IMG/VR virus record: IMGVR_UViG_647533158_000005
Length of the DNA stretch: 44,739 bases
Origin: a virus
Taxonomy: Duplodnaviria > Heunggongvirae > Uroviricota > Caudoviricetes
Reading direction: 5' to 3' (one strand)
Under the pieces are notes generated by a model. It did no database searches, was not told where the DNA came from, and worked only from the letters and a program-made list of their open reading frames with translations. The position numbers and the translations under genes are program-made. Numbering within the stretch: the stretch's first letter is position 1; every line of letters begins with the position of its first letter. Of this stretch, positions 1 to 44,739 are shown one piece after another.

Positions 1-1131
1 TCAAATGACCAGTTTTTTCCATTCCTTACCGCGTGCATCGTTGTAAATATCGGTCATTTTTTGATTCGAATGGCCCAGCAAAATTTTGGTATCAATTCCC
101 TGTTCTCTGAACAATCGTTCTGATAAAGATCTCTGCTCATGGAAAGAGGGTGGGGTGCCATTAGCACGCCAGTTGTAATCCACAGAATCCCTGGCTTTTT
201 TAAATGCAATTGTTAACGTTGCTGGCTTAACCATCCCGCCACGTTTACCTGTCCCTTTAGCGTGATGATGATGTAATAACCACGGACTAAGAACGCAATC
301 GCGACAGGATGACACCACATCATCCAGGGTGAGATTTAATTTATCGCAACGCAGAGCCAGAGGGATGGCAATCCGGGTTCCTGTTTTTTGCTGTTCGACA
401 TGAAGATAACCATCCCGGATATCCGAAAATTGCATTTTGCAAATATCTGAAAGGCGCTGGCCTGTCATCAGTGCCAGCAGCATACCGCGCTGTAAAAAGT
501 AACCATCCTTTTCCGCTGCGTTATAAATCATCGTCCACTCATCAAAAGTCAGTCGCTGTCTTGATATCCGCACCTGTGGTTTTTTTGCCGATTCTGCAGG
601 GTTAAAGCCTGGCGGGACATCGCCCGTTTGCTGAGCTTCCCGGAAAACATCGATCAGTACCTTCCTGAAAATTTGTCCCATTCTGTTATGTCCTCTGGAC
701 TTGTACTCTTCCAGCACCGATACCACATCCTTTACGGTTATGGCATTTAACGGTCTGGTGCCAAAACGTTCATCAAAAACCCTGAGAGGGGCCGCTTTCT
801 GTTTCAGCGTGTTGAGTTTGATTTCTCCGTTTTCATATCTTTCCTGTTGAATTTTTCTGTAATTATTCAGAAAAATGGAAACGGTTGATGAACCGCCGGT
901 ATCATTAATAATTTTCTCCTGCAGACTGAGCATTTGTTCCATTTGCTGCCTGGCAAGACGGCTGTTCGCTTCTGCTGCAATAGTTTCTGCCAGTTTCTGG
1001 TCAATACTGCCGAGACCGTGATTTTTGCCTGTTATGGGATGCCTGTAACGCCAGTAAACTTTGTTATTTCTTTTGTCAAAATACGGAGATAATCCCGGAA
1101 CATTGGTTTTATATTTTCGCGGGCGCGCCAT
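1..1131 (-). CDS. int: Phage integrase, tyrosine recombinase (lambda Int-like)
   Basis: 376-aa ORF; C-terminus LLGHSNQKMTDIYNDARGKEWKKLVI closely resembles the catalytic-Tyr C-terminal region of lambda Int; followed by overlapping xis-like ORF at the prophage end. Confidence 0.88.
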   Translation of the reverse strand: MARPRKYKTNVPGLSPYFDKRNNKVYWRYRHPITGKNHGLGSIDQKLAETIAAEANSRLARQQMEQMLSLQEKIINDTGGSSTVSIFLNNYRKIQQERYENGEIKLNTLKQKAAPLRVFDERFGTRPLNAITVKDVVSVLEEYKSRGHNRMGQIFRKVLIDVFREAQQTGDVPPGFNPAESAKKPQVRISRQRLTFDEWTMIYNAAEKDGYFLQRGMLLALMTGQRLSDICKMQFSDIRDGYLHVEQQKTGTRIAIPLALRCDKLNLTLDDVVSSCRDCVLSPWLLHHHHAKGTGKRGGMVKPATLTIAFKKARDSVDYNWRANGTPPSFHEQRSLSERLFREQGIDTKILLGHSNQKMTDIYNDARGKEWKKLVI

Positions 1132-1357
1132 CTTCCAGTATCCTCTTCAAAGCAGGGTGATCTGTGGCGATCACCTCCGGCTTGTTTACCATTCCGACAA
1201 AGCGAGCTCGCGGATCCACACGCCAGTGTCTTCCAACTTTTTTGGGGAGAGGAAATATCATTCCGGCTTTAGCGTATTTACTTAACGTGCCCGGAGTAGG
1301 GACCGGATCGCTGAATTCCTCTTTTGCCCACTCAGTGAGCAGAATAAGTCTTGCCAT
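1109..1357 (-). CDS. xis: Excisionase-like small DNA-binding protein
   Basis: 82-aa ORF immediately upstream of int on the same strand, overlapping its start by 23 nt; small basic protein with W/P-rich pattern as in lambda Xis. Confidence 0.6.
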   Translation of the reverse strand: MARLILLTEWAKEEFSDPVPTPGTLSKYAKAGMIFPLPKKVGRHWRVDPRARFVGMVNKPEVIATDHPALKRILEDGAPAKI

Positions 1358-1421
1358 GAGCGTCGTTCGCTAATCATGGTCGCCGCCACTATAGCTGGTG
1401 GGCGACGACCGGGGTTGAACA

Positions 1422-3866
1422 TTAAAAATCAGCCTGACTCGGGATCAGTTTTTGCCAGATAGCTGAAACGTATTTTGCCTGGTAACGGGCGTCATCAAGT
1501 GCATTATGGCGCTCACCTTCGAATGGAATAGCCGTTCTGGCATCGAAGTCTATGGCTTTCCCCAGCTCAACAATTGTGCGTACATCGCGATCGTTGTGGT
1601 AGCGCCACGGGCAGGGGATCTCCTGCCGTTCGTATGAACGGCGCAAAATCGTGTTGTCGAAGTTGGCTCCATTTCCCCAGACCTGAACAAAAAATTCATC
1701 GGAGTTTTCGTCGATAAATTCCCGCAATTGTAACAGTGCATCATCTAACGGGATTTCATCGGTCATAATGGCAGATTGCGCTTCGCGTGATTGCTTCAGC
1801 CACCATTTAATGGTGTCCCGATCAATGACTCCGCCAGCAGTTTCCAGATCGATAGTCTTACTAAATTCCGGTCCCATATCTCCGGTTTGCGGATCGAAAA
1901 ATATTGCACCTATTGAGATAATCGCGGCATCAGGATTTTTTCCCATGGTTTCAAGGTCGATCATTAGATGGTCACACGTCCTGCTGGTGGATGTGATTTC
2001 GTGATGACCGTTCACCTTAATTGAGAGAGCTGCCGCCTCGCCAGTTTTATTATCGCTGGCGTGATACTGATCACCACCAGTGTCCTCCTTATGAGGATGG
2101 TCAGTGCCTTTCATTTCCTCCGGATCTTTTTTCTGAGATTCAGCCTGATTTTCTTCATCGAATGTTTCCTGATATGTTGCGTCGCCCATCACCGCGCCAC
2201 AATCAGGGCAGTTGCCGCCACCGCGCTGACCGCAGGCGGTGCAGACTTTTTCCGGTTCCTGTTGCGCTACTGGTTCAAGCAGTTTCGTTTCTGGCTCGTT
2301 TTGTCGCGCATTTGGGCCGTTTTGTTCTGCATTTTGGTCGTTCTGTTCCGTTTCTTGCTGGTTCTGGTTCACAGAATCGCGGGTTTCAATCCCCTTCACC
2401 CATTTCGGATCATTCGGGTCGCTAATCCCTTCAACAAATTCTCCACGAGAAGCAGCCAGTAACTTGTCGGCATCAACAGGATTTTGGGGTGGAATGTTTT
2501 TCCTTGCTTCATGGAGTTCTGCCCGCAGTTTCTGATATTTCGCATCAACAGAATTTATCTGTGGCTGAGCATCCATCGACTGAGTGTCCTGATGATGTTC
2601 AGTTGTATCCGGTTCCACTGCTTCAGGCGTTGCCTGTTCATTTGCCATTGCGCCAGATGGTTGCAGTTTTTCTTCATCATCCTGTTTTCCTTCTTCTGTT
2701 ACACGCTGCGGCATCGGGGCAGAGGAGCGACCGCAGGCAATATCTACGATTTCCGGATCAGGGTTGGCATGATCGGTTTCAGTAAGTACCCTGTTCAGAT
2801 ATTCAGTGACATGTGCAGGGATGACCTCGATACCAATTGGTGCTTCTTTCACGGACGCAACCACGATGGCGCGGGAATAATCCAGCCCACCAGGCATGGC
2901 GATGAATTTGTCGCGGAAAACAGAAAAGGGCGGTTTATTTTCAGCGATAATTTCCTCAATGCGTTTAGCTTGTGCCGGATGAAGGTTATAAATGTCCACG
3001 TCCATTGAACGGGCCAGTACGCCAGTGGCTATGTCGCGCGCCAATGATGCCTGATCGTGGATGAAACCGTCGCCGCGATCGGTAAGGTTCCCGCCTCCAG
3101 CATTAGCACCGGAAGCCGTGCGAGTGATGCGTGAAACACGATTTCCTTTCATCCACTCTTTTGTCAGCAGACCTCGATCGGTGTAGTCAGTGTCCAGGTA
3201 TGCTTCGATGAAAGCGGTCATTATCCCTAGTTCCGAATTTACGGGGACGGGAAAAACACTGTCAGTATCCCGAACCAGTTTGTATAAATCCCGAATTTCC
3301 AGCGGCCCCAGTTGAGCTGCTTTATTTGAGATGGCACGGGTTGTAACCGTAGGGAGTTCTTCATCCAGTGCACTATGCAATGCCCGAAGTTTTTCCCGTG
3401 AAACGTGTGTTACCGGTTTCTCGCTGCCGTGTTGTGCAAGCCAGCGAACGGGCAGTTCCTGACCAGAAATCGGCAGGAGCATACCATCCTCAATCTCTGT
3501 CATATCTTCGCCGTTGACGTTGGTATTGTCAGTGCTGGCTGGTTTGTGCTGCGAAGAGGAAGAGGGCGCGCTAAATATCATTGTGATGCCATCTTCCCCG
3601 CCTTTTTCATATCGATTGCAGAATTCGGTATCAAACACGCCTTCCGGTGGAAGGTCATTCACAACGGGTAAATGGACACGGACGGGTTTTTTAAAGTCGT
3701 CTTCATCATAATCGTTGTCATCCATTGCAGTAATGCAGCGGGAGATAGCAACAGATAATTTTTTTGCTGTAGTCCAGTAAAAACCACCTTTAATTCCCAG
3801 GCGTTTTCTGACTTTGTCATTTTTTGCTTCGCAATATAGTGCAAATTCTTCTTTATCAGTGCTCAT
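1422..3866 (-). CDS. Large phage exonuclease-domain protein (C-terminal DEDD-type 3'-5' exonuclease, central CxxC zinc ribbon)
   Basis: 814-aa ORF; C-terminal ~180 aa contain DEDD-like motifs ([10 protein letters not shown] ... HNALDDARY); CTACGQ...CPDCG zinc-ribbon mid-protein; position matches the exo/recombination slot of lambdoid phages. Confidence 0.6.
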
Positions 3867-4137
3867 TGATAAACCTCATAACTATTTTAAGTTGTATGAA
3901 CCCCTGCCATTTCAGGCATGCTTAATCAGTTGGTATGGCGTTAATATGGCTGGTGGGTTATCCAGCCGGTGTTTCGTTATTACAGAGATACTTTTTTTAA
4001 CGGGAGGCATTCGCCGGAAAATTTTTGCTCATCTCTTGTCTGAAGGCAGGTTGCCTTACTGTCATAAATTCCGGTAATCATATTCTGTGACTCACCTGCT
4101 GTAAGAAAAACCGTCATCACCAGTGCAAATGCCGAAG

Positions 4138-4323
4138 TCATCGCTGTTCTCCAAAAATGCCAAGTTGAAGAAGAGCAATTCTTGAAAGTATGGAATTATC
4201 ATTCAGAAGATAAGGCTCATATTTCCTCATATTAATGGCATCATCAGTGAAGTCTTTATTACTGAGCTGAATGCCAATATTAAAACAACCTTCAGACGTA
4301 TTAACGTTTGGTAATAACGTTTC
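4138..4323 (-). CDS. Hypothetical small protein (61 aa)
   Basis: Internal ATG of the 4138..4482 ORF preceded by GAGGA about 8 nt upstream; low-GC sequence; no recognisable motif. Confidence 0.25.
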   Translation of the reverse strand, partial: ETLLPNVNTSEGCFNIGIQLSNKDFTDDAINMRKYEPYLLNDNSILSRIALLQLGIFGEQR

Positions 4324-4897
4324 CATTATCGCGTCCTCAACAATGAATTTTGTGATGCAGTGCCTGGTGCCTCCAGGTGACGTTAACCAGTTAACAATTA
4401 ACGCCGGAATACATAAGAGGATACTTACGCCAGTAAAAGACCTCTTTACTGATTTAACTGTTCCGCGTGCGCATAGCCGCATTCACCGCATCACAAAATT
4501 CACTTTAAAAAGGGCGGCAGAGCAGTCACGGAGTAAAACTGATACCGCCAAATGTCACCAGAAAATTGATAACAGAGGGCGTTGCAGCGGGGTTGTCACT
4601 TAAGCGTATGGTCAACCTGACAACCCGGTGTCCTCAACGGGGAAGGAATAACCCCGCCATACTTACCGCCGCGCCATTTCGCGGAGTGCCGCAACCGGAA
4701 GCGCACGGTCGACGAAAATTTAACGACAGGCTATCTATGAACCAGCTACCTCGCCGTGCGCTTTCGCGTTATGGTCTGACTTTTCAGGGAAATATCCTTT
4801 CAGTAAACTGTCAGTGCCGGATGCTCACCCGTGTCCGGCGCACGCACTCCACCTCACCCGTGGAGAACTCCTTAATCACCAACCCTCAGGAGGGTGA

Positions 4898-5120
4898 AAT
4901 GGCTAGTAAAAATGTAAATATCCAGTTTAACCACGATGTTTCTCCTGCTGGACTTGCGGATGAACTCAGGGCTATAAAAACGGCAATTATGCTACTTGCT
5001 GCTAAGTTGCCAGCAGCATCACAACCATCAGATATTTGTGACTCATTACGTAAGATGAATTCAACAAAATGCAACGAGATGGCATCACTTATTGAAATAG
5101 CTATTGATTTTAATGATTAA
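4898..5120 (+). CDS. Hypothetical small protein (73 aa)
   Basis: ATG at 4898 preceded by GGAGGG Shine-Dalgarno (inside the longer 4566..5120 ORF whose 5' part looks non-coding); 3' end converges on the 5110..5502 ORF. Confidence 0.35.
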
Positions 5121-5502
5121 TTGATATTTCATTTTCATGCCTAACTGTAAAACAAGCATCCGAAGTGCAATACTTTAAATCACCAGAATTAATGGTGCAC
5201 TCAGTAAAATGGTTCTTAAGGGGTTCTATTCGAATCCCTTTATTTTTCATCAACAAACCAAGCCCCTTATTAATTATATCCATTAACTCCAAAAAGTATT
5301 TGTCAGGTGAGTCTTGGTTATCAGAGCTCTGCTTATCTTCGTACAGCCCGATAAAGGCTCGGCGCACGTTACCGGATATATTATCGATGGTTTCTTTTTC
5401 TACGGTACTCAGGTCAAGAGTCGCCAGTTGAGAACGAACTATATTCGATGCCATTTCCTGGAATGGTACTGGTAAATCTTTAAATTCCATCGTCAACCTC
5501 AT
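5110..5502 (-). CDS. Hypothetical protein (130 aa), low-GC accessory gene
   Basis: ORF with TGATG stop/start overlap to the upstream 76-aa ORF (translational coupling); about 38% GC versus about 50% for the phage backbone; no recognisable domain. Confidence 0.45.
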   Translation of the reverse strand: MRLTMEFKDLPVPFQEMASNIVRSQLATLDLSTVEKETIDNISGNVRRAFIGLYEDKQSSDNQDSPDKYFLELMDIINKGLGLLMKNKGIRIEPLKNHFTECTINSGDLKYCTSDACFTVRHENEISINH

Positions 5503-5732
5503 CAGTCAGTGTTTCTGGCTAACCAGCGACGCGCGCCAGATTCGGTTTTAAACGTTTTACTTTTGGTATACGTCATCGTAGTGAACGTACCGTCATGGTT
5601 GGGAAACACGCCGCACACCAGAGAATCGTTGTTGCTAAGATCGATAGTATCCATGCTGACCTCATTTCCCCTTAACGCCGGGGTAGCGGAACAAAAACCT
5701 GCTGCATAGTTAAAGTTGAACCCTGCCGTCAT
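5502..5732 (-). CDS. Hypothetical small protein (76 aa, or 50 aa from internal start at 5654)
   Basis: First gene leftward of the oL-like operator region; both candidate starts have GAGG Shine-Dalgarno; basic C-terminus. Confidence 0.35.
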   Translation of the reverse strand: MTAGFNFNYAAGFCSATPALRGNEVSMDTIDLSNNDSLVCGVFPNHDGTFTTMTYTKSKTFKTESGARRWLARNTD

Positions 5733-5836
5733 GTTCTTACGCCTCGGGCTGGCTACTTAACCCCTGACCACTGCCTGGTAACTCGAAGTATTGCCCTGCG
5801 TTCTGTGGGGCGGGGTGGGTTGGTATGAAAAGAAGG

Positions 5837-5874
5837 ATACCCATGGGTATTTAAAAAGTAAATACCTGTGGGTA
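5837..5874. promoter_or_regulatory. Putative leftward operator/promoter region (oL-like): two TACC-N4-GGTA palindromes
   Basis: atacccatgggtat (5837-5850, perfect palindrome) and tacctgtgggta (5863-5874), in the intergenic region 3' of the repressor gene. Confidence 0.45.
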
Positions 5875-5917
5875 ATTTTTTTGCGGTGTCTTAACTGGTG
5901 ACTGGTTGTTTGGTGAG

Positions 5918-6337
5918 CTATGATGCGTTTTGTGCTTTCTTTTTACGGATTTCTTCGTAGATCATATTGTAATACTGTTTTTTCTCTTCAAGAGTTTTTA
6001 ATAAGTTATCCGCTTCACTTTCTGGCAGTTCGTCTAAGAGATCTAAAAAAATACGTTGTCGTGGCGTTAGAACCCTTGTTTCATAACTGGAGGCTGTGTT
6101 CGTTGATGATGAAACGATACCATCCATCCATCCCCGGGGTAACCCAAAGGACTCTTCGATAATCTCCACCATATCATCAGCGATCCGTTTTTTTCCCTTT
6201 TTCCCCTCTGGGTACAACATTCTTGATACATAAGAAGGCTCGCGCCCGATCTTTCTGGCCACGTTAACCGCTTTACCATCGCATTTCTCATCACGAATTT
6301 TGATGAGTTGCTGTCGTCTAAATTCATATTTGTCCAT
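5918..6337 (-). CDS. Prophage repressor (short HTH repressor, RacR-like, no peptidase domain)
   Basis: 139-aa ORF divergent from a Cro-like gene across a 100-bp region containing three operator-like palindromes; N-terminal HTH-like segment (KAVNVARKIGREPSYVSRML). Confidence 0.65.
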   Translation of the reverse strand: MDKYEFRRQQLIKIRDEKCDGKAVNVARKIGREPSYVSRMLYPEGKKGKKRIADDMVEIIEESFGLPRGWMDGIVSSSTNTASSYETRVLTPRQRIFLDLLDELPESEADNLLKTLEEKKQYYNMIYEEIRKKKAQNAS

Positions 6338-6357
6338 AGGTAAATAATAGATGCAAT

Positions 6358-6408
6358 TACCGCAAGGTAAACAACCTGTGGGTATTGACTTTTGTTTACC
6401 TGCAGGTA
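6358..6408. promoter_or_regulatory. Putative oR-like tripartite operator with divergent promoters
   Basis: taccgcaaggta (6358-6369), acctgtgggta (6374-6384), tacctgcaggta (6397-6408, perfect palindrome); TTGACT -35-like hexamer at 6385-6390 overlapping the operators. Confidence 0.5.
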
Positions 6409-6437
6409 TTCTTTGCTGTGTTTACTAAGGAGTAGCT

Positions 6438-6719
6438 ATGGAAGAATTAAGAATATTTCTCAATTCTCTTTCGTCAGATGAACAGCGTATGTTTGCATAC
6501 GAGTGTGGTACCAGCATCGGTTATCTAAGAAAGGCATTGAGTAAAGGTCAAGTGCTAGGGGCATCGTTATGTGTCCTTATTGAGCGAGCCAGTACTGGTG
6601 AAGTTACACGTCAGCAACTAAGGCCTTTTGATTGGATGAATATTTGGCCCGAGCTGGAAGATACCAAAACGTTAACACAACCATTTTCTAGGAGCTTGAT
6701 TCATGAAAATCAAGCATGA
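6438..6719 (+). CDS. Cro/YdaS-like small transcriptional regulator
   Basis: 93-aa ORF divergent from repressor; HTH-like segment (ECGTSIGYLRKALSKGQ); strong AGGAG Shine-Dalgarno; gene order as RacR-YdaS-YdaT. Confidence 0.65.
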   Translation: MEELRIFLNSLSSDEQRMFAYECGTSIGYLRKALSKGQVLGASLCVLIERASTGEVTRQQLRPFDWMNIWPELEDTKTLTQPFSRSLIHENQA

Positions 6720-7128
6720 GCACATCCGCATGGCGATGAATGCCTGGGCGTATCCGGACGGTGAAAAAGTTCCAGCAGCTGGAATAACCCAGGCTTATTT
6801 CGAACTGGGAATGACGTTCCCGGAACTGTACGACGACAGCCATCCGGAAGCCCTGGCTCGCAATACCCAGAAAATTTTCCGCTGGGTAGAGAAAGACACC
6901 CCTGATGCTGTTGAAAAAATTCAGGCGTTGTTACCAGCGATCGAAAAGGCAATGCCACCTTTGCTGGTGGCCAGAATGCGCAGCCACAGTTCAGCTTATT
7001 TTCGGGAGCTGGTGGAAACGCGGGAGCGATTGGTGAGAGACGCTGATGATTTTGTCGCAGTGGCAATCGCCGGTTTCAATCAGATGAACCGTGGTGGCCC
7101 GGCAGGAAATGCTGTGGCAGCACATTGA
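6703..7128 (+). CDS. CII-like regulator (YdaT family)
   Basis: 141-aa ORF overlapping the Cro-like stop; position and size as YdaT/CII in Rac-type immunity regions. Confidence 0.55.
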   Translation: MKIKHEHIRMAMNAWAYPDGEKVPAAGITQAYFELGMTFPELYDDSHPEALARNTQKIFRWVEKDTPDAVEKIQALLPAIEKAMPPLLVARMRSHSSAYFRELVETRERLVRDADDFVAVAIAGFNQMNRGGPAGNAVAAH

Positions 7129-7199
7129 CTGACAATAGCCATATCGAATCGCTTCCGGCAACTCGTGAGTAAAAAGATTCGGTATCAGAAGAGGTGAGT

Positions 7200-8276
7200 A
7201 TGGCTAACGCCTGGCTCAGATTATGGCATGACATGCCAAATGACCCTAAGTGGCGAACAATTGCCAGGGTGTCAGGGCAGCCAATTGCAACAGTGATGGC
7301 AGTGTATATCCACCTCCTGGTGAGCGCGTCACGAAATGTCACGCGAGGTCACATTGATGTCACGACAGAAGATTTGGCAAGTGCGCTCGACGAGACAGAA
7401 GAGGTAATTGATTCAATTTTGCAGACGATGCAGGGGCGGGTACTTGATGGTGATTTAATCACTGGATGGGAAAAACGCCAGGTGCTGAAAGAGGACAACG
7501 GCAATATTTCGCAAACCGCAAAATCCCCTGCAGAGCGCAAGAGGGCGCAGCGAGAGAGGGAAAGAAAGCGGGAACAAAATGGCGATTGTCACGATGCGTC
7601 ACGAAATGTCACGCATATGTCACGCCGAGTCACGACAGATAAAGATACAGATAAAGATAAAGATACAGATAAAGAAGATCAAAACACTATGGTCCATGGC
7701 GTAAAAAACGCCACGAACCTGGTATGGGATGTTCAGACCGTCAATCCTGGTCAGCCAGCAGGCACGATACCGGAAGCCGATTCAGCGTATGCGCTGAAAG
7801 CCGATTCGGACGCTGTGCAGCAGGTAATGACCGCAAGGCAGGAGCAATCACACCAACTGCAGCAGCCTGAAGCCGATTCCGCCATTCAGCGGGAAGCCGA
7901 TCGGGTAGTCCCGGAAAACACCGGGCAGCCTGTGGGACGAGTGGATTATCCGGATGTGTTCGAACGGGTCTGGCGGGAATACCCGTTGCGTGCTGGAGCA
8001 AACCCGAAGAAATCCGCTTTCAGTGCATGGAAGGCCAGATTACGCGAGGGGGTGTTACCAGAGGCCATGCTGGATGGTGTGAGGCGTTACGCAAGATACC
8101 TGGCGGCTACCGGGAAAACGGGAACGGAATTTGTTCAGCGAGCGACGACGTTTTTTGGACCAGACCGGAATTTCGAAAACCCCTGGTTGCTTCCGGTAAG
8201 CGGCACGAACAACCAGCGTTGTGTGAATCATATTTCTGAACCGGATACCGAAATTCCGCCTGGCTTCAGGGGGTAA
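7200..8276 (+). CDS. Putative phage replication initiation protein (O-like / YdaU-like)
   Basis: ATG at 7200 with GAGG Shine-Dalgarno; sits at the O-gene position after the CII-like gene; contains two internal arrays of GTCAC(G) repeats at 10-11 bp phasing (iteron-like). Confidence 0.5.
   Translation: MANAWLRLWHDMPNDPKWRTIARVSGQPIATVMAVYIHLLVSASRNVTRGHIDVTTEDLASALDETEEVIDSILQTMQGRVLDGDLITGWEKRQVLKEDNGNISQTAKSPAERKRAQRERERKREQNGDCHDASRNVTHMSRRVTTDKDTDKDKDTDKEDQNTMVHGVKNATNLVWDVQTVNPGQPAGTIPEADSAYALKADSDAVQQVMTARQEQSHQLQQPEADSAIQREADRVVPENTGQPVGRVDYPDVFERVWREYPLRAGANPKKSAFSAWKARLREGVLPEAMLDGVRRYARYLAATGKTGTEFVQRATTFFGPDRNFENPWLLPVSGTNNQRCVNHISEPDTEIPPGFRG
7328..7680. repeat. Iteron-like repeat arrays (candidate replication origin) inside replication gene
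   Basis: GTCAC(G) at 7328, 7338, 7348, 7359 and at 7588, 7598, 7608, 7619, 7629 (10-11 bp spacing), followed by tandem GATAAAGATACA-type repeats 7639-7680. Confidence 0.5.
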
Positions 8277-8316
8277 GTGCTGATTTCAGGTCATGAGGTA
8301 ATTTTCAGGAGGACTT

Positions 8317-8727
8317 GTGGCAAAAGTTTTTACACAAGAAGAGCGAGAAAAAATTAAAGGGCAGGTTGCTGAACTCGTACGCCAGAGTGGGCGCGAGACG
8401 TTACGACAACTGGAAGCTAAAACCGGGGCAACAAGATATCTGATGAGCGTTCTGGCCAGAGAGCTGGTTACCAGTGGCGATGTATACAACTCTGGCTACG
8501 GGTTATTCCCGTCAGAACAGGCTCGTAAGGACTGGCAAAATGCCCGCAAAAAACTCTCGAGGGCAAAGGTGAAGAAACCATCTGTGGTTGATCCGGACCT
8601 TATCTGGTCATTACCTGACGGAGAAATACGTCGCTACGACAGGAGATTGAACATAATTTGTAGCGAGTGCCGGAAGAGCGAAGTTATGCAGCGTGTACTG
8701 GTGTTTTATCAGGGAAACTTTTATTGA
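8317..8727 (+). CDS. Hypothetical phage protein (136 aa)
   Basis: ORF with GTG start downstream of AGGAGG; follows replication gene; no recognisable motif. Confidence 0.4.
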   Translation: MAKVFTQEEREKIKGQVAELVRQSGRETLRQLEAKTGATRYLMSVLARELVTSGDVYNSGYGLFPSEQARKDWQNARKKLSRAKVKKPSVVDPDLIWSLPDGEIRRYDRRLNIICSECRKSEVMQRVLVFYQGNFY

Positions 8728-9319
8728 CGCGACGAGATTAAAGAGCATTTGTTCAGATGTGAATTACCATTTTTGTGGCGCAGGATAGAGCTAAAGTGGT
8801 TGTCTGCTTTGTACCAGAAGCGGGCGTTGTAATGTTTGCCAGACAAAATCTGGTCGGCTCAATGGTTATACCCCAGCTTCTGGTATAACCATGCGCGTTG
8901 TCGGTTACCGGCCTATCCGTAGCAGGCGCGACATCAATGGATAGGCATGACAGCATTTAATCAGTCAACGACAAAGACTGATTTTCTGATAATCGTTCAG
9001 CCCGTAGGTGTCGCACAAAAAAAGTGGTGTGGCTGGCAATCCAGTCTGCGTCCCAGAAATGGGCGATGCCGCTGAAGGACTGGCGTATGGCAATGAGCCG
9101 CTTCATTATCGAGTTCGGTGACCGCCTGGACGGTCACTTCTGAGAAAAAGTATTTACACAGAATCCTAAACAGGCTCCTTCCAGATGAAAAAGGAGGGAT
9201 CGGTTGTGACAATAAATGTGTCTTTGCTACAACGCAGATGCCAATTATTCACCGAACTTCTCCTGCTGGGTTACTTGTGATGAGGCCGGACCATGGCTGT
9301 TCTCAATACCGGGAAATGC

Positions 9320-9922
9320 TCAGGATACTTTTTCATGTACTGTCATGATAAATACCAGCGGGCTTTCTCCCTGATTTTCATAGAAATGAGGGACGTCTGT
9401 TCTGGCTGTTGCTGAACAGCCTGTTTTTACCAAATACTCGTGCTCCTGTATGCCCAGTGTGAGCGTACCCGATTGAACAAAAAACAGTTCAAGCGTTCCT
9501 TCCGTGTGGCCGGGGGAAGCAAATTTTTCCCCGGGCTGCATTTCCCACATCCAGAGCTCGGTCATATCAGGGCCACCGGAACCTGCGAGCAATCTTGCTT
9601 TCCCGCCTTTTTCACCTTCCCACAATTCAGGGATCTCACTTTCTGTAATGAGATGCACGGTCGGTTTGGAACTGACATCCACAAAATCAGCTACCGAAAC
9701 TCCCATCGCGGCAGCCAGGCGGCATAACATGGTAATGCTGGGATTCGCCCGGCATCCCTCTATCTCAACCAGCGCTCCCTTGCTGACGCCTGCTCGACGG
9801 GAGAGTTCATCAAGGGATATTTTCTTTTGCTTACGATAAAGTTTAATTCGCTGAGATACGGCTTCATTCACAGTGCTGACGATAGAATTTACATCGGTCA
9901 TTAAATTGACTTTTTTGGTCAT
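9320..9922 (-). CDS. XRE-family HTH transcriptional regulator with C-terminal cupin domain
   Basis: 200-aa ORF; N-terminal HTH (ISLDELSRRAGVSKGALVEIE) and C-terminal cupin-like beta-barrel region; divergent from B3/4-domain gene. Confidence 0.7.
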   Translation of the reverse strand: MTKKVNLMTDVNSIVSTVNEAVSQRIKLYRKQKKISLDELSRRAGVSKGALVEIEGCRANPSITMLCRLAAAMGVSVADFVDVSSKPTVHLITESEIPELWEGEKGGKARLLAGSGGPDMTELWMWEMQPGEKFASPGHTEGTLELFFVQSGTLTLGIQEHEYLVKTGCSATARTDVPHFYENQGESPLVFIMTVHEKVS

Positions 9923-9965
9923 TGGTCATTATCATGGAATAAATTAGTCATTATAGGATTGTCAC

Positions 9966-18003: not shown

Positions 18004-19944
18004 ATGGCGTTTAAACATTACGATCTGGTTTCTGCCAGTAGCTGTGATGAACTGCAAAAAAAACTGGCAGAAAAAATAAGTGAAGGGTGGCAGCCATATA
18101 GTTCGCCGTTTACTTCGTATGACGATAACGGGATGAAGTTTATTCAGGCTGTTGCCGCAGAAGGTGAAGTCAGGGTTCCTGTTGAAGTTCCTGATGACGG
18201 TGATGGTTCACAGACCACAATTACCTCTGGTGCACCTGACTATTACTACGTGGTGGTACTCGCCGGCCAGTCCAACGGGATGGCCTACGGTGAAGGGCTT
18301 CCGTTACCGGATTCATTTGACCGTCCTGAACCGCGAATTAAACAACTGGCACGCCGCAGCACTGTGACGCCGGGCGGTACGCTGTGTAAATATAACGACC
18401 TTATTCAGGCAGACCACTGCCTGCATCATGTGCAGGACATGAGCGGGATAAACCACCCGAAAGCTGACCTGAGTAAAGGGCAGTATGGCTGTGTCGGTCA
18501 GGGGCTGCATATTGCCAAAAAACTTCTGCCTTATATTCCGCAGAATGCCGGGATACTTCTGGTTCCCTGCTGTCGTGGTGCTTCGGCATTCACCACCGGG
18601 GATGACGGCTCATTCAGTGAGGTCAGCGGTGCTTCCGCTGATTCTTCACGCTGGGGAGCCGGTAAACCCCTGTATCAGGACCTGCTCAGTCGCACCAGAG
18701 CGGCGCTGGCGAAGAACCCGAAAAATAAACTTCTGGCTGTGGTATGGATGCAGGGAGAGGCAGACCTTGCTTCAGGAAGTCAGCAGCATAATGGTTTATT
18801 CACAGCCATGGTTCAGCAGTTCAGAACCGACCTGTCTTCGCTTGCTGCGCAGTGCGTAAGTGGAAATGCTGCCACGGTGCCGTGGATTTGTGGTGATACC
18901 ACGTATTACTGGAAAAACACGTATGCCACGCAGTATGAAACAGTCTATGGCGCATATAAAAATCTGACCGCACAGAATATTTTCTTTGTGCCGTTCCTGA
19001 CGGATGAGAATGGACAGAACACGCCAACGAATGCTCCGGCGGAAGACCCGGATATTGTGGCTGTCGGGTATTACGGTGCGGCATCCCGTACCCAGGGCAG
19101 TTTTGTCTCCACACAGCGTGACAGCCATTTCAGCTCATGGGCACGCAGGGGCATCATTTCTGACCGTCTGGCCTCCGCTATTCTGCTCCATGCAGGGCGC
19201 ACGGCTGAACTGATGGGCGGGCAGGCCGTGACACCACCGGATGAGAAGCCGTCACCTGACACCCCGTCAGCGGACGGGAAATCAATGACAACGCTGCTTT
19301 CTTACCGGGCATCGGAGTCAGGCGGAGCACTGAAGTCACAGGGATGGGCGGCTGCCGGTGGGAGTGCCATTATTGTTGATGATGCCGGTGCCAGCGGGGG
19401 CAAGGCGCTGAAGCTGACAAAACAGACCGGAAAGTCATGGTTTATGCAGCATGATGCCGGTAATGGTGCTGACCTGCTGGAAAAAGGTGGCCTTGTCAGC
19501 TGTCGTTTTAAACTTGATGGCGCGCTTACGGCTAATCAGTACGCACTGGCGCTGTACTGGCCGGTTTCTTCGCTGCCTCAGGGCGTCACACTGGAAGGTA
19601 ATGCCGGTCATAACCTGCTGGCATCGTTTTACGTTCAGAGCGATGCCACAGACCTTAACGTGATGTACCACAAGGGTAATCCGGACCAGAACACGAAGCT
19701 GGGTTCATTCGGTGCATTTAATAACGAGTGGCATACGCTGGCATTCCGTTTTGCCGGTAATAACAGCATTCAGGTGACGCCGGTGATTGATGGTAAGGAC
19801 GGGACACCGTTCATGCTGTCGCAGTCTCCGGTAGGGACACTGGCGGCAGACAAGTTACGCCTGACAGATTTAACCAGTACGGCAACATATCCGGTGCTGA
19901 TTGACAGCATTTTGGTGGAAGTGAATAACCCGTCAGCAGGATAA
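18004..19944 (+). CDS. Prophage sialate O-acetylesterase-like protein (NanS-p family, SGNH/SASA domain)
   Basis: 646-aa ORF with GAGGA Shine-Dalgarno; VVLAGQSNG motif typical of SASA/SGNH esterases; size and position (upstream of lysis genes) match NanS-p of Stx phages. Confidence 0.75.
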   Translation: MAFKHYDLVSASSCDELQKKLAEKISEGWQPYSSPFTSYDDNGMKFIQAVAAEGEVRVPVEVPDDGDGSQTTITSGAPDYYYVVVLAGQSNGMAYGEGLPLPDSFDRPEPRIKQLARRSTVTPGGTLCKYNDLIQADHCLHHVQDMSGINHPKADLSKGQYGCVGQGLHIAKKLLPYIPQNAGILLVPCCRGASAFTTGDDGSFSEVSGASADSSRWGAGKPLYQDLLSRTRAALAKNPKNKLLAVVWMQGEADLASGSQQHNGLFTAMVQQFRTDLSSLAAQCVSGNAATVPWICGDTTYYWKNTYATQYETVYGAYKNLTAQNIFFVPFLTDENGQNTPTNAPAEDPDIVAVGYYGAASRTQGSFVSTQRDSHFSSWARRGIISDRLASAILLHAGRTAELMGGQAVTPPDEKPSPDTPSADGKSMTTLLSYRASESGGALKSQGWAAAGGSAIIVDDAGASGGKALKLTKQTGKSWFMQHDAGNGADLLEKGGLVSCRFKLDGALTANQYALALYWPVSSLPQGVTLEGNAGHNLLASFYVQSDATDLNVMYHKGNPDQNTKLGSFGAFNNEWHTLAFRFAGNNSIQVTPVIDGKDGTPFMLSQSPVGTLAADKLRLTDLTSTATYPVLIDSILVEVNNPSAG

Positions 19945-20083
19945 AAAAAATGCCGCCGGGAAAGGGAAACAAGGAGAAAAACCGGCGGCAAAGGTTGTCA
20001 CATCCAAAGCAAAACATGCAGGACGCTTTTTTAACCAACAGGTATTAACGATGTCAACACCATATCAATAACTGGGAGGGATA

Positions 20084-20266
20084 ATGACATTTTTACAGCT
20101 TATTTTATTGTATTTCTGCACGGTGGTGTGTGCGTTATATCTGGTGAGTGGCGGATATAAGGTAATACGTAATTATGTCCGCCGCAAAATTGATGATGCA
20201 GCGGCAGAGAAAGTTAAATCCGCATCATCATCCACGACGCAGTCAGTTAACCAGCCCCTGCCATAA
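20084..20266 (+). CDS. Small membrane protein (60 aa)
   Basis: GGGAGGG Shine-Dalgarno; one N-terminal hydrophobic helix. Confidence 0.4.
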   Translation: MTFLQLILLYFCTVVCALYLVSGGYKVIRNYVRRKIDDAAAEKVKSASSSTTQSVNQPLP

Positions 20267-20300
20267 CGGCGGGGGTTTTGTTTAAGAGAGGAACGAGTTT

Positions 20301-20684
20301 ATGGCAGAAGTGAAAAACACGGGACTGGTCACGACAGAGGTACTGAAACAGGCGCTGTCAGCGCAGGTGGTGCTGAATGCTGTGGAAGCACAGGTAAGAC
20401 AAATCATCAGTAAACAGATTGATGAGGAAGTAAGGGGGGCACTTGCCGGTCTGACGGCGGCGACGCCCGGTGATACTGGTGTGGCGGAGACGCAGGAAAA
20501 ACCTGCGGTAACTGAAAATGCGGCTGCTGCGTCCACCGCAGGCACGGGAACATCACCGGAGCCGGGAACGGATACTTCCGGAACAGAGGCGCATAGTGGC
20601 ACTGCCACTACGACAGGCGGTGAAGCGACAGACAATGGTACTGCGGGGAGCGAGGGTATGGCGGAAGCGCAGCCTTTGCCATAA
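20301..20684 (+). CDS. Hypothetical protein with low-complexity Thr/Gly/Ala-rich C-terminus
   Basis: 127-aa ORF with AGAGGA Shine-Dalgarno immediately upstream of the holin gene. Confidence 0.45.
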
Positions 20685-20749
20685 GCATCCCTGTGTTGCA
20701 GGAAAACGTGGCTCCCGTCATCAGGCGGGAGTGTTACGGAGCGGGGATT

Positions 20750-20962
20750 ATGAAGATGGATAAACTGGCAACAGGTGTGTCCTATGGTTCATCGGCGGCA
20801 GGAACGGGTTACTGGCTGTTTCAGTTGCTGGATAAGGTGACGCCTTCACAGTGGACGGCGATAGGCGTGCTGGGGAGCCTGCTGTTTGGTCTGCTGACAT
20901 ACCTGACGAACCTGTATTTCAAAATTAAAGAAGACCGACGCAAGGCGGCGCGGGGAGAGTAA
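20750..20962 (+). CDS. S: Class II holin (phage 21 S-like pinholin) with dual-start motif
   Basis: 70-aa product [13 protein letters not shown]...[33 protein letters not shown] matches S21; Met-Lys-Met dual start. Confidence 0.85.
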
Positions 20963-20966
20963 AGCG

Positions 20967-21281
20967 ATGAAGAAAAAATATGAACTGGTTGTTAAAGGGA
21001 TAACTAATTACGGGGATAAGATTACTGTTACTGTGAAGCCGGAAGGTGACTGGCAAGCGTCGCTGTTGTCGCAATATGTGGTGATTGATCTTGAACGTGT
21101 TGAAGGTGCCCCGCTGGAATTTTACGAAGCGGAGGCGAAAAAACAGGCGAAGCAGTTTTTCATGGATATTGCTGTCGGGTTACGTGAAGGGGATGACCTG
21201 CTGACAGAAAAACGCCTCCGTTCAGAGGCGCTGTACACTATAAAAATTAACAGCTCAGATAACACGATTGCTGGTTGTTAG
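20967..21281 (+). CDS. Hypothetical protein inserted between holin and endolysin
   Basis: 104-aa ORF starting 5 nt after the holin stop; no recognisable motif. Confidence 0.45.
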   Translation: MKKKYELVVKGITNYGDKITVTVKPEGDWQASLLSQYVVIDLERVEGAPLEFYEAEAKKQAKQFFMDIAVGLREGDDLLTEKRLRSEALYTIKINSSDNTIAGC

Positions 21282-21517
21282 CCTTTTGTTTCAGTTGGCT
21301 TTCCAATATCTTTCATTGGTAGCAGCATTTCCAGATTGCTTTTGATATATGGATTATTTACATGTTCATTTAATTGATGAATGATTCCATTTTTTTCATT
21401 CTGGTCCAGTACAGAAAATATTACTGTAATCATATATTTAAGAGCTTCAATTTCTTTTGCTGTTGAGGAAGGAGATGAGCAGTCCACTGCAATATTAATC
21501 ATAGCTTCTTTTTGCAT
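21278..21517 (-). CDS. Hypothetical small protein (79 aa), antisense to lysis operon
   Basis: GAGGA Shine-Dalgarno 7 nt upstream of ATG; very AT-rich; 3' end overlaps the 20967..21281 gene by 4 nt. Confidence 0.35.
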   Translation of the reverse strand: MQKEAMINIAVDCSSPSSTAKEIEALKYMITVIFSVLDQNEKNGIIHQLNEHVNNPYIKSNLEMLLPMKDIGKPTETKG

Positions 21518-21647
21518 ATAAAATCCTCAGATGGGGTAGCTCAGCCAACCACCCGGATACTTAACTGGAACACCAGTGTCGCACTACTGGCGGGTGAAGA
21601 TTTAACATATCCAGGGATTCGGAACCGATAAATCCTGATAAATATCC

Positions 21648-22181
21648 ATGAACGCAAAAATCAAATACGGCCTGTCGGCTGCCGTTCTGGCGCTGATTGC
21701 CGCAGGTGCTTCTGCGCCTGAAATCCTCGACCAGTTTCTGGATGAGAAAGAAGGCAACCACCTGACGGCATACCGTGACGGTGCCGGGATATGGACTATC
21801 TGCCGTGGTGCCACCCGGGTGGATGGCAGACCAGTAGTCCCCGGCATGAAGCTGACGAAGGAAAAATGCGCTCAGGTTAATGCCATTGAACGTGACAGGG
21901 CGCTGGCGTGGGTGGAGAAAAACATCAAAGTGCCACTGACTGAACCGCAGAAAGCGGGGATTGCGTCGTTCTGTCCGTACAACATCGGGCCGTCGAAATG
22001 CTTCACCTCAACGTTTTACCGGAAGCTGAACGCCGGAGACCGGAAAGGTGCATGTGCTGAAATCCGTCGCTGGATATATGACGGCGGTAAAGACTGCCGG
22101 AACCACTCAAATAACTGTTACGGGCAGGTGTCGCGGCGTGACCAGGAAAGTGCGCTGGCGTGCTGGGGAATTGATGAATGA
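21648..22181 (+). CDS. R: Endolysin, phage lysozyme with N-terminal SAR (signal-anchor-release) segment
   Basis: 177-aa ORF; hydrophobic Ala/Gly-rich N-terminus ([15 protein letters not shown]) followed by lysozyme-like catalytic region ([20 protein letters not shown]); followed by Rz/Rz1. Confidence 0.85.
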
Positions 22182-22645
22182 ATCGTATCTTAGCCGGAGT
22201 GGCAGTTGTCCTCCTGGTGGCCTGCGGTGCGCTGTGGCTGGCAACAGACCACTACCGGGATAACGCCATCACCTACAAGGCGCAGCGCGATAAAAAAGCC
22301 AGTGAACTGAAGCTGGCGAACGCCACCATTACTGACATGCAGCAGCGCCAGCGTGATGTTGCTGCACTCGATGCAAAATACACGAAGGAGTTAGCCGATG
22401 CGAAAGCTGAAAATGAAACTCTGCGCGCTGATGTTGCCGCTGGTCGCCGCAGCCTGCGCGTCAACGCCACCTGCGTGTCCACCACAGACAAAACCACCGG
22501 AACCGCCAGCATGGATAATGCAGCCCGCCCCAGACTGGCAGACGCCGCTGAATGGAATTATTTCACCCTCAGAGACAAGTTGAAAACGATGCAGGCGCAA
22601 CTGGAAGGGGCGCAGGCATATATCCGTACTCAGTGTCTGAAATAA
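22178..22645 (+). CDS. Rz: Rz-like inner-membrane spanin
   Basis: 155-aa ORF overlapping the endolysin stop; N-terminal transmembrane helix then coiled-coil-like region; contains embedded Rz1 frame. Confidence 0.8.
22398..22583 (+). CDS. Rz1: Rz1-like outer-membrane lipoprotein spanin (embedded in Rz, +1 frame)
   Basis: 61-aa ORF wholly inside Rz; signal peptide with lipobox-like Cys, Pro-rich mature region. Confidence 0.65.
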
Positions 22646-23710
22646 GTTTTGCTGATGCGCCGTATCGTCACCGTATTCCCGCATTAACAGAGACCGCAGC
22701 CATTGCGGGATACTCCTCTGCGTGAGTGTGCGGGGATAATCAAAAACGATACACACCGGGGTTTACCGTGTTAACGGAGCGCGGCGTTGTCCCCTCATGG
22801 TCGCCCGTCCGGTGCGATGGTGGAAGAAACCGGAATGATGAATTGTGAATGCAAAATATGGTTCTGCATTGAATAATACTGGCATTGTTTCCTGTTTACA
22901 TCCAGAACATATTTAAATATGCCTGCCTGGGACAGAGTAAAGTGGCTACGGAAAAAAGGTATGCTACCGGATAAATGTTTTTTGATAACCAGTTTTGTCC
23001 AGATATTGTTTGATCTGTGGTTTATATAAACAGGTCTTTTTTTGGTCTGTACCGTGATCATACTATGGTTATGTGTGGTAAAGCGTATATTCCCTGTAGA
23101 CAGGAAATAAAAACAATGCGAGATATCATTTTTTTTAAGATAGTCAGTGACGGAAATAATATCGCTATTGTGTGATGAAATAAGCAAGGATATAACAGAG
23201 CTAAGCCGGTTGTTCTCTGTGGTGACACAATCTGGAGGCGATAAATCAGAATGCGTGATGTAAAGATTAAGCATGTAAAACCATGGTGTTTAACTGAAGG
23301 TTACTGTGCGGCGGGAAAATAATGAAGTGAAAAGCTAATGTCTATTTGTTATTTTCGCATGATAAAGCAGAGGTATTATTTTTTTGCTAATTTATTCTTT
23401 TGATATGTCTTATCTGTATTTGTGGTTGGTTGTAAACCTCTATTGCAACTGACATCGTCAGCAATGTTGCATACTCATTCAGGTGCAACATGGCGTGGAA
23501 GAAAGAATACAGGTATGAGGATATTTGAGTGGATGATAAAAAAAAGCCGCAGGTGGTATGCGGCATGAAATGGCACGAATCAGTGGATATATCTTTTTTC
23601 GTTTGTATTTTTATCTTATTTCCAGAGGTGTAATCAATTCGAAAAATACGTGAGAACAGAGCGTATATTTTCGACCTTTTTATGGGTCCTCCTGGTGGGG
23701 TCGGCCTGTC

Positions 23711-23735
23711 CACGGGGCGGGTCGGCGCGGAAAAA
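23711..23735. other. Candidate cos site (cosN-like) about 190 bp upstream of terminase small subunit
   Basis: cacggggcgggtcggcgcgg resembles the lambda cosN region (acggggcggcgacctcgcggg); spacing to the terminase small-subunit start matches lambda cosN to Nu1. Confidence 0.4.
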
Positions 23736-23917
23736 GGCGCATTTTTGTGATTTTATCGTCATCATCATCATGTGTGTAACTTATTGTTTTTAATTGTTTT
23801 AATGCAAAAAAGATGATGGATGTGGTTGATTTTTGTTCGACATCTTTGTGGGGCGGTATTTCTTTACAAAAAAAACAGAGTCACTTCTGTTTTGCGGGTT
23901 ACGTGGAGGACGTGTAA

Positions 23918-24394
23918 ATGGACGGCGAGCTGAAAAATATGAAGTTAAATATTAATCAACTGGCATCCCTTTCAGGCCTGCACCGGCAGACTGTTACCGC
24001 AAGAATGGCAGATGTTCCTCTTGCACCAGGCAGCAATGAGAAGAAAAAACTTTATTTCCTGACGGATTTGATTACCTCGCTGCTGGAAAAAACACCATCC
24101 ACCGAAGATGAGGAGATGAATCCACACGATCGCAAGGCATGGTATCAGTCCGAGCGCGAGCGTCTTAAATTTCAGCATGAAACTGTTCAGCTTGTGCCCG
24201 TCAGTGATGTCAGGCGGTCGTTTTCCGTCGTGGTGAAAGCGATAGTTCAGATACTGGAAACATGGCCTGACAGGCTGGAAAGGGACAGGGGGTGGACTGC
24301 ATCACAACTGAACGAAGTGCAGATCGTTGTTGATGAGATCCGTGACACGCTGGAAAAGGCAGTGATTGCCTGCTGTGATGAGGCTGATATGTGA
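23918..24394 (+). CDS. Terminase small subunit (Nu1-like, HTH)
   Basis: 158-aa ORF with GGAGGA Shine-Dalgarno; N-terminal HTH-like segment (LNINQLASLSGLHRQTV); stop overlaps start of terminase large subunit. Confidence 0.75.
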   Translation: MDGELKNMKLNINQLASLSGLHRQTVTARMADVPLAPGSNEKKKLYFLTDLITSLLEKTPSTEDEEMNPHDRKAWYQSERERLKFQHETVQLVPVSDVRRSFSVVVKAIVQILETWPDRLERDRGWTASQLNEVQIVVDEIRDTLEKAVIACCDEADM

Positions 24395-26514
24395 ATCAGG
24401 TGAACGAGAGCCATAGCCGCGCATCCGATATCTGGCGCGAAGTGGCCTCGCTGTTTCGCCCACCTGGCCGGTTACCTGTGGCGGAAGCCATCAGGCGTTA
24501 TATGCGGGTACCACGGGGAGCCAATACTTCCGGTCCGTGGGAGTCATCGCTGACGCCCTATATGATTGACCCCATTAATACATTATCAGCCCGTGAATAT
24601 GACGCGGTGGTGTTTGTGGGACCGGCGCGAACCGGGAAAACCGAAGGGCTGATTGATGGCTGGATTGTGTACGGCATCATCTGTGATCCGGCGGATATGC
24701 TGGTGGTGCAGATGACCGAGACCAAGGCGCGTGAGCATTCCAGAACGCGTCTTTCCAGGACGTTTCGTCACAGCCCGGAGGTCTGCAAACGCCTCAGTCC
24801 TTCCCGTAATGACAACAACGTCCACGATAAAATGTTTCTTGACGGCTCCTTCCTGAAGATTGGCTGGCCGTCGATCACCGTATTTTCCTCTTCGGATTAC
24901 CGTCGTGTGGCGCTGACGGATTATGACCGTTTTCCTGAGAACGTTGACGGTGAAGGGGATGCCTTCACCCTGGCATCAAAGCGTACCACCACCTTTATGT
25001 CCTCAGGGATGACCCTGGTCGAAAGTTCACCCGGGCGGGATATCACTGACACCAAATGGCGATGTGGTGGTGCACATGAGGCTCCGCCAACAACGGGGAT
25101 CCTGTCGCTGTATAACCGGGGAGACCGCCGCCGGTGGTACTGGCCGTGTCCGCACTGCGGGGAATATTTTCAGCCGGTGATGGATAACATGACCGGCTAC
25201 CGGAATAACCCCGATTTTGTGGCTGCAGGTCAGGCTGCCCGTCTGATGTGCCCGCACTGTCGTGGGCTGATTGCCCCGGAGCAGAAACGTGAACTGAATA
25301 ACCAGGGGATCTGGCTTCGTGAAGGTGAACGGGCGGCGGCGGACGGCAGTATCACCGGAACACCACGAAATTCCAGGATTGCGTCATTCTGGATGGAGGG
25401 GCCAGCTGCCGCGTTTCAGACCTGGGAACAACTGATTTTTAAACTGCTGGCGGCAGAAGAAGAGTATGAGCGAACCGGCAGTGAAGAGACCCTGAAAGCG
25501 GTGGTGAACACCGATATCGGACGGCCCTATCTGCCCCGTTCAGCCACGGAACAGCGTAAAAGTGAGCTGCTTGAACAGCGTGCGGAGCCGGTTCCACGGC
25601 GATGTGTGCCGGATGGCGTGCGCTTCATTGAGGCAACAGTGGACGTACAGGGCGGTAAAAACAGACGTTTTGTGGTGCAGATCACCGGATACGGAGAACA
25701 GGGAGAACGCTGGATTGTTGATCGCTACAACATCCGGCATTCACTGCGATGCAGTCCCAACGGTGAAAGTCTGCTGGTTGATCCGGCGGCATATCCGGAG
25801 GACTGGGATTTGTTGCTGACGGATGTGTTCCATAAAACATGGCCGCTGGCGTCTGATCCGGATGTGCGCATGCGGCTGATGGCCATGGCGGTGGATACGG
25901 GCGGTGAAGCCGGGGTGACGGATAACGCCTATCGTTTCTGGCGGCAGTGCCGCCGCGAAGGGCTGGGTAACCGGGTGTTTCTGTTCAAGGGTGATGGCCT
26001 GCGTCGCGACAGACTGATTAACCGTACTTTCCCGGATAACACCGGCAGAAGTGCCCGCCGTGCCAGGGCCAGCGGTGATGTTGCCCTGTGGCTGGTGCAG
26101 ACCGATGCGTTTAAGGACCGGGTGAATAATGCCCTGTGGCGTGACACACCTGGGCCTAACTATATCCACTTTCCCGACTGGCTGGGGCGGTGGTTTTTCG
26201 ATGAACTGACCTATGAGGAGCGCGGCAGTGACGGAAAATGGCGAAAACCGGGCAGGGGCGCTAACGAAGCGTTTGACCTGCTGGTCTACGCGGATGCGCT
26301 TGCCGTTCTGCATGGTTACGAAAAGATCCGCTGGTCGTCTGCACCTGACTGGGCACAACGGGAAACGTGGCTTGTCGGTCCGGAGGAGCGTTCAGGGCTG
26401 ACAACATCACGGGCGCTGCCGGGAAGGAAAGAAAAACGCCGTCACTGGCAGGAAAAGCTGCGCACAGAGCGTGCAGAGGATAATCCGTGGATAACATCAG
26501 GAGGCTGGTTGTGA
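24391..26514 (+). CDS. Terminase large subunit (GpA family)
   Basis: 707-aa ORF; Walker A-like VFVGPARTGKT; CPHCGEYF zinc-finger-like motif as in lambda gpA; GTG start overlapping upstream stop. Confidence 0.9.
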   Translation: MNQVNESHSRASDIWREVASLFRPPGRLPVAEAIRRYMRVPRGANTSGPWESSLTPYMIDPINTLSAREYDAVVFVGPARTGKTEGLIDGWIVYGIICDPADMLVVQMTETKAREHSRTRLSRTFRHSPEVCKRLSPSRNDNNVHDKMFLDGSFLKIGWPSITVFSSSDYRRVALTDYDRFPENVDGEGDAFTLASKRTTTFMSSGMTLVESSPGRDITDTKWRCGGAHEAPPTTGILSLYNRGDRRRWYWPCPHCGEYFQPVMDNMTGYRNNPDFVAAGQAARLMCPHCRGLIAPEQKRELNNQGIWLREGERAAADGSITGTPRNSRIASFWMEGPAAAFQTWEQLIFKLLAAEEEYERTGSEETLKAVVNTDIGRPYLPRSATEQRKSELLEQRAEPVPRRCVPDGVRFIEATVDVQGGKNRRFVVQITGYGEQGERWIVDRYNIRHSLRCSPNGESLLVDPAAYPEDWDLLLTDVFHKTWPLASDPDVRMRLMAMAVDTGGEAGVTDNAYRFWRQCRREGLGNRVFLFKGDGLRRDRLINRTFPDNTGRSARRARASGDVALWLVQTDAFKDRVNNALWRDTPGPNYIHFPDWLGRWFFDELTYEERGSDGKWRKPGRGANEAFDLLVYADALAVLHGYEKIRWSSAPDWAQRETWLVGPEERSGLTTSRALPGRKEKRRHWQEKLRTERAEDNPWITSGGWL

Positions 26515-26723
26515 GTATTGATGATGTCAGGAACATGATACAGAGGTACCGCGATGCGGAAATGGCGGTACTGGAGGGAAAATCTGTCACGTTTAACGGG
26601 CAGCAACTGACGCTGGAAAGTCTGTCCCAGATCCGCGCCGGTCGTCAGGAGTGGGAGCGAAGACTTACGGCGATGGTGAACCGCAGACGGGGGAGTCCGG
26701 GGTTTAAACTGGCGAGGTTCTGA
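26511..26723 (+). CDS. Head-tail joining protein W-like
   Basis: GTG start after AGGAGG; C-terminus ...RRRGSPGF resembles lambda gpW C-terminus; sits between terminase and portal. Confidence 0.6.
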   Translation: MSIDDVRNMIQRYRDAEMAVLEGKSVTFNGQQLTLESLSQIRAGRQEWERRLTAMVNRRRGSPGFKLARF

Positions 26724-28228
26724 TGGCAATTAGTGATGATGTGATTGGTTTTTTCTCGCCTGGCTGGAAGGCAGCGCGATTACGCTCAAGGGCGTTAATT
26801 ATGGCCTATGAGGCCGTGAAACCCACCAGGACGCATAAAGCCAGGCGGGAAAACCGTTCTGCCGATCAGCTCAGTAAATACGGTGCGGTTTCCCTGCGCG
26901 AGCAGGCCCGCTTTCTGGATATCAATCATGACCTGGTGATAGGCGTGTTTGACAAGCTGGAGGAGCGGGTGATTGGTGCGAAGGGGATCACCGTTGAGCC
27001 TCATCCGGTGATGAAAAACGGGGAGATTGCGGCGGAGCTGGCAGCGGATATCCGACGGCTGTGGGCGGAATGGTCTGTCAGTCCGGATGTGACCGGACAG
27101 TACACCCGCCCCATGCTGGAGCGTCTGTTGCTGCGTACCTGGTTGCGTGACGGGGAAGTGTTTGCGCAGATGGTCAGTGGTGCGGCAAACGGTCTTAAGC
27201 GGTCTGCCGGTGTGCCTTTCTGGCTTGATGCGATGGAGCCGGATTTTGTACCCATGCGCAGTGATGAGTCTGCCGGACTGAATCAGGGCGTTTTTCTGGA
27301 TGAGTGGGGCAGGCCGAAAAAATATCTGGTTTACAAAAGTTATCCGGTTTCCGGGATACAGAGTGATACCAAAGAGATCGCCGCAGACAAAATGGTCCAT
27401 CTGAAATTCACCCGCCGCCTGCACCAGACGCGTGGTGCGTCCATGTTGTCCGGTGTGATGGTGCGTATCAGTGCGCTTAAGGAATATGAAGATGCCGAAC
27501 TGACAGCGGCGCGTATTGCTGCGGCACTGGGGCTGTATATCCGTAAGGGTGACGGACAGGATTACGACGAACAGGGGGCAGACAAAAAAGAAGAGCGGGA
27601 AGTGCATATCACTCCGGGCATTATCTATGACGATTTGCGCAAGGGTGAGGATATCGGCATGGTCAAATCCGACCGTCCTAATCCCAATCTTGAAAATTTT
27701 CGTAACGGTCAGCTGCGTGCGGTGGCGGCAGGCAGTCGTCTGAGCTTTTCCAGTACCGCACGCAACTACAACGGCACCTACAGTTCACAGCGGCAGGAGC
27801 TGGTCGAGTCCACCGACGGTTACCTTATCCTGCAGGACTGCTTTATTGGCGCGGTAACCCGCCCGGTGTACCGTGCATGGCTGAATATGGTGGTTGCTGC
27901 CGGTCTGCTGAAAATCCCGTCTTGCCTGGATATGAAGACGTTATATAACGCGACATATTCCGGTCCGGTGATGCCGTGGATAGATCCGGTTAAGGAGGCT
28001 GAAGCCTGGCGGATACAGATCCGGGGTGGTGCCGCGACGGAATCAGACTGGGTACGTGCCGGTGGACGTCATCCGGATGAGGTTAAACGTCGCCGCAAGG
28101 CTGAAACTGAGGAAAACCGCAGACTGGGGCTGGTCTATGATACTGACCCCGTCAACGACAAAGGAGGCAACAGTGCCGGAACTGAACAACAGCGTCAGCA
28201 GGCCACCGACAGCCAGCATGAAGAATAA
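26723..28228 (+). CDS. Portal protein
   Basis: 501-aa ORF directly after terminase/W, before the protease-capsid gene; size and order typical of a lambdoid portal. Confidence 0.8.
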   Translation: MAISDDVIGFFSPGWKAARLRSRALIMAYEAVKPTRTHKARRENRSADQLSKYGAVSLREQARFLDINHDLVIGVFDKLEERVIGAKGITVEPHPVMKNGEIAAELAADIRRLWAEWSVSPDVTGQYTRPMLERLLLRTWLRDGEVFAQMVSGAANGLKRSAGVPFWLDAMEPDFVPMRSDESAGLNQGVFLDEWGRPKKYLVYKSYPVSGIQSDTKEIAADKMVHLKFTRRLHQTRGASMLSGVMVRISALKEYEDAELTAARIAAALGLYIRKGDGQDYDEQGADKKEEREVHITPGIIYDDLRKGEDIGMVKSDRPNPNLENFRNGQLRAVAAGSRLSFSSTARNYNGTYSSQRQELVESTDGYLILQDCFIGAVTRPVYRAWLNMVVAAGLLKIPSCLDMKTLYNATYSGPVMPWIDPVKEAEAWRIQIRGGAATESDWVRAGGRHPDEVKRRRKAETEENRRLGLVYDTDPVNDKGGNSAGTEQQRQQATDSQHEE

Positions 28229-30197
28229 ATCCTGGTTCAGGATGCAGGCGGGTGGTCAGGGTGAGGCGGATATTTATATTTATGACGAGATTGGTTTCTG
28301 GGGAGTTACCGCGAAGCAGTTTGTCTGCGATCTGAATGCTCTGGGTGATATCACCCACATTAATCTCCATATCAACTCACCGGGTGGCGATGTCTTTGAA
28401 GGCATCGCCATTTTTAATGCCCTGAAAAATCAGGGGGCGACCATTACCGTGTATGTGGATGGCGTTGCCGCATCGATGGCATCCGTGATTGCGATGGCCG
28501 GTGATACGGTCATTATGCCGGAAAATGCTTTCATGATGATCCATAAGCCATGGGGCTTCAGTGAGGGGGATGCTGAGGATATGCGCAGTTATGCCGATCT
28601 GCTGGATAAAATCGAATCGGTACTGTTGCCAGCCTATGCGCAAAAAACAGGAAAAACCACCGATGAAATTGCCGCCATGCTGGCGGATGAGACCTGGATG
28701 TCAGGTGCCGAGTGTCTGGCACACGGATTTGCTGACCAGGTGACGCCAGCCGTTAAGGCAATGGCATGTATTCAGTCAAAACGTACAGAGGAATTTAAAA
28801 AGATGCCGGAATCCATCCGAAACATGATTACTCCGCCACGCAACAGTGCCCCGCGTGATACCACAGTGACAATCCCTGCACCGGCGGTAACAGAACCATC
28901 ACCGGTACCGGCAGTGTCTGATGAGGAGACCATTCGCGCTGGTGTCCTGGCTGAGCAGAAAGCCCGCATGTCAGGCATTAACGATCTGTTTGCCATGTTT
29001 GGCGGTCGCTATCAGACGCTTCAGGCACAGTGCGTGGCCGATCCTGACTGTTCGCTGGAAATGGCCCGTGAACGTCTGCTGAATGAAATGGGTAAGGAAT
29101 CCTCACCGACTAACAAAACGGCACCGGCTCATATTTATGCCGGAAACGGTAATTTTGTTGGAGACGGGATCCGCAAGGCGCTGATGGCCCGCGCCGGATT
29201 TGAGACTACGGAGAAGGATAATGCCTATAACGGTATGACCCTGCGTGAATGCGCCCGCATGTCACTGACGGAACGGGGGATCGGGGTGGCCAGTTATAAC
29301 CCTATGCAGATGGTGGGGCTGGCGCTGACGCACAGTACCTCGGATTTTGGCAATATTCTACTGGATGTGTCGAATAAGGGGCTGATCCAGGGCTGGGAGG
29401 AATCAGAAGAAACCTTCCAGAAATGGACCCGCAAAGGTCGCCTGTCTGACTTCAAAACGGCATACCGTGTGGGGATGGGGGGATTTGGCTCTCTGCGTCA
29501 GGTGCGGGAAGGGGCGGAGTACAAATACATCACCACCTCTGACCGTAAGGAGACCATTGCACTGGCGACCTACGGGGAAATTTTCTCCATCACCCGTCAG
29601 GCCATTATCAATGATGACCTGAATATGCTGGTGGATGTGCCGATGAAGATGGGGCGTGCCGCGAAAGCGACGATTGGTGACCTGGTCTACAAGGTGTTAA
29701 CGGATAACCCGAAACTGTCAGACGGTAAGGCGCTGTTCCATGCCGATCACAAGAATATTGCCACGGGCGGGATCTCCGTTTCGGGGCTGGATGCGGCACG
29801 TCAGATGATGCGTCTGCAGAAAGAGGGCGATCGTGCGCTGAATATCCGTCCGGCCTTTATGCTGGTGCCGGTGGCACTGGAGACAGTGGCAAACCAGACC
29901 ATCAAATCGGCCAGTGTGAAAGGGGCGGATGCAAACGCCGGTGTCATTAACCCCATCCAGAACTTTGCTGAAGTGATTGCAGAAGCGCGTCTCGATGCGG
30001 CAGATCCGAAAACCTGGTATCTGGCTGCGGCACAGGGGACCGACACCATTGAAGTGGCCTGGCTGGATGGTGTGGACACGCCCTACATTGACCAGCAGGA
30101 GGGTTTCACCACTGACGGTATCGCCACAAAAATCCGTATCGATGCCGGTGTGGCACCGCTTGACTGGCGTGGGCTGGTGCGTTCAGCCGCTGCCTGA
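28218..30197 (+). CDS. Prohead protease (ClpP/S49-like) fused to major capsid protein
   Basis: ATG at 28218; N-terminal ClpP-like region (...HINSPGGDV...VAASMASVIAMAGD...MIHKPWG), Ala/Pro-rich linker, C-terminal major-capsid-like domain; fusion architecture as in 933W-type head modules. Confidence 0.8.
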   Translation: MKNKSWFRMQAGGQGEADIYIYDEIGFWGVTAKQFVCDLNALGDITHINLHINSPGGDVFEGIAIFNALKNQGATITVYVDGVAASMASVIAMAGDTVIMPENAFMMIHKPWGFSEGDAEDMRSYADLLDKIESVLLPAYAQKTGKTTDEIAAMLADETWMSGAECLAHGFADQVTPAVKAMACIQSKRTEEFKKMPESIRNMITPPRNSAPRDTTVTIPAPAVTEPSPVPAVSDEETIRAGVLAEQKARMSGINDLFAMFGGRYQTLQAQCVADPDCSLEMARERLLNEMGKESSPTNKTAPAHIYAGNGNFVGDGIRKALMARAGFETTEKDNAYNGMTLRECARMSLTERGIGVASYNPMQMVGLALTHSTSDFGNILLDVSNKGLIQGWEESEETFQKWTRKGRLSDFKTAYRVGMGGFGSLRQVREGAEYKYITTSDRKETIALATYGEIFSITRQAIINDDLNMLVDVPMKMGRAAKATIGDLVYKVLTDNPKLSDGKALFHADHKNIATGGISVSGLDAARQMMRLQKEGDRALNIRPAFMLVPVALETVANQTIKSASVKGADANAGVINPIQNFAEVIAEARLDAADPKTWYLAAAQGTDTIEVAWLDGVDTPYIDQQEGFTTDGIATKIRIDAGVAPLDWRGLVRSAAA

Positions 30198-30284
30198 TAA
30201 TACCTGCGTCACAATCACTGCCCGAAAGGGCTTTTTTTATGTCTGAAAACAGCCCCGCCGGGGGCTGTCAGGAGATACAGCATT

Positions 30285-30611
30285 ATGGCTAAAAATTTTG
30301 TACAGGACGGCACCACCATTGAACTGGTGAATGCCGGGGATCAAAGCATTCTGAGCGGTGCCGCTGTGGTGGTCGGCAGCATGGTGGCGGTGGCCATTAC
30401 CGATATTCCTGCCGGGGAGACCGGTGACGGGTTCGCCGAAGGCGTGTTCCTGCTGCCAAAACAGTCTGCCGACGATATTCAGGCCGGTGTGGCGGTTTAT
30501 CTGAAGGACGGGACTGTGCAGTCTGCCGCAGACGGCGCTGTGGCGGCGGGAATGACATGGGAGCATGCGCCGTCAGGCACCACCACGGTGGCGGTCAAAA
30601 TCAATGCCTGA
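30285..30611 (+). CDS. Small head-associated protein (DUF2190-like)
   Basis: 108-aa Ala/Gly/Val-rich ORF immediately after capsid gene. Confidence 0.45.
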   Translation: MAKNFVQDGTTIELVNAGDQSILSGAAVVVGSMVAVAITDIPAGETGDGFAEGVFLLPKQSADDIQAGVAVYLKDGTVQSAADGAVAAGMTWEHAPSGTTTVAVKINA

Positions 30612-30885
30612 TCTGTTTGCGCGAATGTGCAGCCGGATGGACCTGGCGACCGTACGCATGATGGGGAAAACGGCGGAGATTAACGGCGTCAGTTATGACG
30701 TGATACCGGAGTATGAGTCTGCGGATATGGGGGCGCTTTCCGGTAGTCAGTTGTCACTGGTGGTGTTTTCAGCGCAGTACCGGCCTGCCCGCGATGATGT
30801 GGTTGTGTTTGACGGTCGCTCACTGGTGGTGACCCGTTATGACACGTACAACGGTAAACCCCGGATTTTTGTCGAACAGGAGTAA
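30604..30885 (+). CDS. Head-tail joining protein FII-like
   Basis: 93-aa product MPDLFARMCSRMDLATVRMMG... follows the pattern of lambda FII N-terminus (MADFDNLFDAAIARAD...); precedes Z-like gene. Confidence 0.6.
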   Translation: MPDLFARMCSRMDLATVRMMGKTAEINGVSYDVIPEYESADMGALSGSQLSLVVFSAQYRPARDDVVVFDGRSLVVTRYDTYNGKPRIFVEQE

Positions 30886-30887
30886 GT

Positions 30888-31514
30888 ATGGCGATAAAAG
30901 GTCTGGCGCAGGCCATGAAAAATCTGGATGCGATTAACCGCCTTGCCGTTCCCCGGGCTGCCGCCACGACGCTTAACCGCGTGGCTGAGTCCATCATCGC
31001 GAAAACGGCCTCTTCGGTTGCCCGGGATCTGGTGGTCCCACGTCGTCTTATCCGTGAGCGTATCCGCCTGCAACAGGCCAGCGCTGACAGGGTTTATGCG
31101 AAGGTCATCATTAACACTGGTAATCTTCCCGCCATAAAACTGGGGACGGCCAGCGTGCGGCTTTCCCGCAGAAAGCGGCGAAAGAAAGGCGAGCGATCGG
31201 TCACGAAAGGCGGTGGCAGCGTGCTGATTGTCGGGAAACGGCGGATCCCGAATGCCTTTATTACCCGGCTGGAAAATGGCCGGTGGCATGTGATGCAGCG
31301 TATGCCGTGGGCGTCGTCGTCAACCGGTGTTGACCGTAAGGGCAGGCCAGCGCGTTATCGTCTGCCAATTGAAGTGGTGAAAATACCGACGGCCAGACCG
31401 CTGGCGGAAACCTTTGAGCGGGAACGTGACCGGATGTACCGGGAAAAACTACCGGAACAGATGATGAAAGCCATGACGCATCAGTTACGTCTTGTTCTGA
31501 AACGAAAACTGTAA
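30888..31514 (+). CDS. Z: Tail completion protein Z
   Basis: 208-aa product begins MAIKGL.QA..NL...AVP.AAA and contains RRKRRKKGERS...KGGGSVL.VG.RRIP.AFI..L.NGRWHVMQR, matching lambda gpZ. Confidence 0.85.
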   Translation: MAIKGLAQAMKNLDAINRLAVPRAAATTLNRVAESIIAKTASSVARDLVVPRRLIRERIRLQQASADRVYAKVIINTGNLPAIKLGTASVRLSRRKRRKKGERSVTKGGGSVLIVGKRRIPNAFITRLENGRWHVMQRMPWASSSTGVDRKGRPARYRLPIEVVKIPTARPLAETFERERDRMYREKLPEQMMKAMTHQLRLVLKRKL

Positions 31515-31523
31515 GGAGGTGGA

Positions 31524-31922
31524 ATGAAACATCGGGAAATACGGGCGGCAGTTCTGTCTGCCCTGAAGGCAAATATTACTGAGCAGGTGACCTGGTTTGA
31601 CGGGCGACCTGCTTTTATTGACGAGCTGGAGCTTCCGGCAGTGGCGGTCTACCTGACTGATGCGTCGTCGGCTGACGAGTTCGTGGATGAGGACACCTGG
31701 GAGGCGGTACTGCATATCGAAGTGTTTCTCAGGGCGAAAGAGACGGACTCGGCACTGGATATGTGGATGGAAGAAAAAATTTTTCCGGCGCTGGAGGGCG
31801 TGCCCGGTCTCAGTGCACTACTGCTGAAAATGAACCTTCAGGGGTACGACTACCGCCGCGATGATGAGTTTATGATGTGGGGATCGGCAGATCTCCGGTG
31901 GAATATTACCTACGAAATGTGA
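31524..31922 (+). CDS. U: Tail terminator protein U
   Basis: 132-aa product [14 protein letters not shown]...[21 protein letters not shown]...[10 protein letters not shown]...ITYEM closely matches lambda gpU. Confidence 0.9.
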
Positions 31923-31929
31923 GGACGCT

Positions 31930-32688
31930 ATGCCAACACCTAATCCCCTTGAGCCGGTAAAAGGCTCAGGCACCACACTCTGGCTTTATTCCGGGAATGG
32001 TGATGCCTATGCGAATCCGTTGTCTGATGATGACTGGACGCGACTGGCGAAAATCAAGGATCTGACACCGGGAGAAATGACGGCAGAGTCCTACGACGAT
32101 AACTACCTGGACGACGATGATGCTGACTGGGTATCCACCGGACAGGGACAGAAATCAGCCGGTGATACCAGTTTTACCCTGGCCTGGAAACCCGGCGAAG
32201 CCGGTCAGCAGGCGTTGTTGCGGTGGTTTGATGAGGGCGATTCAAGAGCCTACAAAATTCGTTTTCCCAATGGCACGGTGGATGTGTTCCGTGGCTGGGT
32301 GAGCAGTATCGGCAAGGCAGTCACCGCAAAAGAGGTGATCACCCGCACGGTGAAAGTCACCAATATCGGACGCCCGTCGCTGGCGGAGGACAGCGGCACC
32401 ATCACGCCGGTGACGGGGATCTCCGTCACACCGGCCACGGCCTCTGTTGAGGTCGGGAAAACGGTGGAACTGACGGTGGCCGTTCAGCCTGATACAGCAT
32501 CGGACAAAACCTTCAGGGTGTCATCTGACCACAACAGTGTGGCGACAGTGACCGTGAAGGACAGCATCATAACGGTGAAAGGGGTGGCAAAAGGCACTGC
32601 GCTTATTCCTGTCATGAGCAATGGCGGCGATTTTGCTGCAGTAGCCACAGTAACGGTCACCGACCCTGCAGCACAACCCACCACGTAA
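31930..32688 (+). CDS. V: Major tail protein V with C-terminal Ig-like domain
   Basis: 252-aa ORF in the lambda gpV position; C-terminal Thr/Val-rich Ig-like region. Confidence 0.85.
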
Positions 32689-32706
32689 TTATCCCGGAGT
32701 GAATTT

Positions 32707-33123
32707 ATGTTTCTGAAAACTGAAACGTTTGAATATAACGGGCAGACCGTCACGCTCAGCGAACTGTCCGCCCTGCAGCGCCTCGAGTACCTGGCCTGGG
32801 TGAAGGAGAAGGAAGAACAGCGGGAAGAGGCTGTCAGTGAGCAGCAGGCGCTTGATGATCTCGTCAGAGAGGGTGCCCTGCTGGTTGCGATGTCGCTCTG
32901 GCATAACCATGAACTGAAAGGCACGTTACCCTCCCTGCGTCAGGAGACTGACAGGATCATGCAGGAGGTGCTGACCACCTGGCCTGTGGAGGCCATCGCC
33001 GCAGGTCGAAACGTGGCAGTCAGGCTGAGCGGTATGTCCGCGCCTGTGGATGAGCCATCCGGGAAACAGGAGAAAAAACCGGCTGAACCGGTAACGGCAA
33101 AAAAGCGTACGAAGGCGAGCTGA
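32707..33123 (+). CDS. G: Tail assembly chaperone G
   Basis: 138-aa product MFLKTETFEYNGQTVTLSELSALQRLEYLA...LVAMSLWHNH...EVLTTWP closely matches lambda gpG. Confidence 0.88.
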   Translation: MFLKTETFEYNGQTVTLSELSALQRLEYLAWVKEKEEQREEAVSEQQALDDLVREGALLVAMSLWHNHELKGTLPSLRQETDRIMQEVLTTWPVEAIAAGRNVAVRLSGMSAPVDEPSGKQEKKPAEPVTAKKRTKAS

Positions 33124-33533
33124 ATTTTGCCCTGAAACTGGCGCGCGAGATGGGACGTCCTGACTGGCGCGCCATGCTTGCCGGGATGTCATCAACTGAA
33201 TATGCCGACTGGTGTCATTTTTACCGCACGCATTATTTTCACGATGCACAACTGGACATGCATTTTGCCGGGCTGACGTACGCTGTACTCAGCCTGTTTT
33301 TTGCCGATCCACAGATGCATCCGTCTGACTTCAGCCTCCTGCGAGCGACGGAGAACGGGGAGGACGATGATGTGCTGATGCAAAAAGCAGCAGGGCTGGC
33401 TGGTGGTGTCCGTTATGGTCCGGATGGTGTGGTGGTGGAATATGACCGCCTGACACCCTCCGTGCCTGAAGATGACGCCATGCTGATGACGGTATCAGAA
33501 GGTATCGCAGGAGGTGTCCGCTATGTCGGGTAA
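32707..33533 (+). CDS. Tail assembly chaperone G-T fusion via programmed -1 ribosomal frameshift
   Basis: Slippery heptamer A AAA AAG at 33099-33105 in the G frame; the -1 frame is open from the slip site through the T-like ORF (33150..33533) to its stop. Confidence 0.7.
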
Positions 33534-36135
33534 CTTTGCAGATCTGACAGCAATTCTTACCCTGGATTCCACCCGTTTTTCTGAAGAAATGGGGCGGGTG
33601 AAAAAATCGCTGGGCGAAACCAGTTCACTGGCAGACACGATGTCAGGAAAGGTCAGCCAGTCCTTAAAAAAACCTGCAGAGGCGATTGAACAGAGTCTCA
33701 GCCGTCAGGCTGTTGCCGCGCAGAAAGCGGGGATATCCATCGGGCAGTATAAAGCTGCCATGCGGACACTGCCCGCCCAGTTCACGGATATTGCCACTCA
33801 GCTTGCCGGTGGTCAGAGTCCGTGGTTGATCCTGCTGCAGCAGGGCGGGCAGATTAAGGACTCCTTTGGTGGTCTTGTCCCGATGTTCAGGAGCCTTGCT
33901 GGTGCGATCACACTGCCTGCTGTCGGGATCACATCACTGGTCGCAGCGACCGGTGCGCTGGCGTATGCCTGGTACCAGGGTGATTCAGTCCTGTCTGAAT
34001 TCAATAAAACCCTGGTTCTTTCCGGTAATCAGTCCGGACTGACTGCCGATCGCATGCTGACTCTCTCCAGAGCCGGACAGGCCGCAGGGCTGACGTTTAA
34101 TCAGGCGAGTGAGTCACTGGCAGCCCTGGTCAGTGCCGGTGTGCGTGGTGGTGAACAGTTTGATGCCATTAATCAGAGTGTGGCGCGTTTTGCTTCTGCA
34201 TCCGGTGTGGAAGTGGACAAGGTTGCAGAGGCTTTCGGAAAACTGACCACCGACCCGACGTCGGGGCTGACGGCGATGGCGCGCCAGTTCCATAACGTGA
34301 CGGCGGAGCAGATTGCGTATGTGGCTCAGTTGCAGCGTTCCGGCGATGAGGCCGGGGCATTGCAGGCGGCGAACGAGGTCGCCACAAAAGGGTTTGATGA
34401 CCAGACCCGACGCCTGAAAGCGAACATGGGCACGCTGGAGACCTTGGCGGATAAGGTCGGCAGTGCGTTTAAATCCATGTGGGATGCAGTGCTGGATATC
34501 GGGCGTCCTGAGTCATCTGCAGAAATGCTGAATAAGGCACAGCAGGCATTCGATGAGGCGGATAAAAAATGGCAGTGGTATCAGAGTCGCAGCCACCGTC
34601 GCGGAAAAACATCCTCCTTCCGTGCCAATCTTCAGGGCGCATGGGATGACCGCGAAAACGCCCGCCTCGGTCTTTCAGCGGCGACACTGCAGGCAGACCT
34701 GGAAAAAGCCAGCGAAATGGCGGCACGGGATCGGGCTGAATCAGAGGCCTCACGGCTGAAGTACACCGAAGAGGCGCAGAAGGCATATGAACGCCTGCTG
34801 ACGCCGCTGGATAAATATACCGCCCGCCAGAAGGAACTGAATAAGGCACTGAAAGACGGGAAAATCCTGCAGGCAGATTACAACACGCTGATGGCGTCGG
34901 CGAAAAAGGACTATGAGTCGACGCTGAAAAAACCGAAGTCGTCAGGTGTAAAAGTGTCAGCCGGTGAACGTCAGGAAGACCAGGCGCATGCTGCCCTGCT
35001 GGCGCTTGAAACCGAGCTCCGGACGCTGGAAAAACACAGCGGTGCGAATGAGAAAATCAGCCAGCAGCGTCGCGATTTATGGAAAGCGGAAAGTCAGTAC
35101 GCGGTACTGGCGGAGGCGGCACAACGTCGCCAGTTGTCCGTACAGGAGAAATCCCTGCTGGCGCATAAAGATGAGACGCTGGAGTACAAACGCCAGCTGG
35201 CTGACCTGGGCGATAAGGTTGAACACCAGAAACGCCTGAATGAGCTGGCGGATCAGGCGGAGAAATTTGCACAGCAGCAGAGTGCAAAACAGGCTGCCAT
35301 CAGTGCAAAAGCCCGTGGGCTGACAGACCGGCAGGCACAGCGGGAGTCGGAAGAACAGCGGTTGCGTGAGGTGTATGGCGACAATCCGCAGGCGCTGGCG
35401 AAGGCAACCGGTGCGCTGAAACAGACATGGGCTGCTGAAGACCAGCTGAGTGGCAGCTGGACAGCCGGACTTAAATCGGGCTGGAGCCAGTGGGCTGAAA
35501 GTGCGATGGACAGTTTTTCGCAGGTAAAAAGTGTTGCCACGCAGACCTTCGACGGGATTGCGCAGAATATGGCGGCGATGCTGACCGGCAGCGAACAGAA
35601 CTGGCGCAGCTTTACCCGTTCCGTGCTGTCCATGATGACGGAAATTCTGCTTAAGCAGGCCATGGTGGGGATTGTCGGGAGTATCGGCAGCGCCATCGGG
35701 GGAGCCATTGGTGGGGGGGCGTCCGCTTCTTCCGGGACTGCCATTCAGGCTGCGGCAGCGAACTTTCATTTTGCGACCGGGGGATTTACGGGTACGGGTG
35801 GAAAATACGAGCCGGCGGGGATTGTTCACCGTGGTGAGTTTGTGTTCACGAAGGAGGCAACCAGCCGGATTGGTGTCGGCAACCTGTACCGCCTGATGCG
35901 GGGATATGCGGATGGGGGCTATGTGGGTGGTGCCGGAAGTCAGGCTCAGATGCGGCGGGAAGACGTCATTAATTTTAATCAGAATAACAATGTGGTGATT
36001 CAGAATGACGGTATCAACGGACAGGCCGGTCCGCAGATGATGAAGGCGGTATATGACATGGCCCGTAAGGGTGCCCGTGATGAACTCCAGGCGCAGATGC
36101 GTGATGGCGGACTGTTCTCCGGAGGTGGCTCATGA
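33514..36135 (+). CDS. H: Tail tape measure protein H
   Basis: 873-aa ORF, Ala/Gln-rich coiled-coil composition, located between G-T and M. Confidence 0.9.
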   Translation: MSAMSGNFADLTAILTLDSTRFSEEMGRVKKSLGETSSLADTMSGKVSQSLKKPAEAIEQSLSRQAVAAQKAGISIGQYKAAMRTLPAQFTDIATQLAGGQSPWLILLQQGGQIKDSFGGLVPMFRSLAGAITLPAVGITSLVAATGALAYAWYQGDSVLSEFNKTLVLSGNQSGLTADRMLTLSRAGQAAGLTFNQASESLAALVSAGVRGGEQFDAINQSVARFASASGVEVDKVAEAFGKLTTDPTSGLTAMARQFHNVTAEQIAYVAQLQRSGDEAGALQAANEVATKGFDDQTRRLKANMGTLETLADKVGSAFKSMWDAVLDIGRPESSAEMLNKAQQAFDEADKKWQWYQSRSHRRGKTSSFRANLQGAWDDRENARLGLSAATLQADLEKASEMAARDRAESEASRLKYTEEAQKAYERLLTPLDKYTARQKELNKALKDGKILQADYNTLMASAKKDYESTLKKPKSSGVKVSAGERQEDQAHAALLALETELRTLEKHSGANEKISQQRRDLWKAESQYAVLAEAAQRRQLSVQEKSLLAHKDETLEYKRQLADLGDKVEHQKRLNELADQAEKFAQQQSAKQAAISAKARGLTDRQAQRESEEQRLREVYGDNPQALAKATGALKQTWAAEDQLSGSWTAGLKSGWSQWAESAMDSFSQVKSVATQTFDGIAQNMAAMLTGSEQNWRSFTRSVLSMMTEILLKQAMVGIVGSIGSAIGGAIGGGASASSGTAIQAAAANFHFATGGFTGTGGKYEPAGIVHRGEFVFTKEATSRIGVGNLYRLMRGYADGGYVGGAGSQAQMRREDVINFNQNNNVVIQNDGINGQAGPQMMKAVYDMARKGARDELQAQMRDGGLFSGGGS

Positions 36136-36461
36136 AAACATTTCGTTGGAAAGTGAAGGCGGATATGGACGTCAGCTCACAGCCATCGGTGCGCGAAGTG
36201 CGCTTTGGTGACGGATATTCCCAGCGTTCGCCTGCGGGGCTGAATGCGGACCTGAAAACGTACAGTGTGACGCTGTCCGTGACGCGGGAGGAGGCACGTT
36301 ATCTGGAGGCTTTTCTGGCAGAGCACGGGGGCTGGAAAGCCTTTCTGTGGACGCCGCCTTATGCCTGGCGGCAGATAAAGGTGACCTGCGCAAAATGGTC
36401 ATCGCGGGTGGGGATGCTGCGGGTGACGTTCAGTGCCGAGTTTAAGCAGGTGGTGAAATGA
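36132..36461 (+). CDS. M: Minor tail protein M
   Basis: 109-aa ORF overlapping the H stop; lambda gpM-like size and position. Confidence 0.85.
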   Translation: MKTFRWKVKADMDVSSQPSVREVRFGDGYSQRSPAGLNADLKTYSVTLSVTREEARYLEAFLAEHGGWKAFLWTPPYAWRQIKVTCAKWSSRVGMLRVTFSAEFKQVVK

Positions 36462-36468
36462 GGAGCGC

Positions 36469-37170
36469 GTGATGCAGGATATTCATGAAGAGAGTCTGAA
36501 TGAATCGGTAAAATCAGAGCAGTCGGCGCTGGTGGTACTGTGGGAAATCGACCTGACGGAGGTCGGCGGGGAACGTTATTTTTTCTGTAATGAGCAGAAT
36601 GAAAAAGGTGAGCCGGTTACCTGGCAGGGGCGTCAGTATCAGGCGTACCCCATTCAGGGAACGGGATTTGAACTGAACGGCAAGGGCAGTAGCGCAAGAC
36701 CGACACTGCAGGTTTCTAACCTGTACGGCATGGTCACCGGTATGGCGGAAGACCTGCAGAGTCTGGTCGGCGGAACGGTGGTCAGGCGTAAGGTTTATGC
36801 CCGTTTTCTGGATGCGGTGAACTTCGTCAACGGAAACAGCGACGCCGATCCGGAGCAGGAGGTGATTAGCCGCTGGCGCATCGAGCAGTGCAGCGAACTG
36901 AGCGCGGTCAGTGCCTCCTTTGTACTGTCCACGCCGACTGAAACGGATGGTGCCGTTTTTCCGGGGCGCATCATGCTGGCCAACACCTGCACCTGGACCT
37001 ATCGCGGCGATGAGTGCGGTTATCACGGTTCGGCGGTCGCGGATGAATATGACCAGCCAACGTCCGATATCACGAAGGATAAATGCAGCAAATGCCTGAG
37101 TGGCTGTAAGTTCCGCAATAATGTCGGCAACTTTGGCGGCTTCCTTTCCATTAACAAACTTTCGCAGTAA
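36469..37170 (+). CDS. L: Minor tail protein L
   Basis: 233-aa ORF in lambda gpL position with C-terminal Cys cluster (CTWTYRGDECGY...CSKCLSGC). Confidence 0.85.
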   Translation: MMQDIHEESLNESVKSEQSALVVLWEIDLTEVGGERYFFCNEQNEKGEPVTWQGRQYQAYPIQGTGFELNGKGSSARPTLQVSNLYGMVTGMAEDLQSLVGGTVVRRKVYARFLDAVNFVNGNSDADPEQEVISRWRIEQCSELSAVSASFVLSTPTETDGAVFPGRIMLANTCTWTYRGDECGYHGSAVADEYDQPTSDITKDKCSKCLSGCKFRNNVGNFGGFLSINKLSQ

Positions 37171-37175
37171 ATCCC

Positions 37176-37919
37176 ATGACAGAGACAGAATCAGCGATTC
37201 TGGCGCACGCCCGGCGATGTGCGCCAGCGGAGTCGTGCGGCTTCGTGGTGAGAACGTCGGAAGGGGAAAGATATTTTCCCTGCGTGAATATCTCCGGTGA
37301 GCCGGAGGCGTATTTCCGGATGTCGCCGGAGGACTGGCTGAGTGCAGAAATGCAGGGTGAGATTGTGGCGCTGGTCCACAGTCATCCCGGCGGTCTGCCA
37401 TGGCTGAGTGAGGCTGACCGGCGGCTGCAGGTGCAGAGTGATTTGCCGTGGTGGCTGGTCTGCCGGGGGGCGATTCACAAGTTCCGCTGTGTGCCGCATC
37501 TTACCGGGCGGCGCTTTGAGCACGGGGTGACGGATTGTTACACGCTGTTCCGGGACGCTTACCATCTGGCGGGGATTGAGATGCCGGATTTTCATCGTGA
37601 GGATGACTGGTGGCGTAACGGCCAGAATCTCTATCTGGATAATCTGGAGGCCACAGGGCTGTATCAGGTGCCGTTGTCATCAGCACAACCGGGTGATGTG
37701 CTGCTGTGCTGTTTTGGTTCATCGGTGCCGAATCATGCCGCCATTTACTGTGGTGACGGCGAGCTGCTGCACCATATTCCTGAACAACTGAGTAAACGAG
37801 AGAGGTATACCGACAAATGGCAGCGACGCACACACTCCCTCTGGCGTCACCGGGCATGGCGCGAATCTGCCTTTACGGGGATTTACAACGATTTGGCCGC
37901 CGCATCGACCTGCGTGTGA
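37176..37919 (+). CDS. K: Tail assembly protein K (JAB/MPN plus NlpC/P60-like)
   Basis: N-terminus MTETESAILAHARRCAPAESCGFVV and HSHPGG motif as in lambda gpK; C-terminal extent uncertain because it overlaps I and lies next to an N gap. Confidence 0.75.
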   Translation: MTETESAILAHARRCAPAESCGFVVRTSEGERYFPCVNISGEPEAYFRMSPEDWLSAEMQGEIVALVHSHPGGLPWLSEADRRLQVQSDLPWWLVCRGAIHKFRCVPHLTGRRFEHGVTDCYTLFRDAYHLAGIEMPDFHREDDWWRNGQNLYLDNLEATGLYQVPLSSAQPGDVLLCCFGSSVPNHAAIYCGDGELLHHIPEQLSKRERYTDKWQRRTHSLWRHRAWRESAFTGIYNDLAAASTCV

Positions 37920-38994
37920 AAACGGGGGCTGAAGCCATCCGCGCACNNNNNNNNNNNNNNNNNNNNNNNNNNNNNNNNNNNNNNNNNNNNNNNNNNNNNN
38001 NNNNNNNNNNNNNNNNNNNNNNNNNNNNNNNNNNNNNNNNNNNNNNNNNNNNNNNNNNNNNNNNNNNNNNNNNNNNNNNNNNNNNNNNNNNNNNNNNNNN
38101 NNNNNNNNNNNNNNNNNNNNNNNNNNNNNNNNNNNNNNNNNNNNNNNNNNNNNNNNNNNNNNNNNNNNNNNNNNNNNNNNNNNNNNNNNNNNNNNNNNNN
38201 NNNNNNNNNNNNNNNNNNNNNNNNNNNNNNNNNNNNNNNNNNNNNNNNNNNNNNNNNNNNNNNNNNNNNNNNNNNNNNNNNNNNNNNNNNNNNNNNNNNN
38301 NNNNNNNNNNNNNNNNNNNNNNNNNNNNNNNNNNNNNNNNNNNNNNNNGGCGTCACCGGGCATGGCGCGAATCTGCCTTTACGGGGATTTACAACGATTT
38401 GGCCGCCGCATCGACCTGCGTGTGAAAACGGGGGCTGAAGCCATCCGCGCACTGGCCACACAGCTCCCGGTGTTTCGTCAGAAACTGAGCGACGGCTGGT
38501 ATCAGGTACGGATTGCCGGGCGGGACGTCAGCACGTTCGGGTTAACGGCGCAGTTACATGAGACTCTGCCTGATGGCGCTGTGATTCATATTGTTCCCAG
38601 AGTCGCCGGGGCCAAGTCAGGTGGCGTATTCCAGATTGTCCTGGGGGCTGCCGCCATTGCCGGATCATTCTTTACCGCCGGAGCCACCCTTGCAGCATGG
38701 GGGGCAGCCATTGGGGCCGGTGGTATGACCGGCATCCTGTTTTCTCTCGGTGCCAGTATGGTGCTCGGTGGTGTGGCGCAGATGCTGGCACCGAAAGCCA
38801 GAACTCCCCGTACACAGACAACGGATAACGGCAAACAGAACACCTATTTCTCCTCACTGGATAACATGGTTGCCCAGGGCAATGTTCTGCCGGTTCTGTA
38901 CGGTGAAATGCGCGTGGGGTCACGCGTGGTTTCTCAGGAGATCAGCACGGCAGACGAAGGGGATGGTGGTCAGGTTGTGGTGATTGGTCGCTGA
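37817..38994 (+). CDS. I: Tail assembly protein I (interrupted by assembly gap and duplicated flank)
   Basis: Starts MAATHTLPLASPGMARICLYGDLQRFGRR as lambda gpI; after the gap the same 104 nt recur and the frame continues to ...QVVVIGR; removing gap plus duplicate gives a 223-aa protein. Confidence 0.75.
37947..38348. other. Assembly gap (402 N)
   Basis: Run of n; identical 104-nt sequence on both sides (37843-37946 = 38349-38452). Confidence 0.95.
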
Positions 38995-39054
38995 TGCAAA
39001 ATGTTTTATGTGAAACCGCCTCCGGGCGGTTTTATCGTTTATGGAGCATGACGA

Positions 39055-42000
39055 ATGGGTAAAGGCAGCAGTAAGGGGCATACCCCGCGCGAAGCGAAGG
39101 ACAACCTGAAGTCCACGCAGCTGCTGAGTGTGATCGATGCCATCAGCGAAGGGCCGGTTGAAGGTCCGGTGGATGGATTAAAAAGCGTGCTGCTGAACAG
39201 TACGCCGGTGCTGGACAGTGAGGGGAATACCAATATATCCGGCGTCACGGTGGTGTTCCGGGCCGGTGAGCAGGAGCAGACACCGCCGGAGGGATTTGAA
39301 TCCTCCGGCTCCGAGACGGTGCTGGGTACGGAAGTGAAGTACGACACGCCGATTACCCGGACCATCACGTCTGCAAACATCGACCGTCTGCGCTTTACCT
39401 TCGGTGTGCAGGCACTGGTGGAAACCACCTCAAAGGGTGACAGGAATCCGTCGGAAGTCCGTCTGCTGGTTCAGATACAACGTAACGGTGGCTGGGTGAC
39501 GGAAAAAGACATCACCATTAAGGGCAAAACCACCTCGCAGTATCTGGCCTCGGTGGTGGTGGGTAACCTGCCGCCGCGCCCGTTTAATATCCGGATGTGC
39601 AGGATGACGCCGGACAGCACCACAGACCAGCTGCAGAACAAAACGCTCTGGTCGTCATACACCGAAATCATCGATGTGAAACAGTGCTACCCGAACACGG
39701 CACTGGTTGGCGTGCAGGTGGACTCGGAGCAGTTCGGCAGCCAGCAGGTGAGCCGTAATTATCATCTTCGCGGGCGCATTCTGCAGGTGCCGTCGAACTA
39801 TAACCCGCAGACACGGCAATACAGCGGTATCTGGGACGGAACGTTTAAGCCGGCATACAGCAACAACCCGGCCTGGTGTCTGTGGGATATGCTGACCCAC
39901 CCGCGCTACGGCATGGGGAAACGTCTTGGTGCGGCAGATGTGGATAAATGGGCGCTGTATGTCATCGGCCAGTACTGCGACCAGTCGGTGCCGGACGGCT
40001 TTGGCGGCACGGAGCCGCGCATCACCTGTAATGCGTACCTGACCACACAGCGCAAGGCGTGGGATGTGCTCAGTGATTTCTGCTCGGCGATGCGCTGTAT
40101 GCCGGTATGGAACGGGCAGACGCTGACGTTCGTGCAGGACCGGCCGTCGGATAAGGTGTGGACCTATAACCGCAGTAATGTGGTGATGCCGGATGATGGC
40201 GNNNNNNNNNNNNNNNNNNNNNNNNNNNNNNNNNNNNNNNNNNNNNNNNNNNNNNNNNNNNNNNNNNNNNNNNNNNNNNNNNNNNNNNNNNNNNNNNNNN
40301 NNNNNNNNNNNNNNNNNNNNNNNNNNNNNNNNNNNNNNNNNNNNNNNNNNNNNNNNNNNNNNNNNNNNNNNNNNNNNNNNNNNNNNNNNNNNNNNNNNNN
40401 NNNNNNNNNNNNNNNNNNNNNNNNNNNNNNNNNNNNNNNNNNNNNNNNNNNNNNNNNNNNNNNNNNNNNNNNNNNNNNNNNNNNNNNNNNNNNNNNNNNN
40501 NNNNNNNNNNNNNNNNNNNNNNNNNNNNNNNNNNNNNNNNNNNNNNNNNNNNNNNNNNNNNNNNNNNNNNNNNNNNNNNNNNNNNNNNNNNNNNNNNNNN
40601 NNNNNNNNNNNNNNNNNNNNNNNNNNNNNNNNNNNNNNNNNNNNNNNNNNNNNNNNNNNNNNNNNNNNNNNNNNNNNNNNNNNNNNNNNNNNNNNNNNNN
40701 NNNNNNNNNNNNNNNNNNNNNNNNNNNNNNNNNNNNNNNNNNNNNNNNNNNNNNNNNNNNNNNNNNNNNNNNNNNNNNNNNNNNNNNNNNNNNNNNNNNN
40801 NNNNNNNNNNNNNNNNNNNNNNNNNNNNNNNNNNNNNNNNNNNNNNNNNNNNNNNNNNNNNNNNNNNNNNNNNNNNNNNNNNNNNNNNNNNNNNNNNNNN
40901 NNNNNNNNNNNNNNNNNNNNNNNNNNNNNNNNNNNNNNNNNNNNNNNNNNNNNNNNNNNNNNNNNNNNNNNNNNNNNNNNNNNNNNNNNNNNNNNNNNNN
41001 NNNNNNNNNNNNNNNNNNNNNNNNNNNNNNNNNNNNNNNNNNNNNNNNNNNNNNNNNNNNNNNNNNNNNNNNNNNNNNNNNNNNNNNNNNNNNNNNNNNN
41101 NNNNNNNNNNNNNNNNNNNNNNNNNNNNNNNNNNNNNNNNNNNNNNNNNNNGGACAGCAGGGCGAACCGGCATCGGTATCGTTCCGGATTGCCGCACCGG
41201 CAGCGCCTGCCACCATTGAACTGATACCGGGGTATTTTCAGATAACGGCGGTCCCGAAACTGGCGGTATATGACCCGACGGTGCAGTTTGAGTTCTGGTT
41301 CTCGGAAAAGCGGATTGCGGAAATCAGGCAGGTTGAAACCACAGCCCGCTATCTTGGCACGGCGCTGTACTGGATAGCCGCCAGTATCAATATCAGGCCA
41401 GGCCATGATTATTATTTTTACGTTCGCAGTGTTAACACCGTGGGTAAGTCGGCATTTGTGGAGGCCGTCGGTCAGCCCAGCGATGATGCGGAAGGTTATC
41501 TTAATTTTTACAAGGGGCTGATTAATAAAACGCATCTTGGCAGGGAACTGCTGGAGAATTTCGAACTGACAGAGGATAACGCCAGCAGGCTTGATGAGTT
41601 CACGAAACAGTGGAAAGACGCTAACGATAAATGGAATGCCATGTGGGGCGTCAAAATTGAGCAGACCGAAGACGGTAAACATTATGTTGCCGGGATTGGC
41701 CTCAGCATGGAGGAGACGGAAGAAGGAAAACTGAGCGAGTTTCTTGTCGCCGCCAACCGTATCGCGTTTATTGACCCGGCAAACGGTAACTCAACGCCGA
41801 TGTTTGTGGCACAGGGCGATCAGATATTCATGAACGACGTGTTCCTGAAACGCCTGACGGCTCCCACCATTACCAGCGGCGGTAATCCCCCTGCATTTTC
41901 CCTGACTCCGGACGGAAAGCTGACCGCTAAAAATGCGGATATCAGCGGCAGTATCACCGCCAGTTCAGGCACGCTCAACAATGTGACGATAAACCAGGAC

Positions 42001-42363
42001 TGTGTGATTAAGGGAAATTTATCTGCAGCACAGATAACCGGAGATATTGCGAAGACGTATGTGCTTAACGGTAACAGTGTGTATATACCGGCTCAGGTAT
42101 TTACCATGAATCTGGTGATGCTGGGTAGTGCTGAACACCTGTACTTTAACGGTAACGAGCAGACACCGGTTTCCTCTGCGATCCTTTCGAGGATGCAGAC
42201 AGACAGTGTCTGGAGCGGCGGAAGTCCGGGGCATGGTGGCGGCAGTTACAGACCTGTCTACAGCACAATCTGGATCAAAGTGTTCAGGCTGAATGCGGGG
42301 ACACCCGTGACGGTGTCGGTTTCAGATAATGCAGTGACGGTTATCTGGATGTCGAAGGCGTAA
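39055..42363 (+). CDS. J: Host specificity / central tail fibre protein J (interrupted by assembly gap)
   Basis: Large ORF after I; N-terminal [22 protein letters not shown] and overall size match lambda gpJ; internal 950-nt run of N. Confidence 0.85.
40202..41151. other. Assembly gap (950 N) inside J
   Basis: Run of n. Confidence 0.95.
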
Positions 42364-42495
42364 ACACGATGAAGATGCCACAACTACCGGAAAAGTCGCC
42401 GGGGGTTCAGGCTGCAGTATCCGTTGACATTTTTATAACCCAGATTAGGTGCCAGAAATGGCGCCTTTTTTATTGCAGAAAAGCGAGAGGTAATT

Positions 42496-43095
42496 ATGCG
42501 TAAATTATGTACTGTTATTTTGTCTGCAGTCGTCTGGCTGGTTGCTGCGGGTGCGCCCGCAGGTGCAGCAGAACATCCCTCCACACTGAGTGCCGGGTAT
42601 CTTCATATTCATTCTGATATGTCCGGCAGTGATGATTTAACAGGGTTCAACGTGAAATACCGCTATGAATTTACGGACACGCTGGGGCTGGTGACGTCAT
42701 TCAGCTATGCAGGAGACAGGAATCGCCAGCTTACCCGTTACAGTGATAGCCGCTGGCATGAAGACTCTGTGCGTAACCGTTGGTTCAGCATGATGGCGGG
42801 ACCGTCTGTACGCGTGAATGAAGGGTTCAGCGTGTATGCGATGGCGGGTGTGGCTTACAGCCGTGTGTCGACTTTTTCCGGGGATTATCTCCGCGTAACT
42901 GACAACAAGGGGAAAACGCACGATGTGCTGACAGGAAGTGATGATGGTCGCCACAGCAACACGTCTCTGGCATGGGGGGCTGGCGTGCAGTTTAACCCGA
43001 CAGAATCCGTGGTTATTGATATTGCTTATGAAGGTTCCGGCAGTGGCGACTGGCGCACTGACGGTTTCATTGTGGGGGGCGGTTATAAATTCTGA
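42496..43095 (+). CDS. lom: Lom/Ail-family outer membrane beta-barrel protein
   Basis: 199-aa ORF with signal peptide, alternating beta-strand pattern and terminal ...GGGYKF; position directly after J as lambda lom. Confidence 0.85.
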
Positions 43096-43122
43096 TTAGC
43101 CTGGTAACACAGAGTAATGACA

Positions 43123-43148
43123 GCCCGCCGGTTCAGGCGGGCTTTTTT
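43123..43148 (+). terminator. Rho-independent terminator after lom
   Basis: gcccgcc-ggttca-ggcgggc hairpin followed by TTTTTT. Confidence 0.7.
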
Positions 43149-43159
43149 GTGGGGGGAAT

Positions 43160-44113
43160 ATGTCAGTACAGATTTCAGGTGTGCTGAAGGATGGTACAGG
43201 AAAACCGGTACCGGACTGTACCATAGAGCTGAAAGCCGTGAGAACCAGCGAGACGGTGATAGTCACCACGGTGGCAGAGCACCAGCCAGGCGAAACGGGC
43301 AGTTACAGCATGCAGGTTGAGCCGGGGCGTTATCGTGTGACCTTGTGCGTGGAAGGTCGTCAGCCGGCATGCGCCGGCGAGATTGATGTCATGGCCGACG
43401 ACGAACCAGGCACCCTGAATGCCTTTCTGCTCCGTGAAACGGATGCAGCGTATTACCCTGATGCACTGAAGAAGCTGGAAGCGGCGGCGGATGAGGCTGT
43501 GCGCAGGGCGCGAGAAGCTGCTGAGAAAGCCGAAACTGCCGTGGGGCCACCGGGGCCGAAAGGGGATAAAGGTGACAAGGGCGATAAGGGGGATACCGGT
43601 CCGAAAGGTGAACAGGGCGATCCGGGCGGACCACCGGGACCGAAGGGCGACAAGGGGGATACAGGCCCGGCAGGTCCACAGGGGCCGAAAGGGGATACGG
43701 GAGCTGCAGGACCGGCAGGGCCTCAGGGTCCAAAAGGGGATACGGGAGCTGCAGGTCCGACAGGTCCACAGGGACCGAAAGGGGATACTGGAGCAGCGGG
43801 TCAGGCAGGTCCGCAGGGACCTAAGGGGGATACTGGAGCCACAGGCCCGGCTGGACCACAGGGACCGAAGGGAGAACCGGGAGCTGGAACTCAACAGGTC
43901 AGTGCGGGTGATATAGGGTCTCTGGTTTATGCCCTGTACGAAGGCACGGCAGACTATGGCGACAGTGTTGCAGCCAGCCAGTTGCACCCTTCATCTTCTT
44001 ATGATGCAGATGTAAGTTTCGATAACTCTGCTGTCACTCTGTCAGGGACATGGCGTTGCCTTGGATATGTAGGGATGCCGACAGGGAAATCACTGTTTAT
44101 GCGTATAAAATAA
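43160..44113 (+). CDS. Side tail fibre (Stf N-terminal-domain) protein with collagen-like Gly-X-Y repeats
   Basis: N-terminus [26 protein letters not shown]... matches lambda Stf N-terminus; aa 129-239 are GPxGPKGDTG-type triple-helix repeats. Confidence 0.7.
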
Positions 44114-44130
44114 ACGAGGAGGAAAAAGTT

Positions 44131-44739
44131 ATGGCAGAGACGGTAACTGGTGTTATTGCCGTTCGTAATGCTGCGTATAACGAAAATGGTGGTATCACGT
44201 GTGATGTGCAGTTTGATGGTGCGGTGAATGAATCGGGTGAACCGCTATGGTTACCGTATGCGGCGACGGAAACAGACAGCACGCCGCACGGCAAAGCATT
44301 ATGGTCGGGACTGATATCAGGAAAATACGGTGTGGTGACGCCCTTTACGGTCACGGATGAGGTACTGGATGAGGCGCGGGAAGCAAAGCGTACGGAAATC
44401 AATCGCTGGCGTGATATTCAGGAGGATACGGAATATGTGATGGAGTTCAACGGCAGGCGGTGGGATTACGGGAAAAAGACGCTGTCCAGGATAAGCACGA
44501 CACGCCTGATGGCAGAGAATAACCGTCTTCCGGAGGGTTTTGCCTGGACCGACGGGGATAATAATGTGGTGCCGGTAACGGCGGCGGAGATAATTGCGCT
44601 GGCAGATGCGACAGAGCAGGCGATGTTTGCGAAGGGTGTGGAGATTAATACACGGCAGTTGCAGATGAAAGCCGAGGTTGAAGCACTGACAGACCTGAAG
44701 GCGATCCGCAGTTATGTTGTCGGATGGCCTGCTGGCTGA
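44131..44739 (+). CDS. Hypothetical phage protein downstream of tail fibre (possible fibre assembly/chaperone)
   Basis: ATG at 44131 preceded by GAGGAGG; 202 aa ending at the last bases of the window; function inferred from position only. Confidence 0.35.
   Translation: MAETVTGVIAVRNAAYNENGGITCDVQFDGAVNESGEPLWLPYAATETDSTPHGKALWSGLISGKYGVVTPFTVTDEVLDEAREAKRTEINRWRDIQEDTEYVMEFNGRRWDYGKKTLSRISTTRLMAENNRLPEGFAWTDGDNNVVPVTAAEIIALADATEQAMFAKGVEINTRQLQMKAEVEALTDLKAIRSYVVGWPAG

Follow-up and report, generated by a model that had tools for sequence, protein, structure and literature searches.

The stretch between the exonuclease and the repressor of the prophage analysed here (positions 4138-5732 of the window, the whole 44,739-nucleotide stretch of DNA studied), together with the adjoining ydfD homologue, is judged from its sequence to be, with little doubt, the dicBF early-left (PL-type) operon of a Qin/Rac-like lambdoid prophage. 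The dicBF operon is already known and, of the genes in the patch, only p73 and p126 are without a characterised role. The original prediction had described the patch as four small open reading frames of no recognisable family; two of the four match PF05358 (DicB) and PF07151 (DUF1391), and the DicF small RNA within the patch and the DUF1482/YdfD gene adjoining it at 3980-4141 had escaped notice. The features of the region are as follows.

3980..4141, minus strand: ydfD homologue (DUF1482), 53 aa; PF07358, E 1.5e-13, 50.9 bits against a cutoff of 25
4138..4326, minus strand: dicB, cell-division inhibitor family, 62 aa; PF05358, E 2.4e-33, 114.1 bits against a cutoff of 27
4327..4511, minus strand: dicF-dicB spacer, the dicB 5' UTR; homologous to K-12
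4512..4563, minus strand: DicF sRNA with its Rho-independent terminator; Rfam RF00039, 77 bits against a gathering threshold of 48, E 2e-16
4564..4884, minus strand: structured leader, DicF precursor region; homologous to the K-12 ydfC-dicF spacer
4899..5120, plus strand: p73, gene for a small helical protein of 73 aa, opposite to the operon; phrog_7249, E 5e-45
5110..5490, minus strand: p126, hypothetical; phrog_6937, E 1e-66
5502..5654, minus strand: ydfA homologue (DUF1391), most likely 50 aa, first gene of the operon; PF07151, E 8e-26
5838..5876, minus strand: OL-like operator pair with a PL/dicBp-like promoter; exact motif at 5838 and 5863
5918..6337, minus strand: repressor, CI/DicA analogue, 139 aa; phrog_5736 ('transcriptional regulator'), E 4e-70
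6358..6408, no strand assigned: OR-like operator cluster of three TACC-N4-GGTA palindromes; exact motif at 6358 and 6397, one mismatch at 6373
12963-13784: Q antiterminator

The order of the features, read leftward, is repressor, ydfA-like gene, p126, leader, dicF, dicB, ydfD-like gene and exonuclease-xis-int. The succession of dicF, dicB and ydfD and the orientation of the repressor match the annotated Qin locus of K-12 (dicA-ydfA-...-dicF-dicB-ydfD-ydfE(exonuclease)-int), and the two loci are alike in the arrangement of repressor, operon, exonuclease and int, in the order of ydfA, dicF, dicB and ydfD and in the overlap of dicB and ydfD by 4 nt. BLASTN comparison with K-12 gave 92% DNA identity over 4222-4884, which covers the dicB N-terminus, dicF and the leader, and 90% DNA identity for ydfA. 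Homology to K-12 is absent from 4885-5510 of the window; ydfB and ydfC, present in Qin, are missing and p126 and the inverted p73 stand in their place. In another related locus, L085, ydfB and ydfC occur alongside the p124/p73 pair. The repressor and operators of the two prophages are of different immunity specificity, and Qin is a 20-kb remnant, whereas the present prophage looks full-length, with genes from the integrase through Q, lysis, head and tail.

The dicBF locus has been described in many prophages, with a list of DicF targets and with ydfB variable across loci (PMC5069750). Part of the present region was matched in 4755 of 5426 complete E. coli genomes, and the homologous block of E. 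coli STEC299 carries the RefSeq names DicB, DUF1482 and DUF1391. The same arrangement was observed in 80 IMG/VR prophage contigs, all of which keep the order DUF1391, p124/126 and dicB/DUF1482 as far as the contig reaches, with a dicF match in 53 of them. It also occurs in deposited phage records of PPompW, Stx and Tritos type; in one of these records DicB and DicF are both annotated. Among these EHEC-type prophages and phages (PPompW, Stx2, Tritos), the block from DUF1482 through dicB and dicF to the leader has 91-93% DNA identity to the window; the records annotate a 'cell division inhibition protein', to which Tritos adds the DicF sRNA.

The identification of dicB is additionally supported by NF049927 (105.1 bits against a cutoff of 100), both DicB profile matches being full-length. 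The protein is 84-87% identical to variants in other prophages and 64% identical to K-12 DicB across 55 aa, with a divergent C-terminus. Its frame is 62 aa in length, not 61 as first given; the coordinates of the four predicted frames, 4138-4326 (minus), 4899-5120 (plus), 5110-5502 (minus) and 5502-5732 (minus), were otherwise reproduced. The ydfD homologue overlaps the dicB stop (4138-4141), as in K-12, and lies outside the coordinates originally delimited. It is more diverged from its K-12 counterpart (41% identity over 51 aa) and, with 53 residues against 63, is missing the C-terminal 10 residues; in K-12 YdfD, removal of just 1-5 residues from the C-terminus is enough to weaken lysis (PMC8835842).

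The DicF sequence matches RF00039 over the full length of the model, lies upstream of dicB on the same strand and differs from that of K-12 by one substitution (51 of 52 nt the same), the T-run and flanks being identical; its terminator consists of GCCGCCC followed by TTTTT. The leader is strongly structured, with a folding energy of -152.7 kcal/mol (z = -2.6) for 4490-4900. In the spacer between dicF and dicB, a match to the Rfam family STnc100 was sub-threshold (32 bits against a gathering threshold of 47).

The YdfA homologue is 84% identical to K-12 YdfA at the protein level. Its open frame reaches 5732, which would give the 76 aa first proposed. The 26-codon N-terminal extension carries an in-frame stop in L001, a prophage with the same repressor, and falls outside the homology to K-12 ydfA; Met27 at 5654 is therefore the most likely start, for a product of about 50 aa. 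The TGATG overlap noted at 5500-5504 does exist but, given this start, is probably incidental as a coupling signal, the actual gap between the ydfA homologue and p126 being 11 nt. The start of p126 probably also lies downstream of that predicted: both the PHROG profiles and RefSeq, in annotating a homologue of 97% identity, begin the protein at the fifth codon of the 130-aa frame (5490), with GAGG 6 nt upstream, which gives about 126 aa. The predicted size of p73 (73 aa) stood unchanged.

The 139-aa repressor shows weak similarity to DicA, in its C-terminal part (NF007257, 23.9 bits against a cutoff of 101), and on this sequence comparison it is not a DicA orthologue; a Pfam peptidase S24 domain was not found in it. 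The motif TACCNNNNGGTA has four exact matches in the 44.7-kb window, all flanking the repressor gene (two OL-like, two OR-like), a number reached in none of 100 shuffles. A search for operators with TACCNNNNGGGTA and two mismatches proved too permissive to be informative, and the exact-motif search was used instead. Divergent promoter-like sites for the repressor and the cro-like gene, TTGACT-16-TATTCT (plus) and TTTACC-16-TATTAT (minus), overlap the OR-like cluster. The PL-like hexamers TTTACT-17-TATCCT (minus) were read by eye and failed a consensus scan.

The identity and order of the parts and the layout of the operators can be read in the window; the account of regulation, RNA processing and protein activities that follows is taken from the K-12 literature. 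As the repressor and operators differ from those of Qin, regulation of the operon is proposed by analogy with Qin. In K-12, DicA and DicC resemble CI and Cro, dicBp resembles lambda PL, and the transcript is processed by RNase E as well as RNase III (PMC10448788). In the lysogen, the 139-aa repressor would bind the two TACC-N4-GGTA operators at 5838-5876 and silence the leftward promoter. Derepression would yield one transcript running through the ydfA-like gene, p126, the structured leader, dicF, dicB and the ydfD-like gene and onward into exonuclease-xis-int. By homology with K-12, DicF together with Hfq would block translation of ftsZ, xylR, pykA and manX, and DicB would bind MinC and bring it to the septum, with depolymerisation of FtsZ and filamentation as the outcome. 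DicB may also inhibit ManYZ, which would leave lambda-type phages unable to inject their DNA; in the published system of DicB, MinC and ManYZ, DicB blocks ManYZ-dependent DNA entry and confers about 100-fold resistance to lambda (PMC6832061). Binding of MinC and ManYZ by the present DicB is an extrapolation from K-12, and the 64% identity and divergent C-terminus weigh against it. The YdfD-like protein may act as an inhibitor of IspG and favour lysis among dividing cells, as suggested by homology with K-12, where YdfD and IspG have been linked to lysis (PMC8835842).

In phage lambda, the early-left slot carries N, ral, sieB and kil. The present operon occupies the same slot and follows the same logic of repressor-controlled early-left genes acting on the host, and Kil of lambda and Rac is like DicB in that formation of the FtsZ ring is stopped; one related E. 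coli locus has kil beside a dicB remnant. Lambda N, Ral, SieB, Rex and Kil have no sequence relationship to the patch. The earlier view that no N-like antiterminator is evident is consistent with the searches, as no N-family match was obtained for any ORF of the patch in Pfam, PHROGs or NCBIfam, and DUF1391 is the first gene.

It is improbable that the patch constitutes an unrecognised exclusion or anti-defence gene set comparable to rex, sieB and ral, possibly a new system. Its location between exonuclease and repressor and its leftward direction do fit such a slot, p73 and p126 are without functional annotation in any library, and DicB has a published exclusion activity (PMC6832061). The GC content is also lower than that of the window as a whole (43.8% versus 49.8%), at about the 15th percentile among windows of the same size, which is an upper bound since two masked N runs count as low GC; the depression is, however, patchy, with 34% in dicB, 37% in each of p73 and p126 and 47-48% in DUF1391 but 54% in dicF and 55% in the leader. 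Against this reading, two of the four ORFs and the overlooked sRNA belong to the known dicBF operon, which refutes it for the patch as a whole, and the one exclusion activity of the patch is already in the literature. None of six proteins was matched by the PADLOC defence-system models at E <= 0.1. The premise of novel genes was hence mistaken; clear homology to known lambdoid early genes, named in the original prediction as evidence that would speak against it, was found in dicBF. The pair of genes at 5110-5732 that had been proposed for challenge with phages corresponds to the YdfA homologue and p126, and does not include DicB.

Within the dicBF operon, p126 is a gene in the sense of the operon, widespread in E. 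coli prophages and without a K-12 counterpart. About 55 aa at its N-terminus form a conserved domain (MEFKDLP...NVRxAFxGLY), followed by a C-terminal part that varies. The N-terminus also matches phrog_1363, phrog_2151 and phrog_9419, and deposited phage records have this domain only, joined to other C-termini. An identical protein is recorded in E. coli as 'hypothetical', and an exhaustive HMMER search against 1.8 billion representative proteins retrieved solely Escherichia-type relatives and proteins sharing the N-terminal domain. Substitutions are distributed 13/11/31 over the three codon positions, a third-position bias. The AlphaFold2 (AF2) model has a mean pLDDT of 62; a helical hairpin at the N-terminus reaches about 85, and residues 85-126 stay below 50.

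The second gene, p73, sits in an inserted segment of about 247 bp (4863-5109) that most dicBF loci are without: p73 was present in 3 of 82 related loci (L001 and L081 in the scan, and L085, examined afterwards), and no close homologue was found in deposited phage records. An identical protein is the RefSeq hypothetical WP_000157196. The AF2 model has a mean pLDDT of 66. Searches for the function of p73 and p126 gave empty results in Pfam, NCBIfam and PADLOC, even when every aligned member was included and the limit was E <= 1, and families of 'unknown function' only in PHROGs. Their profiles retrieved nothing below E = 0.1 among PDB sequences, and Foldseek gave no match with E < 1 in PDB (p126) or BFVD (p73), the AF2 models being of modest confidence.

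A chance origin of the p73 frame, as an antisense ORF in a region that is really operon RNA left untranslated or coding for a small peptide on the sense strand, appears unlikely. Gene callers seldom report p73, which is found in a handful of protein clusters; the 84 nt upstream, a segment conserved in Salmonella, yielded no promoter; and as the antisense frame shares wobble positions, a third-position bias by itself is not decisive. Nevertheless, the plus-strand frame runs without a stop from end to end in five homologues, the most distant at 33% identity, which come from Escherichia, a Salmonella island and a Salmonella phage, while the alternative on the sense strand meets three stops in Salmonella and one in phage 118970_sal3. 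Against the Salmonella homologue, codon changes in the p73 frame number 24 synonymous to 20 non-synonymous, none of the other frames does better than 16:28, and a strong AGGAGG stands 6 nt before the ATG. The conserved element upstream of p73 is a hairpin that also occurs in loci without p73. Another hairpin, at 5218-5240 (plus), was considered as a p73 terminator and rejected, because it lies inside the p126 coding sequence and is equally conserved where p73 is absent.

Regarded here as a real gene under selective constraint, p73 is separately mobile and inserted in inverted orientation, and therefore probably has its own expression signals. It is opposite to its neighbours in three unrelated contexts, the E. 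coli lambdoid prophage, a Salmonella Cox/integrase island and Salmonella phage 118970_sal3. A tentative suggestion, of rather low probability, is that p73 is a self-contained moron expressed in the lysogen and inserted, on each occasion against the early-left operon, into at least three unrelated temperate elements, encoding a three-helix protein that may be a new exclusion or anti-defence factor; alternatively, the gene may serve as a damper, its convergent transcription reducing leaky expression of the toxic dicF, dicB and ydfD. The 129-aa Salmonella neighbour of p73 was examined as a possible relative of p126 and found to be unrelated (E 6.6).

That p73 and p126 form a functional pair, such as a toxin-antitoxin or abortive-infection system with overlapping 3' ends, is very unlikely: the convergent 3' overlap described earlier is confirmed (11 nt at 5110-5120) and the two genes co-occur in the window and in L001, L081, L085 and L087, but a p126 homologue is kept in 79 of 79 IMG/VR loci lacking p73, only about 88 E. 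coli genomes span both genes as against about 1858 that match the cassette, p73 in Salmonella adjoins unrelated genes, the p73 insertion ends on its right within sequence shared by loci that lack p73, and toxin-antitoxin and defence families match neither protein.

The value of the locus as a discovery is small, since the operon, its sRNA, the division inhibitor and the exclusion activity are all published and the locus is present in most E. coli genomes. A low-GC patch that seemed to have no family is a textbook locus, which illustrates how an sRNA gene and small Pfam families can be overlooked when only the sequence is read. Here the dicBF block is found in an apparently complete lambdoid prophage, and two small genes under constraint occupy the variable cassette between ydfA and dicF, p126 with its widely shared N-terminal domain and the mobile, inverted p73.

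The segment 4138-5732, for which the original prediction had recognised no gene family, corresponds by homology to the dicBF operon, the early-left operon of the E. coli K-12 cryptic prophage Qin. The features concerned are as follows.

4138-4326, minus strand: ORF of 62 aa
4899-5120, plus strand: ORF of 73 aa (p73)
5110-5502, minus strand: ORF of 130 aa
5502-5732, minus strand: ORF of 76 aa
3980-4141: DUF1482/YdfD family gene (Pfam), abutting the patch just outside its limits
4512-4563, minus strand: full-length DicF small RNA (Rfam, 77 bits; gathering score 48)

The first four were the ORFs of the original prediction and all were found, with the TGATG junction (5500-5504) and the 11-nt convergent overlap (5110-5120) legible in the sequence; DicF, the central element of the patch, had been overlooked. 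The 4138-4326 product is DicB (Pfam PF05358, 114 bits; also above the cutoff of the NCBIfam DicB model) and that of 5502-5732 belongs to the DUF1391 (YdfA) family. DicF has a single base difference from K-12 dicF, with an identical terminator T-run and flanks. The annotated order in Qin is dicA-ydfA-ydfB-ydfC-dicF-dicB-ydfD-ydfE(exonuclease)-intQ, and that on the minus strand here is repressor, ydfA-like gene, p126, leader, dicF, dicB, ydfD-like gene, 814-aa exonuclease, xis and int. Blastn identity with K-12 is 92% over 4222-4884, which spans the dicB N-terminus and 5' UTR, dicF and the ydfC-dicF leader, and 90% over ydfA. Part of the region was matched in 4755 of 5426 complete E. coli genomes, where the RefSeq labels under the best matches are DicB, DUF1482, DUF1391 and YdfC, and the phage records PPompW, Stx2 and Tritos carry the same block at 91-93% identity, both DicB and DicF being annotated in Tritos. 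Because the patch is thus homologous to known lambdoid early genes, the finding that the prediction itself had named as telling against novelty, its reading as novel is refuted. The predicted lack of an N-like protein held as far as family searches reach. A sub-threshold Rfam match to STnc100, a Salmonella sRNA candidate (4294-4514, minus strand; 32 bits, gathering score 47), spans the dicF-dicB spacer and the first dicB codons; in Salmonella prophages, STnc100 may correspond to this kind of dicB-type 5' UTR.

The low GC content ascribed to the patch was borne out in its mean (43.8% against 49.8% for the window), but this is about the 15th percentile among windows of equal size and is patchy, dicB, p73 and p126 having 34%, 37% and 37%, and dicF and its leader 54% and 55%. 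Masked runs of N at 37947-38348 (402 bases) and 40202-41151 (950 bases), in the tail/host-specificity region, give rise to zero-GC windows, and to long ORFs spanning them, that are artefacts.

Two gene models would be shorter than the ORFs. The 130-aa ORF is probably a 126-aa gene starting at 5490 (p126): PHROG profiles match it from residue 5, the same residue is the RefSeq start of a 97% identical homologue in E. coli STEC299, and GAGG lies 6 nt 5' of the ATG at 5490. The product of the 76-aa ORF is most likely a 50-aa protein starting at 5654, since the Pfam DUF1391 profile covers only residue 28 onward, K-12 ydfA homology (blastn) begins 38 nt 5' of Met27, and, in a prophage whose repressor is 99% identical, the 26-codon extension is interrupted by an in-frame stop and contains indels.

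The control region accounts for every exact match to the 12-bp palindrome TACC-N4-GGTA in the 44.7-kb window: there are four, all flanking the repressor gene, a count reached in none of 100 shuffles.

5838 and 5863: exact operator palindromes, operon side of the repressor
6358 and 6397: exact operator palindromes, cro side, with a one-mismatch copy at 6373

This arrangement is, by analogy, the OL/OR layout of a lambdoid immunity region. A putative leftward promoter, TTTACT-17-TATCCT as read by eye, overlaps the OL pair; the motif failed a consensus promoter scan. Since the repressor is a phrog_5736 member with weak similarity to DicA in the C-terminal part only, the predicted immunity specificity differs from that of Qin, the organisation being alike. 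At the cro and cII positions (6438-7128, plus strand) lie YdaS-like (PF15943, weak) and YdaT-like (PF06254) proteins, Rac-type genes termed 'toxins' in Pfam annotation.

The element appears to be complete, with genes running from the integrase to the tail fibres, and the last three genes listed are a set usual for EHEC-type lambdoid prophages.

9320-9922, minus strand: HTH_3 and Cupin_2 regulator
9966-10661, plus strand: B3_4-domain protein
12963-13784: Q antiterminator (PF03589), downstream of the patch
15230-16288: DNA methylase
18004-19944: NanS-p-like esterase (DUF1737, SASA and DUF6645)

The first two, flanked by the replication module and the DUF968/Q region, form a divergent pair that looks like cargo rather than a core phage function.

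The regulation, RNA processing and protein activities of the operon would be those described for K-12, in which dicBp, a lambda PL-like promoter, is under DicA repression and DicF represses ftsZ, xylR, pykA and manX. DicB brings MinC to the septum, blocking division, and by the same interaction inhibits ManYZ, which makes cells about 100-fold resistant to lambda and to other phages that depend on ManYZ (PMC6832061). The exclusion role proposed for the patch therefore stands solely as this published activity of DicB. YdfD binds IspG and lyses dividing cells, an effect counteracted by DicB and already lowered by small C-terminal YdfD deletions (PMC8835842). DicB here is 64% identical to that of K-12, differing in the last ~10 residues; the YdfD homologue has 41% identity to its K-12 counterpart and is shorter by 10 residues. 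The 411-nt leader and dicF segment folds significantly better than shuffled controls (z = -2.6), which fits a processed precursor RNA. The leader (4815-4862) has two adjacent hairpins (~4816-4845 and ~4849-4867), both with GGGTGAG in the loop on the operon strand; the first, also present in loci without p73, is the sole upstream element conserved between the p73 loci of E. coli and those of Salmonella, and could represent a recombination junction or serve in RNA processing or antitermination.

The interval 4885-5510, holding p126 and p73, gave no blastn match to K-12 and appears to have no counterpart there. Two prophages of E. coli STEC299 (L087, 1849478-1857100, and L001) share the exonuclease-DUF1482-dicB-p73-p126-DUF1391 block and differ in their immunity regions, one having a relBE toxin-antitoxin pair between repressor and DUF1391; dicF is annotated in neither, and a short-word blastn search of L001 failed to detect it. 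A locus of E. coli FDAARGOS_1077 (L085) carries ydfA, ydfB and ydfC together with a p124/p73 pair, which argues that p126/p73 are additions to ydfB/ydfC and not strict replacements; downstream of the pair come a truncated dicB and a kil gene of Rac type, indicating an exchange of division inhibitors at this site.

The p126 product is an Escherichia-restricted hypothetical protein, with an identical sequence on record. In every one of the 80 IMG/VR loci retrieved with p126, its homologue comes after the DUF1391 gene, directly and with a 14-nt gap in 72, and dicF lies ~310 nt downstream in the 53 where it was detected. Substitutions against three homologues favour the third codon position (e.g. 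13/11/31). The first ~55 residues (MEFKDLP...NVRxAFxGLY) occur joined to many unrelated C-terminal parts, among them some in early-left regions of Stx phages; AlphaFold2 models them as a helical hairpin (pLDDT ~85) and gave no confident fold for the C-terminal part.

Judged by its conservation, p73 is a genuine gene: five homologues, down to 33% identity, all keep the frame open, and of the codon changes against the Salmonella homologue 24 are synonymous and 20 non-synonymous. It lies on a ~247-bp insertion (4863-5109) relative to most dicBF loci. Homologues of p73 are oriented against the surrounding genes in three unrelated settings, namely this operon, a Cox/integrase island of Salmonella (L083) and, in its early-left region, Salmonella phage 118970_sal3. 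A promoter was looked for upstream and none was found. Its structure is modelled, at modest confidence, as a three-helix bundle. The operon-sense frame, whose wobble positions are common to the p73 frame, was rejected as the coding frame, since stops interrupt it in the copies from Salmonella and its ratio is worse (16:28). Both genes occur together in only ~88 genomes, against 1858 matching some part of the cassette, and are not an obligate pair. In some other E. coli and E. marmotae genomes (proteins P0125 and P0126) the last 24 p73 codons are joined to an ORF that runs antisense to the region upstream of dicB, the product of deletions that took out dicF, the leader and most of p73. Searches of family, solved-structure, fold and defence-system resources gave no match for p126 or p73, and the functions of p126 and of the mobile, inverted p73 constitute a modest lead rather than a discovery.

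Follow-up and report, generated by a model that had tools for sequence, protein, structure and literature searches.

Putative TACC-N4-GGTA operators of a lambda-type immunity switch around a short, peptidase-less phage repressor gene

Five 12-bp sites lying on both sides of a short repressor gene are very probably the operators of a lambda-type immunity switch that would serve the 139-aa repressor and its Cro-like partner. The sites belong to a 44,739-nt stretch of viral DNA (IMG/VR record IMGVR_UViG_647533158_000005, Caudoviricetes), which was analysed as a whole and is called the window below. The existence of the sites, their enrichment, their position relative to promoter-like hexamers, their conservation together with the repressor DNA-binding domain, and the domain architecture of the repressor are all directly supported.

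An exact search of the window for TACCNNNNGGTA returned four matches, at positions 5838, 5863, 6358 and 6397, all of which fell inside 571 bp. The fifth site, at 6373, had one mismatch to the core, in the first base, and the defective half-site was the half on the repressor-gene side. The original prediction of five sites sharing the TACC-N4-GGTA core was therefore correct for four exact copies, while the fifth qualifies only if one mismatch is allowed. Its other statements about the sites agreed with our search: the sites at 5838 and 6397 were perfect 12-bp palindromes, and the coordinates 5837-6408 were correct for three sites between the repressor and cro-like genes and two beyond the repressor. 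The repressor ATG (6337, minus strand) and the cro-like ATG (6438) are separated by 100 bp, and this gap contained the sites at 6358, 6373 and 6397; those at 5838 and 5863 were located 44-80 bp past the repressor stop codon (5918). The centre-to-centre spacing was 24, 25 and 15 bp for OR1-OR2, OL1-OL2 and OR2-OR3, respectively. Among 81 exact sites from the window, phage mEp043 and the related loci described below, the N4 centre was biased towards Y-R-Y-R (50 sites) and the base flanking each arm was mostly T or A, giving the fuller consensus tTACC-YRYR-GGTAa. A search of the searchable literature with the motif and three of the actual 12-mers gave unrelated primer sequences only and no operator description.

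As listed in Table 1, the sites coincide with predicted promoters. The 100-bp gap between the divergent repressor and cro-like genes carried back-to-back promoter-like matches, with 9 of 12 consensus positions on each strand. At the sequence level, the association of the sites with promoters was upheld: OR1 lies in the predicted PR (rightward, cro-like gene), OR3 lies in the predicted PRM (leftward, repressor), and the two left sites lie around a weaker promoter-like element, the predicted PL. The PL hexamers were weak, matching 8 of 12 consensus positions and remaining under the threshold of the promoter scanner; the geometry of PL was the same as that of PR, and also the same as that of stronger TTGACA/TATATT versions in relatives. 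The TTGAC adjoining OR2 was likewise kept in relatives. The predicted PRM start coincides with the A of the repressor ATG (6337), which predicts a leaderless repressor mRNA. The PRM -10 hexamer ends 7 nt before this ATG, no Shine-Dalgarno sequence was present for the repressor gene, and a TAnnnT hexamer ending 6-7 nt before the repressor ATG was found in most related loci.

Table 1. Features of the putative immunity region and neighbouring genes (window coordinates)
Feature	Position	Strand	Description	Basis
Early-left operon start	4512..5654	-	ydfA-like DUF1391 gene 5502-5654, two small ORFs, DicF sRNA 4512-4563	
Predicted PL (dicBp analogue)	5834..5862	-	-35 TTTACT 5862-5857, 17-nt spacer, -10 TATCCT 5839-5834, predicted +1 ~5827	read from sequence
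OL2 + OL1 hairpin	5838..5874	-	followed by UCCUUCUUUUCA; may be repressor-transcript terminator	terminator-like match
OL1	5838..5849		TACCCATGGGTA, perfect palindrome, between predicted PL -35 and -10	exact match; pair member, 25-bp spacing
OL2	5863..5874		TACCTGTGGGTA, immediately upstream of predicted PL -35	exact match
Repressor gene	5918..6337	-	139 aa	ORF; phrog_5736; relatives; structure model
Repressor DicA-like helical hairpin	5921-6073	-	residues 89-139	model; DicA match
Repressor disordered linker		-	residues 76-88	model
Repressor DNA-binding domain	6113-6337	-	residues 1-75	relatives; model
Predicted PRM	6344..6371	-	-35 TTTACC 6371-6366, 16-nt spacer, -10 TATTAT 6349-6344	promoter scan 9/12
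OR3	6358..6369		TACCGCAAGGTA, centre -26.5 from predicted PRM start; overlaps PRM -35 and spacer	exact match
OR2	6373..6384		AACCTGTGGGTA, centre -41.5 from predicted PRM start; adjoins PR -35	one-mismatch match
Predicted PR	6385..6412	+	-35 TTGACT 6385-6390, 16-nt spacer, -10 TATTCT 6407-6412, predicted +1 ~6419	promoter scan 9/12
OR1	6397..6408		TACCTGCAGGTA, perfect palindrome, between PR -35 and -10	exact match
Shine-Dalgarno of cro-like gene	6427-6432	+	AAGGAG	
Cro-like gene	6438..6719	+	93 aa, YdaS/HTH family	ORF; domain and PHROG searches
Putative YdaT operator	6696..6713		TTGATTCATGAAAATCAA, exact copy of footprinted YdaT (CII-analogue) operator, end of cro-like gene/start of ydaT	
YdaT-type CII analogue	6703..7128	+	141 aa	Pfam PF06254 above cut-off; phrog_163

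What we infer from this arrangement concerns binding and its cooperativity, activation, translation without a leader and the way in which the prophage is induced. Dimers of the 139-aa repressor would bind tTACC-YRYR-GGTAa through helix-turn-helix residues 23-40. Repressor bound to OR1 and OR2 would shut the rightward promoter (cro, ydaT and replication), and repressor bound to OL1 and OL2 would shut the leftward promoter of the dicBF-type early operon. From OR2, centred at -41.5, the repressor would activate PRM as lambda CI does, and OR3 inside PRM would provide negative autoregulation and be the site that the Cro-like protein occupies first. Cooperative binding would call for higher oligomers of the short repressor, and its translation would start on a leaderless mRNA. 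The operators, the DNA-binding domain and cro would together form one exchangeable cassette, joined here to a DicA-like hairpin and not to an S24 peptidase.

The left pair and the PL-like element point toward the ydfA-like gene and DicF, that is, toward a dicBF-type operon; dicBp and DicA of the dicBF operon have been described (bioRxiv 10.1101/2023.04.14.536235). Because the early-left operon carries DicF and the ydfA-like gene, a repressible promoter is needed at the position of the left pair. In the heteroimmune phage Tritos, the flanking DNA was common up to ~5820-5824 and different palindromes then replaced the left pair, as would be expected of an operator that sets immunity specificity. 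The earlier proposal that these sites define the immunity specificity of the prophage is favoured by the comparison: Tritos differs at the left pair, and the motif travels with the DNA-binding domain.

It is possible, although we consider it unlikely, that the left pair (5838-5874) serves chiefly to end the repressor transcript, as an intrinsic and possibly bidirectional terminator, and not as a pair of operators. On the plus strand, a scanner found a stem of 16 pairs with a T-run behind it, and on the repressor strand the OL2/OL1 RNA hairpin folded at -16.3 kcal/mol (z = -4.2) and was followed by UCCUUCUUUUCA. The repressor stop codon is just 44 bp upstream, toxic dicBF-type genes are located downstream, and an E. 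coli relative (L001) showed a perfect 16-bp stem of -21.4 kcal/mol with the same tail. However, any two such near-palindromes 25 bp apart fold alike, OR2-OR1 reaching -17.5 kcal/mol, and in relatives the folding energies of the pairs ranged from -5 to -21 kcal/mol, with U-rich tails absent in most cases. Furthermore, the pair, the -35 and -10 hexamers and the A-tract were conserved even at 0.1-1.9 kb from the repressor gene, and in mEp043 the pair stands before gene N. The left pair is most likely dual, acting as operator and terminator, rather than a terminator that replaces the operator. As a terminator, it may keep transcription of the repressor gene from running on into the toxic dicBF operon.

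The structure model of the repressor (pLDDT 83) consisted of a helix-turn-helix domain, a disordered linker and a helical hairpin. The 139-aa protein had no Pfam match, and PF00717 was present in its long relatives and absent from the protein itself; together with the modelled hairpin, this bears out the description of a short repressor lacking a peptidase. Over its first ~75 residues it shared 65-84% identity with the DNA-binding domains of full-length CI repressors of the S24-peptidase type, that of phage mEp043 among them. The C-terminal part aligned with DicA (33% over 46 aa, E = 1e-7, BLASTP), and residues 86-136 were matched by residues 81-131 of the NCBIfam DicA model NF007257 with E = 2.8e-5, below the whole-protein cut-off. 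A PDB sequence search with the repressor gave only noise (E >= 0.07), and Foldseek with the structure model gave weak helix-turn-helix matches, the best being the SPC32H Rep-Ant complex 5d50 (E ~1e-3, TM 0.44-0.48). In the recognition helix, S35, Y36, V37, R39, M40, L41 and Y42 were invariant among 13 diverse relatives and position 38 varied; we treat this invariance as matching that of the operator arms. The helix being almost invariant, covariation with the arms showed only in the divergent loci L018, L021, L027 and L030, which had TACT and AGTA arms together with a P34Q or V/I change, a number of cases too small to carry weight.

The comparison set consisted of 28 genome loci (142 kb) from Enterobacterales, Aeromonas, Burkholderiales, Stenotrophomonas and others. 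These loci contained 77 exact TACC-N4-GGTA sites, against 2.2 expected. Relative to the repressor ATG, 39 of them fell between -80 and -25; the remaining 38 belonged to pairs 24-26 bp apart downstream of the repressor, 6 of them beside a one-mismatch partner; none of the 77 lay outside these two positions. Pairs of the left type were present in 21 of the 28 loci, and their architecture (A-tract, OL2, -35, 7 nt, OL1 and -10) was conserved across loci. The three intergenic sites were kept in register in most related loci, and where OR2 was recovered in relatives, its half-site on the repressor strand was defective (GGTT, GGTC or weaker). In the aligned intergenic regions, the operator arms had high information content, the centres and spacers had low information content, and no other conserved repeat was visible. 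Phage mEp043 had three such sites in its cro-cI interval and, ahead of N, a pair with 25-bp spacing. In mEp043 and the 28 loci, the repressor DNA-binding domain is accompanied by the same motif, with the same number and spacing of sites. The same arrangement of three plus two sites in mEp043 and the related loci is consistent with the oL/oR-like bipartite layout that had been suggested for the window. No operator work on mEp043 was found in the papers mentioning this phage.

The Cro-like protein was homologous to the product of the divergent gene of 22 related loci, including mEp043 Cro, and one BLAST cluster of 23 Cro sequences took in both that of the window and that of mEp043. It also matched the PDB Cro entries 8c7k and 8co2 (E = 3e-10). 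The YdaT-type protein encoded next was near-identical to PDB 3c4r and closely related to 8bt1. The sequence TTGATTCATGAAAATCAA was the sole exact match to the YdaT operator in the window, and its motif and position are as in CP-933P (PMC9986795).

The sites are inherited together with both the DNA-binding domain and cro, so comparing loci does not by itself tell which protein reads which site. It is conceivable that the Cro-like protein, or another factor, is the only reader of the sites and that the 139-aa protein acts at other sequences: Cro and the sites occur together in 22 related loci, and the repressor domain has no Pfam assignment. We regard this as very improbable. Five Klebsiella loci kept the repressor, the upstream sites and the downstream site or pair, but no cro homologue was found in them. 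The positions of the sites were fixed relative to the repressor ATG, the recognition helix was invariant together with the arms, and the aligned intergenic regions showed no other conserved repeat. Finally, an origin of the cluster by chance or through the composition of AT-rich intergenic DNA has practically no likelihood: the motif is short, with 8 specified bases, and its one-mismatch versions were dispersed over the window (19 against 9 expected), but with an expectation of 0.36 exact matches per window none of 100 dinucleotide-preserving shuffles reached four, and this, together with 77 sites against 2.2 at the same relative positions in unrelated genomes, rules it out.

The lack of a peptidase and the DicA-like C-terminal hairpin suggest that induction is probably brought about by an antirepressor. 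Derepression would occur through an antirepressor or through dilution of the repressor, and not through RecA-stimulated self-cleavage. No Rem homologue was detected in the window by tblastn, and PHROG and Pfam scans of 30 ORFs revealed no antirepressor. The antirepressor gene may lie beyond the window, which ends inside the tail-fibre region, or may act in trans. No credible LexA box was found in the window; two CTGT-N8-ACAG matches had GC-rich centres and were no more than expected by chance. A helix-turn-helix protein encoded at 9320-9922 was considered as an S24 repressor and rejected, being a cupin-type regulator of a cargo module.

At least 822 of 5,426 complete E. coli genomes carried this immunity type, and through its DNA-binding domain it extends to many other genera. 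The best E. coli genome match to the whole window showed 63% coverage and 92% identity, and none of the genomes carried all of it. The prophage is a mosaic, and no annotation was therefore taken from any one genome outside the immunity segment. The layout of the putative switch is ordinary and lambda-like, and the general picture of temperate-phage regulation is unchanged; what the analysis gives is an operator consensus and a predicted promoter map for an immunity type for which no operator description was found. They also indicate where a dicBF-type operon of cell-division inhibition would be controlled. Elements that combine the same DNA-binding domain, operators and Cro with RecA-dependent self-cleavage in one case and with a DicA-type domain in the other provide a natural comparison, which may serve the study of induction-module swapping and the prediction of cross-immunity between prophages.

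A broader reading, offered tentatively and perhaps doubtful, is that one operator specificity, with its domain and Cro, is common to prophages of Gamma- and Betaproteobacteria and has been repeatedly joined to several S24 peptidase types or to a DicA-like hairpin, and that the left pair may double as a terminator. If the specificities were identical, the short, non-cleavable repressor would give SOS-resistant immunity against S24-type phages with these operators, such as mEp043. A co-resident S24-type prophage of that group would then be kept silent during DNA damage, and cross-talk would take place at the level of the repressor rather than the antirepressor.

Among known systems, the Rac-type prophages proposed earlier for operator comparison turned out to be inapt. 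RacR did not align with the repressor (none better than E = 2.3), no TACC-N4-GGTA site was found in 4 kb at racR, and the racR-ydaS intergenic region had none even with two mismatches and carries TTAGGC-type repeats instead. Rac shares the gene order, a YdaT with 33% identity (E = 1e-15, K-12) and a weakly related YdaS. The Qin immunity region also contained no TACC-N4-GGTA site. Qin DicA/DicC/dicBp, for which Rem is the antirepressor, resembles the window in its short repressor (~135 aa), the homologous helical C-terminal part and the downstream operon with a ydfA-like gene and DicF, but the DNA-binding domains do not align and only the C-terminal 46 residues do. Gifsy GfoR/GtgR and SPC32H Rep are likewise short, uncleaved repressors with a helix-turn-helix and a helical C-terminal part, and SPC32H Rep was the best, though weak, fold match of the repressor model (5d50); neither gave a significant sequence match to the repressor. 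Lemire 2011 places DicA with the Gifsy-type repressors controlled by antirepressors.

CP-933P PaaR2/YdaS/YdaT shares an intergenic region of ~100 bp, a short leaderless repressor (predicted in the window), a YdaS-type Cro, a closely related YdaT, and an identical TTGATT-N6-AATCAA site at the same ydaS-ydaT junction (Prolic-Kalinsek 2023, PMC9986795). For CP-933P, the leaderless nature of PaaR2 and its binding to the intergenic region are experimentally supported (Jurenas 2021, PMC8630535). However, its operators are 18-bp repeats with the half-site GTTTAGTAA (PMC8630535), in contrast to TACC-N4-GGTA here, and a toxin-antitoxin pair follows its repressor. The N-terminus of PaaR2 is MQKKE (PMC8630535) and that of the repressor is MDKYE.

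The mEp043 cI/Cro system and the S24-type repressors of Salmonella, Klebsiella, Pantoea and Edwardsiella share the DNA-binding domain (65-84% identity), the motif, the layout of three plus two sites, the spacing and a homologous Cro. They differ from the window in the length of the repressor (221-242 aa), which ends in a C-terminal S24 (LexA-like) peptidase domain, and mEp043 has lambda-type cII and N in place of ydaT and the dicBF operon. No operator study of mEp043-type or S24-type relatives was found in the literature.

Compared with the lambda switch, the DNA-binding domain and the operator sequence of the window are unrelated, the left operators number two instead of three, OL and OR are only ~535 bp apart, no S24 peptidase is present, and the CII analogue is YdaT. 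The OR2-OR3 spacing is 15 bp instead of 23 bp, so the rules of occupancy may differ. The two systems share repressor and cro genes in divergent orientation, a set of three palindromic operators on back-to-back promoters with an intrinsically weaker middle site, a second operator cluster at the leftward early promoter, and a leaderless repressor mRNA, which is predicted for the window. As in lambda, OR1 and OR2 are located at about -66 and -42 from the start of the repressor promoter, and the -41.5 position of the OR2-like site is close to that from which lambda CI activates PRM.

As shown in the table below, putative operators lie on both sides of the repressor gene. An exact search of the 44,739-bp window returned four matches to TACCNNNNGGTA, against a mean of 0.36 per window in dinucleotide-preserving shuffles, none of which reached four. 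A one-mismatch search added the site at 6373, within the cluster, and 14 more matches dispersed over the window. The sites exist and are non-random. Both searches confirmed the coordinates and site counts of the original prediction, including its two perfect palindromes; its claim that five sites share the TACC-N4-GGTA core held for four of them, but the fifth, at 6373, is imperfect. The motif centre was constrained, with YRYR in 50 of 81 exact sites, and the bases flanking these 81 sites were skewed to T and A.

Features of the immunity region and its surroundings
Feature	Position	Strand or direction	Sequence	Remarks
OL1	5838		TACCCATGGGTA	exact match, perfect palindrome
OL2	5863		TACCTGTGGGTA	exact match
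OR3	6358-6369		TACCGCAAGGTA	exact match
OR2	6373-6384		AACCTGTGGGTA	one mismatch
OR1	6397-6408		TACCTGCAGGTA	exact match, perfect palindrome
PR, predicted	-35 6385-6390; -10 6407-6412	rightward	TTGACT, 16 nt, TATTCT	consensus scan
PRM, predicted	-35 6371-6366; -10 6349-6344	leftward	TTTACC, 16 nt, TATTAT	consensus scan
PL-like element		minus	OL2, TTTACT, 7 nt, OL1; TATCCT	TATCCT overlaps OL1 end
Repressor ORF	5918-6337	minus		139 aa; PHROG 5736 'transcriptional regulator'
YdaS-family HTH protein (Cro-like)	6438-6719			93 aa; divergent from repressor, 100 bp off
YdaT-type CII analogue	6703-7128			overlaps Cro-like gene; replication genes next
YdaT inverted repeat	6696-6713		TTGATTCATGAAAATCAA	TTGATT-N6-AATCAA
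DicF sRNA	4512-4563	minus		Rfam, 77 bits; downstream of ydfA-like DUF1391 gene

A consensus promoter scan of 5700-6500 returned exactly two promoter-like sites, the predicted cro promoter (PR) and the predicted repressor promoter (PRM). OR1 occupies the PR spacer and overlaps the PR -10, the end of OR2 abuts the PR -35, one base before it, and OR3 spans part of the PRM -35 plus the spacer. The left pair, OL1 and OL2, has the geometry of PR, with weaker hexamers (8/12) under the scanner threshold. The sites thus overlap promoter-like hexamers, and the proposed oL/oR-like bipartite layout was borne out at the sequence level, the pattern being repeated in relatives. Relative to the predicted PRM start, the centres of OR3, OR2 and OR1 were at -26.5, -41.5 and -65.5, respectively; in lambda, OR2 lies at about -42 and OR1 at about -66. 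The PRM -10 ends 7 nt ahead of the A in the repressor ATG and no Shine-Dalgarno sequence was found before this ATG, so the repressor mRNA is predicted to be leaderless, as was shown experimentally for the mRNAs of lambda cI and CP-933P PaaR2 (PMC8630535).

Comparison with relatives provided the strongest part of the case for these putative operators. In a homology search, repressor residues 1 to ~75 shared 65-84% identity with the N-terminal domains of repressors that are 221-242 aa long and carry an S24 peptidase domain (PF00717), found in Salmonella, Klebsiella, Pantoea, Edwardsiella, Citrobacter and others. The same DNA-binding domain was also found in other short proteins of ~137 aa. The domain of the window repressor was equally near to both kinds, which suggests that C-terminal parts were swapped more than once. 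Recognition-helix residues S35, Y36, V37, R39, M40, L41 and Y42 were invariant in 13 diverse relatives.

One scan of species-representative genomes gave 28 related loci (142 kb), ranging from Enterobacterales to Aeromonas, Burkholderiales, Xanthobacteraceae and Stenotrophomonas, with 77 exact sites compared with 2.2 expected. Thirty-nine of the 77 were located at -80 to -25 from the repressor ATG, 32 in downstream 24-26-bp pairs, and 6 were pair members with a one-mismatch partner; no exact site was found elsewhere in the 28 loci. Stacking the upstream regions revealed three conserved blocks, TTTACC-N4-GGTAA, TCAATACC-N4-GGT(T/C) and ATTTACC-N4-GGTAA, and information content was low in the site centres and spacers. 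In most loci, OR2 kept its imperfect half-site and the adjacent TTGAC, and a TAnnnT hexamer that ends 6-7 nt ahead of the ATG was likewise conserved. The cI of coliphage mEp043 was 65% identical to the window repressor over the DNA-binding domain; its cro-cI gap contained TACCTGTAGGTA, TACCCATAGGTT and TACCGGCAGGTA with spacings of 25 and 15 bp, and a pair (TACCTATAGGTA and TACCTGTAGGTA, 25 bp apart) was located ~350 bp upstream of gene N.

The divergent Cro-like protein was homologous in 22 related loci, mEp043 included, and the putative operators are conserved jointly with the DNA-binding domain and Cro. The moving unit therefore consists of OL, the repressor domain, OR and cro, and the CII analogue lies outside it, because mEp043 has a lambda-type cII where the window has ydaT. 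Five Klebsiella loci (L004, L007, L008, L010 and L011), in which no homologue of cro was found, kept the repressor, upstream sites and either one downstream site or a pair; this favours the repressor as a reader of the sites. At ~2420-2500, these loci have an S24-type repressor of the same domain family and OR1- and OR3-like sites without OR2; a different conserved block, TTTGCTATATTTT, occupies the middle. They may represent a cro-less remnant or a satellite-like element.

The left pair could alternatively be read as a terminator hairpin at 5838-5874. A scanner flagged this stretch as terminator-like, and on the repressor strand a U-rich tail follows its fold (-16.3 kcal/mol, z = -4.2). Such folding, however, occurs whenever two near-palindromic sites are spaced 25 bp apart: OR2-OR1 gave -17.5 kcal/mol, and pairs in relatives folded at -5 to -21 kcal/mol. 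Furthermore, the pair and its flanking hexamers were also conserved where distant from the repressor gene. We concluded that the left pair is first an operator pair. The E. coli type seen here combines a short loop and a U-rich tail with a repressor gene that stops 44 bp upstream of the pair; it is possible, if rather doubtful, that the operator pair also ends the repressor transcript ahead of the dicBF genes.

As predicted, the repressor is short and lacks a peptidase domain, having a helical hairpin instead; no Pfam family matched its ORF. In an AlphaFold2 model based on 12 short homologues (mean pLDDT 83), an N-terminal domain with helices 3-18, 23-30, 34-40 and 54-63, the HTH being 23-30 and 34-40, was followed by a disordered linker (76-87) and the hairpin (92-103 and 106-138). 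The best fold match was the SPC32H Rep-Ant complex, a weak match. The hairpin and the C-terminal part of DicA are homologous, judging from a BLASTP alignment (33% identity over 46 residues, E = 1e-7) and an NCBIfam DicA model matching residues 86-136. DicA itself, a repressor that is short and non-cleavable, is antagonized by Rem, a small antirepressor (bioRxiv 10.1101/2023.04.14.536235), and Lemire et al. classed it with the Gifsy repressors (PMC3121763). The window contained no Rem homologue, no credible LexA box and, among 30 ORFs, no antirepressor family. Since the window ends within tail-fibre genes, the antirepressor gene may be outside it, or an antirepressor may act in trans, as in Gifsy phages. 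A weak candidate is the 92-aa ORF at 11620-11898 (phrog_1212, a function-unassigned family), flanked by hok/sok on one side and by the DUF968 and Q genes on the other. It is placed as rem is in Qin and is 88% identical to TRITO_42, at the same position in phage Tritos, which also has the C-terminal part of the repressor.

The prophage is lambdoid and Qin/Rac-style, and this region is its immunity region. To the left of the repressor are the ydfA-like gene, small ORFs, DicF and an exonuclease gene, and at the left end two ORFs are placed as excisionase and integrase are in a related E. coli locus. DicF lies downstream of the ydfA-like gene, which makes the early-left operon dicBF-like, with the left pair placed as dicBp in Qin. 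Segment 5700-6800 was covered to at least 80% in 822 of 5,426 complete E. coli genomes, with best matches at ~98% identity. Positions 1-24000 were contiguous in none of the complete E. coli genomes, the best being a marmot strain (63% coverage, 92% identity). The prophage is a mosaic whose whole form is absent from that collection. The nin region carries a cargo-like module at 9320-11050, with a minus-strand HTH and cupin regulator divergent from a B3/4-domain protein and a weak ABM-monooxygenase-like ORF; its phage role is not obvious. At 11127-11452 is a toxin-antisense locus of the hok/sok type, with an Rfam sok match of 116 bits and an ORF resembling MokW/Hok. Two adjacent tRNA genes and an STnc100 sRNA match (16329-16481 and 17112-17301) lie 3' of a DNA methyltransferase gene and 5' of the lysis and packaging region.

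Repressor dimers would bind each site, and cooperative filling of OR1 with OR2 and of OL1 with OL2 would block PR and PL, the predicted leftward early promoter. OR2 may activate PRM from its position, and OR3 would serve autoregulation and be the first target of Cro. During establishment, YdaT may drive repressor synthesis from the inverted repeat at 6696-6713, as in CP-933P, and derepression would need an antirepressor. The YdaT inverted repeat is an exact copy of the one footprinted in CP-933P and lies in the same place, where the cro-like gene ends and ydaT starts. The window YdaT is near-identical to PDB 3c4r, and both observations suggest PRE-like, YdaT-activated repressor synthesis.

This architecture is textbook lambdoid. 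The original finding was correct and helps annotation and cross-immunity prediction, and would not surprise a specialist. The operator consensus and its wide spread with interchangeable C-terminal modules appear to be undescribed, subscription-only literature being outside the search. The suggested Rac-type comparison was valid for YdaT and, weakly, YdaS only: RacR gave no alignment with the window repressor, and no TACC-N4-GGTA was found in the K-12 Rac or Qin immunity regions. At the sequence level, the sites were missing from heteroimmune relatives, and Tritos agrees with their proposed role in immunity specificity. The C-terminal part of Tritos CI was 72% identical to that of the window repressor, whereas the N-terminal domain was different. 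Tritos DNA was near-identical downstream of the predicted PL start (near 5827), through the aligned stretch into the ydfA-like gene. Upstream of a sharp mosaic joint at ~5820-5824, a few bases from that start, the operator side was unrelated, with different palindromes (GTACT...AGTAC) in place of OL1 and OL2. A joint just after the predicted promoter fits a left pair that belongs to the immunity-specific cassette.

Follow-up and report, generated by a model that had tools for sequence, protein, structure and literature searches.

The window, the whole 44,739-nucleotide (44.7 kb) stretch of DNA that was analysed, carries a phage replication initiator gene placed after cI-, cro(YdaS)- and cII(YdaT)-like genes and followed by a DUF977/Ren-like gene. 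The product of 358 aa matches PHROG 3729 'replication initiation protein' over its entire length (residues 1-358 against profile positions 1-356 of 356, E=3.4e-250), close relatives are named 'phage replisome organizer' by NCBI, and a gene 96-97% identical is found in the isolated phages Tritos, Evi and others. Because homologues begin MANxW, the gene most likely starts at ATG 7200 and not at GTG 7194. The replicon family is very common: of 5426 complete E. coli genomes, 2495 match the replication gene, and in 1647 the match spans 80% or more of the gene. The phage source is most likely a lambda-like E. coli prophage. Relatives of the N-terminal domain occur in prophages of many Proteobacteria and of some Acidobacteria. 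The features of the locus are as follows.

7200..8276, + strand: replication initiator gene, 358 aa, replisome-organizer type (ORF, PHROG 3729)
7200..7493, + strand: codons of the N-terminal winged-helix-like domain (aa 1-98), presumed iteron reader (AF2)
7328..7364, + strand: iteron array 1, four direct copies of GTCAC(G), spacing 10/10/11 bp
7391..7396, - strand: degenerate inverted iteron copy (alignment)
7527..7589, + strand: codons of a basic helix (aa 110-130, AERKRAQRERERKREQ) leading from the N-domain to the linker (AF2 helix)
7588..7634, + strand: iteron array 2, five direct copies of GTCACG, spacing 10/10/11/10 bp
7635..7687, no strand assigned: A-rich, purine-strand-biased tandem repeat (GATAAAGATACA...), candidate DNA unwinding element
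7691..7719, no strand assigned: imperfect palindrome to the right of the A-rich tract (DNA fold z=-2.3)
7947..8187, + strand: conserved core of the exchangeable C-terminal domain (YPDVFERVW...NFENPW), common to other initiators
8223..8273, + strand: C-terminal tail VNHISEPDTEIPPGFRG, near-identical to the DnaT C-terminus (phmmer against PDB chains)

The two blocks of GTCAC(G), four and five copies at 10-11 bp spacing, are present in the sequence as first noted. The copies of array 1 start at 7328, 7338, 7348 and 7359 on the + strand, the third reading GTCACA and the remaining ones GTCACG; those of array 2 start at 7588, 7598, 7608, 7619 and 7629 and all read GTCACG. Tandem Repeats Finder reported 7583-7624 as a repeat of period 10. 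The iteron unit thus described is an asymmetric 6-bp core with a free spacer of 4-5 bp. On both strands of the window GTCACG occurs 34 times, against 21.2 +/- 4.4 in shuffled sequence, a count reached in 0/100 shuffles, and 8 of the 34 sites fall within the 310 bp that hold both arrays. Chains of at least three GTCAC at 9-12 bp spacing are limited, in the 44.7 kb, to arrays 1 and 2. The inverted copy at 7391-7396 reads CGAGAC here and CGTGAC, the reverse complement of GTCACG, in most relatives with the GTCAC motif; the codon of V65 is GTG in 17/17 relatives having Val at that position.

The AF2 model of the N-domain has a pLDDT of 88-98 over aa 11-90 and consists of helix 29-45, a strand near residue 51, helices 56-63 and 67-77, and a beta hairpin at 78-88. 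A Foldseek search of this domain against PDB gave weak winged-HTH matches alone (best E=0.42) and a PDB sequence-profile search gave no match, so the fold assignment stays generic. PF09681 (Phage_rep_org_N) scored 17.6 bits against a cut-off of 23.3 (E=0.004) with profile positions 1-119 of 121 aligned, and TIGR01714 scored 20.8 bits against a cut-off of 49.8. The initiator appears to be a distant or borderline relative of these families, since the scores lie under the cut-offs though the alignment is nearly full-length. The lambda O family (Phage_rep_O, PF04492) did not match the N-domain at E<=1, while lambda O itself scored 5.7e-36. The basic helix at aa 110-130 has conserved residues R113 and R118.

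Array 1 codes for aa 43-55 (A-SRNVTRGHIDVT), which form the last part of helix 29-45 together with the loop preceding the HTH. Array 2 forms codons of the disordered linker (aa 130-145) and is directly adjoined by the A-rich tract; together they code for aa 130-162, modelled as disordered by AF2 and lying between N-domain and C-domain. It had been proposed that the repeats translate into duplicated linker peptides. SRNVT does occur twice, at aa 44-48 and aa 136-140 (numbered from ATG 7200), and TDKDTDKDKDTDKED is also in the translation; the first SRNVT, however, is not a linker but sits in a loop of the N-terminal domain that AF2 models with confidence.

The C-domain is common to initiators with other N-domains, namely those of POCJ13, SfV and mEp460 and the HTH_36/DnaD_N proteins. 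Similarity to POCJ13 starts at about 7677, just past the A-rich tract, and only the downstream part is common. This domain presumably couples the initiator to helicase loading. A helicase loader or helicase gene is absent next to the initiator in this window; homologues of the initiator are followed by a gene for a lambda-P-like, an IstB/DnaC-like or a DnaB protein or for a primase-helicase. As no loader or helicase gene adjoins the initiator here, the phage probably uses host proteins for helicase recruitment. The DnaT-like tail hints at the same: the last 17 residues of the initiator match the C-terminus of E. coli DnaT (VNTVSEPDSQIPPGFRG; PDB chains 6aep, 2ru8 and 9zbt in phmmer), whereas outside the tail the initiator is unrelated to DnaT in sequence searches. 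The protein is not itself a DnaT, as the NF002770 model gave 18-20 bits against a cut-off of 201 and aligned with the last 24 residues alone (model positions 156-179 of 179). No role for the DnaT C-terminal tail was found in the preprimosome paper.

The tandem repeats noted after array 2 were located at 7637-7675 by Tandem Repeats Finder, with period 6 (AGATAA, 6.5 copies) or period 18 (2.2 copies, 100% match); GATC at 7677-7680 closes the A-rich tract. Over 40 nt the tract has an AT fraction of 0.775 and a purine fraction of 0.80, the 99.4th and 99.8th percentile of the window. No 40-mer of the gene is less stable, and only three in the 44.7 kb are. The palindrome beyond it has a perfect core, TGGCGT AAAAA ACGCCA, at 7697-7713. 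Promoter-like matches were at chance level (3 against 2.2 expected). The initiator gene has no DnaA box, and the five in the window (3.9 expected), of which that at 8328 is closest, give no sign of DnaA dependence.

Conservation was analysed by an alignment-based scan of 63 homologous genes from one-genome-per-species contigs of many bacterial lineages. This set replaced a scan of viral contigs with a single N-domain, which had returned 98-99% identical loci alone and lacked comparative power. Far from being absent in homologous genes, phased arrays are widespread: one at the linker position (array 2) is present in 54/63 homologues, compared with 2.3% of control segments, and one at the upstream position (array 1) in 41/63, compared with 0.5%. 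Both arrays have the identical 5-mer in 37 of the 41 homologues with an upstream array, and the motif, which is of class GTCAC, GTAAC or AACGC, switches in concert in both. The distance between the arrays varies among homologues from 248 to 350 bp, so strict helical phasing between them was rejected. Array 1, which has no AT-rich neighbour and is missing in six distant homologues, is for these reasons not essential to the core design.

In most cases an AT/purine-rich tract, present even in hosts of 65-69% GC, comes next after the linker array, and often a hairpin after that. In genes of 58-69% GC the tract after array 2 has an AT fraction of 0.6-0.86. Asp codons in homologues, GC-rich hosts included, are GAT:GAC 149:5 in the tract versus 520:552 elsewhere; the GAT/AAA codon test is partly circular, the tract being located by its composition, and the 36 nt following the last iteron served as the composition-independent measure. 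A perfect hairpin of at least 6 bp lies within 60 nt past the tract in 30/56 homologues (54%) versus 14% of controls (p=1.5e-11), with stems that differ between homologues.

Within the GTCACG cores synonymous sites are frozen: across 20 lineages, whose median nucleotide identity is 69%, normalised codon entropy is 0.05 in the cores and 0.82 elsewhere (p=5e-6). Cores are found in each of the three reading frames; the same DNA therefore yields VT, CH/GH or SR peptides, and the linker peptide varies between homologues while the DNA motif is kept. Frozen synonymous sites and the use of all three frames argue that the arrays are under selection at the level of DNA.

The iteron classes follow subgroups of the N-domain, and the N-domain travels with the arrays across loci that differ in C-domain and neighbours; Pseudomonas phage phita81A has kept N-domain, arrays and tract and has a different C-domain. 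By these comparisons N-domain, arrays and tract behave as one moving module. The residues distinguishing the iteron classes are mostly those that array 1 itself encodes, for which reason independent covariation of reader and site could not be shown; outside the iteron-encoded residues there were weak candidates alone (aa 28-31, 42 and 100-105), confounded by phylogeny.

The repeats are most likely a replication origin, that of a lambda-like temperate phage, and lie within the gene for the phage's initiator. This arrangement, which had been proposed from the repeats, is supported in silico by gene context, conservation, selection, stability of the tract and a position like that in lambda and SPP1. 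An iteron origin within the initiator gene is a kind already known; an additional array within the codons of the DNA-binding domain is unusual. Searches of the literature on iterons and GTCACG, on phage replisome organizers, those of E. coli prophages included, and on DnaT-like phage replication yielded no account of this origin, and two 'Eru' papers on the replication regions of Stx phages do not treat origins.

The comparison with lambda ori that had been suggested shows that both genes carry their direct-repeat block mid-gene, at nt 349-433 of lambda O and nt 389-435 here. Lambda ori sits after the N-terminal DNA-binding domain of O, and past its iterons come an AT-rich tract and then a palindrome, as here. 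Lambda O follows cro and cII and is transcribed from the early rightward promoter, a layout resembling that of the window gene; like the window initiator, it combines an N-domain that forms one specificity module with ori and an exchangeable C-domain. Ori lies in the initiator gene of other lambdoid phages as well, e.g., P22 gene 18. The O protein and the window initiator, on the other hand, have no sequence relationship. Lambda has a single array of four 18-bp iterons 20-24 bp apart, whereas the window gene has two arrays, 260 bp apart, with 6-bp cores every 10-11 bp, and the loader gene P adjoins O while no loader lies beside the window initiator. Internal dyad symmetry is said to be present in the lambda iterons; the asymmetric cores of the window gene are not dyad-symmetric iterons of 18-19 bp.

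Extra-lambdoid examples are similar in layout. Lactococcal P335-type phages (TP901-1 ORF13, Tuc2009 Rep2009) have replication-required direct repeats within the organizer gene, though with other repeat sequences and in other hosts. At iteron origins of plasmids and phage-plasmids (P1, R6K, pSC101, RK2) a winged-helix initiator binds direct repeats beside an AT-rich DUE, and extra iteron blocks serve copy control. Their iterons, however, are 17-22 bp long, spaced by about two turns and outside the rep coding region, unlike the 6-bp cores found here at one-turn spacing inside the coding region. In Bacillus phage SPP1, oriL lies within gene 38, has iterons ('AB boxes') bound by G38P and an adjacent AT-rich DUE, and drives replication in vitro (PMC5737612). 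The gene 38 repeats, at gene nt 355-410, have an 11 bp phase (GAAACGACA / GAAAAAGACAC), and the AT-rich stretch past them consists of Asn/Asp-rich linker codons. Layout and periodicity are those of array 2 plus the DK tract, and the repeats have an AACG-type core in common with the AACGC class among relatives of the window initiator. One N-domain relative, P0111, has Phg_2220_C, the C-domain family of G38P; hhalign of the N-domain against G38P gave a low probability of 0.3 (E=0.2), though in a sensible register, and G38P itself had no PF09681 match in the same scan. SPP1 differs in several ways: it infects a Gram-positive host, encodes a loader and a helicase itself (G39P, G40P), has oriR as a further site at another place in its genome, and shows no clear upstream array in gene 38.

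The encoded protein probably binds the repeats. As to what binds, how the DNA melts, how the helicase is recruited and what array 1 does, we infer the following model. The N-terminal domain (aa 1-98), possibly together with basic helix 110-130, would bind the 6-bp GTCACG cores, which lie one helical turn apart, so that the bound proteins would all sit on the same side of the helix. Once array 2 is cooperatively occupied, the A-rich tract at 7635-7687 would open, with the palindrome at 7691-7719 lying beyond; supercoiling and transcription started at the early promoter upstream would assist. The exchangeable C-terminal domain would subsequently recruit the replicative helicase. Array 1, 260 bp upstream, would be a second binding array for the same protein and might act as an auxiliary or looping site or as a site of dosage control.

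Alternatively, the arrays could be protein binding sites with a regulatory role (roadblock, autorepression, titration or handcuffing) and the true origin could lie elsewhere. Conservation at the DNA level indicates function without telling which, array 1, placed among the codons of the DNA-binding domain, lacks an AT-rich tract beside it, and the iterons of plasmid initiators double as autoregulatory and handcuffing sites. Such a role in place of an origin is nevertheless unlikely, as array 2 is always joined to an AT/purine-rich tract, often with a hairpin, which is the signature of an unwinding origin, the window has no further GTCAC cluster, and layout and position are those of two validated origins (lambda, SPP1; PMC5737612).

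That the repeats mark a recombination boundary for exchange of replication modules, without a role in initiation, is very improbable. Similarity to phita81A and POCJ13 does break exactly at the end of the A-rich tract, and the tract AGATAAAGATA is common to very distant members. A boundary leaves unexplained the 10-11 bp phasing, the concerted switching of both arrays and the frozen synonymous sites in array 1, whose domain is not a boundary. Module exchange at ori is known from lambdoid O genes and is equally expected from an origin.

There is slightly less again to be said for a centromere-like partition site or a packaging site. Two blocks of short direct repeats phased by one turn resemble parC-type centromeres, such as plasmid R1 parC with its phased arrays of 11-bp repeats, and two circular P. 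aeruginosa records of 50.9 kb with the module are filed as plasmids. Both records, however, are lambdoid phage genomes (S24 repressor, cII, NinB, NinG). Partition genes (ParA/ParM plus adaptor) are not adjacent in the window, where the five genes are cI-, cro- and cII-like, the initiator and DUF977, and at homologous loci the arrays always lie within the initiator gene and helicase or loader genes then follow. Hardly credible is a retention of the repeats for protein reasons alone, with the DNA periodicity as a by-product: the duplicated SRNVT and a DK/DT repeat that is modelled as disordered and plausible as a flexible acidic-basic linker would fit it, but the codon analysis already contradicts it, since one DNA motif is read in three frames, cores persist while homologue linker peptides differ, synonymous sites are frozen only within cores, and the tract prefers GAT over GAC even in GC-rich hosts, with a ratio of about 1:1 elsewhere.

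If the repeats are the origin, they would give studies of prophage induction and copy number a precise handle, both being relevant to the toxin dose of related phages. The candidate would also allow rep_origin annotation in thousands of genomes, and the GTCAC, GTAAC and AACGC classes could yield orthogonal phage-derived replicons. The frozen synonymous sites are a clear natural case of a DNA signal overriding codon choice in a folded domain. For Stx phages with non-lambda replication modules, the mode of replication is stated as unknown (PMC8951638).

A more speculative and rather doubtful extension is a self-referential origin, in which array 1 and the inverted copy would be the codons of the very protein segments that read them. 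In the GTCAC class the iterons encode two segments, aa 45-55 in the loop that precedes the HTH and aa 64-66 where the putative recognition helix begins, and these account for nearly every amino-acid difference between iteron classes. If they touch the 5' part of the iteron, which is variable, the same set of mutations would alter site and reader together, and a self-referential origin would have a built-in route to new, mutually orthogonal specificities. In E. albertii, array 1 has six copies owing to a 21-nt in-frame insertion.

The two GTCAC(G) arrays and the A-rich tract behind the second one are, with good probability, an iteron origin placed inside its own initiator gene, an interpretation offered in the original prediction and supported as far as sequence analysis reaches. 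The origin type is known; the present member is widespread and carries an unusual second array. No report of binding, melting or origin activity was found in the literature on the initiator family.

Features of the initiator gene
7200-8276, plus strand: initiator ORF, 358 aa (ATG at 7200, stop at 8276)
7328-7364, plus strand: array 1, GTCAC at 7328, 7338, 7348 and 7359 (spacing 10/10/11 bp)
7588-7634, plus strand: array 2, GTCAC at 7588, 7598, 7608, 7619 and 7629 (spacing 10/10/11/10 bp)
7635-7687: A-rich tract, candidate DNA unwinding element
7691-7719: hairpin (palindrome), right of the A-rich tract

The phased arrays and tandem repeats were confirmed in position and spacing, as were the repeat-derived peptides claimed with them: SRNVT occurs twice in the translation, together with TDKDTDKDKDTDKED. 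The full form GTCACG is present in eight of the nine copies. The window contains 34 GTCACG (21.2 +/- 4.4 in shuffles), eight of them within the 310 bp of the arrays, and no other chain of at least three phased GTCAC was found on either strand of the whole window. Tandem Repeats Finder reported period 10 at 7583-7624 and a 6/18-bp repeat at 7637-7675. A third repeat set (7770-7901) consists of two pairs of AAGCCGAT(T/C), at 7774 and 7797 and at 7870 and 7893, the members of a pair starting 23 bp from each other; it encodes PEADS.../KADS.../PEADS.../READR within an acidic stretch of the initiator, and POCJ13 also has three copies (L003 2600-2713).

The full length of the initiator matched PHROG 3729 ('replication initiation protein') at E=3e-250. 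Phage_rep_org_N / TIGR01714 aligned end to end with the N-terminal 125 aa at scores under the cut-offs. Homology to lambda O was rejected, with no Phage_rep_O match for the initiator versus 5.7e-36 for lambda O. AlphaFold2 predicted a confident winged-helix-like N-domain (aa 1-98), a basic helix (aa 110-130), a disordered segment (aa 131-200) and a helical, poorly modelled C-domain; Foldseek returned weak winged-HTH matches only. In this model the codons of array 1 cover aa 43-55, where helix 29-45 ends and the loop leading to the HTH lies; the disordered linker begins with residues encoded by array 2 and the A-rich repeat. DnaA boxes were not found in the initiator gene.

The window represents a lambda-like prophage, in which DicF, hok/sok, tRNAs and late genes were identified. 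A divergent cI-like repressor gene, a cro-like (YdaS) gene and a cII-like (YdaT) gene lie upstream of the initiator, and a DUF977/Ren-like gene is next after it. Rfam hits above the gathering score were DicF sRNA (4512-4563, minus strand), sok antitoxin RNA (11127-11302, plus strand) and STnc100 sRNA (17112-17301, plus strand). Of two neighbouring tRNA genes (16329-16484), one is tRNA-Met (CAT); the other has a four-base anticodon 'tttt' according to ARAGORN and scores 45 bits as an Rfam tRNA. The tail-gene region is broken by two long N runs (masked or unassembled), from 37947 and 40202 onward. Near-identical initiator genes occur in isolated E. coli phages, e.g. Tritos and Evi, and 2495 of 5426 complete E. 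coli genomes match the gene. The DK repeat is one 6-nt unit longer in the window than in Tritos and Shigella.

Scanning one genome per species, with the N-domain alignment as query, gave 65 loci in Gamma-, Beta- and Alphaproteobacteria, Acidobacteria and other groups. Absence of the repeats from homologous genes, named in the original prediction as evidence against it, was checked by a de novo search for phased 5-mers (at least three strictly phased copies) in 63 homologues and 733 control segments. The linker position (array 2) scored in 54 homologues and 17 control segments, and the upstream position (array 1) in 41 and 4, respectively. The best 5-mer is identical between the arrays in 37 of the 41 homologues with both; six distant members have the linker array alone. 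Subgroup motifs are GTCAC(G), GTAAC(G), (C/G)GAACGC and a few others, with a common (C/A)ACG(C) core. Copy number changes in frame, as in E. albertii (L087 2129-2181), where array 1 has six iterons, not four, through a 21-nt (7-codon) insertion of two repeats. In most GTCAC-class relatives array 1 is followed, at a distance of about 30 nt, by an inverted iteron, CGTGAC; its codons give D-V-T where the putative recognition helix begins, with Val always encoded by GTG, and in the window (7391-7396) it is mutated to CGAGAC (Glu).

Selection acts on the DNA of the arrays. In 20 GTCAC-class genes (median nucleotide identity 69%), normalised codon entropy was 0.05 at conserved residues with the third codon position inside a GTCACG core and 0.82 at 39 other conserved residues (Mann-Whitney p=5e-6). 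An iteron consists of a 6-bp core and a free 4-5 bp spacer. The cores occupy all three reading frames, so that the same DNA word gives VT, CH/GH or SR, and they persist across homologues despite differing linker peptides. The residues that differ between iteron classes lie mainly in the iteron-encoded segments and therefore do not single out those reading the variable iteron part. A self-referential arrangement, in which the iterons encode segments of the protein that reads them, is a possible reading of low probability.

Nearly all members are purine-rich, with 0.6-0.86 AT, over the 36 nt that follow the last iteron, and this holds for genes of 58-69% GC as well. Asp codons GAT:GAC number 149:5 in the tract versus 520:552 elsewhere, a test with some circularity, since composition was used to locate the tract. 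The gene's least stable 40-mer sits in the window tract and ranks 4th in 44.7 kb. In 30 of 56 loci the tract is followed, at a distance of no more than 60 nt, by a perfect hairpin of at least 6 bp, compared with 14% of controls (p=1.5e-11). The stems vary and the loops recur, suggestive of a structured single-strand element and perhaps of a signal for priming or for the primosome. The recurring loops are TCACTACGTTC, or TGAC/TAAC/TATC between CC...GG (L088, L102, L005, L135, L145, L104, L140, L147, L124, L127). On the minus strand (7719-7691) the palindrome scores as intrinsic-terminator-like, with a T run, which may be a by-product of the palindrome and its A-rich flank.

In the Pseudomonas phage phita81A the N-domain (69% identity) is joined to an unrelated C-domain, with a primase-helicase gene downstream; the two GTCAC arrays and the first part of the tract are kept, and similarity stops directly after the tract. 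Similarity of POCJ13 to the initiator begins at that same point, and the C-domain stands behind unrelated N-domains in POCJ13, SfV, mEp460 and others. These limits argue that N-domain, arrays and tract form a single module. The mEp460 gene (L004 2298-2444), with an unrelated HTH_36/DnaD_N N-domain before the same C-domain, bears its own mid-gene repeats (GTGCAGGAGATTCAC-type three times, AGAACCAGTCA three times), suggesting the same origin-in-gene logic. CP137943.1 and CP124671.1 (locus L151), circular P. aeruginosa records of 50.9 kb that are both classed as plasmids, are lambdoid phage genomes with the N-domain module and a DnaB-like gene; their PLSDB gene table lacks the initiator gene.

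Among other explanations, regulation could plausibly account for array 1; for array 2, with its tract and hairpin, it is not a plausible role. A recombination boundary would leave the phasing and the conservation of array 1 unexplained, and for a centromere or packaging site the partner genes are absent. A purely protein-level cause is contradicted by the family-wide arrays and the codon selection at the DNA level.

Set against lambda ori, as the original prediction had proposed, array 2 (gene nt 389-435) has a similar mid-gene position to the annotated iterons of O (nt 349-433), although lambda iterons are 18 bp and those of the initiator family are one-turn repeats with 6-bp cores. SPP1 oriL sits inside gene 38, comprises G38P-bound repeats and an adjacent DUE, and drives replication in vitro (PMC5737612). 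At nt 355-410 of gene 38 (L154 533-648) are 11-bp phased repeats (GAAACGACA twice, GAAAAAGACAC twice, GAAACGG), then an AT-rich, Asn/Asp-coded stretch, the same design as array 2 with its DK tract; the AACG core is shared with the AACGC iteron class. Unlike lambda ori and SPP1 oriL, the initiator family has a second, co-varying array within the codons of the DNA-binding domain.

In homologous loci the initiator is directly followed by a gene of lambda-P-like, IstB/DnaC-like, DnaB, weakly G39P-like or primase-helicase type; lambda (O-P) and SPP1 (38-39-40) show this initiator-then-loader/helicase order too. In contrast to lambda and SPP1, the window has no loader or helicase gene after the initiator. 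At its C-terminus (8223-8273) the initiator has 17 residues, VNHISEPDTEIPPGFRG, almost the same as those that end the host primosomal protein DnaT, VNTVSEPDSQIPPGFRG; comparable endings occur in the initiators of POCJ13 and mEp460 (...IPPGFRG / ...IPAGFRG). The DnaT-like tail and the missing loader gene suggest reliance on host proteins, and the tail may mimic the host replication-restart protein.

Very many database copies of the initiator protein are 'partial' and come from short contigs (clusters P0012, P0121, P0131 and others); in clusters of 1121 and 911 member sequences the longest contigs are 683 bp and 21 kb, which points to frequent breaks of short-read assemblies in or close to the initiator gene.

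Follow-up and report, generated by a model that had tools for sequence, protein, structure and literature searches.

NanS-p proteins are prophage-borne sialate O-acetylesterases described from Stx phages, with z1466/L0105 of 933W, ORF42 of VT2-Sakai and gp84 of phi24B (vb_24B_21) as examples. Their C-terminal domain is represented by structure 6YP6, for which Franke et al. 2020, as cited in PMC8065619, described the fold and a proposed role. According to the accounts given in PMC8065619 and PMC10462455, NanS-p in non-Stx prophages has been on record since 2016-2018, as has its part in letting cells grow with O-acetylated sialic acid. As related there, all seven (versus ten) NanS-p alleles of EDL933 are active esterases giving growth on Neu5,9Ac2, all five alleles of O104:H4 are likewise active and support such growth, and the active alleles of the two strains include those of non-Stx prophages (Saile et al. 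2016, 2018). Prophage induction raises nanS-p expression (PMC10462455). In phi24B, gp84 is also a virion protein, and cryo-EM places a hexamer of its DUF1737 domain as a plug in the hexon centres (bioRxiv 10.64898/2026.04.10.717836). The chromosomal relative NanS (YjhS) is a single-domain enzyme, a 337-residue chain in 3PT5.

We analyzed a 44,739-nt stretch of viral DNA (hereafter the window; IMG/VR record IMGVR_UViG_647533158_000005), for which an earlier note had proposed a NanS-p-like esterase with a SASA motif. The corresponding open reading frame is intact, lies at 18004..19944 on the + strand, starts with ATG, is preceded by a Shine-Dalgarno-like AGAGGA 8 nt 5′ of the start codon, and encodes 646 amino acids. 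Both parts of that proposal hold: the Pfam SASA profile scores 48.5 bits against a cut-off of 24.8, and alignment with the NanS-p proteins of Stx1 and Stx2 phages gives ~65% identity over the full length. The reading is correct but not new; an exact-sequence look-up returned the very same protein from E. coli in NCBI (WP_000874239.1/EFE63829.1). The PHROG family phrog_143 covers the whole protein with 1060 bits, whereas an NCBIfam search of the protein gave no match. Taken together, the open reading frame very probably encodes an intact NanS-p, that is, a prophage-borne sialate O-acetylesterase, in a lambdoid E. coli prophage that lacks stx and is apparently complete.

The architecture is that of full NanS-p, with a DUF1737 domain, a SASA esterase and a lectin-like DUF6645 domain, and the window holds no second copy of DUF1737 or SASA. 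DUF1737 (PF08410) matches residues 3-53 (E 8.6e-12; score 45.2 bits, cut-off 24), and phrog_2036 matches the same domain, which occupies residues 1-55 (18004..18168, + strand), carries the loop variant ‘SYDDNG’ and is a putative capsid-binding adaptor. SASA (PF03629) spans residues 83-288 (E 1.1e-12) within a NanS-like catalytic core at residues 77-394 (18232..19185, + strand), the region to which 3PT5 aligns with E 1e-116 in a PDB sequence search. The C-terminal part, residues 428-646 (19285..19941, + strand), is a lectin-like jelly-roll and putative carbohydrate-binding module: DUF6645 (PF20350) covers residues 492-609 (E 1.5e-68), and 6YP6 aligns to residues 428-642 (E 4e-96). The core is ~70% identical to chromosomal NanS end-to-end, and the two proteins share GQSN, QGE and SHFS and both lack the Block V Asp. 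However, the window protein departs from the single-domain organization of NanS by its additional DUF1737 and DUF6645 domains and by its place in a prophage late operon.

Likeness to the NanS-p of Stx phages extends from the three-domain architecture and the length (645-646 aa) to the position between Q/tRNA and lysis genes and to the catalytic Ser/His and QGE. Identity is uneven along the chain, amounting to 51% in DUF1737, 70% in SASA and 68% in the C-terminal domain. The window further differs in lacking stx upstream, in having no SSP motifs in its linkers, in a Block II Ala instead of Gly, and in its DUF1737 loop, where Tyr39 lies in ‘SYDDNG’ and the Stx-phage counterpart Tyr42 in ‘STAGYG’.

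Following the SASA/SGNH motif definitions of PMC10792757 and PMC9487903, we located GQSN at residues 88-91 (Ser90), MQGE at 249-252 and SHFS at 374-377 (His375), with the SASA-type oxyanion arrangement kept in Gln89 and QGE 250-252. Ser90, Gln89, QGE 250-252 and His375 are invariant across alignments of relatives, and esterase activity of this allele is predicted from its sequence. Block II is RGASAF, against RGGSAF in NanS, so that Ala193 replaces Gly122 (3PT5 numbering). Among the 120 closest cluster representatives, 77 have G at this site, 23 have S and 20 have A. Because Block II of SGNH hydrolases contributes to the oxyanion hole through a backbone NH (PMC9487903), the change may be tolerated. 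No allele carrying Ser or Ala at Block II turned up among assayed ones; the one O157:H7 allele checked, from the non-stx prophage of strain 86-24, has Gly, and we found no published assay of the window's allele class in the literature. The SASA class to which the window protein belongs is mostly one of commensal and animal E. coli, not of the assayed EHEC strains; at ≥87% nucleotide identity, it was not found in classic EHEC strains.

The earlier note had also placed the gene in a lambdoid prophage, and the gene content agrees. Integrase, Q antiterminator, P21-type holin, lysozyme, Rz and lambda-type terminase, portal and tail genes are all present, and the prophage is apparently complete, with a predicted lambda-type siphovirus tail and a head built on a ClpP-MCP fusion. 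Two masked runs of N (37947-38348 and 40202-41151) are confined to tail genes and do not touch the late-regulatory slot. Q, the predicted regulator of the late operon to which nanS-p belongs, lies at 12963..13784 (+ strand; Pfam Antiterm PF03589, E 2e-50), with a terminator-like hairpin and candidate tR′ just 3′ of it (13864..13882, + strand). Two phage tRNA genes found by ARAGORN, a tRNA(CAT) and a tRNA-Lys-like gene, follow at 16329..16484 (+ strand), where Stx phages have the ileZ/argN/argO cluster. The spacer upstream of nanS-p holds a strong terminator-like hairpin with a GC stem and a T run (17272..17289, + strand) and a second one at 16727-16744. A simple promoter scan, which is weak evidence, detected no sigma-70-like site on the + strand between 16821 and 18003, and thus offers no sign that nanS-p has a promoter of its own.

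Downstream of nanS-p, the lysis region (20084..22645, + strand) comprises by Pfam and gene calls DUF1378, DUF826, holin, DUF1327, lysozyme and Rz-like genes, with Pfam matches for the P21-type holin (20693-20962), the lysozyme (21648-22181) and the Rz-like protein (22178-22645), all on the + strand. It would be the release route for the nanS-p product, which has no signal peptide and no hydrophobic N-terminal stretch (maximum 12-aa hydropathy 0.23). The head genes include a ClpP-protease/scaffold/major-capsid fusion at 28026..30197 (+ strand; Pfam CLP_protease and Phage_capsid_4), which defines head type H1 and may be the binding partner of the DUF1737 domain. A head-decoration protein is encoded separately at 30285-30611.

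Between the Q/tRNA segment and the holin-lysozyme-Rz genes, nanS-p sits beside a moron slot, and VT2-Sakai and the Stx2d phage Stx2_112808 (LC567830.1) have the same gene order with stx2AB between the tRNAs and nanS-p. In the window this slot is occupied by an iraM-like gene of 111 aa on the - strand (17348..17683), which aligns across its full length (100%) at 84% amino acid identity with the iraM annotated in E. coli M8. A PmrD-family Pfam match is recorded for the gene as called in the source contig (108 aa), and hmmscan of the 111-aa frame gave no Pfam match. The prophage had been described as stx-negative, and tblastn with Stx2A and Stx2B of VT2-Sakai indeed found nothing in the window below E = 1; these queries are Stx2 only, and in other loci the same references picked up stx1-type genes at ~55% identity. 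By these queries, the window lacks the stxA/stxB genes 3′ of Q and the tRNAs that mark a Stx-converting phage. The word ‘retained’, which the earlier note had used, implies a stx-bearing ancestor and in this goes further than the sequence shows. Resemblance to the spacer 3′ of stx2B in Sakai is confined to two stretches (17097-17172, 76%; 17219-17243, 96%), ~150 nt that are too little to infer loss of stx, and an iraM-like gene fills the slot.

Comparison with individual phages shows that the parts of this locus have different relatives. Stx2_112808 shares the window's backbone, with the methylase and first tRNA ~90% and the terminase, portal, ClpP-MCP and tail genes ~86% identical in nucleotides, and with an MCP 95.6% identical in amino acids. 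Its DUF1737 loop is of the same class as the window's (SYxDxG), whereas in SASA and the C-terminal domain it belongs with 933W and shares 70% identity with the window. The reverse is found in the E. coli M8 prophage, which has a lambda-like head and matches the window at 94-95% identity in SASA and the C-terminal part but at only 51% in DUF1737; here lpxR and iraM lie beside nanS-p, where the window has the iraM-like gene. The non-stx prophage of O157:H7 86-24 repeats the window's gene order; its NanS-p shares 74% identity with that of the window, carries a DUF1737 of the ‘ITPYT’ variant and reads RGGSAF at Block II. The functional non-Stx alleles of EDL933 and O104:H4 present the same situation as the window, a nanS-p in a lambdoid prophage without stx.

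The suggestion that the esterase gene is selected independently of the toxin is supported by its sequence divergence and its frequency. Against stx-negative relatives, dN/dS of nanS-p is 0.19, 0.19 and 0.26 (loci L005, L002 and L003), with 0.17-0.18 for the SASA and 0.18-0.23 for the C-terminal domain; the gene is under purifying selection. DNA coding for DUF6645, the C-terminal region specific to NanS-p, occurs at 2,979 places in 1,052 of 5,426 complete E. coli genomes (median of 3 per carrying genome), and stx at 1,103 places in 759 of these genomes. NanS-p loci thus outnumber stx loci ~2.7-fold, and stx lies upstream of nanS-p in 20 of 82 distinct IMG/VR loci. Low dN/dS and this excess together argue for toxin-independent selection. 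NanS-p without stx is the rule and not the exception, and since this normal case has already been published, finding it here is ordinary and in itself of little weight.

The N-terminal domain behaves differently from the rest of the protein. Across 38 non-redundant loci, DUF1737 class follows the head module with an adjusted agreement (ARI) of 0.54 that 0 of 2000 permutations reached, although the permutation test overstates independence because the loci are phylogenetically related. Of the loci with H1 (ClpP-MCP) heads, 15 of 16 have ‘SYxDxG’ domains; of those with lambda-like H2 heads, 12/12 have ‘ITPYT’, and of those with 933W-type H3 heads, 6/6 have ‘AGYG’. Two loci (L030 and L141) are mismatched, and ‘ITPYT’ accompanies HK97-like as well as lambda-like heads. 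Classes of the SASA and C-terminal domains show no association with the head module in the same 38 loci (ARI -0.06 to 0.05). These segments separate DUF1737 from the head genes and are nearer to the latter than DUF1737 itself, so plain linkage is unlikely as the cause of the association.

These patterns are consistent with a role of DUF1737 as a swappable capsid adaptor whose class is kept in step with the head module of its phage, a proposal to which we give nearly even weight. At least three DUF1737 classes would then pair with ClpP-MCP, lambda-like/HK97-like and 933W-type heads respectively, and Mu-like phages would use an unrelated N-terminal domain. By extension, NanS-p may be tethered through DUF1737 to the capsid of its own phage as part of the virion programme, which we put forward tentatively on the basis of the phi24B cryo-EM preprint and the co-variation of DUF1737 with heads. 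A capsid-tethered virion enzyme would explain why nanS-p persists without stx. The view of the gene as a host accessory, taken in the earlier note, may be incomplete, since the N-terminal domain behaves as would be expected of an adaptor for particular heads.

The comparison with phi24B has bounds. Virion association has been described only for phi24B, a T=9 podovirus in which the bound hexon lies at the facet centre (bioRxiv 10.64898/2026.04.10.717836), a position that a T=7 head does not have, whereas the window phage combines a lambda-type siphovirus tail and a ClpP-MCP head. Its capsid is not of the phi24B/933W T=9 type, since it has the Phage_capsid_4 fusion together with a portal and terminase of the lambda family, and the Sakai terminase finds no match in the window. 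Neither the phi24B anchor Tyr42 nor the ‘SISSP’/SSP processing motifs are conserved in place: the window loop is SYDDNGMK with Tyr39, SSP is found only at residue 33 and outside both linkers, and PSP at residue 416. The structure predicted by AF2 from a 27-sequence alignment, with a mean pLDDT of 39.8, is usable for the N-terminal domain alone and unreliable for the remainder. Within that domain (pLDDT 66-83) it has a strand at residues 5-11, a helix at 14-26 and strands at 36-40 and 43-52, the arrangement of one helix and three antiparallel strands seen in phi24B gp84.

On induction of the prophage, Q would let RNA polymerase pass the upstream terminators, so that NanS-p would be made with the late genes and leave the cell through phage lysis. 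The SASA domain would then free Neu5,9Ac2 and the sialoglycans of mucin of their 9-O-acetyl and further O-acetyl groups, aided by the C-terminal lectin-like module, and the de-acetylated Neu5Ac would become usable by surviving E. coli siblings. For the window protein, these steps of induction, release and de-acetylation are inferred by analogy.

This sequence of events may also be the whole account, with NanS-p a soluble public-good enzyme from a few lysed cells that feeds the surviving lysogens, and with DUF1737 having no role in the virion. Publications on EDL933 and O104:H4 take this view (PMC8065619, PMC10462455), and it fits a gene in the moron-rich interval between Q and lysis genes, next to iraM here and to lpxR and iraM in M8, in a phage whose head is not that of phi24B and which has its own decoration protein. 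We regard it as possible but somewhat doubtful, as it leaves unexplained the selection on a 55-aa N-terminal domain, the swapping of this domain as a unit, and its tracking of the head module when the enzyme domains do not; moreover, DUF1737 of phi24B binds the capsid directly (bioRxiv 10.64898/2026.04.10.717836). The benefit could instead go to the phage and not the lysogen, if virion-borne or free enzyme de-O-acetylates O-antigen, capsule or mucus and helps the phage to reach its receptor. PMC8065619 raises this possibility, the phi24B preprint suggests mucus adherence and the overcoming of mucin inhibition (bioRxiv 10.64898/2026.04.10.717836), and SASA-like stretches weakly match tail-protein PHROGs (phrog_25867, E 1.4e-06; phrog_4201, E 2e-04). 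Yet neither PMC8065619 nor the preprint cites experimental support, the catalytic core is ~70% identical to the sialate-specific NanS, and a capsid site is ill-placed for action near the receptor, which makes an aid to infection improbable.

That the gene is a decaying remnant, its activity killed by the Block II Ala and its frame merely not yet disrupted, is very improbable indeed. The exchange of G122 for A193 does affect a canonical SGNH position, but all 646 codons are intact, dN/dS of the SASA domain is ~0.17 and the remaining catalytic residues are all invariant; S or A at Block II in 43 of the 120 closest representatives, as well as the backbone nature of the Block II contribution (PMC9487903), argues for tolerated variation.

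For the family, the frequency of nanS-p without stx makes the gene unsafe as a marker of Stx phages. The potentially important point is that the small N-terminal domain is swapped separately from the enzyme and goes with the head genes. If capsid tethering is true, NanS-p would be a virion-displayed mucus-glycan esterase in most lambdoid prophages of E. coli, including T=7 siphoviruses like the present one, and about one-fifth of complete E. coli genomes would carry prophages whose particles display a mucin-modifying enzyme. This would bear on the behaviour of these phages in mucus and on the persistence of nanS-p.

Prophage-borne NanS-p proteins are sialate O-acetylesterases, and the earlier note had placed one in the window. 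The gene concerned (18004..19944, + strand) opens with ATG, has a Shine-Dalgarno-like AGAGGA 8 nt 5′ of the start codon and encodes 646 aa. Pfam profile searches returned DUF1737 (aa 3-53, E 8.6e-12), SASA (aa 83-288, E 1.1e-12) and DUF6645 (aa 492-609, E 1.5e-68), all above cut-off. PHROG family phrog_143 covers the protein end to end, and no NCBIfam model matched it. Among solved structures, aa 77-394 correspond to E. coli NanS/YjhS (3PT5, E 1e-116) and aa 428-642 to the NanS-p C-terminal domain (6YP6, E 4e-96). Since the SASA domain is present, the observation is confirmed. Identity to the characterised NanS-p proteins is ~65%. The extra domains and the prophage setting set the protein apart from chromosomal NanS. 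It is 94-96% identical to unnamed E. coli proteins, and an identical entry exists at NCBI (EFE63829.1 / WP_000874239.1, "DUF6645 domain-containing protein [Escherichia coli]"; contig GG749133.1, GCA_000163155.1). It has every testable defining feature of NanS-p apart from the canonical Block II glycine. As an allele it is divergent, but neither its type nor its setting is new.

Read against the 3PT5 motif definitions (PMC10792757) and the account given of the SASA-type oxyanion hole (PMC9487903), the protein carries GQSN as Block I (Gln89, Ser90), MQGE as Block III (249-252) and SHFS as Block V (His375), the Block V Asp being absent exactly as in NanS. Block II reads RGASAF, as opposed to RGGSAF in NanS and Stx-phage NanS-p, with Ala193 where 3PT5 has the canonical glycine, Gly122. 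Of the 120 cluster representatives nearest to the protein, 77 have G here, 23 have S and 20 have A. Purifying selection on the SASA domain (dN/dS 0.17-0.18) makes it probable that the substitution is tolerated. A search for assayed alleles with Ala or Ser at Block II found none, and the non-stx allele of O157:H7 86-24 has Gly. Isolates carrying the SASA class of the window (at least 87% nucleotide identity) are commensal or from mice, pigs and humans, not classic EHEC strains. From homology to assayed relatives, we infer that the protein is most likely an active sialate O-acetylesterase. Carbohydrate binding has been proposed for its C-terminal lectin-like module (Franke et al. 2020, as cited in PMC8065619).

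The window is essentially a single lambdoid prophage, with an integrase at 1-1131 (- strand). After the Q antiterminator (12963-13784) and a terminator-like hairpin (13864) come two unknown ORFs, a gene for a DNA methylase (15230-16288), a pair of tRNA genes (16329-16484) and a 1.5-kb AT-rich spacer, which holds two strong + strand terminator-like hairpins (16727 and 17272) and an iraM-like gene of 111 aa (17348-17683, - strand). nanS-p lies between this spacer and DUF1378, after which come DUF826, a P21-type holin, DUF1327, lysozyme and Rz, then a lambda-type terminase and portal, a ClpP-scaffold-major capsid protein (MCP) fusion (28026-30197), a head-decoration gene and lambda-like tail genes. 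Two N runs, 37947-38348 (402 bases) and 40202-41151 (950 bases), lie within the genes for tail assembly and host specificity (J-like); long ORFs reported across them are masking artefacts. Directly 3′ of Q and its terminator, a 237-aa ORF (14028-14741, + strand) has no Pfam match; it is conserved in the E. coli M8 prophage, which carries it in the corresponding place with a "hypothetical" annotation. The second tRNA (16407-16484) is tRNA-Lys(UUU)-like with an 8-nt anticodon loop (CTTTTTAT; ARAGORN anticodon "tttt"), which is due to a sequencing error in the homopolymer or else is a natural expanded loop resembling a +1 frameshift suppressor; its counterpart in comparison locus L009 (7978-8054) has one T fewer, is otherwise identical and is a normal tRNA-Lys. 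In the adjacent tRNA(CAT), one anticodon-stem pair differs from L009 by a compensatory A-T/G-C exchange, and most related phages have a tRNA(CAT), Arg(TCG) and Arg(TCT) set instead.

The nanS-p gene sits behind Q and several terminators, a simple scan recognised no promoter of its own, and no signal peptide was found. For these reasons the protein would most likely be synthesised on prophage induction and freed by lysis, as shown for Stx2a phages, in which nanS-p transcripts rise on induction (PMC10462455).

VT2-Sakai and the Stx2d phage Stx2_112808 share the order Q, tRNAs, cargo, nanS-p and lysis genes with the window, their cargo being stx2AB. tblastn with Stx2A and Stx2B as queries found no match in the window (best E-values 1.4 and 1.7); elsewhere these references did pick up stx1-type genes, at ~55% identity. 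By this test, the prophage is not an Stx phage. The stx2AB slot is occupied, on the opposite strand, by the iraM-like gene, whose product shares 84% identity with the anti-adapter annotated as IraM in E. coli M8. Related prophages carry varied cargo here (lpxR and iraM in M8), with an iraM-like gene upstream of nanS-p in 7 of 82 related loci, one of which also has stx. Within about 150 nt of the window (17097-17243), two short stretches resemble the spacer just 3′ of VT2-Sakai stx2B (76% over 76 nt, 96% over 25 nt), and the similarity stops at the strong terminator-like hairpin 17272-17289; instead of being left over from stx, they may mark where the cargo slot has its conserved right-hand limit.

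NanS-p without stx is neither unusual nor new. Prophage nanS-p alleles number seven in EDL933 (versus ten) and five in O104:H4, all encoding active enzymes (PMC8065619). Of 5,426 complete E. coli genomes, 1,052 contain the C-terminal coding region specific to NanS-p, with 2,979 occurrences in all and a median of 3 per carrying genome, and 759 contain stx, at 1,103 places. In IMG/VR, 82 distinct loci have 3 kb or more of upstream sequence, and stx is present in 20 of them. Between stx-negative prophages, nanS-p dN/dS values of 0.19, 0.19 and 0.26 indicate purifying selection. Together with the counts, this supports the earlier proposal, itself not new, that selection on the gene is independent of the toxin. 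That the gene was "retained" after toxin loss finds no such support, given the varied cargo and only ~150 nt of stx2B-spacer-like DNA.

The nanS-p region is a recombination mosaic, its SASA and C-terminal partner being the prophage of a mouse E. coli (M8) with a lambda-type head. Against this lambda-like-head prophage, identity is 51% in DUF1737, 94% in SASA and 95% in the C-terminal part; against the E. coli 2017.17.03CC prophage, which shares the terminase type of the window, the values are 96%, 92% and 85%. A sliding nucleotide comparison with M8 gave 40-61% over 17818-18237 (5′ UTR, DUF1737 and linker) and 95-100% in most 60-nt bins of 18478-20100, with 78-92% around 18838 and 19138-19377. 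Structural genes of Stx2_112808 are ~86% identical to those of the window.

A different N-terminus occurs in Mu-like prophages, where a 680-692-aa NanS form (loci L007, L008, L012-L024, L076 and L077; e.g. L013, 531-2591) has an unrelated ~100-aa domain ("MSDSKWKMLSAMPGEF...") in place of DUF1737, for which no Pfam or PHROG match was found. A Citrobacter rodentium protein of this form clusters with the window protein at 90%. The gene lies at the right end of the Mu-like prophages (L013, L019, L076), adjoining a Mom-family gene (mom) in L013 and L019, where checked, and a cytosine-methyltransferase-like ORF in L076. Downstream ORFs in L013 and L077 open with the same ~45 residues and then turn J-like or tape-measure-like, suggesting that Mu-like elements inserted in tail genes of other prophages.

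In phage phi24B, the NanS-p gp84 is an abundant virion protein, whose DUF1737 hexamers plug facet-hexon centres with Tyr42 as anchor, the enzyme being clipped off later (2026 preprint, bioRxiv 10.64898/2026.04.10.717836). Of 146 collected loci, 38 were non-redundant and combined a NanS-p of the DUF1737 type with a head module that could be identified. By DUF1737 loop class, ClpP-MCP heads, the window type, go with "SYxDxG" in 15 loci and "ITPYT" in one; lambda-like heads (two subtypes) with "ITPYT" in all 12; 933W-type podovirus heads with "AGYG", the phi24B class, in all 6; and HK97-like heads with "ITPYT" in 3 and "AGYG" in one. Head type and N-terminal cluster agree at an adjusted Rand index of 0.53-0.54, which none of 2000 label permutations matched, the loci being related by descent. 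For the SASA and C-terminal clusters the index was -0.06 to 0.05, despite their greater closeness to the head genes, and each of these two domains has one class that spans all five head types. Of the two mismatched loci, L030 is the sole ClpP-MCP-head locus with "ITPYT"; a frameshift at about codon 342 splits its portal gene (locus 7751-9257), so this prophage is probably defective, which suggests that head matching is no longer under selection there.

Taken together, DUF1737 may be a head-matched adaptor that makes NanS-p part of the virion programme, a tentative reading whose chances we put somewhat below even. An AF2 model of the N-terminal domain (strand-helix-strand-strand, pLDDT 66-83, within a poor whole-protein model) fits the preprint description. 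Against the adaptor stand the shared descent of the loci, the correspondence of DUF1737 classes and heads, which is not one-to-one, and the Tyr42 and SSP motifs, which are not kept in place. The window head is also of a different type from that of phi24B; in a T=7 shell there is no facet-centre hexon like the one occupied in phi24B, and the phage has its own decoration protein. The co-variation of DUF1737 with the head is the sole thread here worth following, and a place for NanS-p in the virion programme would explain its persistence without stx.

Follow-up and report, generated by a model that had tools for sequence, protein, structure and literature searches.

Bacteriophages HK97 and HK022 carry, between tail genes I and J, two small genes whose products are annotated as gp22, 'moron product', and gp23, 'reverse moron product'; in HK022, gp23 is also annotated as 'srb protein; moron gene product'. 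The annotation of the two genomes (NC_002167 and NC_002166) reportedly goes back to the HK97/HK022 genome paper of Juhala et al. in 2000. A further example is found in Salmonella phage ES18, whose gp24, a DUF1327 protein, and gp25 are labeled 'possible moron; function unknown', with terminators annotated on both strands. A DUF1327 gene also occurs in the Qin prophage of Escherichia coli K-12, where the order essQ-ydfR-rrrQ places ydfR between holin and endolysin genes, 5 nt past the holin stop codon. The same holin-ydfR-endolysin order is seen in other Stx phages. In Stx2 phage 86 (gp05 and gp06) and in STEC prophages (O104:H4, O145 and Stx1_14040), a reverse gene is added to it, giving the order S, YdfR-family gene, reverse gene, R. 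A looser parallel is provided by bor of phage lambda, a reverse-oriented, prophage-expressed accessory gene beside the lysis cassette; bor, however, encodes a lipoprotein, lies downstream of Rz and shares neither sequence nor leader with the locus described here.

We analyzed a stretch of 44,739 nucleotides of phage DNA (IMG/VR record IMGVR_UViG_647533158_000005), which we refer to as the window. Its lysis cassette contains a 104-aa DUF1327 gene and, on the opposite strand, a 79-aa gene, both located between holin and endolysin. The same leader and reverse genes with DUF1327 or gp22-like partners recur at a variety of sites, and this recurrence leads us to conclude that the pair is probably one copy of a mobile two-gene 'moron + reverse moron' prophage module, inserted here between holin and endolysin. 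Modules of this kind are already known by annotation from HK97, HK022 and ES18, and the window pair is a new member of the group at a new insertion site. The pair is ordinary in kind; any novelty would lie solely in the conserved structured leader in front of the reverse gene.

As in the window, the small genes of HK97 and HK022 converge and overlap at their 3′-ends between two late genes. The reverse gene again has its own terminator and is preceded by the same leader element, scoring 128.6 bits in HK022 and 83.2 bits in HK97. The two phages differ from the window in that the module resides in a tail operon rather than in the lysis cassette, and that the forward gene is gp22-like (phrog_11851) and not clearly DUF1327, hhalign being negative. 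HK97 gp23, moreover, comes from another cargo family. In both phages a late-strand terminator separates the module from the next gene, whereas the window copy abuts R directly. In ES18, a DUF1327 forward gene (30.7 bits) faces a reverse gene under the same leader (117.7 bits), but the module is situated between gpM- and gpL-like tail genes and the 95-aa reverse cargo has no detectable similarity to the 79-aa protein. Qin shares the gene order and the 5-nt spacing, but has neither the reverse gene nor the leader; its ydfR overlaps the start of rrrQ, and the tail of its YdfR differs. In Stx2 phage 86 and the STEC prophages, the promoter-proximal part of the leader is ~90% identical to that of the window (positions 21569–21640). 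Their YdfR-family proteins, however, are longer (263–268 aa), and the reverse cargo of phage 86 is unrelated (gp06, phrog_1853; BLASTP E-value 0.11).

The lysis region and its forward gene

The window represents a lambdoid, Stx-phage-like prophage. Table 1 lists the relevant genes in their order, together with the sequence elements discussed below. The MKMDKL N-terminus of the holin suggests that this gene may have dual starts.

Table 1. Genes and sequence elements in and around the lysis cassette of the window.
Feature	Position	Strand	Remarks
SASA/NanS-p-type esterase	18004–19944		First of the relevant genes in order
DUF1378 and DUF826 genes	Between esterase and holin		
S21-type class II holin	20750–20962	+	PF04971 (Phage_holin_2_1), 6.1e-33
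104-aa YdfR-family (DUF1327) gene	20967–21281	+	Forward member of the pair; ATG at 20967, TAG at 21281
Intrinsic terminator of the 79-aa gene	21211–21232	−	9-pair stem, within the ydfR 3′ coding region (...EKRLRSEAL...)
79-aa reverse moron gene	21278–21517	−	phrog_21218; remote homolog of HK022 gp23 ('srb') by profile comparison
A7 run	21390–21396	−	Codons 41–43 (GAA AAA AAT) of the 79-aa ORF; slippage-prone; frameshifted variants
Conserved promoter/leader element (~130 nt)	21518–21642	−	Upstream end abuts the endolysin start; promoter part putative
Leader hairpin P3	21534–21554	−	Loop GGCUGA at 21546–21541
Leader hairpin P2	About 21571–21592	−	
Candidate −10, TATGTT	21609–21604	−	Read by eye
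Candidate −35, TTTATC	21632–21627	−	Read by eye
R21-like endolysin	21648–22181	+	PF00959, 1.9e-26; hydrophobic N-terminal (SAR-like) segment
Rz spanin	22178–22645	+	PF03245, 6.5e-48
Rz1	22398–22583		61-aa ORF embedded in Rz; named Rz1 (PF06085) in source contigs

An earlier note on this DNA had described a convergent, overlapping gene pair between holin and endolysin, and its description is accurate in all coordinates and features. The 104-aa ORF begins 5 nt past the holin stop codon, with GGAG upstream, and the antisense 79-aa ORF overlaps its 3′-end by 4 nt, the two stop codons sharing TTAG (21278–21281). The 79-aa gene is indeed very AT-rich, with a GC content of 28–31% across the ORF against 47–60% in the flanks, and it has a good Shine–Dalgarno (SD) sequence, GAGGA (21528–21524, minus strand), 6 nt before the ATG. 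Both ORFs are more than chance occurrences. On the other hand, the premise that S, R and Rz/Rz1 normally run contiguously in such cassettes proved wrong: K-12 Qin, several STEC and Stx-phage records and ~100 other E. coli genomes are organized differently. As the essQ-ydfR-rrrQ order of Qin shows, other genes can interrupt a cassette of the S21 type. The insertion is of minor importance for the lysis cassette; it is a common arrangement, already annotated as 'hypothetical'.

The 104-aa protein matches the Pfam family DUF1327 (PF07041) over profile positions 1–89 of 93 with 99.5 bits (E-value 1.3e-28), far above the curated cut-off of 25 bits, and phrog_2735 at 8e-40. It is 54% identical to the copy in E. 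coli NGF1, and its identity to K-12 YdfR is 36% over the whole alignment and 39% by tblastn. We had considered that the C-terminal tail of the protein might result from read-through into inserted DNA, and dropped this interpretation because the tail (YTIKIN...) aligns with the corresponding K-12 segment (YSFKIE...). In long YdfR proteins of Stx phages, the tail continues in frame.

No promoter of its own was detected for the 104-aa gene; judging from its position, it would be part of the Q-antiterminated late transcript, along with S, R and Rz. The functional data that we found for the YdfR family all concern K-12 YdfR (PMC13232886). This protein binds the N-terminal catalytic half of RNase E via its residues 1–72, and RNA co-purifies with it (PMC13232886).

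The reverse gene and its product

The 79-aa protein matches phrog_21218 from end to end (3.4e-56). Intact copies separated by a dS of 0.1–0.6 display dN/dS ratios of 0.19–0.50, and the ORF stays open up to a dS of ~0.6. Conservation at this level indicates that the 79-aa ORF truly encodes a protein, and the family it belongs to is very small. A word-indexed search of 5.8 billion proteins returned seven clusters, all from E. coli or metagenomic runs. When 1.84 billion representatives were searched exhaustively with an HMM, only four genuine small relatives, with 45–51% identity, were added; the other matches were long repetitive proteins. Even distant homologs retain the reading frame and a conserved motif, DCS..S.A.EI..LK.

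When the 79-aa family was compared with HK022 gp23 using hhalign, the two were aligned over 57 columns with a probability of 94.8% (E-value 5e-8). Moreover, HK022 gp23 itself matches phrog_21218 at 7e-4. On this profile-based evidence, HK022 gp23 ('srb') is a remote homolog of the 79-aa protein, and it thereby gains relatives in E. coli prophages, including those of strains NC101 and LF82. A literature search for the meaning of the label 'srb' in HK022 yielded no explanation.

Neither a solved structure nor a curated family accounting for the 79-aa protein was found, and a PDB sequence search with the family profile gave only chance-level matches to uL1. An AlphaFold2 (AF2) model built with distant relatives in the alignment has a pLDDT of 85.7 and comprises helices at residues 16–35, 39–50 and 56–68, and the product is accordingly predicted to be a small cytoplasmic three-helix bundle. 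An initial model based on a shallow alignment was poor (pLDDT 60) and was discarded along with its meaningless Foldseek hits.

For DUF2594 (the YecF family; PF10769, NF007904), the 79-aa protein of the window gives no match. One distant homolog (P0011) reaches sub-threshold scores, 15.7 bits against a cut-off of 24 for PF10769 and 14.9 against 100 for NF007904. The depositors of mEp506 labeled its reverse gene DUF2594; we treat this link as a lead only.

The A7 run in codons 41–43 is prone to slippage. A one-base deletion in this run gives rise to 48-aa truncated variants, found in strain A25 and in clusters P0006 and P0007 (185 contigs). The frequency of such frameshifted copies suggests either that the 79-aa protein is dispensable in many hosts or that only its N-terminal half matters.

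The earlier note had offered a toxin/immunity-like pair as one possible reading. What speaks for it is the general picture of two small adjacent prophage genes. However, these genes are convergent rather than joined in an operon, and each of them occurs without the other, ydfR in Qin and the reverse gene in locus L020. Profile searches placed the two proteins in DUF1327/phrog_2735 and phrog_21218, respectively, and PADLOC, Pfam and NCBIfam provided no toxin, antitoxin or defence match for either. Furthermore, the predicted expression phases of the two genes are opposite, late lytic versus lysogenic. A toxin–antitoxin or toxin–immunity relationship is therefore barely conceivable.

The reverse gene as a probable autonomous transcription unit

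Between ydfR and R, the window is ~370 bases longer than Qin, and this additional segment carries the 79-aa ORF together with its upstream region. The unit ends in an intrinsic terminator, a GC-rich stem of 9 pairs followed by TTTTTC, which is present on the minus strand only and lies 46 bases past the stop codon of the 79-aa ORF. This places the terminator within the coding region of ydfR. Its stem is retained through pair-preserving base changes in NGF1 and in loci L013, L014 and L016. In the distant homologs L017 and L020, as well as in HK022, a terminator of its own follows the reverse gene shortly downstream of the stop codon.

Deviant composition and an own factor-independent terminator, both of them marks of a moron in the Hendrix/Juhala sense, characterize the 79-aa gene. 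Another mark, insertion between genes that are adjacent in a related phage, is evident from Qin, where ydfR and rrrQ adjoin and even overlap. The proposal of the earlier note that an independently acquired moron is present thus stands as far as composition, SD sequence, terminator, absence from Qin and homology to HK022 gp23 are concerned, whereas for the promoter we rely on inference. A simple sigma-70 scan upstream of the reverse gene revealed no canonical promoter in either the window or HK022. The candidate hexamers of the window, TTTATC-17-TATGTT, were read by eye; they are weak and fall below the threshold of the scan. We consider the 79-aa gene to be an autonomous transcription unit with a putative promoter of its own.

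Taken together, the reverse unit would consist of a weak non-canonical promoter beside the R start, a structured leader of ~80 nt, an SD sequence, the 79-aa ORF and the terminator. In Salmonella lysogens, prophage genes that run antisense to late regions are transcribed from promoters of their own, and STnc6030, an antisense transcript of BTP1, excludes superinfecting phage (PMC7067206). By analogy with these Salmonella loci, the reverse unit of the window may be active in lysogens, when the prophage is repressed and its late operon switched off. Once the prophage is induced, convergent Q-antiterminated late transcription would be expected to silence the unit. As for the 79-aa protein, it most likely binds another protein and may serve as an accessory factor of the lysogenic-conversion or phage-exclusion type; it would not be part of the lysis machinery.

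The location of the reverse unit also brings to mind the control of lysis timing, which the earlier note had raised as a possibility. Antisense transcription could interfere with late transcription into R and Rz or could occlude the ribosome-binding region of R. The leader/promoter element does end only 6 nt from the R start codon, and the unit is convergent with the late transcript. Yet the element has no fixed link to lysis genes, since other phages carry it between tail genes or downstream of Rz. Moreover, purifying selection acts on the ORF at the protein level, and the S-ydfR-reverse gene-R arrangement is shared by phage Perceval, whose record was deposited as that of a complete phage genome. 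A further argument comes from established lambda biology: late transcription is Q-antiterminated and highly processive. On balance, we find it quite unlikely that the antisense unit tunes lysis. Neither the 104-aa nor the 79-aa protein matched a lysis family in Pfam or among the phrog profiles, and neither sequence shows a hydrophobic stretch of transmembrane length; we see no sign of a role of the pair in lysis.

A conserved structured leader

The leader was modeled from 13 diverse copies, the window copy being one of them. The resulting covariance model detects exactly one copy in the window (21512–21642, minus strand, 100.5 bits) and one copy in each related locus, with scores of 50–129 bits; a search of the Qin locus (L004) found no leader. 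Read in the sense of the cargo gene, the element contains a conserved T-A-N-N-N-T hexamer, followed 8–9 nt further on by UCAGCC and then by the P2 hairpin (CGCCAGUG...CACUGGCG). After P2 come a variable spacer, the P3 hairpin with its nearly invariant loop AUGGCUGA, an SD sequence 2–5 nt downstream and the start codon.

Several observations indicate that the helices are real. In a set of 23 distinct sequences, pairing is kept in 95.6% of the cells of the nested helices, compared with 18–43% when the partners are slid against each other. Double changes are seen at four leader pairs, a result reached by at most 1 in 500 shuffles. One P2 pair is U-G in 7 of the 23 sequences, and such wobbles occur on the cargo-sense strand only, so that only an RNA of this strand fits. 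P3 changes its sequence and yet stays paired (CGGAGG/CCUCUG, AAGAGG/CCUCUU, GCAGAG/CUCUGC, AAAAGCG/CGUUUUU). Its best stem averages 5.5 pairs versus 4.4 in shuffled sequences, and none of 500 shuffles attains the observed value. In the window, the best gap-free P3 stem is CGGGUGG/CCAUCUG; the arms GGGUGG/CUACCC, corresponding to 21534–21554, were read by eye. Because most leader pairs are invariant, covariation lends P1 and P2 modest support. Complementarity between the P3 loop and the 5′ UCAGCC points to a pseudoknot or an alternative pairing; with hardly any variation on either side, covariation is uninformative on this point.

The leader is more conserved than the ORFs downstream of it, which suggests a shared regulatory input. 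This input may consist of a pseudoknot between the loop and the 5′-end that controls translation or stability, or of a common trans-acting factor. The same degree of conservation could be taken to mean that the functional product is an RNA, either the leader or the whole antisense transcript, similar to STnc6030, with the 79-aa ORF being secondary or spurious. Truncated ORFs are indeed frequent, and a prophage antisense RNA with exclusion activity has a precedent (PMC7067206). However, the dN/dS ratios lie well below 1, frame and motif are kept in distant homologs, and the three-helix model is confident. In addition, the SD sequence of every leader cargo is located at an equal distance from the leader. 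We therefore view an RNA product as a very improbable explanation.

It is quite possible, although we propose it only tentatively, that the ~130-nt element is a hitherto undescribed cassette of temperate enterobacterial siphoviruses, a portable combination of promoter and structured leader that drives fast-diversifying reverse morons. The proteins encoded behind it may be generally small and mostly helical, and oriented antisense within late operons; the stronger conservation of the leader relative to its cargo also suggests that cargo is swapped by recombination within leader and terminator. Regulation through the leader might account for the switching of an entire class of prophage accessory genes between lysogeny and lytic growth. 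Rfam 15 produced no gathering-level match within 20900–21750, with chance-level hits only at E-values up to 10, and no matches in seven other leader-bearing loci; the element was likewise not found in the searchable literature.

Three other interpretations of the region were considered and discarded. ARAGORN and Rfam show no tRNA at GGGGTAGCTCAGCC on the plus strand, which has a tRNA-like appearance. The prophage sRNAs AgvB/AsxR and Pas map downstream of pR′ and near the esterase rather than between S and R. Finally, a possible LexA box (CTG-N9-CAGG) upstream of some leaders has a spacing that is off by one, and by visual inspection the motif is absent from the window.

Distribution and mobility

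We found the exact 79-aa module in 102 (~2%) of 5,426 complete genomes of E. coli, among them NGF1, NC101 and LF82, and all 102 copies adjoin a YdfR-family gene. Among 50,697 phage records, it was detected in phage Perceval only. RefSeq labels the pair 'YdfR family protein' and 'hypothetical protein'. The last ~70 bases before R (21569–21640) are far more widespread, being ~90% identical in roughly 300 additional E. coli genomes as well as in many Stx phages. Wherever we inspected these loci, the reverse gene differed. In phage 86 it encodes gp06 (104 aa, phrog_1853), in Stx1_14040 it is an ORF of ~210 aa, and in the O104:H4 and O145 prophages other reverse cargo proteins follow the leader. 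An IMG/VR search with the core hairpin sequence uncovered 35 loci and at least eight further cargo proteins.

The leader and a small reverse gene occupy a range of sites. They are found between S and R in Stx2 phage 86 and in the Stx1_14040, O104:H4 and O145 prophages, between gpM- and gpL-like tail genes in ES18 and SPN3UB, between I and J in HK97, HK022 and mEp506, and after Rz in mEp213 and HK633. A tape-measure-distal site was noted as well. The facing forward gene belongs to DUF1327 or is HK97-gp22-like (phrog_11851) in at least 13 of the 25 loci examined, and the forward and reverse genes tend to travel together. The 'hypothetical' genes between S and R in many prophages of STEC, ExPEC and AIEC are now linked to the moron pairs of HK97, HK022 and ES18. 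The shared leader also provides a practical handle, since a single covariance model finds these accessory genes.

Such joint travel raises the question of functional coupling: the YdfR-type gene could be under the control of the reverse transcript or protein, and the module would move as a working unit. The coupling might be mediated by the 3′ overlap and the terminator inside ydfR, or by protein–protein interaction. In favor of this idea, convergent genes overlapping at their 3′-ends recur in at least four genomic contexts, the terminator of the reverse gene always lies inside the forward gene, and the forward protein of locus L014 is a natural hybrid, in which a gp22-like N-terminal part is fused to a YdfR tail. 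Nevertheless, ydfR stands alone in Qin and in other Stx phages, and reverse genes of the same family adjoin unrelated genes in L020 and HK633. The reverse cargo also switches family while the forward gene remains the same, as illustrated by the 79-aa ORF, gp06 of phage 86 and the Stx1_14040 ORF. Moreover, the window and NGF1 modules are 94% identical in the reverse protein and 54% in YdfR, which shows that the region is mosaic and points to exchange rather than co-evolution. Coupling of the two genes thus appears unlikely, and we favor a recurrent mobile module.

Despite the existence of the L014 hybrid, a comparison of DUF1327 with HK97 gp22 by hhalign was negative. When genomes representing individual species were scanned with the P2 core, only one species representative, Kluyvera sichuanensis, was matched.

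A leader element shared by unrelated reverse genes

Upstream of the 79-aa reverse gene we identified a conserved putative promoter/leader element, which recurs at other loci (see table) and in which the loop GGCUGA is nearly invariant. In enterobacterial temperate phages the element heads many unrelated small reverse-strand genes, and its carriers include HK022, HK97, ES18, SPN3UB, mEp213, HK633, mEp506 and Stx phages. It has no counterpart among Rfam 15 families.

Features of the window and of related phage loci
Feature	Location	Strand	Remarks
Conserved putative promoter/leader element	window 21518-21642	-	~130 nt, two hairpins
Leader element copies elsewhere	L059 (HK022) 2477-2603; L060 (HK97) 2475-2602; L066 1797-1921; L063 1801-1928		also ~20 further loci
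Late-strand terminator	L059 2451-2468; L060 2444-2466	late strand	between moron module and gene J
A7 run	window 21390-21396		within 79-aa ORF
159-aa DUF1398 gene	window 22795-23274	-	AT-rich, between Rz and terminase genes
STnc100 sRNA match	window 17112-17301	+	Rfam, 102 bits; just 5' of esterase gene
sok antitoxin RNA match	window 11127-11302	+	full-length, 116 bits; prophage early region
DicF sRNA match	window 4512-4563	-	full length, 77 bits
Two adjacent tRNA genes	window 16329-16484	+	downstream of Q region

Gene J of HK022 and HK97 is set apart from the moron module by a terminator on the late strand, whereas the copy of the module in the window has no such terminator and directly adjoins the endolysin start codon.

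As in the window, the YdfR tail of Stx2 phage 86 gp05 (L005, about 1950-1990) carries on the minus strand a terminator-like hairpin, here followed by TTTTCC, and the YdfR-like gene of Stx1_14040 has the same minus-strand hairpin in degraded form. Both are long genes of the YdfR family, and the closest reverse gene is 500-700 nt away from the hairpin. The hairpin may be a relic boundary of exchange of cargo, the protein encoded by the reverse gene.

Variation within the 79-aa ORF

Copies one base short in the A7 run, which yield a 48-aa product, are widespread; one cluster of this variant (P0007) is present on 185 contigs. Their abundance suggests that slippage at the run causes frequent inactivation or phase variation of the ORF.

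A second reverse gene and RNA genes in the window

The AT-rich stretch at 22800-23900 contains the 159-aa DUF1398 gene, probably a second reverse moron, that is, a minus-strand accessory gene. K-12 YdfO also belongs to the DUF1398 family. The gene lacks the leader element.

Several matches to RNA genes were also detected. AgvB/AsxR-type and Pas prophage sRNAs have been described from the same region, near the esterase gene, as the STnc100 match. Given the full-length sok match, the early region of the prophage is predicted to hold a type I toxin-antitoxin locus of the hok/sok type. The Qin prophage of K-12 likewise carries DicF. One of the tRNA genes is tRNA-Met (CAT); the second has, according to ARAGORN, an odd four-base anticodon (tttt) and matches the Rfam tRNA family with 45 bits.

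Follow-up and report, generated by a model that had tools for sequence, protein, structure and literature searches.

In lambda, accessory genes transcribed against the late operon are found between the lysis genes and cos. The order is bor (minus strand), lambdap78 (minus), lambdap79 (plus) and cos, so that lambdap78, a member of the DUF1398 family, stands between bor and cos. The DLP12 prophage of E. coli displays the order rzpD (plus), borD (minus), ybcV (minus), ybcW (plus) and nohD (plus), ybcV encoding another member of the family. Both lambdap78 and ybcV are transcribed against the late operon and are located in the interval from the lysis genes to cos or the small terminase gene, and a further member, YdfO, is encoded by the Qin prophage. 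The DUF1398 family thereby sits at one of the best-studied spots of molecular biology. Extra genes such as bor are referred to as morons (Juhala et al. 2000, as cited in PMC4104026).

A literature search on DUF1398, ybcV, ydfO and lambdap78 yielded no established function, and ydfO is not mentioned in the main text of Wang et al. 2010. Knock-down of lambdap78 in lambda leaves plaque formation unimpaired (PMC10695390), ydfO is inducible by stress (PMC4077768), and in E. coli K-12 the mRNA of ybcV depends on the host regulator PdhR (PMC7660256). Through this dependence on PdhR, a relative is thus seen to be expressed from a prophage in uninfected cells.

Two kinds of phage RNA also serve for comparison. 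The RNase III processing hairpins of the T7 early mRNA, the sib and N-leader RNAs of lambda and the put RNAs of HK022 are cis-acting structures, each being a folded piece within a long polycistronic transcript. The prophage small RNAs AsxR, AgvB, Esr41, Pas and STnc100 of pathogenic E. coli have a strong Rho-independent terminator and are located downstream of PR', before the lysis genes.

Organization of the segment

The locus described here belongs to a window of 44,739 nucleotides, which is the whole stretch of DNA analyzed (IMG/VR record IMGVR_UViG_647533158_000005, Caudoviricetes). In the original prediction, about 1 kb between Rz and cos was singled out as AT-rich and devoid of credible open reading frames (ORFs). 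The location is confirmed, as lambda-like cosQ and cosN sites occupy 23684-23730, between the Rz and small terminase genes (Table 1). The AT richness holds for most of the segment: in 200-nt windows, the GC content drops to 0.33-0.41 from about 22,850 to 23,900, against 0.53-0.60 in the Rz and terminase genes, and the 848 bp at 22837-23684 have 35.8% GC, compared with 49.8% for the window, which places them among the lowest 4% or so of windows of the same size. By contrast, positions 22650-22834 have 57.8% GC; they are not AT-rich and form a separate conserved element.

The AT-rich kilobase between the lysis genes and cos is no empty spacer. We estimate at about 0.85 the probability that the segment is made of four parts, namely a conserved and most probably folded element, a DUF1398 moron, a promoter region with a terminator module, and cosQ/cosN with the terminase leader. 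The apparent gene desert of this prophage is an ordinary accessory-gene slot, filled with a diverged member of the family found in lambda, DLP12 and Qin. Comparison with related prophages reveals conservation of the gene, of the promoter region and of the RNA element, which goes against an unconserved region. Neither bor nor a lambdap79/ybcW partner is present: the parallel drawn with the bor and cosQ position of lambda was right for cosQ and wrong for bor, the lambda counterpart of the gene being lambdap78. STnc100, sok and DicF are also present in the window, away from the segment.

Table 1. Features of the segment (positions in the window) and, in the last line, the lambda relative (positions in lambda)
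Feature	Position	Strand	Basis
Rz gene	22178-22645		PF03245
Conserved non-coding element of ~180 nt, ATGCGCCGTATCGTC...GGTGGAAGAAACCGGA	22655-22834	+	Covariation, 398 phage records
DUF1398 (YbcV/YdfO/lambdap78 family) gene, 159 aa	22795-23274	-	Pfam, PDB, AF2, dN/dS, PGAP
Predicted sigma-70 promoter of the DUF1398 gene, TAGACA-17 nt-TATTTT	23316-23344	-	Consensus scan, conservation
Palindrome CTGAC-ATC-GTCAG	23449-23461	.	Read from the sequence; ~140 nt upstream of the predicted start
Strong intrinsic terminator, GCCGCA-TACCACC-TGCGGC then U8	23537-23564	-	Terminator scan
Rest of the ~150-bp terminator module, from cosQ to the hairpin	23565-23683	-	Conserved blocks
cosQ-like heptamer GGGTCCT	23684-23690	+	Alignment with lambda
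cosN-like site	23712-23730	+	Alignment with the lambda end junction
cosB-side leader to the DUF1441 small terminase gene	23731-23917	+	Similarity to Stx phages
DUF1441 small terminase gene	23918-24394		PF07278, E 3e-48
lambdap78 of lambda	47,042-47,575	-	DUF1398 (PF07166)

An antisense DUF1398 gene under purifying selection

The product of the 159-codon antisense ORF matches the Pfam family PF07166 (DUF1398) with 75.9 bits for a cut-off of 22 (E 3.6e-21), residues 41-143 corresponding to profile positions 15-117 of 119. Its PDB match is 2HH8, the structure of YdfO (E 1.3e-7). An AF2 model of the protein (pLDDT 80.9, pTM 0.75) leads to the same structure, which is the sole significant PDB match found by Foldseek (E 7.5e-8, probability 1.00, TM 0.63/0.77), and as modelled the protein shares the YdfO fold. 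The dN/dS ratio is 0.10-0.18 at dS 0.39-0.73, with constraint in both halves of the gene, and third codon positions take 34-53 of the 54-76 differences. Selection also acts on an N-terminal extension of about 19 aa. The ORF is intact in every locus recovered, and E. coli M8, A8 and A39 each have a counterpart that PGAP calls as a CDS. It is a real protein-coding gene under purifying selection, and the segment can no longer be described as lacking credible ORFs.

The reverse reading is that the whole kilobase is non-coding, either a decayed moron or an AT-rich spacer, its ORFs being chance products of low-complexity sequence. Such a reading would account for the low GC content, for the lack of a recognizable Shine-Dalgarno sequence before the DUF1398 ATG and for the absence of any coding signal in the 410 bp that separate the gene from cosQ. 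It also fits the second antisense ORF (23387-23713, 108 aa), which is indeed spurious: it has no Pfam, NCBIfam or PHROGs match, it spans cosQ and the terminator, and its frame is not kept in one of the recovered prophage loci, L002. The view of purely low-complexity antisense ORFs is thus valid for this one. For the DUF1398 ORF, it is already contradicted by the Pfam score, by the dN/dS ratio with its third-position bias, by the confident model with a YdfO fold and by the intactness of the frame, and a non-coding kilobase has next to no probability left.

By its position and by distant sequence similarity, the gene is homologous to lambda lambdap78 and to E. coli YbcV from DLP12, whereas for YdfO from Qin the homology is at the level of the family. 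In BLASTP, the protein is 26% identical to lambdap78 (E 1e-11); it shares 22-32% identity with other DUF1398 members and falls into a 50%-identity cluster of its own. The same antisense location between the lysis genes and the small terminase gene occurs in five E. coli prophages (L001-L005) and in 22 IMG/VR loci, and the gene is 367-751 nt from cosQ and points away from it in 10/10 loci measured. This type of DUF1398 protein is rare, with 11 clusters at 90% identity, all from E. coli, and the gene is carried by about 30 of 5,426 complete E. coli genomes. A scan of the GTDB species representatives with the 159-aa protein returned no relative.

As regards function, YdfO is the only structural neighbour in the PDB and no significant match to the model was found among the viral structures of BFVD; structural comparison therefore gives no functional lead. 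The protein may act on host physiology rather than on phage assembly, and it would be dispensable for lytic growth. Alternatively, it could be a prophage-borne factor for defence or superinfection exclusion. Accessory genes at this position, such as bor, often protect the lysogen, a defence system senses lambdap79, which lies next to lambdap78 in lambda, and the distribution of the DUF1398 gene is patchy and strain-specific. However, no PADLOC defence model fits this protein or lambdap78, no enzymatic or nucleic-acid-binding motif is present, the structural neighbours are uninformative, and the literature search found no published phenotype. A defence factor is thus quite unlikely, and a modulator of host physiology is the reading retained here. 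The C-terminal tail IIPVSSTIAPD of the protein is invariant, possibly because of the RNA element that it overlaps rather than for the sake of the protein.

A moron cassette with a conserved predicted promoter

In the Stx2d phage 112808, 34 bp stand in place of the 849 bp found in the window at 22835-23683, and the flanks are 89-93% identical. The AT-rich core is thus an accessory gene cassette, i.e., a moron, absent from the closest Stx-phage relatives. The family match and the selection identify an intact antisense accessory gene, which has a conserved predicted promoter; of the decayed moron suggested previously, the moron stands, whereas the decay does not. Like bor and other morons, it is an extra gene on the opposite strand between essential blocks of the late operon; its base composition departs from that of the genome around it, and some relatives have it whereas others do not. 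It may also share with them a promoter of its own. Unlike bor, which codes for a lipoprotein, it codes for a soluble protein unrelated to Bor, and it is not followed by a clear terminator: a weak hairpin at 22694-22708, which has no U-tract, is all that the terminator scan returned 3' of the gene.

The predicted sigma-70 promoter is a 9/12 match to the consensus, from which a transcript start near 23309 and a 5' UTR of about 35 nt may be deduced. The scan returned five promoter-like sites for 3.9+/-2.6 expected by chance, so that conservation alone argues for this promoter. The two hexamers, together with some 175 nt around them, are kept in 11/11 gene-carrying loci, and the sequence farther upstream is divergent. 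Between the window and L002, the promoter segment is 82% identical, as compared with 79% for third codon positions. In a lysogen, host RNA polymerase would transcribe the DUF1398 gene leftward from this promoter.

The palindrome lying upstream is kept, with small changes, in 11/11 loci and represents a candidate operator for a regulator. A PdhR box 5' of the gene, as in ybcV, is unsupported since the palindrome reads CTGAC-N3-GTCAG and not TGGT-N3-ACCA. With a rare and strongly selected variant, a conserved promoter region and a candidate operator, this locus offers another handle on the function of DUF1398.

A probable structured element at the end of the lysis module

Whereas the DUF1398 gene is ordinary, the element at the start of the segment is the part worth following up. 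The element matches 398 phage records at 73-93% identity, including lambda (46,861-47,040), phage 21, Stx phages and Salmonella S107. It always comes after the lysis genes and has the same orientation as Rz in 104/104 loci, i.e., the sense of the late transcript. Its edges are sharp, both flanks being unrelated between phages, and it sits at a mosaic joint. In the window, the last ~13 codons of the DUF1398 ORF run in antisense across the 3' hairpin of the element, whereas lambdap78 stops before it. In lambda-like loci, the DUF1398 gene adjoins the 3' end of the element, at 0-16 nt for the lambdap78 type and at 25-34 nt for the query-type match.

In the predicted fold, the element has a lower stem of 7 bp, an asymmetric internal loop, an upper stem of 10-11 bp, a variable 3' domain and a terminal hairpin. 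In an alignment of 90 distinct sequences, most of them closely related and with part of the 3' strands fixed by the retrieval pattern, the 30 pairs of this model can form in 98.5% of cases, against 36-58% in slid controls. Compensatory changes occur at 10 pairs, compared with 3.8+/-0.9 in shuffles (0/500), and concern 44 alignment cells instead of 9.6; the compensated-pair measure had a false-positive rate of 0-1% in the tool's own trials. The alignment contains 451 G.U cells for 12 A.C cells, hence pairing reaches 98.5% on the plus strand but 82.2% on the minus strand. The lambda clade changes a C-G pair to G-C, and 17 sequences change G-C to U-A in the last hairpin. Further compensations affect two adjacent pairs in S107, a pair turned into U-A in E. 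ruysiae and one turned into A-U in Intestinirhabdus. These changes stem from a handful of lineages.

This covariation supports a fold. The element closes the lysis module of lambda-like phages, most probably as a folded stretch of the late (PR') mRNA. During lytic growth, the Q-modified late transcript would read rightward through the whole segment, folding the element on its way, then cross cos in circular or concatemeric DNA and continue into the terminase genes. One role might be that of a processing or stability signal, which would set off the lysis part of the 27-kb late mRNA from the part for packaging and heads. Like the T7, lambda and HK022 RNAs, it would be a folded piece within a long polycistronic transcript, and its stem-internal loop-stem layout resembles that of RNase III substrates. 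It differs from these cis-acting RNAs in being larger (~180 nt) and in having no sequence or Rfam relationship with them.

The original prediction also envisaged small RNAs or regulatory elements, and proposed a search of Rfam. No family matches the segment: Rfam 15 gave no match at E<=1 for 21000-25000, and at E<=10 only chance matches for 22600-22900, with 16 and 14 bits for gathering thresholds of 37.6 and 45. What the segment does contain is this covariation-supported element, as well as an orphan terminator. The odds are about even that the element represents a class of structured RNA not described so far; lambda-like phages would carry it in their late operon, and lambda itself has a copy. 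If it is a functional RNA, a cis-acting signal is added to the lambda late transcript, which is directly testable in lambda.

The element may also not function as an RNA, being either a patch of homology kept similar by frequent recombination among lambda-like phages (a 'linker' between modules) or a site acting at the DNA level. Its location, precisely at a mosaic joint where neither flank is related between phages, would be explained in this way, and so would its ordinary single-sequence folding energy (z -0.80); the kinship of most aligned sequences and the partly fixed 3' strands also leave room for this explanation. On the other hand, compensations arose in several lineages and at more pairs than in shuffles, and neither a site in duplex DNA nor a patch due purely to recombination would give the strong strand asymmetry of G.U over A.C. 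A patch or DNA site is an alternative that we hold to be rather unlikely, and the late-mRNA reading is preferred.

Coding readings of the element were rejected as well. The plus-strand ORFs annotated over it in Stx2 II and VT2-Sakai are not retained because indels among its relatives are not multiples of three, and a 10-codon ORF at its start (ATG CGC ... TAA) does not exist in lambda and S107. An alternative helix, CACCGG/CCGGUG, was also rejected: in the 17 sequences, the change that compensates G-to-U is found in the terminal hairpin rather than in this helix. A DNA-pattern scan of GTDB found genuine copies of the element in Escherichia species and Intestinirhabdus only. Most of the other matches are lambda control-DNA contamination.

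An orphan terminator module next to cosQ

The DUF1398 promoter is preceded by the strong terminator. Between the window and L002, this terminator is identical at 27 of 28 positions, whereas its flanks are 64-67% identical, and it is also kept in L006 and L016, prophages in which the DUF1398 gene has been lost. The module to which it belongs occurs in 7 of 5,426 complete E. coli genomes. Its three variants share the blocks TTGATTAC, AAAT.A.ATAAAAA and ATTCGTGCCATTT. The part between cosQ and the hairpin either is a spacer or gives a short transcript, ~60-80 nt long, that ends at the terminator.

The terminator could act as an insulator that stops leftward antisense transcripts coming from cos and the terminase leader, and would thereby shield expression of the DUF1398 gene. 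It is well placed for this, as it immediately precedes the conserved promoter region on the strand of the gene, and strong conservation is limited to the hairpin and U-tract, as an insulator needs. A minus-strand promoter-like site at 23778-23750 might supply the transcripts, but it is a 9/12 match of a kind found at chance frequency. Moreover, about half of the gene-carrying loci (L004, L005, L012-L014) have no terminator, and the module persists where the gene is gone. The insulator is thus conceivable, though doubtful.

Less probable still is a trans-acting small RNA of ~60-80 nt, starting at about 23610-23625 and ending at the U8 terminator, although prophage small RNAs of similar size are well documented (PMC4104026). 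In its favour, a strong intrinsic terminator has nothing obvious to terminate, three diverged variants have kept the hairpin together with the preceding 13 nt (ATTCGTGCCATTT), and the module is found at 95% identity in prophages without the DUF1398 gene. However, no convincing promoter was found for the module, with no acceptable -35/-10 pair at proper spacing, its fold z-score is -0.85, and Rfam gave no match. The putative RNA body, 64-67% identical between variants, falls below the 79% of third codon positions, and the rarity of the module is a further argument against this reading.

In size and strong terminator, the module resembles AsxR, AgvB, Esr41, Pas and STnc100, but differs from them in location and in its lack of an Rfam match. 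The EHEC/EPEC small RNAs AsxR, AgvB, Esr41 and Pas were accordingly rejected for the segment: the known EHEC ones lie at the PR' moron site and not here, and none matches. A small RNA would be compatible with the four-part organization of the segment. A new one encoded beside cos would be a weaker novelty than the RNA element.

A lambda-like cos site and a different terminase leader

On alignment with lambda, the right end of the segment appears to hold cosQ and cosN of the lambda type, in agreement with the cosQ expected there. GGGTCCT aligns with the lambda heptamer located ~30 nt before the right end, which we take to be lambda cosQ, and is kept in Stx-phage relatives and in L006. As in the cosQ-cosN-cosB arrangement of lambda, the heptamer is followed ~24 nt on by ACGGGGCGG..., directly upstream of the small terminase gene. 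In lambda and Stx phages, cosQ is preceded by GATAAT.ATTATCA, whereas the window has the terminator module there.

Two further differences concern the cohesive end and the cosB side. The putative 12-nt end, deduced from the alignment, would be GGGCGGGTCGGC (23715-23726), whereas lambda has GGGCGGCGACCT. The cosB side differs from that of lambda and serves a small terminase of the DUF1441 type instead of Nu1; this leader is 89-90% identical to that of Stx phages having the same terminase. The related records found are all prophages or circularly permuted, and none ends at the cosN-like site. In E. coli M8 (L001), this left arm is joined to a lambda-type right arm, and the mosaic joint coincides exactly with this site.

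Layout of the segment between Rz and the terminase genes

The segment is bordered by Rz on one side and by a DUF1441-type small-terminase gene on the other, in agreement with the position between Rz and cos given by the original prediction. The GC content is 0.33-0.41 at ~22,850-23,900 versus 0.53-0.60 in the Rz and terminase genes, and 22837-23684 (848 bp) has 35.8% GC versus 49.8% for the whole window; thus, the description of the segment as AT-rich is correct. The first ~185 nt of the interval concerned (22650-23700), with 57.8% GC, are an object distinct from the AT-rich block. The prediction was wrong on coding content, as it recognized no credible ORF, whereas the main antisense ORF is a gene according to Pfam, dN/dS, NCBI annotation, and fold. 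A lambda-like bor/cosQ slot had also been expected: cosQ is found by alignment with lambda, but bor is absent from the prophage. The main content of the segment is a rare new member of a known family in a known accessory-gene slot, which makes the gene ordinary in kind.

Features of the segment and its borders
Feature	Position	Strand	Evidence or remark
Rz, with embedded Rz1 frame	22178-22645		PF03245
Conserved non-coding element	22655-22834	+	resembles lambda 46,861-47,040
DUF1398 gene, 159 aa	22795-23274	-	Pfam E 3.6e-21
Invariant C-terminal tail, codons 147-159 of DUF1398 ORF	22798-22834	-	
Promoter-like site TAGACA-17-TATTTT	23344-23316	-	inside conserved upstream region
Palindrome CTGAC-N3-GTCAG	23449-23461		also inside conserved upstream region
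Intrinsic terminator GCCGCA-TACCACC-TGCGGC, then eight U	23564-23546	-	
cosQ	23684-23690		alignment with lambda junction
Cohesive end GGGCGGGTCGGC (putative)	23715-23726		alignment with lambda junction
DUF1441-type small-terminase gene	23918-24394		large terminase next

A rare DUF1398 gene behaving as a moron

The ORF scores 75.9 bits against Pfam DUF1398 (cut-off 22 bits) and matches the solved protein YdfO (PDB 2HH8, E 1.3e-7). The same ORF is labelled "DUF1398 family protein" by the NCBI pipeline in E. coli M8, A8, A39, and others, the M8 copy having 99.3% DNA identity to the window. Comparison with three relatives (84-89% DNA identity) gives dN/dS of 0.10-0.18 at dS of 0.39-0.73, third codon positions taking 34-53 of 54-76 differences. 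The pattern is the same in the N-terminal 90 and C-terminal 69 codons, and the annotated ATG at 23274 is thus the real start region. In the AlphaFold2 model, built from 21 sequences (mean pLDDT 80.9), the predicted fold has YdfO as its sole PDB match (E 7.5e-8, TM 0.63/0.77). Searches of PADLOC, PDB, and BFVD with the protein gave no functional lead.

The protein is a diverged, rare branch of its family. Its type stands as a separate 50%-identity cluster, the nearest other relative being 32% identical, and comprises 11 clusters at 90% identity, in every case from E. coli. Among 5,426 complete E. coli genomes, ~30 carry the gene, many of these being isolates from rodents and other animals, and six IMG/VR contigs have it as well; GTDB species representatives hold no copy of this protein type.

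With tblastn, the protein matches lambda 47,072-47,374 on the minus strand, within lambdap78 (47,042-47,575; 26% identity, E 1e-11), of which the window gene is the counterpart. In lambda, lambdap78 is placed between bor and cos, and the DLP12 prophage of E. coli K-12 displays the same order (rzpD+, borD-, ybcV- [DUF1398], ybcW+, nohD+). Thus, the bor/cosQ slot normally also houses an antisense DUF1398 gene; unlike lambda and DLP12, this prophage has that gene without bor. The gene points away from cosQ at a distance of 367-751 nt in all ten loci measured.

The cassette behaves as a moron. Indeed, Stx phages such as LC567830, its nearest phage relatives having the same terminase, follow the window sequence as far as 22834 and resume at 23684, with 34 bp in place of the 849 bp of the window. 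About 175 nt 5' of the ATG are kept in 11/11 gene-carrying loci, beyond which the upstream DNA splits into unrelated classes. It is this conservation that supports the putative promoter, since the scan by itself is at chance level for AT-rich DNA (5 sites observed versus 3.9+/-2.6 expected). The gene lacks a clear ribosome-binding site and is not followed by a good terminator. Knock-down of lambdap78 gave plaques without defect (PMC10695390). In a pdhR mutant, ybcV mRNA was ten-fold lower, and PdhR binds between ybcV and ybcW (PMC7660256). An ionic liquid strongly induces ydfO, the overexpression of which reportedly raises oxidative-stress resistance (PMC4077768). This knowledge fits an accessory role.

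A second small AT-rich antisense ORF of 79 aa, possibly another moron, is flanked by the holin region and the gene for lysozyme (21278-21517, minus strand; GC 0.30-0.36 at 21200-21500). A hypothetical protein is annotated at its place in E. coli M8 (locus L001, 478-750) and A39 (locus L005, 483-755).

A conserved element at the end of the lysis module

The element is non-coding in lambda and recurs, at 73-93% identity, in 398 phage records, among them phage 21, mEp460, Stx1 and Stx2 phages, and Salmonella S107. Its ends are sharp, the flanking DNA falls into many unrelated classes, and its indels have lengths that are not multiples of three. Among 120 IMG/VR loci surveyed, Rz was recognizable in 104 and stood upstream on the same strand in all 104, with bor sometimes intervening. 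On the 3' side, Nu1-type or DUF1441-type terminase genes follow, or the antisense DUF1398 gene abuts. About 22 further matches on GTDB genome contigs (L149-L185), all to the lambda form of the element, came from unrelated taxa (Cohnella, Brevibacillus, Flavobacterium, Pedobacter, Pseudomonas, Shewanella, and others). They are identical to lambda, are carried on ~3.5-kb or ~48.5-kb contigs, and look like control DNA from lambda that has contaminated public assemblies rather than real occurrences.

In the fold predicted by RNAalifold, two long-range helices, GUAUCGU/ACGAURC and UAUUCCCGCAU/GUGCGGGGAUA, are accompanied by small hairpins inside them, by a variable domain, and by a hairpin at the end, CCGGU...ACCGG (the terminal hairpin). 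Over 90 distinct sequences and 30 pairs, 98.5% of cells pair, versus 36-58% with partners slid. Both-sided changes occur in 10/30 pairs versus 3.8+/-0.9 in shuffles (0/500), and compensated cells number 44 versus 9.6, with the compensations tracing to a handful of lineages and the retrieval pattern having fixed part of the 3' strands. The compensations include C-G to G-C in the lambda clade, G-C to U-A in the terminal hairpin of 17 sequences, and two adjacent pairs in S107; an independent pattern scan adds U-A in E. ruysiae and A-U in Intestinirhabdus. The excess of G.U over A.C cells (451 versus 12) and the strand difference in pairing (98.5% on plus, 82.2% on minus) point to an RNA with the polarity of the late transcript. 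Folding of single sequences gives an unremarkable energy (z -0.80). By analogy, the layout of the fold, stacked helices of 7 bp and 10-11 bp with an asymmetric internal loop, is reminiscent of RNase III substrates. Rfam 15 contains no matching family, and a literature search found no description of the element, which may be new; the chance that it is an RNA motif of lambda-like late operons that is functional and has not been described before is put at about even.

At its 3' end, the DUF1398 ORF has ~13 codons (…IIPVSSTIAPD…) that are antisense to the terminal hairpin, which is probably why this tail is invariant although predicted to be disordered (pLDDT <50 at residues 151-158). Some relatives have lost this stop codon, so that their ORF extends 18 codons further into the element, giving 177-aa forms. 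The tail thus looks like it is shaped by the overlapping RNA constraint.

Terminator module and cos region

The terminator is located 5' of the DUF1398 promoter region, within a ~150-bp module (23537-23683) present in just 7/5,426 E. coli genomes. Three of these (e.g., 2012C-4221) and one IMG/VR contig carry it without the DUF1398 gene, bracketed by the direct repeat GGAAGAAACC(G/T)GA (L006, the 2012C-4221 locus, ~2520-2720; also L016), which suggests that short repeats stemming from the element's end delimit deletions and insertions in the slot. Between diverged variants, hairpin and U-tract are identical at 27/28 positions; the flanks are 64-67% identical, lower than third codon positions (79%). 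The putative RNA of the module folds no better than shuffles (z -0.85), and no properly spaced promoter was found for it. The terminator may act as an insulator or may mark where a short transcript ends. In E. coli M8 Switzerland (locus L004, NZ_CP019953), a frameshifted helix-turn-helix regulator pseudogene (3183-3352) replaces the module between the DUF1398 gene and cos, which makes the DNA upstream of the gene a cargo-turnover site in its own right.

The alignment pairs window 23684-23730 (GGGTCCTCCTGGTGGGGTCGGCCTGTCCACGGGGCGGGTCGGCGCGG) with the junction of the right and left ends of lambda (GGGTCCTTTCCGGTGATCCGACAGGTTACG|GGGCGGCGACCTCGCGG), the heptamer GGGTCCT being lambda cosQ. In the 99% identical E. 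coli M8 relative (L001, NZ_CP010191, ~3400-3600), the region corresponding to 23684-23740 is a hybrid. Its cosQ side is window-like and the DNA right of cosN is lambda-type, running into a Nu1-type small terminase, which places a mosaic joint at cosN itself.

Other features of the window

Rfam at the gathering threshold identifies DicF (4512-4563, minus), the sok antitoxin RNA (11127-11302, plus), two tRNAs (16329-16401 and 16407-16481, plus), and STnc100 (17112-17301, plus), a set of RNAs that Stx-like lambdoid prophages usually carry. In the tail region, masked N runs occupy 37947-38348 and 40202-41151, where ORF lists are meaningless.

Follow-up and report, generated by a model that had tools for sequence, protein, structure and literature searches.

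Where does DNA packaging begin in this prophage, and are its mature ends cohesive? The question is raised by a G+C-rich motif, ggggcgggtcggcgcgg (positions 23714-23730), in the stretch of 44,739 nucleotides that was analysed here and is called the window (IMG/VR record IMGVR_UViG_647533158_000005). A preliminary description had placed a cos-like site at 23711-23735, upstream of the gene for the small terminase (terS). This is borne out by blocks resembling cosQ, cosN and cosB that align with those of related phages, and we are highly confident that positions 23684-23845 are the cohesive-end site (cos) of a lambdoid prophage with packaging of the VT1-Sakai / Gifsy / mEp213 type. The site is an unannotated member of a known, already described kind, which is expected beside a gpA-type terminase. 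Its annotation shows where packaging of the prophage starts, in which direction it runs and where the mature genome ends lie, and corrects an assignment of the head genes to the 933W type. Lambdoid prophages with a DUF1441-type terminase are very common in E. coli and include Stx1/Stx2 converting phages. Since Stx phages are among the carriers of this cos, knowing it helps to predict which prophages and satellites can be co-packaged.

Location and composition of the site

The motif lies in a non-coding, A+T-rich interval that extends from a DUF1398 gene (22795-23274, minus strand) to the start of a 158-aa ORF at 23918. The G+C fraction peaks at 0.68 (60 bp) at the motif and is 0.27-0.45 in the flanking DNA. 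Holin, endolysin and Rz genes are found upstream and head genes on the other side, as in lambda, and the window looks like a complete lambdoid prophage with its cos between the lysis and head modules. The ATG of terS is located 187 bp past the end of the motif, at position 204 from the predicted left end (23715), compared with position 191 for the start of Nu1 from the end of lambda. The earlier figure of about 190 bp was hence roughly right.

The motif had also been likened to the cosN region of lambda. This likeness is weak in the 12-mer itself, as the motif agrees with the lambda cohesive end GGGCGGCGACCT at 6/12 positions, through GGGCGG alone. A search of the window for the lambda 12-mer with at most three mismatches gave 39 matches where 36.5 were expected, and the motif was not among them. 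With a match count equal to chance, likeness of the 12-mer alone was rejected as evidence for a cos. The likeness does exceed chance in an extended signature, GGGTCCT followed after 18-28 nucleotides by ACGGGGCGG, which has a single copy in the window and none in 100 shuffles. A reading of the motif as a transcription signal was rejected as well, on the counter-evidence of a promoter and terminator scan that gave no terminator or convincing promoter there.

Subsites of the cos and their conservation

Phages for a block-wise comparison were chosen only by the similarity of their TerS protein, among them VT1-Sakai, CP-1639, Fels-1, mEp460, LLS, cdtI, Kp4865-4 and PSTCR8, and lambda was added. 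The entire 240-bp stretch of the window is homologous to the cos regions of these relatives. The TerS-selected phages share cosQ, a G-rich spacer of 22-24 nt ending in CACG, GGGCGG and CGCGG on either side of a variable segment, an A-tract and a T-tract, a repeat with a CAT/CAC triplet, an A+T block centred on TTGAT/TTGTT, an inverted copy of the repeat, a third and direct copy, and then terS, in this order. Every subsite is present in the window with conserved order and spacing (Table 1). In this comparison with known cos sites, for which the preliminary description had called, every block aligned with the TerS-selected phages, and cosQ and cosN aligned with lambda as well. Loci from IMG/VR were retrieved by their cosQ/cosN pattern, which makes conservation of those two blocks there circular; their conservation is therefore judged among the TerS-selected phages only.

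Table 1. Features of the cos region and adjacent genes in the window, and cos copies at four other IMG/VR loci. Mature positions are counted from bp 1 = 23715; slashes mark predicted nicks.
Feature	Coordinates	Strand	Mature bp	Sequence	Remarks
cosQ	23684-23690	+		GGGTCCT	packaging-termination signal; identical to the lambda 7-mer; upstream of bp 1
cosQ-cosN spacer	23691-23712	+		CCTGGTGGGGTCGGCCTGTCCA	aligns with CCYGGYGGGGTGGCCTGCCA of DUF1441-type phages
cosN	23713-23727	.	-2 to 13	CG/GGGCGGGTCGG/CG	CG dinucleotides flank both predicted nicks
I2-like A/T-tract	23731-23754	+	17-40	AAAAAGGCGCATTTTTGTGATTTT	A5...T5...T4
R3-like repeat	23756-23771	+	42-57	TCGTCATCATCATCAT	predicted small-terminase binding
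I1-like IHF core	23777-23789	-	63-75	AAACAATAAGTTA	putative; 1 mismatch to WATCAANNNNTTR
R2-like repeat	23810-23825	-	96-111	AAGATGATGGATGTGG (top strand)	inverted relative to R3
R1-like repeat	23834-23845	+	120-131	TGTTCGACATCT	direct, orientation as R3
Shine-Dalgarno	23905-23909	+	191-195	GGAGG	8 nt before the terS ATG
Small terminase (TerS), DUF1441, 158 aa	23918-24394	+			PF07278, E 3e-48
Large terminase (TerL), gpA family, 707 aa	24391-26514	+			PF05876, E 1.6e-80; PF20454, E 2.6e-84
Portal, lambda family	26723-28228				Pfam
ClpP-protease/capsid fusion	28026-30197				Pfam
cos of locus L054	~10865-10910	+
cos of locus L063	5667-5712	-
cos of locus L078	2955-3000	+
cos of locus L086	6150-6196	-

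In phage records (megablast and blastn), similarity to VT1-Sakai and several Stx2 prophages runs from about 23677 into terS, while a shorter core, from 23684 to about 23800, is kept in Fels-1, mEp460, mEp213, mEp043, PhiR40_1, CP-1639 and 1720a-02. The closest relatives are VT1-Sakai (Sp15), Stx2_95, CP-1639 and 1720a-02, with 87-90% DNA identity from 23677. They resemble the window in their R3/I1/R2/R1 blocks and in their TerS and TerL (94-96% identity). The stretch from cos to terS was matched in 1739 of 5426 complete E. coli genomes.

In lambda, GGGTCCT is cosQ and ACG/GGGCGG.../CGCGG is cosN (PMC4669245). The lambda cosQ begins 30 nt before the right end and that of the window 31 nt before the predicted nick. 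The same 7-mer is found in the TerS-selected phages VT1-Sakai, CP-1639, mEp460, PhiR40_1, LLS, cdtI and Kp4865-4, and AGGTACT takes its place in Fels-1, PSTCR8, Gifsy-2 and Chris1. The left half ACG/GGGCGG and the downstream CGCGG are common to the window, lambda, LLS, cdtI, Fels-1 and mEp460. At 23713-23727, GGGCGG is accompanied by CG at both nicks; such CG flanks are highly conserved in lambda-like cosN (PMC4669245), a rule that also appears in PMC9303873. The likeness to lambda continues with A/T tracts after cosN and with three repeats, of which the middle one is inverted and the first is followed by an IHF-like site, giving the order cosQ-cosN-I2-cosB[R3-I1-R2-R1] with terS about 200 bp from the end. 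In contrast to lambda, the right half of cosN has an unrelated sequence and is 1 bp shorter, and the repeats are TCGwCATC-like where those of lambda are CGTTTCC-like.

The A/T-tract at 23731-23754 is in a position equivalent to that of I2 of lambda (bp 18-50, A/T tracts; PMC4856287). It is kept across the TerS family as GGAAAAAGGC..TTTTT, and likely serves as a static bend between cosN and cosB. The R3-like repeat lines up with R3 of lambda and N15 (bp 48-65; PMC9026076), and aligns with GTCATCATCATCAT of LLS, Kp4865-4 and Fels-1. Likewise, the R2-like repeat aligns with AAGATGATGA (Fels-1), GATGTCGA (LLS) and GGTGACAG (PSTCR8). An inverted-repeat pair (23763-23776 and 23805-23818) covers the R3/R2 region, and the R1 pattern TG.TC..CA is kept in at least 85% of 60 aligned cos regions. 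The IHF-like core lies between R3 and R2, in the lambda order, its TTGAT/TTGTT core is kept in relatives, and GTAACTTATTGTTTTTAATTG of the window resembles ATAACTTAATGTTTTTATTTA of the lambda I1 region. Matches to the IHF consensus in the whole window were not above chance (28 found, 34.5 expected), and it is by position and conservation that 23777-23789 can reasonably be read as a candidate I1-like IHF site. R3, an inverted R2, R1 and an IHF site between R3 and R2, which together make up a cosB, can all be recognised in the sequence as predicted binding sites, and the suggestion that the A+T-rich interval could hold cosB and IHF sites was well founded.

In the aligned cos regions, R3, R2 and R1 change together between phages. 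The repeats of PSTCR8 read CTGTCAGC, CTGTCACC (inverted) and CTGTCACC, with CTGTCA(C/G)C three times in the orientations + - +, and those of mEp460 read GTCATCACCAC, CGACACC (inverted) and GTTCGCCAC. Such concerted change would be expected if TerS recognises the repeats as specificity determinants.

Ends of related phages

The deposited sequences of two relatives begin at the base homologous to the predicted left end. The LLS record (PQ299149) starts at the homologous G and carries the misc_feature '5' extended single-strand cohesive site GGGCGGCGCGCT' (12 nt), and the cdtI record (AB285204) starts at the homologous G and has ...CCTGCCACG as its final bases. The same 5'-GGGCGGCGCGCT is given as the putative cos of mEp213 and LLS (Vahanian et al. 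2017, as cited in PMC12315714). The 12-nt 5' overhang of LLS was inferred from this putative mEp213 cos (Vahanian 2017; Feiss, personal communication), and the ends of LLS and mEp213 are described as inferred or putative (PMC12315714). Feiss and co-workers count Gifsy-1 as a phage with lambda-like 12-base 5' ends (PMC4669245, PMC4856287), and the putative cos of lambdoid prophages of O157 Sakai were aligned with lambda in 2009 (PMC2669165).

The cos regions of mEp213, LLS, cdtI, mEp460 and Fels-1 can be aligned with that of the window base by base from cosQ to R1. These phages share its TerS family (49-57% identity) and a Gifsy-2-like head type, but their CG flanks are 12 bp apart and their cosQ starts 29 nt before the nick, as compared to 11 and 31 in the window. 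In LLS, terS starts already at bp 130, because the interval from R1 to the ATG is short.

These alignments also bear on the idea that the motif is a G+C-rich patch due to chance, or coding sequence of a small ORF (23650-23793, plus strand; 23634-23771 or 23387-23713, minus strand), and plays no role in packaging. The 6/12 match to the lambda 12-mer, with partial matches as frequent as chance, would agree with it, and several GenBank records annotate a 'hypothetical protein' over the homologous stretch. However, the composite signature has just one copy in the window and none in the shuffles, and the block-wise conservation tolerates indels that would break a reading frame (cosN of 10, 11 or 12 bp). 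Moreover, homology to relatives begins inside the 108-aa ORF, and the LLS and cdtI records start exactly here. We consider such a chance or coding origin highly improbable.

Two further sources were set aside. The record of the evolved phage mEp460_4F5 (LR595868.1) begins 5 nt to the left of where the nick is predicted (CCACG GGGCGG...), and its cosN, GGGCGGGAGCGCGG, is 3 bp short of the GGGCGGGAGCGGCGCGG found in the parental mEp460 (JQ182728.1). The short cosN is probably an assembly effect at cohesive ends and not a true deletion, and the start of this record was not taken as a mapping of the end. The 3' cos CGCCCCCCCT in a paper on Stx phages (PMC7946995) belongs to a different phage and is irrelevant to the window.

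Terminase and head genes

The large terminase (TerL) encoded next to terS contains PF05876 and PF20454, both at full length, which places it in the gpA family; it is 96% identical to H0024 of VT1-Sakai. Large terminases of the gpA family make 5' cohesive ends. By analogy, TerL is expected to be the enzyme that nicks cosN.

Packaging sites adjoin terS in pac phages too, and the site might accordingly be a pac-type initiation site for headful packaging. Nothing specific favours this, and several observations argue against it. TerL carries both gpA domains, cosQ is kept at a fixed distance although a termination signal would be unneeded in headful packaging, and relatives have been deposited or described with defined cohesive ends (the LLS record; PMC9303873; PMC4669245 for Gifsy-1). 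We therefore regard headful initiation as most unlikely. Cohesive-end packaging, as proposed earlier, is supported by the cos and the gpA-family TerL, with the cutting itself predicted from these.

That proposal had been worded as cohesive-end packaging despite head genes of the 933W type, and this clause does not hold. Similarity to the terminase, portal and capsid proteins (gp50-54) of the 933W or Traversvirus type was sought by comparing five proteins of the window with the late region of 933W (positions 25000-61670) by tblastn, and no match was obtained (all E > 0.6). In addition, none of the 58 phage records with a DUF1441 TerS is that of 933W. In contrast, the packaging and head proteins (TerS, TerL, portal and protease-capsid) are 94-96% identical to those of VT1-Sakai. 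The head genes are of the VT1-Sakai / Gifsy-2 / mEp213 type, not of the 933W type, so that head type and packaging mode are not at odds. Phages of the LLS/mEp213 type have Gifsy-2-like heads with a fused protease-capsid protein (PMC12315714). The window shares a gpA-family TerL and a lambda-family portal with lambda, but has the ClpP protease-capsid fusion where lambda has C/Nu3/D/E. With its called start (GTG, 28026), the fusion ORF runs over the final 200 bp of the portal gene. Since the Pfam ClpP match begins at residue 98, the true start is probably located further downstream.

The small terminase gene had been called Nu1-like. This does not apply at the level of families, because BLASTP of TerS against lambda Nu1 was not significant (E 0.28) and Pfam assigned TerS to PF07278 (DUF1441) only, with no match to PF07471 (Phage_Nu1), the family of the lambda protein. 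A remote or fold relationship is plausible, however. Profile comparison with hhalign of 44 DUF1441 and 34 Nu1-type sequences, drawn from loci downstream of cos sites, gave a probability of 47% and an E of 2e-4, and the alignment was colinear over 125 columns from the N-terminal helix-turn-helix onwards. An AlphaFold model of TerS (32 homologues, mean pLDDT 79) predicts a winged helix-turn-helix (H-H-wing-H) at residues 12-57, followed by three long helices; residues M1, D2, E4 and L5 are invariant in the 32 homologues. Three of the four top Foldseek matches of this model were 7lw0, 6hn7 and 1j9i, solved entries of lambda-type TerS / Nu1 DNA-binding domains, with non-significant E values of 0.08-0.23, and MerR-family regulators came next. 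Searched against PDB sequences with phmmer, TerS had no match beyond a meaningless one (E 1.4).

Length of cosN and the predicted overhang

The number of base pairs between the conserved CG flanks is 11 in the window and VT1-Sakai, 10 in Stx2_95, CP-1639 and 1720a-02, and 12 in lambda, LLS, mEp213, cdtI, PhiR40_1, mEp460, Fels-1 and PSTCR8. Within the group of closest relatives, the right half of cosN reads GTCGG in the window, GCGGG in VT1-Sakai and GCGG in Stx2_95 and CP-1639, and 31 nt separate the start of cosQ from the nick throughout. A pattern scan of IMG/VR yielded 128 sites, in which cosN measured 12, 11 and 10 bp in 117, 4 and 7 cases, respectively. The short forms (11/128) are confined to one lineage, and occur only with a TerS that is 73-97% identical to that of the window and with the 31-nt distance from cosQ start to nick, which is 29-30 nt in most other sites.

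The distance from cosQ to CGCGG hardly varies. Whatever the length of cosN, it stayed within 40-43 bp at each of the 128 sites, and at 123 sites it was 41-42 bp. The 42 bp from cosQ to the right flank are made up of 30 + 12 in lambda, 31 + 11 in the window and 33 + 9 in cyanophage Cr-LKS3. This constancy fits the published requirement of cosQ for nicking of the bottom strand (Cue and Feiss 1998, as cited in PMC4856287).

Because the spacing from cosQ to the right flank stays at 42 bp while the CG flanks are 11 bp apart, the overhang of the window is most likely 11 nt of 5' extension, GGGCGGGTCGG, with predicted nicks at 23714/23715 in the top strand and opposite 23725/23726 in the bottom strand. 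An alternative is a fixed 12-bp stagger, giving GGGCGGGTCGGC or GGGGCGGGTCGG, one form being a 12-nt overhang that ends at 23726. A point against the assignment is that, with a stagger of either 11 or 12 nt, twofold symmetry in cosN is nearly confined to the CG flanks. In lambda cosN, 10 of 16 bp are symmetric.

A precedent within the DUF1441 TerS family for an overhang below 12 nt is Cr-LKS3, for which PMC9303873 reports 5' ends of 9 nt, GGGCTCGCG, as determined, matching the CG flanks. Cr-LKS3 resembles the window in its DUF1441-type TerS (35% identity), its CG/GGGC.../CGCGG flanks and its cosQ-like GGGTCCC, but differs in its distant host, its genome of 66% G+C and its spacing of 9 instead of 11 nt. 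In its sequence (OM373202.1), GGGTCCC is located 33 nt before the right end; the accessible main text of PMC9303873 does not mention a cosQ.

By analogy with lambda, packaging of the prophage would proceed as follows. Dimers of the DUF1441 TerS would bind R3, R2 and R1 through their N-terminal winged helix-turn-helix, the I1-like site, flanked by R3 and the inverted R2, would be bent by IHF, and the A/T-tract segment would contribute a static bend, by which the gpA-type TerL would be placed on cosN. TerL would then nick the top strand after CACG and the bottom strand to the left of CGCGG. The predicted product is the 5' overhang described above, and packaging would run rightwards, with terS entering first.

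We tentatively extend this reading to the whole VT1-Sakai / CP-1639 lineage, a proposal to which we give slightly less than an even chance. The cohesive ends of this lineage, including the window, would measure 10-11 nt and not the canonical 12, with the left nick after CACG/GGGCGG and the right nick 41-42 bp from cosQ, its distances to cosQ and to cosB both being fixed. Satellite-like elements that carry the short-cosN cos but no terS would parasitise these phages. If this is true, the overhang length of gpA-type enzymes is set by two independently positioned half-sites, and not by a rigid 12-bp ruler of the TerL dimer. The natural variation of cosN between 10, 11 and 12 bp at constant cosQ distance bears on how terminase places its two nicks.

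Satellite-like elements and the activity of the site

Five IMG/VR loci (L054, L063, L078, L086 and L105) carry a cos of the window lineage without terS within 1.2 kb. Each has a complete cosQ, a cosN of 10 or 11 bp and R3/I1/R2/R1 of the window type, followed by small ORFs of 68-93 aa. A D5_N/Pox_D5 primase-helicase adjoins the cos in L063 and L086, and L063 also encodes a P4-type integrase. The five loci look like phage satellites that carry the entire cos of a helper, including cosB. That such elements keep a cos with a short cosN argues that the variant is functional.

Two loci each contain three cosQ-cosN matches within about 12 kb. Those of L041 (67-112, 8202-8247 and 10738-10783) are all on the plus strand. 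The three matches in L063 are of different types (2333-2380, plus; 3226-3272, minus; and the one listed in Table 1), and a Nu1-family gene and a capsid gene of the lambda-E type lie beside one of them. These multi-cos loci may be clusters of prophage remnants or satellites.

The site could also be a cos by descent that has lost its function, in a decaying prophage that is no longer cut here. A cosN shortened in its right half, to 11 bp instead of 12, and a recombination junction just upstream of cosQ would then be marks of decay. It agrees with this that spacings of 10-11 bp are limited to a single lineage, that homology to relatives breaks at about 23677, and that the closest named relative, Sp15 (VT1-Sakai), is impaired in morphogenesis (PMC2669165), so that members of the lineage can be defective. 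Yet Sp15 DNA is packaged in O157 Sakai (PMC2669165), and in the window TerS, TerL, portal and capsid fusion are intact, full-length ORFs and every cos subsite is intact. Furthermore, the recurrence of the short variants in many distinct prophages and in satellite-like elements points to selection for function. The spacing of cosQ and CGCGG is kept at 41-42 bp, and the 9-nt overhang of Cr-LKS3 comes from a phage of the same TerS family. We consider loss of function unlikely, and the prophage to which the cos belongs may still be active.

Upstream DNA and other features of the window

Two adjacent tRNA genes were called in the region 16329-16484, a tRNA-Met and one with the four-base anticodon 'tttt', within a late region that has the layout seen in Stx phages. 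Between these calls and a 646-aa ORF at 18004-19944 there is no ORF of at least 130 aa (16485-18003), and therefore no stx genes are apparent there.

A terminator-like hairpin, GCCGCATACCACCTGCGGC followed by T8, is located between the DUF1398 gene and cosQ (23546-23564, minus strand), with no ORF identified that it would end. The similarity to VT1-Sakai and Stx2 phage records starts abruptly at 23677, some 7 bp before cosQ. To the left of this junction, 400 bp (23275-23676) are A+T-rich and non-coding, and do not contain the inverted repeat TGATAAC-CATTATCA that is present ahead of cosQ in many phages, among them lambda, VT1-Sakai and CP-1639. In phage records the DNA upstream of cosQ in the VT1-Sakai group is unrelated to that of the window, and the chromosomes of the mouse E. 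coli M1 and M3 match it across the junction at 96%.
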